From: Podarcis melisellensis
Lineage: Eukaryota
Length of the DNA: 64,000 nucleotides
Assembly (NCBI GenBank): GCA_964234715.1
Contig: OZ174276.1
Reading direction: 5' to 3' (one strand)
Part shown: piece after piece, positions 1 through 64,000 of the stretch
How positions within the stretch are numbered: position 1 is the first letter of the stretch
How the letters are laid out: the number at the start of each line of letters is the position of its first letter
Notes under the pieces: generated by a model
Databases searched by the model: none
What the model saw: the letters and a program-made list of their open reading frames with translations, nothing else
What the model was told of the DNA's origin: nothing
Program-made: the position numbers and the translations under genes

Positions 1-902
1 TACAAAAAAAAAGGAAAAATTCTTAGTAAACAAAATGCAGCAGTTGAAATATGTTTGTGGATGACAGCATCTGCAACCGCAGGCTAGGGAGTCTACTCAA
101 GGCCAGATCATTCCCAAAAGCAGTCAACCACTCATGCAGACTTGGTTTTATTCCCCTTGATGAAAAATATATATACCCTGCCTACCAAAACATGAAGATA
201 GCATACAAAAGATACAATATACTCAAAAAAAATTAATGTCAGATACAATAAAAGTACCCAATAAAACTATTCAATAAAAGCTCTGCAGAGTTTTTCCTAA
301 CAGCAGCCTCGGCAAGGAAATCAGCTTGAGTGTAACTGAGCCAGCGCACAATGTCAGCTGGCAGGCTGGAGCTCTTCAGATGCACATGTAAAGAGATATA
401 GCAGAATAGAATCCTGTGCATCGTTATTACAGAACAAGTTCAACTGACCTCAGTGGGCCCTATTATTTTTGTCTAAGCATGCACAGCAATGGGCGCCTGT
501 CCAGCAGAAACACCCTGCATCCCCCCACCCCATCCAATTTTCTGGAATGGTTCTTGCAAGGTGCAAGGGGTTGCTGCCAGAAGGAAATAGTGCCTCTCTG
601 TTCACAAGGTATAAGGCAGATCCTGGCCAAGCAGAAAGGCAAGAAGTGGTGGGAGGAAAAATCTCTCATTTTGCAAGTTGCCTTTAGAAAAATAAAGTTA
701 AAAATAGTAGACAAAGTTGACACGGGGGGGGGGGGATCCAACAGTTACTTTTTAAACTGTTATTCTTAAAAATGGTTATGTGCCTTAAAATGGCAGACTA
801 GAAGAAGAAAATATTGGACCTTTTGCAATAAACCTGATGCTGGTATGGGTTTCAAATCAGGACTGGCTAAAAAGGAACCACCTATGCAATGGGAGTTGAT
901 CA

Positions 903-25383
<24,481 letters not shown>

Positions 25384-26469
25384 GGAGCCTCTCCGGGGCG
25401 GCAGGACGCCTCTTCCGTGGGGGGTTAAAAGGGCATAACCTCGGAGAAGCACGAAAGGGCCACCTCAGCCCCTCGCAGTCCCCTGCTCTCTGCTCCGGCC
25501 AGTGGCCGCGCGACGCGACTTCTCCAGCCGCCGCCGCCGCCGCGCAAGAGCCAGCCAGCCAATGGAAGCGCAGCCAAGCTGGCCAATCCCTGGCGCCCCG
25601 TCAGGAGAGACCCCTTGCGAGGAGGAGCAGGCGGCGGGGTCTCCGGACCCCGGCGCTGCGTGGAGACTTGGGATTTGTAGGCTGAGCTAATCTTTTCCTC
25701 ACGGCCTCTCTCCGAGTATCCGAGGAGCCAAGGACTACCACACCCGTGAGCCTTTTCGCCCGCCCAGCTAGAAGGCATTTAAATCATTCAGTGCGGAGAT
25801 GTTTTCCAAAAGACTGCGCGCTTGACGATTGTGTTGCGCTGTGGTTCTTGCCGTGGGGAAGAGGGAGGTTTGGGCTACGATTTCTATTTGTCGTCTGCTT
25901 TTCCTCGCTTAGTTGTTTCTGCCTGTCTATTCGTTAGAGGAAATAAATGGATGGGGGGAGAAGAGAAGGGAATTGCTCCTCCACGCTAAGCCTATTTATT
26001 CAGAAATAAGTTCCATTGCTTTCAGCGGGGCTTACTCCTATTAATTCTTACCAAGGAATAAGCTCCACAGGGCTTCTGTGAGCCCAGTGAGATTTGGCTT
26101 GAGGGGTCAGTATACTGATGACACTCGGTTCTCTTTGTCTCTGTCTAGTGTAAGGGTGGCCCTGCAGGTATGAGACCGGTGTACCGTGTTTTCATTCTGT
26201 AATGGGCTGGACAAGGCCAAGAAACTGAACTGGTATTCTGACGTGCTCTGCGTAAGTGGTGCCTGTGTCCCGGAATGAGATGCGCAGTCTGTTCTTTGGA
26301 AAGATTGCACTCCCTTTGAAAAAGCAGGCGGGTAGTGGTGGAGCGTGGAGGCAGGTATTCTTGGATCCAGCATTGTCACCTCAGGCACAGGTGCTCCCAG
26401 TGGCATGGAAGGCCTTTTCCCAGCTTTGGTTTGCAAACTACAACTGTATCTGAACGGATTACTGAAATG

Positions 26470-26780
26470 TGCTGTTCGTGGGGCAGCCTTTGAAGACAAG
26501 CTGAAAGCTTTAATGAGTGCTGATGGAACTGCAAGAATTTTAACCGGTAGAGCTGGATGAAATCGTTTAAACAGATTCTGAAAAAGTTACGTTGGCTGCC
26601 TATTTACCTTCGAGGTGCTGGGTGCTCATCGTTAAAGCCCCTAAACACCTTGGGATGCTGTTTTACAATACCACCCCATACGTGTTTGTGTATGTATCCA
26701 ATAAAATGGAATCTGGTCCAGGAAAGCTTGTGCTGTGAGCCGCCCTGTGATCTTCAGCGGTTAATAAATTATTATTAATA
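26470..26780 (+). mobile_element. Degenerate L2 3' fragment between the two promoters
   Basis: Residual LKKLRWLPI ... aaagccctaaac pattern and AT-rich tail. Confidence 0.6.
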
Positions 26781-27099
26781 AACATGCCATAATAAATGTT
26801 GGCCTTTAAGATGCCACATGGCAGTTCTTTTCCCCGCCACGCAGACTAATAGTTCCACTGTCAGGAAATGACGCATTGGAATTATTTTGAAGGGAAGTAA
26901 CAACCAGTCGAATATGCATCCAAGTTGCACAACGCAGCGCTAATATAGCCAACATCTACAACACGGCTTTTTTTCTGGATCCTGTATCTTCAGCACGAGT
27001 CTTGTCCCCGCCCCTACGAGCATTCCCTGCAACACTAGACCTTCCTGTTTTGTAGTTTAGAGAAAAGCAACAAGGGGACATCTGGAAGCTTAAGGCGGA

Positions 27100-27620
27100 G
27101 ACCTGAAATACTGTGCCCCTTACTCGGGAGTACTCCCACTGAACCCAGCGTGCCTTTAATATCGCTGGGAGCTGGCTGCCACCTTGCTCCCTTGGGCCCG
27201 CCATTAGCGCTCGAGTTCCTCAGCGAGAGCAAAAAACCCATCTCCTCCCGCCTATTCCTCATCTGTTCCGCAAGCAACGCCCTCTACCGCAGCGAGCCAA
27301 TGGGATCCGGCTATTTCCCTTAACGCGTCAGGAGGAGGCGGAGCGAATTTTCCTCTTCCGTCGTCTCTTGCCCACAAGGGGTAAGTCTCCTCTTTAGGCT
27401 CCAAGGTGAGGGGCTGTGCGCGCGCGGCAGAGAGCCTTCAGGGCGGCTCAGTGATTGGGTGAATTCGAAAACGCAGAGTGGGGGTATTTGCCGTTATGAC
27501 CGTTGAACCTGCGAGGGGTGGGGTGGGGGTGGAGGAGCTGCTGCAATAAGCGCTCCAAACTCGGGCCCACAAGAGGCTGGAAGGTGTCAATGGAGTGGCG
27601 AATAAAAGACGCGGGTGGTG
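27100..27620 (+). promoter_or_regulatory. CpG-rich SMIM4/UQCC5 promoter with putative non-coding exon 1 ending at 27380
   Basis: CCAAT at 27297, GC box GGAGGCGGAG, pyrimidine tract TTTTCCTCTTCCG (TCT-like/ETS), consensus donor G|GTAAGT at 27381; head-to-head with NT5DC2. Confidence 0.7.
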
Positions 27621-28782
27621 GTGGAATATAGGGCTAAGAGGTGAATAAAATGATGCACCTTGCGGAGAAAGTCACCCGCCCGTTCTCATAGGGTGGAAAC
27701 TAAGGGTCACCTAAGGAAGCTTAATAGTTAAGCTGTGGAGTTTTGTACTGCAAGATGAAACAGTGGGCGGCTTGAAAAGGGTCTTGGACAGGTTCCGCCC
27801 AAGACATTTTGCCGCCTGAGGCAAACCACTAATTGGCGGCCCCCTTCCTCCCCTCCAGGGAAGAAGGAGTGGGTGAAGAGCTACATTAGGAAAGGTGCCG
27901 GCATAAAGATAACAAGGGAGTCTGCTGCCCCTATGGATCTTTCCACCTGAGGCAGTTGCCTCGCCTTGTCTCAGGCATGGGCTGGTCCTGGTTTAGACAA
28001 AATTCATGGAGGGTAAGGCTGCTAGTCACAGTGGTTATTGGAAATTGATAGCCTCTGAATACTAGTTACTGGGAATTACAAAAGGAGGAAATGCTGCTGT
28101 ACTTATGCCCAGCTTCCATCCTGTCCTGGATAAAGGACTAGATGGGCTAACAGGCTAACTGAAAACAAGACTAAAACGAGTCATGACTAAGGTATGAATT
28201 TAGCCCTTTTTTCCTCCAGGAACAGGGCCACCTGATAAACAAGCATCTAGTTGTATGTTTGTTGAGAATAGGTAGCTATATGTCTTAAATGCAAAGAGAA
28301 AGCAGCTGTAAATAGTAGGCAGAAGTAGTGATCAAGTTTTGTGAAGGGTCTACTGGGCCTATTGACTGATACACACTATAAAATTCTGCAAGTACCTCAA
28401 ATATACGATCTGTATTGTAAAACAGGGATGGGTAGCCTGTTCCAACGGCCAATAGGGGCAGTGATTTACAAGGGGCAGGTAAAAGAAAAGAGGTAACGTT
28501 CCAAATATACTTAGGGACACCTGGAGAAAATGGCAAGTGTAAAATATAGGACTGAAAGTTTTAATCAGATTTAAGTAATAGCCCTCCTGATCCTATGCAT
28601 GTTTACTCTGAAATAAGTCCCATTGAAAGTAAAACTTGCAGTGGCTTTCCAAATTTTTTCCACTGAGCTCCCTATGAGTAAGAATGAATACTGTACTTAT
28701 TCTTAAGTACGTTAAATATGTATACTACTATAATCAGCTAACTTTACATAAGATCAGGAAACTTGCAAAACTTCTTACACGT

Positions 28783-29114
28783 AAAGGTGGAGGTACCCCT
28801 GCCCGTACGGGCCAGTCGTGTCCGACTCGGGTTGTGTGCTCATCTCGCTTAAGAGGCCGGGAGCCAGCGCTGTATGAAGACACTTTCGGGTCATGTGGCC
28901 AGCGTGACAAAGCTGCTTCTGGTGAGCCAGCGCAGCGCACAGAAATGCCGTTACCTTCCCGCTATAAAGCGGTACCTATTTATCTACTTGCACTTGGGGG
29001 TGCTTTCGAACTGCTAAGTGGGCAGGAGCTGGGACCGAACGACGGGAGCTCACCCCACCGCGGGGATTCGAACCGCCGACCATGCGACCATACCCACAGC
29101 GCCACCTGCGTCCC
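28783..29114 (-). mobile_element. Sauria SINE
   Basis: Reverse complement starts GGGACGCAGGTGGCGCTGTGG, B box GGTTCGAATCC, Bov-B-like tail ending ACCTTT; TSD TCTTACA(C/T)GT. Confidence 0.9.
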
Positions 29115-30049
29115 TCTTACATGTTAGCAAAGCGATAAACAAGAAAACTGGCATTTATTTACCAGTCAGAGTATTGGATGATTTTTTTCATTATTCAGTA
29201 AAACAAATGGAGCTAAATATTCACACAGAATCTCTGTTAACTTTAATGTACTTTTGCAAGTTTCATGTCGAAGCTTGGCTTTTGTTTTTACTTCTCAGTA
29301 TTTCTCTTTTCCTTGTGTGTGTGAGATGTTGAAGATTCTGTTTATACACTGAATGCTGCAGAAATTATCTGATATTGCAGTGGAGTCTTTAATTCTCACT
29401 TGTTGACGTGAACCTGACTAGGTTGCATCCCAGACATAGAAGCACAAGTAGAAAGTTGCAAGGTCAGTGTGCTAAATTTATTCTGTTAATTATTGTTAGG
29501 GGTCCTTGCATTTCAAACTGTAAAGTATACCTGACAGTTAGTGCTAAATAAATGTTTAATAGAAGCATAATTACGTTCTACTGTCGGAAAAGTGGTTTCC
29601 AGGGTTTTTTGGTGAGTAATTCAGGAGAACCCTCATATTAGTGCATGGGGGAGGAGAGGTGGGATCATTTCATCTGGAAGCTGAAAAGCTTGTGTGGATT
29701 AAAATACTGCCATAGTGCTATATATGAGTCATTCTATAAATGAATGTGAAAATTATAGAATACATTTAAATTCAAGAATACATTCATATGCACGCTGTCC
29801 TAGGAATAATTGCCAATTAAGTAGAATTTACTAATGAGAAAGCATGCATAGATCAGTCTGCATAGCTCTTTATCATTTGAGTTTTGAATGTTTATTGCAC
29901 AGGCAGGTTGTGTACTGTACAAGAAAGATATGAAACCCAGTTGGTTTCATTAGCTACTCTCCATATAGGTTTATTAATCAGTCTTATCAATTTTTTACAT
30001 TTTCTAGGATCAACTGCTCCCTTGCAAGGATTATAAGTTCCTATGTAAA

Positions 30050-30200
30050 ATGCTTGTCAAACATAAAATAAGACTACTCTTGAACATGGTGCCTGGAAAG
30101 CAACGCTTTGGAGTATATAGATTTCTCCCTTTCTTTTTTATCCTTGGAGGTGCTATGGAATGGTTTATGATCAGAGTCCGAATTGGGAAAGAGACTTTTT
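30050..30200 (+). CDS. SMIM4: SMIM4/UQCC5 coding exon 1 (MLVKHKIRLLLNMVPGKQRFGVYRFLPFFFILGGAMEWFMIRVRIGKETF)
   Basis: PGKQRFG.YRFLPFFF.LGG.MEW.MI signature; acceptor tttctag| at 30007; donor T|GTAAGT; not in the ORF track. Confidence 0.95.
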
Positions 30201-31053
30201 GTAAGTATTTTCATAAAGTTATCTAATATTTTTCTCTTAGCAGATATATCTACAGTCATTGTTAAAAGCCTAGACTTAACAGATATTTCCTAGTTTGTGT
30301 AACCCATTACTACCTCTAAAATAAGTTCATAATTGCTTGAATAATCATACCTGAAGATTTGCTTTGCTTTATGTTCAGTTTTTATTAAATGGAGAAATAG
30401 CCCAATATGATCTCAAACAGGTAACCACAATATGGGTAACTTAAGACTTTATGGCTAATGGTATCAAAGGTCTCAGAACTCTTTAATGGGATGCAGTTGC
30501 CCTTGCTGCTCTTCTAAGAGACAAGTGACATATTTCATGAAGTACAATTTCAGTGCTATGCCCAATTCAATACCTAGACTGGTCATTTAAGAAGTTGATG
30601 GTTTAGTCAGCTACTGTATATGCTCAGTGATCTTCCCCCTCCCTTGAAAAAGTTAGAGATGAACTGATAGCTACCTGGAAAATCCACATTTAAATAGTTT
30701 TTGAGGAGGGATGAGCGTCTAGAAATTTAAGCCAGTGGTAGTATATTGTTCTCTGTGAATGAATGATCCTTAGCCACAGCCACCAAGGAAGTTGTTTTTC
30801 TCAAAATGGTTTTACCAGCTTTGTTGAGTGTTGGTACTACACCCAGGTGGTTCTTTCTCATGCATCATTCTCCCTATCAAACGGTGAGACAAACTGAAGC
30901 TAATTCAAATAGCCTTAAGCAACACGGCCCTGGTCAAATAATCTAATAATTTTCTTGTGCATGTAGGTGAAGTTAGGTTGGGGGGAAGAGCTCCCCAGAT
31001 GGTTGACAGTGGGAATCACTGCTCATATCAAAGATAATTTTGGCATGCTAAGG

Positions 31054-31200
31054 CAGCTATCTTCAACCTTTTCAGATCCAGGACCCATTTTTAACCCAAA
31101 CATGTATTTGTGGTAAAAGATTAAGAAATGGGTCTCCATACTTCCATGGTGATAGTGCTCCTGTTGTGACCCACCTTGGATCAGGCTTGGACCACTTGAA
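31054..31200 (-). mobile_element. hAT-like MITE, same family as 50107-50284
   Basis: Reverse-complement alignment to the 50107-50284 copy over more than 140 bp. Confidence 0.65.
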
Positions 31201-32836
31201 GAACTGTGCTCTGAGGCATCCATAATCAGTTTTATTTTTCTGCCTCAGTTGTCACTTCACTCCCTGCCTCATATTGTTTGTTCAGGGCAGTCTTTCTTTC
31301 ATTTTTTTCTCTGTTCTTGGTGTGTGGCTATTTGTGGGACCCTTGTTGTCCCTTCTGTGCTGCTGGCAATTGTTTTTTTCTGACTTTTTCCATGCTTTGC
31401 CACCCTGAAGTTCTCAGTCTCCTTCCTTCTCTCCCACCCCCAAACCACCTGCCCTTCCCTCCCCTCAGCCATCTTTGCCTGCCTTTCTCTCAATCTACCT
31501 TCCTCTATAGTCTGATGAAAAAGTTAAAAATCAATTAAGAGAGGACCCTCTTGTTTATTCCACACCCATTTCCCTGCCCTGAATACGATTTGGTCTACAG
31601 TCTCTTTAAGCAGTCCATTGATACTTAACCTGGGATACATCCTTTTTTGTGCATGTAAGACAACATCAGGGCTTCACTCTTGTTGGCTATGGGGCCCGCC
31701 TCTCTCAAACTACTTGTTATTTAATTTTTGTTCCGTATCTTCACACTTCTCAGTTCTTTTGGCAGGGAGTGTTATGTCTTATACTTTTCTGTCACTGTTC
31801 TGCCTTTGGCTTATTCCACTTTGCTAGGCTTGTAATAATTAAACTGGCAATGGATGCCATAGAGTGCCAGAAGACTTTGATTTGAACATCAATTTCTTCT
31901 GTCAACCATTGGCTGTCATCTTACATGCATGAAAAGCAACCCTTCACGGGTAAGTACCAGCAGTATCATCTCATGAAATAGGTAGCAGACTTAAGTCAGC
32001 AGTAGCCTGGCTAGTTTCTCCCATGAGGCTATTTTGGTTAAACCATATTCACCTGTTTTATGATGCCTGGTTATATAATTTCTGGTATTCTGAATTGGAA
32101 CTTGGCTGGATCTGTTATCTTTGATCTAACCTTGGAGATGAGGGATCTCTTCTCTCTAGTCTTTGAAGGTTAGTGCTAAGATCAGATAAGCCTCTGCCTG
32201 CTCTTTGACAGTAAACTGCCAGAGCAGGCAGCCGTTCTGATCACAGTGCTGTGAAATTACAGCACAAGATCAGAGATAAATAAGACTACTGTCTTTTACC
32301 ATCAAAGAACAAGCAGAGGCTTGTCTCTTCTCTTGGTTCTCTTGTCCTACTGCACTAGGAGATGTGCCTCTACTTGCTGCTTGGTAGTGAAAGGCAGTGG
32401 GAGAGGCTTATCTCCAATCTTAGTGCTGTGGGACAAAAAGTATTAAGATCAGAGATAAGCCTAACACTTCTGCCACAGCTTAAACTTTGGTTCACCATAT
32501 AGATATCAGGTGATTGATAAGTGGATGGTCCCACTCGCCTATTAAATAGGGTCTACTGGTGGGTCAGTTCTAGATCCAGTGCTTTGGTGAGATCACATTC
32601 CCCATCTTTGTTCTAACGAGCTTTGCTTCTATAAATCACTCATTGCCATGGTATATTCTTCAAAATACAATATTTGGTGCTGTGATCTGGTTTGGCATGA
32701 ATCAGCCCATTCAGTTGATTGTTTACATTGCGGGGGGCGGGGGGGGGATAGCTGTCTAATGAAGTGACGTAATAAATGTAAGATGCATTTAAAGGATGTT
32801 TCCACCACAGTATTTTGAGAAATAAATATTTTACAG

Positions 32837-32898
32837 ATGACGTTTACCGTAGAAAAAGGTCTGAGAGACAGCATGAGCAAAATTTGGAAGGAAGATGA
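32837..32898 (+). CDS. SMIM4: SMIM4/UQCC5 last coding exon (YDVYRRKRSERQHEQNLEGR*), total protein 70 aa
   Basis: ttacag| acceptor, phase 1 matches; YDVYRRK.SERQ motif; TGA at 32896-32898. Confidence 0.95.
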
Positions 32899-33557
32899 CT
32901 TTGACGCTGAATAATTTAGATGAAGTGAAATCTGAACTTCTAAATCCTACTTGCCTTTCACATCTAAATTAAGAAAATTACAAGTGTTCAGACTGAACGA
33001 TGACTGTTTTGAGTCCCATGAAGTTTTTGCTACGCAGGTTGCTGGAAGATGATGCTGTAGTTGTCTTATTGTAGTCACAGCTATCCAGGAACTGAACAGT
33101 AAGGACCGGTTACAATACTTATATTTATTTCAGAAGCTGTAATTAATTGTACATCTAAAACATTTCATCATTGGTTTATTGATCAATCACCTGTTTTTAT
33201 AAACTCTTCCACAAATACAACTTTTAGTACTGCTTCTCTTTTCATTTTAGGGAACCTGTTTGGCATGACACTGGGCTGGTTCAGATGTAGCAAGCAATCA
33301 TGAGCCTTGTCCATGCGCGGGCGCAGAGAATTCTGGAAGCTTTGCTCTGGAAAGCTTTAGTACATTTCCCCCTTTTCAGCTTGTTCCAGTCGCTCTAAAC
33401 AGCTGCTGAATCAAGGGAAGCAGTGAGTGGTTGATCTATTATTAGCCTTTGCAGGGTTGGCTAATGTTTCTTGAGCCAACGACCACATTGATCCAGGGTC
33501 AGTCTTCAGAGGGCTGCATGTCATGGCCAAGTATAGAAGTGGCTTTATTATTTAAAT

Positions 33558-33563
33558 AATAAA
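33558..33563 (+). terminator. Candidate SMIM4 poly(A) signal AATAAA
   Basis: First plus-strand AATAAA I found after the stop, followed by a GT-rich tract. Confidence 0.35.
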
Positions 33564-33564
33564 A

Positions 33565-33589
33565 TGTGTGTGTGTGTGTGTGTGTGTGT
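33565..33589. repeat. (TG)n microsatellite
   Basis: Direct reading. Confidence 0.95.
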
Positions 33590-34349
33590 CAGTGTCATGC
33601 ACCCCCCCCCCATCCCGTTTCCTGGAACTGGACTCAGCCTGCACATTAGCCACACCTGCTTTAAGGGTTTGAAATTGTATTGTATAGTCTTTGGTATTTA
33701 GGACAAATTACTTTTGGGGGTAATTTAACCTAAGTTAACCACAATATGCCCCAAGAAATAGACCTCAAGCCTGTATAAACTTACGTGTTACTCACATCAA
33801 AGTCCTAATGCATGAATACACAGGTGCATATAATTCAGCTTCAGAGGAGTTACACTCCTCAAAATGGGGAGAACACTGAAAAACGTTCCTGTTGCTTATA
33901 TAGCTCTATGATACCAGGTGTGCTCTATCCTATAATTTGTAAAAATAATGTTTTGAGATGTAGAGTGCACTTTGCTGGTATTGATTATGGTACAAGTAGA
34001 TCTGATGAAATTAAGGACATTTAACATTCCTTCTATAGGTCACATACTATATAAGCCATACATGTACGCAGGAATTAAGCGTTAAGTGAATTCAACAGTG
34101 ATTTTCCAGACAGGCAAAATGTGTGACCACCATCATACACCTGAGATCCAGTGGATCTGTGTATTGATTTGATACAGTTCTATATTAGGACAGTTCAGAT
34201 TGTTTCATATTATCCTAGGATTGCTTTTTGGGGAAACTGTGACATGTATAGCTTGCTTATCTCTGTGGTTTCTTTATAGGACACGTCTAGATTTCCAGGA
34301 AAACTAAGAATAAGACATCAAACCTGGCTAATCCAAACTGCAAGCTATT

Positions 34350-34355
34350 TTTATT
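34350..34355 (-). terminator. Candidate distal PBRM1 poly(A) signal (would give a ~3.4-kb 3'UTR)
   Basis: AATAAA on the minus strand in a U-rich 3'-end-like context; other candidates near 34665, 35092 and 37305. Confidence 0.4.
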
Positions 34356-37300
34356 CAAATTAAAAAGCCTCAGACAAACTGATAGTACATGCACATTGAC
34401 TAGTTATCACTTTACTCAATGGAGTATACAACCAGGAGTAAAAAATGAGGCATGGATTAACCAGGTCCAAAAAGCATATATGCTGAAAAGTATATTATAA
34501 AACATCAACTTGAATTATTACATAAACACATTTGCTCTAAGGGAAGAGTGGGGAATATGGAATAGGAGATGAACTGCTGATCACTTCCAAACTGGTTTAC
34601 TGAAACATGTTTTTCCACTCAAGCCAACCATTTCCCATACTCTTATCTGAATATTCAATGTCCTTTTATTCTAATACAGTGCATGGCTGTAGAAAAAAAC
34701 AAATAATGGGTTCAAATGGTAAAAAAAAGACATAGTTTGCTCTCCTTCTCAACAATTTATAGTTAGAAAAGTTTAGTCAGCTGGTTGTGCAATACTGGAT
34801 TGTAGCCATCAAACTTTAATCCTACATGTTACTGAAATGCCCCCAGTAAAGAGAGACATGATTTTGGAATAAATTAAATTTAAAATAATTAGGGCCAGCC
34901 TAATGGTCTAGGAGGAGTGCTCTGCACTGCCATAGAAAAGGCAAAGGCCTCATTTACAGTTCTAATTGTTTACTCCTGGGTTATTAGAAATAGTGAAGCT
35001 GCCCTCTTAAATGTCTGGGAAAGACAATGCTGCATATTATTCAACACTGATCCTCCTGCATTATACAGCATTCAAAGGGTGTCTCATCCTGTTTATTTTT
35101 TAAATAAATAAAAATAAATAAATTCCAGGTTCTTTGGTGTAGTTTTTGCAATAACTAAAACAAAAAGTGATTGTATTAGTAAAAGTCTATGGTGTTTCCA
35201 AGTACTAAAGATCTAGGACTTGTTGCCTCCTTTTGACATTGAAACTGAAATGTGAGAGGTAATTTCAAACACACTGGCCACGATCCAGAAGAGCACCCAT
35301 GCACTCGCCTCAGTAGCTCCCAGTGCTGAGCTGATTTGGCATTGGCAGCTTCTGCTAAGTCACCTAAGGAAAACTCCTGGGTGCATGCAGAGATTTGTGA
35401 GGTTTTTAAAAATTGCAAAGGCCATATACTAAGATGTGTGCCACATATGATAGAATGATAAGGATACAAAAATCTCTGTAATATTAATATTGTATTTTGC
35501 ATTAGTATCTCATCTGAAGAACCAAAACTTTAATAGTATATTTTTCACAGGCTACTTGCTGTCATCTTCATAATGCATTGTATCACTGAAACAGATCCAG
35601 AAACATCAACTAAATATACATTTTTCTGGATGTGTGTCAAAAAAGGTAATGGAATGTAATTTTCATTGAGTGAACTAAAGTTGGTCCAATAAGACAGTTA
35701 CTTATCCTGGTGAACCACTCATTCTCTGAAGCCAACATGGCAACAATTCTTTGTTAAAATCAACCTCGTAATTAAACATGACTTCTAACGTGCCTCCTAA
35801 CTGATACTTGTGCAAGCTTTGTCAGGTGGTTGCCTCCTGAATTATTTCTTTGAATCCATTCTTGATAAGCATTCCATTACTTGTCAACATTCAAAGCTGT
35901 TTTTTCTAAACTTATGAATCTAACTTTAAAGGTGAAGAGGGAGATCTAATTGTGGCAGCCCATCTTTGTAACAGGGCTCCATCCTTCCCCTCCAGTCCCC
36001 CAACCCTATGGAGCATATTTTGGGGATGCACATGAAGGAGGTTGTCCTCTTTGTACAAGTGGATGCTCCCTTGTTCTATGATGGATGTCACCCAAACAAG
36101 GAAGGCTGCTGAACTAGAAAATCCTAGTATCGGGGCTATACTATTACACATGATGTTTATCAGAGTTTATGTGCCAACGTCTCTGAAAAATGACTAGTAG
36201 CGGGGACAGGGTTCTACCCTTGATTTGAGGGGCCCATGCCTACAATTTGCACTGGATAAAAAGCTCTTGAATTCACTACCCCTGCCCCCGCACCCTGTTT
36301 TATGGAAGAAAAACTGTGCAGTGAAAAGCAGGCTATGCAATTAATGCCATTGGTAGTCTGGCCCTCAAAACAGACAACAAAACAGAACTACACAACTAAC
36401 AACTCCCAACTGGTTTCACCTAGGACTTTTTACATGCCTTAAGGAGCTCTCTGCTTTGTAACTGCTGTTACTAGTAAAGACAAATGCTGTATTGTCCTAT
36501 AACTGGGGGAACAAAAATTAGATTAACTTTCTAAATAAATTTATGCAGGTTCAGGACACAAGTTCCTACATATGATGATCTGCTGTGTTGGGCTTATAAG
36601 CAGTGCTGTACAGCTAGGACTATGCGTATAAAAAGTTATCAACAGTAGGACTGCAGTGCTTTCATCAGAGCAACCTTTAAATAAAAAGTGTCAAAATACC
36701 AAGTCCTGAATAGAGCACTTATTTTAAGCTGTTAAAATACATATGCTCATTTTGCATGCTCTGTTACTTACCTTCCAATATCAGTTATAAACTGCATTAA
36801 ATTTGCAGTGGGAACCTTAAACTACAAGAAACAAAACATCCAATTCTGATTTCGAAGTGAAGGTCTTGGAAACTAAAGCTTTGCACCTTTAAAAATATAC
36901 ATGTATAAATGTTCTGATCTGAGAATTCAAAGATATTATGCATCCTTCATATTAGGACAGCAAAGTAGAAATCCCTCCCCCTTTATACTTAAGCTTACTC
37001 AAGTATTTCCCCAAGGAGGTGGTGCTGGTGGTGATGAGCACAGGTCTCATCCTGGAGAAATAAATTAGGTAGCACACACTCATCAGGCCAATGTCAACTG
37101 GCATCACATGCAAGCCTTCATTTCTGCAGATCTCTTAAAGCAGACTCATCAATACAAGCCCCACTTTGAACTTATATGTGCCAACAAAAGGTGGTCTAAT
37201 CAAAAGATACAGTCTTGCTTATTTCCTTTTATCAAGTTCTGGGAACAAATAAAAAAGGCCTTACATTTACCAAGTTGATTCCATCTTCTCCCTACCCTAG

Positions 37301-37751
37301 TAGCTTTATTTAAAGGAAGGCTTTAAGTTCTTGTGATGTATCTGCCAAAAGTCACTACCACACAAGCACATGGATGCTCATGCTGCTAAGATGCAAACTG
37401 GGATTAACTTCACATTTCTCTTCGCTACACACTCTTGCTGCTTTAAAAAAAAAAAAAAGAAGGCATGAGAACCTCTGTGTAAGGCCAAATGATGTAACCT
37501 TATTTTGCATTTATAACAAAAGTGTGAGATCATCTTCCAAGTTAAAGAACCATATGCACAAGTCTGTATATTTTTTAAAAAAGTCAACATAATATAACAA
37601 AAAGTGAAATATGCTTATTAAAAGTGTCCTTATATAAAAAACAATCTTGCAATGTACAGTAAGATGCAATAAAACCAGTTTGCCCTCCCCCAGCAATAAC
37701 TAAAACAGCTATTGTTCCACAAAAATTTTATATGTTGGTATCGAAAGAGGA

Positions 37752-37924
37752 TTAAACATTTTCTATGTTGTATGCTTGACGGATATTAAGAGTATCTCTC
37801 AGCATCAAGTCTCGAAGGCGCCATAAGGCATCTGCCATTGTGGTGTGAGCGCCTTTGCTTTTCAACCAGTGTGTAGGAAGACGGCTCTCTTGTTCTTTTG
37901 AGAGATGGACATCACGTCTTCGTG
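37752..37924 (-). CDS. PBRM1: PBRM1 terminal coding exon (ARRRDVHLSKEQ...RQAYNIENV*)
   Basis: cttcag| acceptor; TAA at 37754-37752. Confidence 0.97.
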
Positions 37925-40900
37925 CTGAAGTAGGAAAAGGGCATTCGGTTACATTTAAGTAAAATCCACACCATGGACTTCAGCGGGAGAATGCACTCTC
38001 AATTATGAACATGAAATCACAGAAATCAAAAGGATTTGACAGAGCTAGCTGATAGAAACTTTTTAAAACTTTCTGCTGAAAAAAACATGCACACTTCTGA
38101 TCAGTTTTTAAAATAATCACTTAAAAGCCCAACTACATGAAATTTCAGATAAATCCTTAAACTGAAATAAAAACTAATACAGTGGACCCTCTAGTTATGT
38201 ACCGCTCTGGATATGTATCTTTCGGGTTACGAACATGGCAGACCCGGAAGTGTATACTTCTGGGTTTCGCCACACAGGCGTGCACAGAAGCGCTCAATCA
38301 CACTGCATGCATGTGCAGAAGCAGCGCCTACAGACTTTTCAGGTTGTGGACGGACCCCTGGAACGAATTTAATTCGTATCTGGAGGGTCCACTGTATTCA
38401 AATATTCATACAAAGGGTTAAAAGCATTGGGTGGAATTCAGCATTGCATTGAATTCAACACTGCCCCCTCCTGCAATATTCTGGGATTCTCCTGCCCCAC
38501 TGCAAGTTAATTTTGGGGAGCGTGTGGTAAGAAGAGAGTGGGGAGAAGCTCCATTTTATAAGCAGAAGCCCTTGTGCAGGGTAGTAGTGAACTTCCTTAG
38601 TGATTTCAACAGATTGCTAAAAGGCATTGTGAATAACTTATCTGCATTAGTGACTACCAACAGGGGTGAAGGAGCTGTCTTCCCCCTCCCTGTGGACTTA
38701 CTATACAGCATTTGCTGAAACAGGCTTTCAATGGACGCTCCACAATTATAGAACTCCCTTCTCATGGAGGAGTGCAGATTCCTGAATGCATAAAACATTC
38801 TCATTTCAGCTGTTTTAAAAGCCGGAGAAAGGAGAGGTGGCGATATCAGCCAACATGACCAATGGTTGGGAATGATGGATGAAGGGCTTTATACACAGAT
38901 ATGCTACTTCCACTTTAAGGGATGGGGAGGCACAAGCACAGGTCGGAGCTGCACAGCACACCAGCAAAGACAATCCAGCGCCCCCACTTGTGTAATCCAA
39001 TCTTATATCCACTTTGTCCCTCCTCCCAGTAAATGACAGCTACAGCTCCACCACACTGGGCAAGCCACTCATACAGTATAGTACTGTACAGTAATGGTAG
39101 AATTAAAAGGCCAGCCTCAAAAAATTTTTTCCTAGGGTCTCTGTGTTTACTGCAAGTAGACTTACCTGAAAGGGTGTGGTCCCACTTGCTAATACTACTC
39201 GAATCAGCACTTAGACCCTCAATGTATTTCAGATAAGCCTCAGAATGAAGAAGTCTTTGCGTCTTTGGTGGAGGGGAGACAAACATAGGAGTTGTTGGCT
39301 GCTGCATAACTTGCTGGGCTGCTGGATTTTGTCCAGGATAGGGAGGTGGGGCCTGCTGACCTGGTGGACCAAGGATACCCATCTGGAATAGTAAAGAACA
39401 ATATCTTAAAAGGTCAAACATAGCCTGACGACTGTAGTATCTCACTGAACCAAAGATAAGTGGCGAACACTGTGTTTCTATAGATGGTTCCGTGAAAGGA
39501 AAGGGTATAACAACAAAAGCATCTGAAACATCCTTAAGGGAATAACGATTACCCTCAGGTGTGGTGAGAAATGTGCCTGTGCCAAAAAAATTAAACAAAA
39601 TCTGTTTCATGTTGTTATATCAAGACAGTCTGAAATCTCCACAAAACAAATTTCACTTCCATGCACAACACATTCATACATATCATAGTTTTAACTGTTT
39701 GGCTATCTGGAATCTTACTTATTGATTTTTGGCGAAGATTACAGGGAATGGTATTGAGAGCAAAAGGAAGAAAGCAGGGCAAGAAATCAATAGTCATAAA
39801 AAAAGAACAAGGAATTGTTTGGAGCAGCTTTCCCCAATGTGGTGTCTTCCATATGCTTTGAACCAAAACTCCTATAATCCCTTAACATTGGTTGTAGTGC
39901 AAAGTATTTGGAGGGCTGGAGAAGGATGCTGTCCTCCCACCTATTCTCCCTCACCAGCACCGTTACTATCTGAGGGGATAGTTTATATCCTGTAACTCCT
40001 ACATCATTAAATCACATGCCAGATGTAGTAAGGAAGCAGTATCAGAAAATAAGAGGAGCAATAAACTCACTGGGCTGTGGGAGGTCAATTTATTAAAAAA
40101 CAAACCCTTTGAGAGTATGATTTATAGGATTTCCCTATGCCTATCTAAATCACTTACCTGCTGTCCAAAAGGACTTCCTGCTGAGGGGGCTCCTACCATG
40201 GAGGAAACGCTTTGACCTATAACACCTGTATTTCAAAATGTAAAAGAAAAAGGAAAAGGAGTATTACAGGTATTAAAATATGATCCCCTAAGTATTCTTA
40301 TTAGAAGTAGTAACTTGTGTTGACTGACAGTTTGTGGTGTTTGGGGGGGGGGCTCCCATCCAAAATTATTTCATCTAGTAATAATCTCTTCTGTAGGCTC
40401 TGAGAATAACCTCACAAAGACTGCTGCTACATCACAGATGAACTAGTGAAGTTGTGCAGGCATGCTAGCTTATTGTGTTGGTGGCTGTTTCTTCATGTTT
40501 ACAATTTATTCAGAACTAGCCTTCCTGGGGATTATAAGGATACAGTTTGGAATTTTGATCAGATATGCAGTCATTTCTATCCGACAATGACAGGCTTTCC
40601 TTGTTGAATAAATGGGTCTACTTTGTTGGGGTTTTAGTATTGCTTTTAAATGTATCTCGTTTTGTGCTTTTAACTATTTTTTAAAATCTTTTACGTGCAA
40701 ATAGCCTTGAGATGGTTGCTTAGCGATTAATACATACATGATAATCATAGTAACACTGTTTCTGCAGCTAAGGAGACAAGGTGTTTTTAAAATAGAGAAA
40801 CCTGGCAATGATAGTGAACATCCACGAGCACTTTATGGCTGTTCAAAGTTCAACAGCACGACAAGCCATAAAGAAACTATGGCACACATCTATATTCCAA

Positions 40901-43900
40901 AGCTATAGTTCATTTCTCACTGCAAATCCTCAAATTCTTGATTGCTGGATGTTAACTGTATACCCTAGCAGGCTTGAAGAAAAAAAAGGGATCTTAAAGG
41001 CAATTATTCATGTTCACAGATTTTAGGGGAACACTACTGTGAAATACATACTTAGAAATAAAGCAGGCAAATCACATTAGTTTTTGCCCACAGATTAACA
41101 GCTGAGCTTATCCACTGCATGCAGAAAAGGAGTATGATATACCATGTAAAAGTGAAAGAAAAATTTGCAGCAGCAAAAAGGAGAAGGGGGCAATGAACAA
41201 GGGTTCCATAACAGCCCCTGTCTCCCTATAAATAGAAGTTTAATAATTGGAAACAAAATATCTGTTTCTCTTAGTTAATGTTTCATTCATGGTTTTGGAT
41301 AAATATTGATCCACATCACAAGAGAACATTTACTTTTAAGTATTTATCAAACCTGGATGAACTGTATGTTAAAGAACAAGCCTGTACCCACATTTCAACC
41401 TCTCCAGACACTAATACTCCCCTTGGCTGAAGCTTCAGTTTGCTTTGTTTAAAAATCTGGCTACAGGGTTTCATTTTTTTAAAAATGATTTGCTGTTAAA
41501 TGAAGCTGTTTGAAATCAGGATGTGTCTATTTGAACTAATGGTGCACAAAGAAATAAAAAACTAACAGTATACTGGTTTAAGATCCATGTCTGGTAGTGA
41601 AATTGTCCGGTTCAACAAACAACATCACCTTCAACAGTTTCAGAAGGACTAGGAATTATGTGTCTTCAATACTCTATGTAACCGTTCAAGCCAGATCTAT
41701 TTGACACTTTTTAAAAAAACTCATGCTAAAAATACAAGGGTATTTCCATGGTCAACTCCTTTGCTGCTGGATCAGTCACATTTGTTGCTCTGCCAACATG
41801 TATCATACATGCCAAGATGTTTGGCAAATATACTTTGTATATTTCTCAATGCACCTTGCACATCTAGAGAGCTAGACATACCTGGAGCATTCGACAAGAG
41901 TCAAGCAGTTAAGCTACAAATGCACAAGCTGCAAACATTTCCCACGGCAACTGGTTAAATGGGGTGAGAACAGAGAGGCGAGATAATGAGTGAATGAGGT
42001 CATTCTTACCCGGTGGTGGGATGCCTGGCATGCCTGGTGGAAGTTGGTGGGGTGGAGGCACCCCAGGGTGAAGTGGCGGCATGCTGCCCATGCTAATAAT
42101 GCCATCAACTGGGCCCTGTAAAGTTGGCAGCCCTGGTGGATAGCCACCTAGCATGCCTTGAAGGACACAACAAATTGCAAACATGCATCAATGACATGCA
42201 AAATGATCAAAATAATAATTACATGCACTACCCACATATATGCACCTTCGGTACTGCCATACAACACTACAATTAGTACCTTGCAAAAATGAACATTGTT
42301 ACAGTGCCAGATACCGTATTCGGAACAGATTAGTATTTAGCCTTTTGGCATTTTCTTCAGGAGGAAACCAACTGAGCATTTAGAATCATTAAGTGGTTAT
42401 TATTACAAGCAAATGCAAAATGTTTTGTCAGTCATACGAAAGTATATATCACATTGCGACATGCACATTCAAAAATTCATGGGACAGCAATGTAGCTTAA
42501 CAGAAGATGTATGTATACCAGGCATTCAGGTTGTTTATGGCTTTTTCACTTACACAGGATGTTAACCACTTACACATATGGGAAATTAATTTAACAATAC
42601 TGCATAGATTGAGCTGCTTCCCATCTCTCACCTTCATTAAGGCCAAAAGACTACTAAAACAGAAGGTATATTAGAGAGAGAGAGACCTTATCTTTCATGT
42701 GCCATGACAGAAAAAACTTCATGGACGTTTTCATCAGGGAATATTCACTGCACAATCATCTTAAGTGCTCACATAGCTTATATATTGCTGCAAGTTACAC
42801 TACTGGTAACTATAAAAAGCAATGTATTGCACAGTACAATTCTTCACCTTCAAGGCATGTTAATTTTAGCATACTATAGCAATGTAAACAAGGAATCATG
42901 TATTGTACTGAACAGAAGGCAAAATGGACAAGTCTCTTGACAGAAGAGAATCAAGGGCACTGAAAAAGAAAGAACACATTGCTGTGTTCGGGTGCCTTTA
43001 GAATAATCAAGGAGAGTTAACCGGGGGGGGGGGTATATGTAGGGTCTTCAACATAGAAAATTGGGAAAGGGAAGAGATAGGAGGTAGAATAAGAGGTAAT
43101 ATGAGAGATAAATGTTGGTGGGTGGTTAATGAGGGAAATGTGGGGGTTGTCTTTGACTGGGAAAAATGGGGATTGTTGGGTGAGGGGGACAATGAAGGTG
43201 ACTGAAAGAAGTATTCTGAGATATTATGGAGAGAGAAGAAAATAAGGATTGATGGAGAAGAGTTCCAAGAGATATAGGTCAGTGCCCTGTGTGGGTGGGT
43301 TGGTGGGTTTTGGGGGAGAATAATGGAAAATCACTGAAGGTATTCTGAGAAAAATATGGCAGTTATGTCTGTGAGTTGCTTTGGGGGCTCTATATGAGGT
43401 CAAAGGTGGTGAAGAAATACTTTTTCAAGCATCACTTGATTATTTGCAAGGCTGGAACCAATATTGTGGATAATTTCAGGTAATGATTTATACATATTCA
43501 GACCTACCTACTGAAGGAAAGTTAAGTTTGGAAGTAATAGCTCTAATTTTATGCCTGTGTAACCTCACTTAAGAAAATTTAACATAAAACTAGTAAAACG
43601 AACAAGAATATTATCAACCCAAGTGGAGATATGTCACAAATACAGGTTTATGCTGTAAAAGCTACAGATCTAGGAATGCTACTGCCCTGTTATAGGAAAG
43701 AATGGGCATCTCCTTGAATCAACACCAGAGAGACAGATGTTCTTCTACAATGGTGCTGGCAATCCACCCGACAGCAAAGCGGAGGTCTGGCTTCTCAGTG
43801 AACCATTAAAAAATACATATTGCTTTCTAAAAACTTTGAAATGGCTTAATATTCAATCTCTACACAATGTATGCAACAAAAACTGAACTGAAAAGGAATT

Positions 43901-46900
43901 TATTTATTTTTTTACAAATGGAGCTGAGATAAAATGCAACATTTTTGGACTAGATTCTCAGCAGCCGTGACGAATCAAATTCACAGCAACAAATTAAAAA
44001 CTAAGAACCAAGCTGTGTAAAATTTATTTATTTGGAAACATTCTACTGTAAATTGAGATTCCGTGTTGAACCATCAGGTGAAAACAACACTGGCTGCCAT
44101 TCGATCACAATGATACTAGTGACTATATTCAGCATTTATATCACACACTTCAACTGTTCAAAGCATGTTGCAAACATTGTGCCAGTAATGTTTATAGCAG
44201 CCAAGTAAGTAGGGTAGTATATGCAGGATGGGGCTGTGAGCAGAGGATGAGAGGGAGTGGCTTTCTTCTCCCATCCTTCCATGGTTGATGGGAGATTTGA
44301 ACCGGGGACTTTGGCTCACAGCCAAAAGCTCACTAGACAAAATGCTGCTCCAGCTCTTTCTTCAACTGATAAACTTCACTCAAGAAAACAAGAGGTGCAG
44401 TGAAACATGTTTAGCAAACTATTCATCATATCATGTAAATCAGTGGGACAACTTTCTATTAAAGACGAATAGTTCCCTGCCACTTATTCTCCTTTCCTTT
44501 GCAGTCTCCTTACCACTTCCTGGCCTGTTTCAGGGGGGTCCTTCAATCCCCTGGAACAGGTTTTTGCAGAGTGCAAGGGAAAGTGGAACCAAAATCTTAC
44601 AGATCCCTGTTTCATGAGCAGAACGCCACTCTCAAACCTCTGAGTGCATCCCAAAGCTGCTCCCCCTTTTTGCTGCACTTACATGACATTACCCTGTAGA
44701 AATGTTGCAATTATTCCCAGAGAATTACATTAGTTGCTGATTTTTGAAGATATTCTTCAGACAAAGTAAGTGTTTCAAGAAAAGCTGTTTATAAACAGAT
44801 CTGGATCAAAGTGAGGTGTAAGTTAAGATCACGTGGTGAGAAAAACTGGATATAAAACGGCATATTGGGTTTTTTAATGAGATGGTGATACTAAAAGAAA
44901 AATAAATTTAATAGATTATATGCTAGGTCCTATTAACAGACAATTCTGCCGCATTAAATATTATCAGAATAAAATGCCTTGCAATTTGTTTGCATGTAAT
45001 GAAATGCAGGGTGCCTCAGAAAACACGTATTTAGATCCTGGTGAAGTTAATGTATTTATTTTCAAATACAGATTCAGAACATATGGAGACCTAAACTAAA
45101 CCAAATCTACATACACCCTAATGCAAAATATTTATTCCTGTTCTTGTATCTGTTTTGCTCAGTTACAGAACTAGATAAGCTTGGATGCTTAAGACAGGTA
45201 GAGCCTTGACAAATTTGAATACACAAAACTAGGTTACATGGCTTGATAATCAAGTCCTATATGTAAAATTATCTAATAAAAACAGCTAGAGTTTAAGATG
45301 GAAATGAAAGCTTCTCAGCTCCTCCTCAAGGCTATGCCTTAGGAAGAGGAGGAGGAGGAGGGGAAACAGTATGAACTTGACACTCATGCACAAAATACTA
45401 AACTGTGTGGTTCAGCATTATGCCTGAACAATATAATTGCTTTTGAAGTATCACAGTTATGAAAGTGGATTGCAGTGTGGCATGGGAGGGCTTGCTGCTC
45501 AATTCATACAAACCCAAAATCCTGCAAAAGAAAAGAAAACCGCTTTGAGGTTTCCTACAATCAAGCGGTATATGCATTTTATGAAATAAATAAATGTTTT
45601 CCGATTCTCACTAAACACTGCTGCCAAGAACCCTAGCCAGTTCAACTGATGGATGAAATCAGTTCTCAAGTTAACCCTCACGTTAAGGCATCATATTACA
45701 TTTTCTCACACTCGGAACGTGTCTAATGTTACTGATGACGTGCCACCTGAAAAAACCATCCACTCTTTCCCAAGTGTCCAGATTCTGCAGCGTTCAGAGG
45801 AAACAAAATAGAATTAACAGTACAAACCAGGAGCAAGTTTGCTGACCAGGGAATGAGCTGGCAGAGACTTCATCGGGATAAGACGGCATGCTTAGGATTA
45901 AGGGGTGCTACTTCTACCAGTGAGGGAAACATCTGTGTTTGCTTTGAACTTAAGGTTTTATGAGGTAAAGTTTAATAGTTGTTTTTTTCCTTTTTCACTA
46001 CAAATAAAGTGACCCAAGAATAGCGTTCAGAGTTATGAAGGAGTTTGGTAAAGTGGATGAAGGGAAAAAAATGGTCAGAGCCCCTATTTGTTTTTTACCT
46101 GCAACAGGTGTCAACTGCGGATTGAGCATCCCCATTGGTGTTGGTGGCGGCACCACCCCCATTAGAGCCCCGACAGGAGTGCCTGCCCGGGGAGAGGAAT
46201 TCTGCTGCTGTTGCTGTGCTGCTCGTTCTCTCTCCTGCTGCTCAGCAACCTTAGCTGCCCGCTCTGCAAAAGTTTTAGATTTTAGACTTTCAGTTCTGTT
46301 TCGTAACCCAGAATTTCAAAAAAAAATATTCTCTAATCACTGAAAAAGGACTAGTCAACATTGGCAACAAGTTTAGGCTTCAGTTGTGGGTGGGTGGGTG
46401 GGGAAATATACAGGCTATTTTTGAAAATGCAATACATAATTTTGTCTTGGTTTGGCTGCCAACAAAAAGACGATTAAAGAATCGACGCTGAAAGGGCCTC
46501 AAAAGAGTCAACGAAATGTGGGTCTGGATCCCGAGAACCAAGGCTTCCTCCAGCCTGCAGTCCTCTGTGCCCCCTAAAAGTTTCTGTTGAGGGTCGGGAG
46601 ACCCTCTAATCAGAACAGAATGTGATGCAGGGGGCTACAGGAGGAAGTTGCTCCCAAACAGGTGAAGGTTTTCGAGGAGGACGCAAAGGAGGGGAGGGTG
46701 GAATGGGAAAGTCTCCTTCCGCAAACTACTTTCCATTGGTGGTTCTCAGAATCCAAGCTATGCGGTTTTAGAGCTGATGACCTTTTTAAAAGTCCCACCA
46801 TCAATGGTACCATCAGATAGTAGCAGCTCTGCACTAACAAATAAGCATGCCATGACAGCTTGGCATAAGATACTACGTACCACATTTGCAATTCACAGCC

Positions 46901-49900
46901 TGTTAGGTCTAGATTCATTCTGTACATGCCAGTGGGCCTGTTCCAGAGTAGGTGAGCTACAGAGTACAGTACATGTCAACGGATTTGCTCTGAACCAAAA
47001 CAAGTCTCCAGTTAGACTTTAATAGGGCCAGTATTCTCCCAATTTTTACCTCCATCTTTAACATAAAGCCCAGTGATTAGGAGGAGGGAAATTCTATTTT
47101 CCACCCATGGTTCTTCCAAACAAGCTTCTTCAGCTACCATGAGAACAATACATTTGTTAAATGTAAGAAAATCTGTTTGGAAGGCATTTTTTCCATCTAT
47201 AAAGGAATTGTTCTAAATGTACACTCAAGAGGCTTGGCAAGCATAATGGTTTATCCTGAACTCCTGGGGGAAACTATCAAACAAATACAGAATCCCTTTC
47301 CAAGTTATTTCCCAGATCAAAAATGTAAATTTTGTTAGAAAACAACAAGAATGAGACAATTGCACAATTTGTCCCACCAAAAGACTAGTTTCCTAGCACA
47401 GCATTTCATATATCCCAGTTGCCCAACCAACTATTAATATTTTATGTAGACAAACAAGAAAAGCATGATTCTTTTTGCACCTTCTTTGATTTAGGAACAG
47501 AAATAATGCATCCAAACTTATATTTGGGGGACATGAAATTACAGGCATGATCAAAGAGCACAAGAGAAAATACACACAGATATGCAACTGCAGTAGACAC
47601 AAATTATGTCTACTGTAGTATGTCTACTAGTAAGGAACAATCTAGATTACAAAGGAAGGTTATGTGACAGATTCCTCTGTGTGTGTATATGTATAAAGTT
47701 TAGGCATACAATATATGATTTATTTCATAACACAAACTCCTTAAAAGAGATCAAAAGGCAAATATTGTCTTCTGTTTTAACCATGAAAAAGACATTTAGA
47801 AGTATTGAATTTTGATTATTCATAGTAAATTCAAAAAGAAAACATTGCACTGAATTGGTTCTTAATATATACTCATTGGATTAATATTTCTTTTATCATG
47901 TAAATTCTAGAGACTTGAATTAGGACTATGTTCAGCAAAACAGCAGCCAATCTTTCAGCAATGGTTTTATTCTAAATGGTTTGTGTCAGATGCTAGCAGA
48001 CAAGAGAACAAAAAATTGTGATATTGACAGAGCAATTCAACAGTACCAAGCAGACACAGGAGCTGAGCTTTGGAATTTCACTGTCAAATCTAGCAAACCC
48101 AGCCCCCAAACCTTCAAACATCACCTTGCAATCACTGGGTACAGTGAAATGTTAAGACATGAACCTTAATTTCTCATGTCAAAAAATTCTTGATTGTGCA
48201 TATTTATTAATTACTTTGCTTATCAGGGAAGTTTGTCCTGCACAGCTTTTGACTGTTTAGTGCTTAAACATTCTGTTTTGAATTTGTGGTGGTTTAAAGC
48301 TCAAAGTTCCATTAAAATCCATTTTCACTGCTTACTGAATGGCGCTTATTCAGTACATAAACCCTGTATGAGTCTATTCTAAGATGCTCATTAAAAGCAC
48401 TTAAGGAAAGAAATTTCCTTCTAATTTTTAATGCAGCTTCATACCAGATACTTTCCCTTTTGCCCATAAATCTATTTAAACAAAACATACAAAGCAAAAT
48501 GCCCTCATCTACAAAGAAAGAAAAATCTGCCTTTTGACAAAAAGGGCTGATAAAATGTCAGTCTGAGAACAGAAATTTGTAATCAAATTATAAAGGACCA
48601 AAGTAGAAATACTTAAGAAAACTTTAGCACGGATGTCAATACCATAGTGTAGTCCCAAGCAAAATAAAAAGGGATATAATCATAATGGATAGGAGTGAAC
48701 TTCAAAACGGCATGGTTTAAAGGGAAACTCAACATCATTGCTTTGAAAAATGTCAGAGACATTGCACTGGCTCAAAAAATTGTATCTCAGCTTAATAAAC
48801 CGAGGTATGAACAAGCTCATGGGTGCATAATCAGCTCCTTTGCAGTTTGAATGAACAAACAAAGAATTATTCCATCCACTGTAGGTTAAATGGGAAACAA
48901 TGGTTAATAGCTTCAAAATGAACCATGGCATTATCTTCTAGCTTGTTCTGAACCCATTAAACATAGTTTTCCAATACAAGCATGCTATGAAACTTCAGTC
49001 AAGGAGACTTTCTGGCTTGCACATTAGTGGATAGGGACTGCAGGAACAGCCAAACAACTTGTTCATCTCTTGGCTTATTAAACTAAGATATGATTGCCTG
49101 AACGTGTCCACATTTCTATGTGTCAGTACATGTAGGAAAGAACGAGAGTTTGAAAAAAAGGAAATGAAATGGAACCATCTATCATTCTAGCTCTGCAAAG
49201 AAATGATACAGCAAGCCCACAGTAAAGGAAAGTGAGATCCAATGACCAACAGCATTTAGTCTGAATATCAAACTTGCTTAAAAATGACTTCGTATCATCT
49301 TCAGAACTTAATAATTATTCCTAAATTTTTCTTTTCTAATGCTGCAATAAATACCTGAAAAACATTCTAGCCTACGAGTTTAGGACGATAAACATTTGGA
49401 AACATGCATCCTACAAAAGACATGCAGGCTTTAATGAAAACCTACCTGTGAGTACATGAAAGAGCTTGATTATTATAAGCTGACTATATTATTATGCTGC
49501 TCAGGGAGCAGAATAACAATTTGAGGTAGGGAAACAAAAGCACATCTGTTTGAGTTAAATAGCCGAAGACATTCTAATAAATGTATTTTAGTTGATTTAT
49601 TAAGGACAAAATACATGCTTCTCTGCTCTGCTTTAAACTTCTTTAATTGCTTTGAACTCTCTGTAGTCCTTTCATTTTGTTTCTATGTATCTTCAGTATG
49701 CAGCATGTATTAGTGCCCTGATGTTAAATGCTGGGCTAGTTATCTGAAACCAGTATTTGAACTTCACTCTTGCAGCTCCTGGCTATAGGAATCATAGAAT
49801 TGGAAGGGCCCTTGGCGGTCATCTAGTGCAACTCCTTGGCTCAATCCAGGATGAAACTACAACATTCCTGGCAGATGCCTGTCCAGCCTCTGCTTAAATA

Positions 49901-52900
49901 CCTCCAGAAAAGGCGAAAGCTGGTCACCCCTCCAGCAATCTATTCCACTGTTGAGCAGCTTGCACTGGTAATATTAGTCAAAACCTACTTCTCTACAATT
50001 CCCATCCATTGCTCAACTTTTCACTCTGCTACTTCTCCTTTCCAGTTTTTCTCCTTCTCCCTATTCCTCTCTCAATCTACTTTAAGCCCACTTGCTTCCT
50101 TTAGATCACTGGTCTTAAGCTGGTGGGTTGGGACCCACTAGTGGGTCGCAGTCTGGTCCAAGGTAGGATGCAAACAGGAGCCCTACTATCATTGAAACAT
50201 ATGGTAAAAGATTAAGAAATGGGTTTCCAAATACATGTTTGGGTTAGATGTGGGTCCTGGGTCTGAACAGGTTGAAGATACCTACCTTAGATGACTTTCT
50301 TCTTGGGCCCCTGGCTTCTCCTTAGCAGGCAGCTCAGTCGGTCTGTTCCAGAGGCATCATCACCACTACCAATTCCCTCAAGTACAGTGGTTCTCAAACT
50401 CCCCCCCCCATGACCACTTGAAAATTGCTGATGGGCCACTTAACGATTTTACTGCCTCTTGCGGTAATTTCAATGTGGTGTGCTAAATGCCATAATCATT
50501 TTTAATTGTAGCGTATCTTTATGCTGTATTTTACTGCCTTATAATTTGCATTCCATAGAACTTCAATGAAATGAAATAAAATAAAATATAAAGAAAAGAA
50601 GCAATAAAATACCATTAAAAATCAGTAGGAATATTTAGCACCAACGTGCCATGGGCCACCTGAATGAAGCTTGCGGCCCACAGTTTGGGAACCCCTGTCT
50701 TAGTGCATTATAGGTTTCTATGGGATGAGCACTTATATATTTAAAGCTCCAAAGACAGAAATATAAGTTGCCTGCCCTCAAAAGGACACCGAGTCTTTTC
50801 TGAAAGGGCAAAAAGGTTTCACATCATTACACCTTTAATTTACCTTCATACTCTGCTTTCTTGGTTGCTTCCAAGTTTCTCCACTCTGTTCCAACAAGTC
50901 TACTGAGCTCTCCAAATGAATAATCTGGGTGCTGAGCTTTAATAACCGCTCTCATCTCACTACTAAATAGAATGTAACCACTCATGTTGATCTTCCTCTT
51001 CGATCCTTCCTTCTTTACACTGCCCTTGGCAGACTTGGGAGTGGACTATGGAGAAAAAATACACCTATGGTCATAAATGCGTAACAGAAAATTCTCAAGT
51101 TAGAAAGTGAAGGCTAGAGAACCTAACCCTCAATTTCTGACCTTTTTGTCTTCATGATCATAGTTTTAAGCTGATAATGGTACAGTCATACCTTGGTTTT
51201 CGAACAGAATGCGTTCCGCAAGTCCATTCGACTTCCGAAACGTTCAGAAACCAAGGCGCAGCTTCCTATAGGCTGCAGGAGCATCCTGCAGCCAATTGGA
51301 AGCCACAGAAGCTGTGTCGGACGTTCGGCTTCTGAGGCAAAGTTCACAAACTGGAACACCTACTTCTAGCTTTGCAAGTTCTAAGTTGTTCATGAACTAA
51401 GCTGTTCGGAAACCAAGGTATGACTGTATTGGATAATTTTCAATGAGGCAAGAGTATTTGGGTGGGCAAATCTGGGAAGATGGCTGCCATACCTAGGAAT
51501 TGGTGGTTGCCTCTAGGGTTTACAAAACCTGGGCAGCACTGCAGTATATCTGCCATTAATTAATATTCTTCCAAATTACTTTTAGAACTTTCTAGAAACT
51601 GCAAACAATCCAAAAGCGACTTACTTCTTATTTGGTTACCCAAAAATTTTCATTTACATGACTTGCTGCACCACAAATCACAATTTCCCCAGCATTAAAT
51701 GACATTAAATGAAAGACATAACTTGAAGTCACATGAGTTACAAAATTATTTGTTCTCAGTATATTTTAATTGATTTTACAAAAGTATATATAATATGTAT
51801 TCGATAGATCTCCAAGCAGTTTCTTTTAAAAAGAAAAAAAATTGTATATTGACAAAGTAACATTGAAAATTGCATTTCTGGTATATAGCTCACTACAGTC
51901 AAAGCACGCATCTTTTCAGCAGAGGAGGAAGAGGAGTAAGGAAAGGTCTCAACTATGTGATTTTGCAAAAGACGTTACCTGTGGAGGAGTGTATGGCATT
52001 ATATCCAATTCATTAGAAAGCGGACTCTGAAGTTGAGGCATCGTTGGCGCTTCTGTAACTTCACCTTCCTCTTCTGCAATCTCTTCAATCTCTTCATCAC
52101 CTCCTTCCAGCTCAGCAAATTTGGCTTCTAGCTGCTGAATCTTCTTTTCCAGAAGGGGAGATGGCTCCTTCTGAGGAATTATGGGTTTCCTAAGAAAGTA
52201 TTCCATATGAATAAAAGCCCTCTCTGCACAACATAGGATAGAATTCAATGCCACACTAAGGGGGATCCATTTGTATGCCAAGTAAAAACACCTGTGCTGT
52301 TGGAACAAGCTCTCCTCTCCCCCCACTGTACCCTGTCCTGGGGGGGAGGGGTCCGCCTGATCCTGCTGAGTTTTGGGGAGAGTGGTGGAGAGGAGAGGAA
52401 AGAATATCCTGTTGCACTAGTGGGACTCATGCTGGTTTCCGTTAGGGTGACAGCTTAGTTGAATCTGGCCCATAAATCCTAAATTCTGCTTTACAGTAAG
52501 TGTTGCATCAGGAAGAAGTAGGAACATATTAAAAAAATAAGTGGCATGTTTGAAAAAGGTAAGCAGCTGTTGTTTGAACCCAATTTTGAAACTGCACAGA
52601 ATAATTATTTAGAAATCTTCCATGCAGTAGGTGCACACCACAAAGAACCGAATGGCTTTGGTAGCCAACTCAAATGTTAATGTTAAACTTTTCTAGCAAT
52701 GAAATCAATTTTTCTAATTGCAAATCCTTCAATGAAAAGGATGTCGTTCTCTACAGCCCTTATCTAAAATGATAATATGCCTATTTTTGTGCAGTGATAT
52801 TTTAAGTAAGAAATACATCTTGGCAGAAAATAAATAACTATATTCAAGTTCACCATTGTCTATTTAAAATACTGTTATGAGCTGTTGCTTTGGCCAGAGG

Positions 52901-55900
52901 GAGGGGGTGGCAGGATGTACGCCTGAGACCCTTCTAATTCCTGGACCCAATACAAATTGGATTTCTGGAATAGCCAAGCTAGCTTCCTGGTAAGGTAATG
53001 GCCCTCTATGTTCAATTGATCTGAAGATGCTTCAATTTATACCACTACTTTTTATAAAGGACATTTTTTCCTACAGTCAAATCAACTTAAAGATCTCTAC
53101 CCCATTATCTCTGATAATGCTTTAAAAGCAAAAACATCGTACCTAAAGTAGTAAATTTCATCATCTACTACTTTTGCTGAAAGAGAAAACCTTTTCAATC
53201 CCTTAAATTTCTTCATCTGTTTGTCACTTTCATTATAGCGGCTTTCACAGAGGAGAACATCATTTTCAGAAATCTCAGTTGGCCTACAGGAGAGGAAGTC
53301 TTTGAAAGACAACACAGCACACTTTCCTGAAAGAGAGAAAAATAAAGTAGCAGCGTTTTCCACACTGACAGTTTGAAAGCGAATTTTTGTTAACAGGCCT
53401 GCATATTTTAAACCACCAAAAAGTTCATGACAATATACTGGCTCATCACACATAGCCTACAATGGAACACGTAAGCCTCATTCCAGTTCACATGTTGCAT
53501 GTGACTAGGGACTCCTGCAGGGAATGCATCTCCTATGCACACTGACACATCCATGAAGTTAAATGGATGTGATGACAGCATTCATACATGGATCTCCTTT
53601 GCTGGATTGGGACAGTGCTTCCTTGCTGGATCTCTTCATGACAAATACAATCGTACCTTGGTTTTCGAACAGCCTAGTTCTCCCAAATGATCGAAACCCA
53701 GAAGTGACTGTTCCAGTTTTTGAACGTTCTTTTGGAAGCCGAACGTCCCATGGGGGTTCCACGGTTTCCGATTGGAAGTTGAACGGATTCTCCTCCACTT
53801 AACAGAGCCAATTTAATTTCACATGAACAAGAAAACCATTCACTTAAGAAAATTTAAAATAACTGTATGCACCATTGAAGACTAGTTAATTATTTTGTTC
53901 CAAAGCCTTTTTGCTTCTAGTAAAGTTGGCAATAATGTGATACAGTAGATTGAGTCAGCAGCAGCTGTTTAGGATGACCATAGTATTGCCAAGGGCCATA
54001 CACAACACAATGAGAATGTCCTTATCTAGTAAACAACCTACTGGATTTCAAAGCACATTTATTTTCCTCTGTTACTAGTTCTAGAAGAATAAAAAGGGCT
54101 TTAACCCCCCCCAAATAAATTTATCATACAGAATTTATTATGTACTAGATACTCAGGTTTCATGAGTTATGTATACCATATCCTAACATGAAACATAGCA
54201 AAAACATGAAAAAGAAATGGAAATGATAGAATTGGAGTGATTCCCCCAGCCCCCAACTGTACTGTTCATTCAAAACACAAAAGTTATAGCAAAAAACATC
54301 AATACTATTTGGTTACCTAGAATGCATGTCATGGGGCAGGTCTCTTCTAAGTTACTCAAAAACACTTCCTTCTTGTAGAACATTTTAGTTGGCTCATGTT
54401 CAGTTTCCTCTGGGTGTATAAAGATTGGACCAAAGAAATAGGCAGCTCCATCTCTTACCCACATTTTTTCTATTCTGAAAAACAGAAAAAGATTTGCTTC
54501 AGAGTATCCCAAGATAATCGCCAAGTCCAAAATCGAGCCATTCTCCCCAATTACTTTACGGTTTTATTAATCTTTTCTTTTGTACATGAAAGACTTGAAA
54601 CAGTTGTCAATGGTGCAACTATATTTATAGAGAAAAGGGTTACCTGCCAACTCGCGGTCGGACTAGACCGTGTGATTTTATGAAGACGCAATCCCCAACC
54701 TTCAGCCACATGTCATTGTAACAAAGCTGTTCATAGTAGTGACACCCAGGTTCTCCATTTGCCATTTCTACTGGAACATCTTCTTTGTCCTGTAAAATAA
54801 AGGCAGACTTAAGAAATGGGACTCTTCTTAAATAAAATGGTACGTTAGGTACTCAGCCTCACCCAGAAGCTACTTGCATAAGCAGGGACTGTGACATCCA
54901 GACCCCAATATCTCCTTTAATATGCCATTCAGCATAGCAATATGGCCACTGTTTGATCAGTGGGGTGCAAACTTTTCAGCTTGCCAGACCGAACAATCCT
55001 GACTCCTTTCCCTCCCTCACAGTTCTGGGGATTCTCCTGAATATGAGAGGTAGAGCTCAGTGTCATCCACATACTGGCGACGCTTTAGTCCAAACCTCCA
55101 AATGACTTCCCAATGTAATTTCATGTGGCTGTTAGATGTGTATATGGAAGACCCATGTACAAATCAGAACTGAAGCAGGTAAAAGCATCAGCTATTCATT
55201 CCTAAACTGATAAACCATTTAAAATACCTACAGACAAGCAGAAAAGTCAAAGCATTTAATGGCCAGCTCTTCAAACACGCATACCTTTTCAAGGCTAAGG
55301 GCGTGGTCTCCCACTTTGATATCCTCAGACATTTCAGTGTGCTTTTCCTCATCAATTTTGTCTGTATTCGCAAATACCGAGGCAACACGAACCACAGGCA
55401 AGGGCACGTCTCGAGGAACAAATCGTACAGAGCTAATTGGCATGGTCCATAATTTAATCTTCTTAAAGGACTTGGTCTTCGCAGAATAACGTGATTCGCA
55501 GACGTAAACGTCTTCATCTCTAAAGTTTTCTGGGCATAGCTTAAAATACTCCTAGTCAATGGGAGAAAAGGATCATTCAGGAAAAAAATAGCTCATCTTG
55601 AAGACACCTAAGTTCAAAAGCCATTGTTTGTGGTGTTTTCTGGAGCAGGCTCAAATGGCCACCAATGTCCTGTAAATCTGGAAGCCCACAAGTTCCTACC
55701 AGGTTGCTCTGAGGTTCTTAAACAAATGCTTTCCCTCTCTACTTTACATGCTCTATAGACCTGCAGACCTAGGTAGTCTCCCAAGGGTACAGAAATCATT
55801 CCCTTATCTTTCAGTGGCCTCATTTCATTTCCCAACTGATAAGCATTTGACTACTTGAAGAGGGCATGATGGGGAGAAATTTAACAAAACAGAAAAATTA

Positions 55901-58900
55901 TCTCTACCACAACAAAACACAAATATTTGATGAGCATAGTGTTCATCCAGATACATAACAGAACATTTAGTCTATTCTCACCTTAACAAACATGACCACA
56001 CATTTGCCAAGAATTTTGTTCACGGGGACTTTGTTGTAATAATCACTTTTAAATACTTCTTTCTCCAAAAACTTTCGGGTTGCAAGATGGAATGTTTCAT
56101 TTGGTCGGTAAAACCAGCAGCCGTACAACCATTTTTCTCCTAAAAACAAGAAAGTTTTGTGATACAAAACAACTATAACAAGTTATAAACTGATCCGCGG
56201 ATCTTCTGTGGCGATAAAATGGCTGAGATAGTGCTAGTTTGTGTCTGAATCTTTGTTCAGGGAAAGTGCATTTTAAAGTCTAGACCTGCAAAACTGTGGG
56301 ACAGTTTCTCTTTGCATATTGTGATTGCACAAATCAAAGACAGACCGTAACCCTCAATTTTTTGAAAACTGAAGTTCACAAAATAAGACATTTGAGAAAG
56401 GATGACATGCTGGTTGTCATTTGTGCTGCACAGAACAGAATGGTGGCTGTACCACCAGTTAACATGGCAATCACAACAGCAGTGCTGTGGGGGGAGAGAA
56501 ACATGACTCTTTGTTCTTAGTGAGAGGTGTCGCACTATGCTTGGGGTACAGATGTGGCCTTGAGGCATATGGGCATAGCATGGCTCTGCGCTTGTAGCTC
56601 AGCCACAATCACCACCTGTGTTCTTCCCTCAGGTTTCCACTAGTTGTCCTGGGGGCAAAGCTAATCAGAATGAAGCAGAACTGTCTCCTCTCAGATCCAC
56701 TCGTACTGCTGCATCAGGCAGGAGGAAAAACTCAGGGAAATGGACCTGCTCCTACAAGTTTTACTCTTACCTGTGTCAGCTGACGACACGTGACTTGTGT
56801 TATTGGCTACAGTGCCCCACAAAATGAATTGTTAGGGATCACCCTACAATCAGCCAGTGCTGTCCTGCATTGAATTATTTCAATAATCTATCAGTTTGTT
56901 AGGGAAATCTCATGGTAGTGGTTCTATTGCCACTTAATGAAATATGTATTGTGTTTACAGGAGCAGGTATCTGGATATAAGACAGGGCATAGGACAGCTG
57001 CAACCACCAGCATTAAGAAGACAGTCTTTCTTACCAGCCGAATCCTCCCACAGTCGTTCAATGCAGACTATGTGAGGTTGCAAATTGGCTTCTGCGGGTT
57101 CAACATACACATAATCCCCAACGTGATACATGCTGTTCTTAAAGCTGCAATCCTGGCTGTATGTCCTGTGTAAACTAGACAGTCCTGATCCTCCAGAAGA
57201 ATCTTCACTCTTTTCAGCTTCTTATTCAACATAAAAGAAAACAGTGGGAATGACTTACAGTCAGTTTAAAAACACAGGACTGCTCGCCTTGTAACACTTT
57301 ACACACCAAGAATCTTTCCTGTAAAGAGTGACCATTTCCTCTTAGAAAGCATTCCTGGCACCAGCCATATCAAGCAATATCCCCCATCACCATGCAATGC
57401 AAGGGAGAGGCGCTATTCTTGCCACACAAGGAGTAAGACAGATTCTATCCCCCCAAGTTATTATTATTATTTTATTAAATTTGTATACTGTCCTTCATCT
57501 ATAGCTCTCAGGGAAGTTCACAACACAAAAATACAAGATAGAAAACATAACAAAACAAAACAAAAACAAACCAATAAACAACCCTCGCACAATGTATTTA
57601 AAAGGGTAAAGGTAAAGGTAAAGGTACCCCTGCCCGTATGGGCCAGTCTTGACAGACTCTGGGGTTGTGCGCCCATCTCACTCAAGAGGCCAGGGGCCAG
57701 CGCTGTCCGGAGACACTTCCGGGTCACGTGGCCAGCGTGACATCGCTGCTCTGGCGAGCCAGAGCCGCACACAGAAACGCCGTTTACCTTCCCGCTGGTA
57801 AGCGGTCCCTATTTATCTACTTGCACCCGGAGGTGCTTTCGAACTGCTAGGTTGGCAGGCGCTGGGACCAAGCAGCGGGAGCGCACCCCGCCGCAGGGAT
57901 TCGAACCGCCGACCTTTCGATCGGCAAGTCCTAGGCGCTGAGGCTTTAACCCACAGCGCCACCTGCGTCCCATTTAAAAGGGTACTGGATGTTAATTAGC
58001 CAAAGGCCTGGTTAAAGAGGAATGTTTTTGCAAGAAGCACGCCCTGATCACTGAAATGGGCCCCCAAAGAGGGGTGAGGAGGGAAGAATGAGCAGGAAGA
58101 AGGCATTTCAGACTTGGCAGTGTATTCAAAATGGTGTGGCAAGGTGGGAAGGGGGCCTGCGGCCAGTTGTACCATCAGGACTTTGGGCAGACGTCTAGGG
58201 CCCCACATAGCAACACGAGCGTAAGGGTTCCCAAGTGCAGCAGGTCTGGCTTACCACATTTTGAAATGAAGTAATGCATATAATTGTTTAAAAAGCTCCC
58301 AGCTCACATGCATATAGTATCAAGAGTATATAAATTACTAGTGCTTGTGACACTCCCCTATTACAGTGATCACTGTTGCCGGTGATACTAATATAATCAC
58401 TACACTCACAATATATTTACCATGTGCAAGACTTGCAATTTACCAGCTGAGTTGGCAGCTTTGAGCTCTGCTGAACAGTACTTCCCTCATGACTGAATTA
58501 CACGTAGGGGCAAGCACATCTGAATAGTTCAGTGGAGGCGGTGTAGGAAACACACATGTTGACAACCATCTGACCAATTACTTTTCTACATTTGACGGTA
58601 TCTTAGTGGGGAAGATGACCCAGAAGGGTAGATTGTAAATTTGGCATTTTCCTTGTCTTCCATCAGAGTGTGTCAAGGCGAACAAGAGAGCTGAATGACA
58701 CAAATGTACAAATCAGCTCATTTATGAATTCATTTTATACTGCCCATCCTCTCTCAAGCAATGCTGATAATGCTGGAGAAGATTCACCTACGTCTCCTTT
58801 CAGTGAGTATCTGCTAAATGAAGAGTGACAATGTGCAGCCATTTAAATTAAGTACAATTACCTCTCTTCTCTTCTTCTCTTTTGAGTTTGTCTTCTTCCA

Positions 58901-60971
58901 TTTCCTTAGGAAGCTTTTCCTTCTTCTCTTTTTCGACATCGTTATGAAGATGCTTGGTAGTGTAGCTGAGGGCTGGTGACAACAGGATCTCGCCATTCTT
59001 GCAGAGTTCGTCACGGATTTTGATAAAGAACTGTTGAAGTTCCACTGCATCCTCATAAATCTCCGAATCCGTCCTTTAAAGAAAAGAGAAACTGCATGAA
59101 ATGACAACATACACAAGGTAACTGTAGAAGAAGCATGAATGTGTCATGGAAAAAAAAAAAAGAAATTTCATTGTTTGCAACTGATTTCCTCCCCCCCCCC
59201 CCCGACCCTGGTTTGGATGTCATGGAAAAGTGTGATTTAGTAAGCCAGGGTAGAAGTGCAGAAGGGGAGGAGGGAAAGGCAAGCTGAAAGTGCAGGGGCA
59301 CACGGCTCATTCTCAGGACAATAAACAATGGTTTAATTGGCTAGAGATTGTGACAATTCCACTGGGCCAAAGTCTTGCTATATCACAGGCGCAGGCAAAC
59401 TCGGCCCTCCAGATGTTTTGGGACTACAACTCCCATCATCCCTAGCTAACAGGACAAGTGGTCAGGGATGATGGGAGTCCCAAAACATCTGGAGGGCCAA
59501 AACATCTGGAGGGCCGAGTTTGCCTATGCCTAGTATATCATCTCAAAATCTGCAGTTCTCATATCATGCAGTAGTATAAGTTGCTTTTTTACATTTCTCT
59601 AAAACTTGTAGTACTATTTAGTGTATATATATGTTAGATAATCATCTGGCTTTTAGCTAACTAAAACATACTTGCATATTGCAAAATCAATGAAGGTACC
59701 TTTCTGAAGAATTACCTTTCTGAGACATTAAAGGTACTAAACATTAAAGGTAACAAGCAAAAGCTATTTATGAGGCTGTTAATGGAAAGTGATTTCATGC
59801 CTCTGGAATAGGAGTCCAATCCCGCACTAGTAACTTACAGACTCTTGTATTAGTATCACTGGCAACAGTGATCACTTTAATAGGGGTGTGTCACAAGCAC
59901 TAGTAATAATAAAAAAAATTGTCCAGTAGCACCTTAGAGACCAACTAAGTTTGTTCTGGTATAAGCTTTCGTGTGCATGCACACTTCTCAGTTGGTCTCT
60001 AAGGTGCTACTGGACAATTTTTTATTTTTATCGCAACTATGTCAGACCAGCACGGCTACCTACCTGAATCAAGCACTAGTAACTTAAGTTACTAGAGAGG
60101 TTGATAAAGGTAAAGTTTTACTCACCGGTTCATTCTCCTTGCCCGCTCCAGCACTTCAAACATCTGCTCTTGGAACAAATCCAATCTCCGGTAGCGGTTA
60201 TTTTCCACATTCTTTCGTATGATATCAAAAGTCAGGGGTGGCTTGTTTGGGAAATTAGGATCAACACCAGGAATTTCAGCTAAGGAGTCACTGTAGCACC
60301 TGCCTTCATCATCCTGATGACTCATTACAGAGACAAAAAGGTTATGTATAAGTTCCTGGATCAGGAGTGTTACATTTGGGACATGAGAATCTTCATCTCC
60401 TTCTATGTCTCTTCTAGTTTCTAGCAAAACTTTGTGCAGCACCAAAGCATCTTTGTAAATCAAGGATTCTGGCTCATTATAAGTGCAGGCATTATTGAAC
60501 ATCATTACAAAATCTTCAACCATGGCATCAATGTCCTGATACTTGTTGGCCATCATGTGACTTCTGATCTTCTCCATATCAACCGGCTTTTTAATTGTCA
60601 GGTAGTAGTCAGGAAGCTCCGATCGAGATGGAAGTCGCAGGAAAATGGCACTAAGCCTTCTCCCTCGCTTATCTGTATAGTTCTTCACCGCTTCGTATAC
60701 TTCATTAAGTTTCTGTTGCATTGGAGTCATATATTTTGATTTTTTAGGGGAGATGCCAGTCTTTCTACCTAGAGGAACAAAATTTAAAGCTAGACAAAAA
60801 AAAGCCAACATTCTTGTGGCTTCAGTTACTCAAATACTAATCTGGGTATATCATGTAACATTAGACACATGCAATTTGATGTCTTTCACATCATAGCTCC
60901 TTCCCAAGACTTTTGTGCTTTTTATTTTCTCTCGTAACAATATGAAAACATCAGAATTTCTCTGTCTGCAC

Positions 60972-61002
<31 letters not shown>

Positions 61003-63170
61003 TCACACACCATGGAAAAGGAAGTGTTTTGCAGAAGGAATCTGGAGGGCAACAGTGGACTCGAAGCATCTGGAGAGTCATGTGAAATAAGGCTAGGCTA
61101 CAGGTCCTCTCTACAGGGACGCGGGTGGCGCTGTGAGTAAAACCTCAGTGCCTAGGACTTGCCGATCGTATGGTCGGCGGTTCGAATCCCCGCGGCGGTC
61201 CGAGCGCCTGCCAACCTAGCAGTTCGAAAGCACTCTTAAATGCAAGTAGATAAATAGGGACCGCTTTATAGCGGGAAGGTAAACGGCGTTTCCGTGTGCT
61301 GCGCTGGTGTTGGCTTGCCAGCTGCAGCTTCGTCACGCTGGCCACGTGACCCGGAAGTGTCTTCGGACGGCGCCGGCTCACGGCCTCTAGAGCGAGATGA
61401 GCGCGCAACACTAGAGTCGGACATGACTGGCCCATACCGGCAGGGGGTACCTTTACCTTTTACAGGTCCTCCCAAGCAGAACCTAACATATTCATATTGC
61501 TTATGTCAAAATCAAAAGGCACACTCTCAAAGCTTTGTTGGAACAGGGCTTTAACGAAGAGAATTGTGTGTGTACCGGGAGATTCCTTATAATAACTTTA
61601 CACAGAGCACTACACAGAAAAGAATGCCGAAGCCTCTTTTCCTCGCTGCCCCATAGATACACTGGAAACCCTGGATCATGGCCAGTGACTGCTAGTCCCA
61701 GCACAAAAAACTTTTCTGCATATAAAACATTCTTCATTTATTTAAAGTAGTTTTCAAATCCCAGAATAAACATCTTGCACAGCAAAACCATTTCAGTTTT
61801 TAGCAAAACAGCCCCAGAAGCTAACAGGGCTACCAATTGCAAGAGGTTACGGTAATAATGGTTTACAGGACATGAGCAGTGTTCAAAACTCCCATTGTTT
61901 TAGGTGCATTTTGTGACAGGGAATTTCATTAGCGCAAGCAGTTTCTGAGCTCTGGGCGCATGTACTGCCCTTAAGATTTCAGATTAAGACTGCAGAGTGG
62001 AAGGAAAGGAGGACCTTTTTCTGTCTCCCCACTTCCAGCTACTCTCTGAAGACTAGAGAAGAGACTCTCTTAAGAATATTAGGGGTGGGCAAGGGAAGAA
62101 TATGTGAAAAATGAACATAATATTTAAGCTGCAGTTCATTCATTTTCAGCTTTGCGTTCTTGTTATTAAAAAAGCGTGTGTAGACATTCCGTTTTTGCAC
62201 CCATAACCTAGGTTTAAGGTACCATTCAGCTCCTAGCGTTCATATCTCAGTTTCAAACACTGTATATGTGCTGGTCTTAGATGCTTCTATACTTCTTACT
62301 ATTCTTACAACCCATAGTCAACAATACATAGTAAGCCAAGCATTCTCGGTTCTTTTTTCTTTGATATACTGTACAGTTTGTCTTTTAAAACAAAGCAGCA
62401 CAAAAAATCTGCAAAAAATAACCCCACCGACCATATGATCTCCAGCAGTGGAGTAATAAAGCATAATGATTTGGGCCTTGCACTGTGCAAAAATACAAAA
62501 TGAAAACCTTCCTGCACAAAATCAGTGCTACTCTAGAGGAAATGGTAAGGGCCATTGCTCTATTACTAGTTCTGTGTTGTTGTTTTTAGAAAACAACATG
62601 ATATTTCTGCAGCAACTTTTGATGAAGATCACAAAGTACTTTACATCTATTAATATCACATGGCTCAGTAGCAATCTAGAAACTGGGGAGAAAAAGAAGA
62701 ACGATATGTTGCAAGAGGCATATGTGGGAAATATATAACTTCTCATGCTGTTCCCCAAATCTAACAACATTTCAGCTTTTACTGTTTCTCATGTTACAAA
62801 AGCTTAGAACAGTGCTTTAACACTTCTACCCTATTCAGGGTCAGACTGTCTCTTTCTTGGCATAAATGCTCTGACACAGTTCAGTTTAGGACACCTTTGC
62901 TCAGGACTCAATTATATTTTAAAATCTAATAAATATTTTGTCAAATTCAGTCTGTATTTCAGAAGCAGATGAAATGTTGCAAACTACTCAGCTTAATAAG
63001 ACTGCAATCTGTTAACATTTTATATTTCATTTATCAGGCTTGGGAATTTACAACAGTTCCTTACTTAATTTCAATTTAGGGGAAGCAACCTCATCATCTT
63101 CAAGCAGAGGTCCCAGCTCTTTCCTCTTTTCTTTAAGAATCTTCTCCAAGATATGAGCATCATTGTAAAC
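37752..63170 (-). CDS. PBRM1: Polybromo-1 (BAF180), last 16 coding exons; 5' part lies beyond the right edge
   Basis: 16 GT-AG exons join in frame (3243 nt, 1080 aa plus stop): BD4 end, BD5, BD6, BAH1, BAH2, HMG box, C-terminus RQAYNIENV*. Confidence 0.98.
38180..38394. mobile_element. Tc1/mariner (Tigger/pogo-like) MITE
   Basis: TA|CAGTGGACCCTC ... GAGGGTCCACTG|TA terminal inverted repeats with TA target duplication. Confidence 0.85.
39166..39382 (-). CDS. PBRM1: PBRM1 exon O (MGILGPPGQQ...KTQRLLHSEAYLKYIEGL...HTLS)
   Basis: ttccag| ... |gtaagt, 217 nt. Confidence 0.96.
40158..40225 (-). CDS. PBRM1: PBRM1 exon N (GVIGQSVSSMVGAPSAGSPFGQQ)
   Basis: atacag| ... |gtaagt, 68 nt. Confidence 0.92.
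42010..42156 (-). CDS. PBRM1: PBRM1 exon M (GMLGGYPPGLPTLQG...PGIPPP), symmetric phase-1 cassette
   Basis: ttcaag| ... |gtaaga, 147 nt. Confidence 0.94.
46099..46263 (-). CDS. PBRM1: PBRM1 exon L (ERAAKVAEQQ...QLTPVA), symmetric phase-1 cassette
   Basis: ttgcag| ... |gtaaaa, 165 nt. Confidence 0.94.
49790..49965 (-). mobile_element. CR1 LINE 3'-end fragment
   Basis: gaatcatagaattggaagggccc...catctagt...cagcctctgcttaaatacctcc is the reverse-strand CR1 3' terminus. Confidence 0.75.
50107..50284 (+). mobile_element. hAT-like MITE
   Basis: Near-match 8-bp TSD CTTTAGAT / CCTTAGAT; gggacccactagtgggtc subterminal palindrome; second copy at 31054. Confidence 0.65.
50385..50697. mobile_element. hAT-Charlie-like MITE
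   Basis: TIRs CAGTGGTTCTCAAACT / AGTTTGGGAACCCCTG; TSD decayed. Confidence 0.7.
50844..51045 (-). CDS. PBRM1: PBRM1 exon K, HMG box (STPKSAKG...KINMSGYILFSSEMR...KKAEYE)
   Basis: ccatag| ... |gtaaat, 202 nt. Confidence 0.96.
51183..51426. mobile_element. Tc1/mariner (Tigger-like) MITE; truncated relative at about 53648-53790
   Basis: TA|CAGTCATACCTTGGTTT ... AAACCAAGGTATGACTG|TA. Confidence 0.88.
51979..52189 (-). CDS. PBRM1: PBRM1 exon J (KPIIPQKEPSP...MPYTPPQ)
   Basis: tcttag| ... |gtaacg, 211 nt. Confidence 0.96.
53143..53326 (-). CDS. PBRM1: PBRM1 exon I (GKCAVLSFKDF...DEIYYFR)
   Basis: tttcag| ... |gtacga, 184 nt. Confidence 0.96.
54317..54474 (-). CDS. PBRM1: PBRM1 exon H (IEKMWVRDGAAYFFGP...PMTCIL)
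   Basis: tttcag| ... |gtaacc, 158 nt. Confidence 0.96.
54644..54789 (-). CDS. PBRM1: PBRM1 exon G (DKEDVPVEM...RPRVGR), start of BAH2
   Basis: ttacag| ... |gtaacc, 146 nt. Confidence 0.96.
55285..55551 (-). CDS. PBRM1: PBRM1 exon F (EYFKLCPENF...HALSLEK)
   Basis: gactag| ... |gtatgc, 267 nt. Confidence 0.96.
55982..56139 (-). CDS. PBRM1: PBRM1 exon E (GEKWLYGCWFYRP...VVMFVK)
   Basis: ttttag| ... |gtgaga, 158 nt. Confidence 0.96.
57035..57220 (-). CDS. PBRM1: PBRM1 exon D (EAEKSEDSSG...ERLWEDSA), start of BAH1
   Basis: aataag| ... |gtaaga, 186 nt. Confidence 0.95.
57609..57971 (-). mobile_element. Full-length Sauria SINE inserted into an older L2-like tail
   Basis: tRNA-derived head, (ACCTTT)n tail, 13-bp TSD ATTTAAAAGGGTA (57596-57608 / 57972-57984). 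Confidence 0.92.
58862..59073 (-). CDS. PBRM1: PBRM1 exon C (TDSEIYEDAVELQQFF...KREEEKR)
   Basis: ttaaag| ... |gtaatt, 212 nt. Confidence 0.96.
59386..59532. mobile_element. Palindromic hAT MITE with an internal 17-bp tandem duplication
   Basis: AGGCAAACTCGGCCCTCCAGATGTTTTGG inverted ends; TSD CTATATCA / GTATATCA; CCAAAACATCTGGAGGG twice (59480-59513). Confidence 0.85.
59907..60069. mobile_element. Penelope-like retroelement remnant with inverted termini
   Basis: 34-bp perfect inverted repeat (59913-59946 / 59990-60023); flanking duplication CAAGCACTAGTAA. Confidence 0.7.
60126..60768 (-). CDS. PBRM1: PBRM1 exon B, bromodomain 5 and most of bromodomain 6
   Basis: ctctag| ... |gtgagt, 643 nt; track ORF 60122-60811. 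Confidence 0.98.
61116..61460 (+). mobile_element. Full-length Sauria SINE
   Basis: GGGACGCGGGTGGCGCTGTG head, GGTTCGAATCC B box, ACCTTTACCTTT tail; flanking duplication TACAGGTCCTC. Confidence 0.92.
63065..63170 (-). CDS. PBRM1: PBRM1 exon A (VYNDAHILEKILKEKRKELGPLLEDDEVASPKLKL), end of bromodomain 4
   Basis: aatag| ... |gtaagg, 106 nt. Confidence 0.94.
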
Positions 63171-64000
63171 CTATTCATCATGAAAATATTTATAAATAAC
63201 AAACAGCAAATGGCTATTAGGATTTTACTTTTTGTTCTAATTAAGAATGAGGAAGTGCATTTGGTAATCTTGTTAACATGACCCAAAGCGCCTACCTAGA
63301 ATGAGCTACAACATTCACATAGCAGCAGGGAAAGCTCTATCCCTACACAAAGAAGATATAGGATCAGGGCCATCTTTGCCATTAGGCAGAAGGTCATCCA
63401 TAAATGCACTGGATTCCGGAATATGTAATGAGCCACCTAAGTGGGGCACAACCCTCTCTTCCATACGCCTCTCTTAAAGGCACGGGAAGCTCCATTAACC
63501 ATAAGGTTATATATGCAAGGCAGGGAAGAGTTTATCTCTGGCATGCCAGATCCCAGTATTGCTAATTCATCAGTATAAGAAGTTAGTTTATTAGCTCCTG
63601 GTGCTCCACTTTCTCAATATTGTTTAGCGTCCTGGCAAAACTACACACAAAATATCTCCAACCCACAATAGGGAAACCACTAATTGATAGTTCGAAAATT
63701 ATGCAAAGGCATTTCTCTGGTCTCATAATCCACTCCATCTCAAGGTCTCATATTGATCATGGTATTTTTTTATGGTATCCTTTGCCACCCAAAGGTGAGT
63801 CTGAATAATATTTGGAGGCTGCTTTACCCAAAAGCTAAGGACAAATATTCATTTTTGCTCTTTTGTATGTGGAGATGGACATATTCTACAAGGTAAGCAA
63901 GGAGCATGCATATAAACTGCTATAAAGAAATTTCACAGCTCATACTTTTAGAAAACCAAAACATACTGTGAAATTCATTTAATGAAATATCAGCATAAGC

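Follow-up and report, generated by a model that had tools for sequence, protein, structure and literature searches.

Inverted Sauria SINEs around the bromodomain 5 and 6 exons of PBRM1: a candidate site of by-product circular RNA in an otherwise ordinary locus

In the 64,000-nucleotide stretch of Podarcis melisellensis DNA analysed here (the window), two Sauria SINEs in opposite orientation lie in the introns on either side of two adjacent exons of PBRM1, exons B and C. The product observed from these exons in transcriptome assemblies is canonical linear mRNA, and the two SINEs are probably incidental intronic insertions that give rise, at most, to a rare by-product circle. The locus is a candidate site of by-product circRNA and is otherwise ordinary. 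We infer that any circle formed from exons B and C would be rare and lack a function of its own.

The arrangement may be depicted as follows: By two independent retropositions, each of the introns that flank the constitutive exons B and C would have received one Sauria SINE, the two in opposite orientation. In the pre-mRNA the two copies would pair and form a long, imperfect double-stranded stem, and the stem would bring the donor of exon C near the acceptor of exon B; in primates, inverted Alu pairs promote back-splicing through this geometry. Exons B and C would thus be a plausible source of low-level circRNA, a by-product of normal splicing. Convergently arising by-product circRNAs have been associated with flanking introns that contain young, species-specific transposable elements (PMC8516420).

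Exons of PBRM1 and the flanking Sauria SINEs

The 3' half of PBRM1 occupies the minus strand of the window; it begins with the end of bromodomain 4, at approximately 63.2 kb, and runs to a stop codon near 37.8 kb. Each of the four exons considered here (A to D, Table 1) has an AG acceptor and a GT donor, and the donor sequences of exons B and C are GTGAGT and GTAATT, respectively. Translation of exon B gave 213 stop-free codons containing two stretches of the Pfam family Bromodomain (E = 9e-29). The exon B product matched residues 658-870 of human PBRM1 from end to end in the cryo-EM chain 7y8r_U, a range that takes in 3g0j and related crystal structures of bromodomain 5 and extends over the first 85 residues of 3iu6, a bromodomain 6 structure. 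The 70 stop-free codons of exon C correspond to human residues 872-941 and to the remainder of 3iu6, residue 871 being the split codon CG/G (the slash marks the exon border). Judged by these matches, exons B and C are the exons of PBRM1 bromodomains 5 and 6.

Table 1. Exons, SINE copies and other repeats at the PBRM1 bromodomain 5/6 locus, in window coordinates.
Feature	Position	Strand	Length	Remarks
PBRM1 exon A	63170-63065	minus	106 nt	End of bromodomain 4; bounds upstream intron
PBRM1 exon B	60768-60126	minus	643 nt	Phase 1 entry; bromodomain 5 and first two thirds of bromodomain 6
Exon B extension	60769-60789	minus	21 nt	Alternative AG acceptor 60791-60790; used by main X2 contig
PBRM1 exon C	59073-58862	minus	212 nt	Phase 1 exit; bromodomain 6 end and Lys/Glu-rich linker
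PBRM1 exon D	57220-57035	minus	186 nt	Phase 1 to phase 1; bounds downstream intron
Sauria SINE copy R	61116-61460	plus	345 nt	Intron A-B; antisense in pre-mRNA; 348 nt upstream of exon B acceptor
Sauria SINE copy L	57609-57971	minus	363 nt	Intron C-D; sense in pre-mRNA; 891 nt downstream of exon C donor
Competing inverted repeat, arm 1	59845-59907	.	63 nt	Intron B-C
Competing inverted repeat, arm 2	58334-58396	.	63 nt	Intron C-D
Self-complementary hairpin repeat, MITE-like	59380-59538	.		Intron B-C; self-pairing; no partner in other introns
Second self-complementary hairpin repeat, MITE-like	59908-60028	.		Intron B-C; self-pairing

By their B box, their (ACCTTT)n tail and their TA-initial target-site duplications, both repeats flanking exons B and C are assigned to the Sauria SINEs. 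The window contains the B-box motif GGTTCGAATCC exactly 3 times, with one occurrence in each SINE copy, where 0 were expected. An A-box-like TGGCGCTGTG is located near the 5' end of copies L and R, and a search of the window detected the tail sequence ACCTTTACCTTT solely at the 3' ends of these two copies. Perfect target-site duplications border copy L (13 bp, 57596-57608 and 57972-57984) and copy R (11 bp, 61099-61109 and 61461-61471); read in SINE orientation, both start with TA, the Tn-TA signature. Published Sauria SINEs have an (ACCTTT)1-4 tail and target-site duplications beginning with T (PMC13295347).

Copies L and R align over their full length with 81% identity and 8% gaps, one 20-nt indel included. 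The ratio of observed to expected CpG is 0.83 in copy L and 1.11 in copy R, compared to 0.30 in the window as a whole. The first-pass annotation had described two full-length, CpG-retaining Sauria SINEs that bracket exons B and C in opposite orientation, and this description was confirmed in full. ARAGORN called no tRNA in either of the two SINE heads, as is expected of a degenerate tRNA-derived head; with the promoter boxes present, this blank was set aside as an argument against a tRNA origin. In total, three Sauria SINE copies were found in the window. The third (28781-29114, minus strand) lies outside PBRM1 and is 85% identical to copy L.

We noticed that the antisense (ACCTTT)n tail of copy R at 61449-61460 is read as (AAAGGT)n in the pre-mRNA, which resembles 5' splice sites (AG/GTAAAG). 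No sign of the use of these splice-like motifs was seen in the transcriptome contigs of the relative described below.

Linear transcripts in four transcriptome assemblies

The run search returned twelve runs of one organism, each with 17-19% of the sampled words, which is approximately the exon share of the stretch; none of these was recorded as RNA. Four of the twelve, transcriptome assemblies X1, X2, X3 and X8 originating from three studies, were compared with the window over positions 57141-63140. In each of the four runs, a single contig of 2-4 kb covered exons A, B, C and D, and the linear joints were 57220->58862, 59072->60125 and 60765->63062 (the last with an ambiguity in the cut), all with CT..AC ends. 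Since the contigs join the exons at CT..AC ends, they represent spliced cDNA and confirm every exon boundary.

The sequence of the runs diverged from that of the window by approximately 1% in exons and by approximately 3% in a few low-depth intronic contigs, and the runs therefore stem from a close relative or from a divergent population. Five differences in exon B were common to all four runs and were, by count, at third or synonymous codon positions. The runs also differed in the acceptor chosen for exon B: the main X2 contig joins exon A to 60789, and X1, X3 and X8 use 60768. The extension gained by the former choice stays in frame and, in the linker that joins bromodomains 4 and 5, puts eight residues in place of one Ser.

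The back-splice 60768->58862 and the A-to-D skip were both absent from the joints listed for the four transcriptome assemblies of the relative, which may lack one or both SINEs and whose assembled contigs drop rare variants and miss rare forms. A self-joint of exon C was likewise absent among the joints listed for the four assemblies. The "go back" records in the contigs were all located at repeat ends and none at splice sites. An earlier proposal held that the SINE pair could give rise to a circPBRM1. The part of it that concerns flanking inverted repeats predicted to form a long duplex stands, as detailed in the next section; as for the circle itself, the splice joints listed were the linear A-B, B-C and C-D joints only.

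Bins within the SINEs were swamped by other copies in these runs, at depths of 10^4 to 10^5, and several signals from the repeats were rejected. A-to-G differences at 57692, 57831 and 57870 were considered as traces of RNA editing, but at a depth of tens of thousands they represent other SINE copies; moreover, editing of a minus-strand pre-mRNA would read as T-to-C on the plus strand. The joints 57971->61115 and 57971->59922 have short sides, are recorded as 'between: not known' and lie off the splice sites, and were dismissed as assembly joins of repeat copies.

One further X8 contig, with a depth of 41.8, reads as far as 60655 in exon B and continues through 16 unmatched letters into the tail of a Sauria SINE (57613). 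At 60647 this contig agrees with the window, unlike the main X8 contig. The joint lies off the splice sites and may reflect a chimeric assembly, template switching or a fragment of exon B beside another SINE copy in the relative.

Predicted pairing in the pre-mRNA and competing repeats

Taken as RNA, the two SINE arms are predicted to form approximately 308 intermolecular base pairs, with a gain of approximately -323 kcal/mol over the arms folded alone. Copies L and R represent the sole strong complementarity between intron A-B and intron C-D, and no partner for either SINE exists in the intron that contains it. No other inverted pair in the 27 kb of PBRM1 covered by the window is as strong. 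With three SINE copies in 64 kb and the strongest inverted pair of PBRM1 formed by two of these, the predicted pairing is therefore real and not a chance match. The block of exons B and C fits the structural precondition of repeat-driven back-splicing better than the rest of PBRM1 in the window.

The arrangement as such is not rare. By a rough estimate, assuming one SINE per approximately 20 kb and introns of 2-3 kb, a gene of 30 exons would contain about one oppositely oriented bracket, and a layout such as the inverted one seen here can be anticipated roughly once in every large gene. In SINE-rich genomes, in-phase exon blocks bracketed by inverted SINEs should be common, as should the stop-free frames that go with them, and a bracket with a stop-free frame is not special unless junction reads accompany it.

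It is quite possible, although we hold it to fall short of likely, that the SINE pair has no bearing on splicing, the insertions being neutral and the stem being unwound or edited such that neither a circle nor a skipped form is made. The linear joints, the only splice joints listed for the contigs of the relative, are in keeping with such inertness, and most exons flanked by inverted repeats yield no abundant circle. ADAR and DHX9 target long, perfect-like double-stranded RNA, and both oppose circle formation. Liang and Wilusz 2014 and Zhang et al. 2014 are said to have found, however, that complementary stretches of 30-40 nt were enough for circularisation in reporters, a length exceeded approximately tenfold by the SINE pair. 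The distances of the SINEs from the splice sites are also below 350 and 900 nt, and the contigs are unable to show the absence of rare forms; these points weigh against inertness.

A second inverted repeat was detected in introns B-C and C-D, with arms that enclose exon C alone (Table 1). Its arms show 94% complementarity, their duplex is predicted at -96.5 kcal/mol, and they are located 772 nt and 466 nt from the splice sites of exon C. The repeat is low-copy: the two arms are its sole copies in the window, and there was no RNA contig depth over the 58341-58540 bin. In the same two reports, alternative pairings reportedly compete, and according to the predicted duplexes this 63-nt pair would compete with the SINE pair and could divert its pairing. 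Were it to dominate, any circle would consist of exon C alone and be 212 nt in length, which we consider unlikely. The near-perfect complementarity of the arms, their nearer position and their lack of other partners in the window speak for such a circle, but the SINE duplex is predicted to be far more stable, no self-joint of exon C is among those listed, and a single-exon circle of 212 nt is short for efficient back-splicing. Its length is not a multiple of three, and stops are present in one of its three frames.

Two further repeats in intron B-C are self-complementary and MITE-like. RNA contig depth over the two was roughly 1,000 to 47,000-fold. They were considered as possible miRNA genes, but all Rfam hits, obtained with a permissive threshold on both strands, were below the gathering scores. 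The hairpins are probably common transposon relics and not miRNA genes.

Reading frame of the putative circle and comparison with known systems

Exons B and C add up to 855 nt (643 + 212), equal to 285 codons; the block is entered and left in phase 1 and lacks an in-frame stop. The junction codons were taken from the single bases at the exon ends, with exons B and C handled individually. In the linear mRNA, the codons split by the introns are A/GT (Ser) between exons A and B, CG/G between B and C, and G/AA (Glu) between C and D. A back-splice would create the codon G/GT (Gly) and the predicted junction peptide EEEKRGRKTGISPK, and a skip from exon A to exon D would create the codon A/AA (Lys) and keep the frame. 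Twelve in-frame ATG codons are present in exons B and C. The putative circle thus has the properties of a rolling-circle ORF, namely a length divisible by three, a frame that is stop-free across the junction codons CGG and GGT, and an in-frame start. The first-pass annotation had counted 855 nt and 285 codons in a stop-free circle with the same phase at both ends and internal ATGs, and had predicted that both bromodomain exons could be skipped in frame; in both cases the arithmetic is correct.

The endless ORF is automatic, because internal coding exons with the same phase at both ends and a summed length that is a multiple of three will always give one, and the junction codon can never be a stop because its first base is G. 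Exon D alone has the same stop-free circular property. A stop-free circular frame is the default outcome of exon phase and length and is not evidence for a coding circle. A rolling-circle ORF in the host frame has been reported for 14% of human circRNAs, finite ORFs outnumbering rolling-circle ORFs by approximately 3.4 to 1 (Fan et al., PMC9242994). The products of a few human circRNAs have been demonstrated with reporters, and rolling-circle products were of low abundance and often rapidly degraded (Fan et al., PMC9242994).

The most far-reaching reading is that a meaningful, lineage-specific circPBRM1 of exons B and C, driven by the SINEs, would be translated from its AUG codons in a rolling manner into bromodomain 5/6 concatemers, while a linear mRNA would lack both bromodomains. 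The stop-free circle with its 12 in-frame AUG codons, the frame-preserving AAA codon of the skip, the strong predicted duplex of the SINE pair, the reporter precedent and a purine-rich hexamer in exon C, AAGAAG, which is an IRES-like element according to Fan et al. (PMC9242994), can all be cited in its favour; yet in-phase coding exons give such a frame by default, rolling-circle products were scarce and short-lived according to the same authors, and neither the back-splice nor the skip is among the joints listed for the four transcriptome assemblies, and we regard this reading as highly improbable. A functional circPBRM1 translated by the rolling-circle route is just as hard to credit, the arithmetic being the part of its model that holds. 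The chances are equally slight for a squamate-specific circPBRM1 at a physiologically relevant level, whether it is rolled into multi-bromodomain concatemers or paired with an in-frame isoform without bromodomains 5 and 6.

Should a circle be shown, the locus would provide a clean non-mammalian case in which a young, lineage-restricted SINE pair gives rise to a circRNA from a chromatin-remodelling gene of deep conservation, and the view of circRNAs as by-products driven by transposable elements would be extended to reptiles. If concatemers or an isoform devoid of bromodomains 5 and 6 were true, a repeat insertion would have made a new chromatin-reader product in one lineage. A literature search for circPBRM1 gave no match, and a search for circRNA studies in lizards returned nothing relevant.

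A circle from the same parent gene is on record in the mouse, where circPbrm1 (mmCircRNA-283) is listed from the cerebellum (supplementary file 13, PMC8516420), so PBRM1 can yield circRNAs in vertebrates. With a span of approximately 5 kb (chr14:31030844-31036059), the mouse circle lies close to the 5' end of its gene. From this position in the gene, it presumably does not comprise the bromodomain 5/6 exons.

In its frame, the putative PBRM1 circle resembles circPSAP, circPFAS and circABHD12 (Fan et al. 2022, PMC9242994), which also combine a length that is a multiple of three with a stop-free host frame and in-frame AUGs. RNA detection, together with junction peptides or reporter products, documents these three circles, whereas the PBRM1 circle described here is putative. 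A further circRNA with a rolling-circle ORF is reportedly circ-EGFR.

In its architecture, the locus is best compared with the inverted Alu pairs (IRAlu) of primates and with the young SINE pairs of rodents and opossum (Gruhl et al. 2021, PMC8516420). It differs from IRAlu-type pairs in that the Sauria SINE is tRNA-derived and Bov-B-mobilised, in that the host is a squamate, and in that the PBRM1 case is known here from predicted pairing. The likeness lies in the layout itself: young, presumably lineage-restricted SINEs in opposite orientation flank internal constitutive exons, and as in IRAlu-type pairs the complementarity is long and imperfect and the copies are less than 1 kb from the splice sites.
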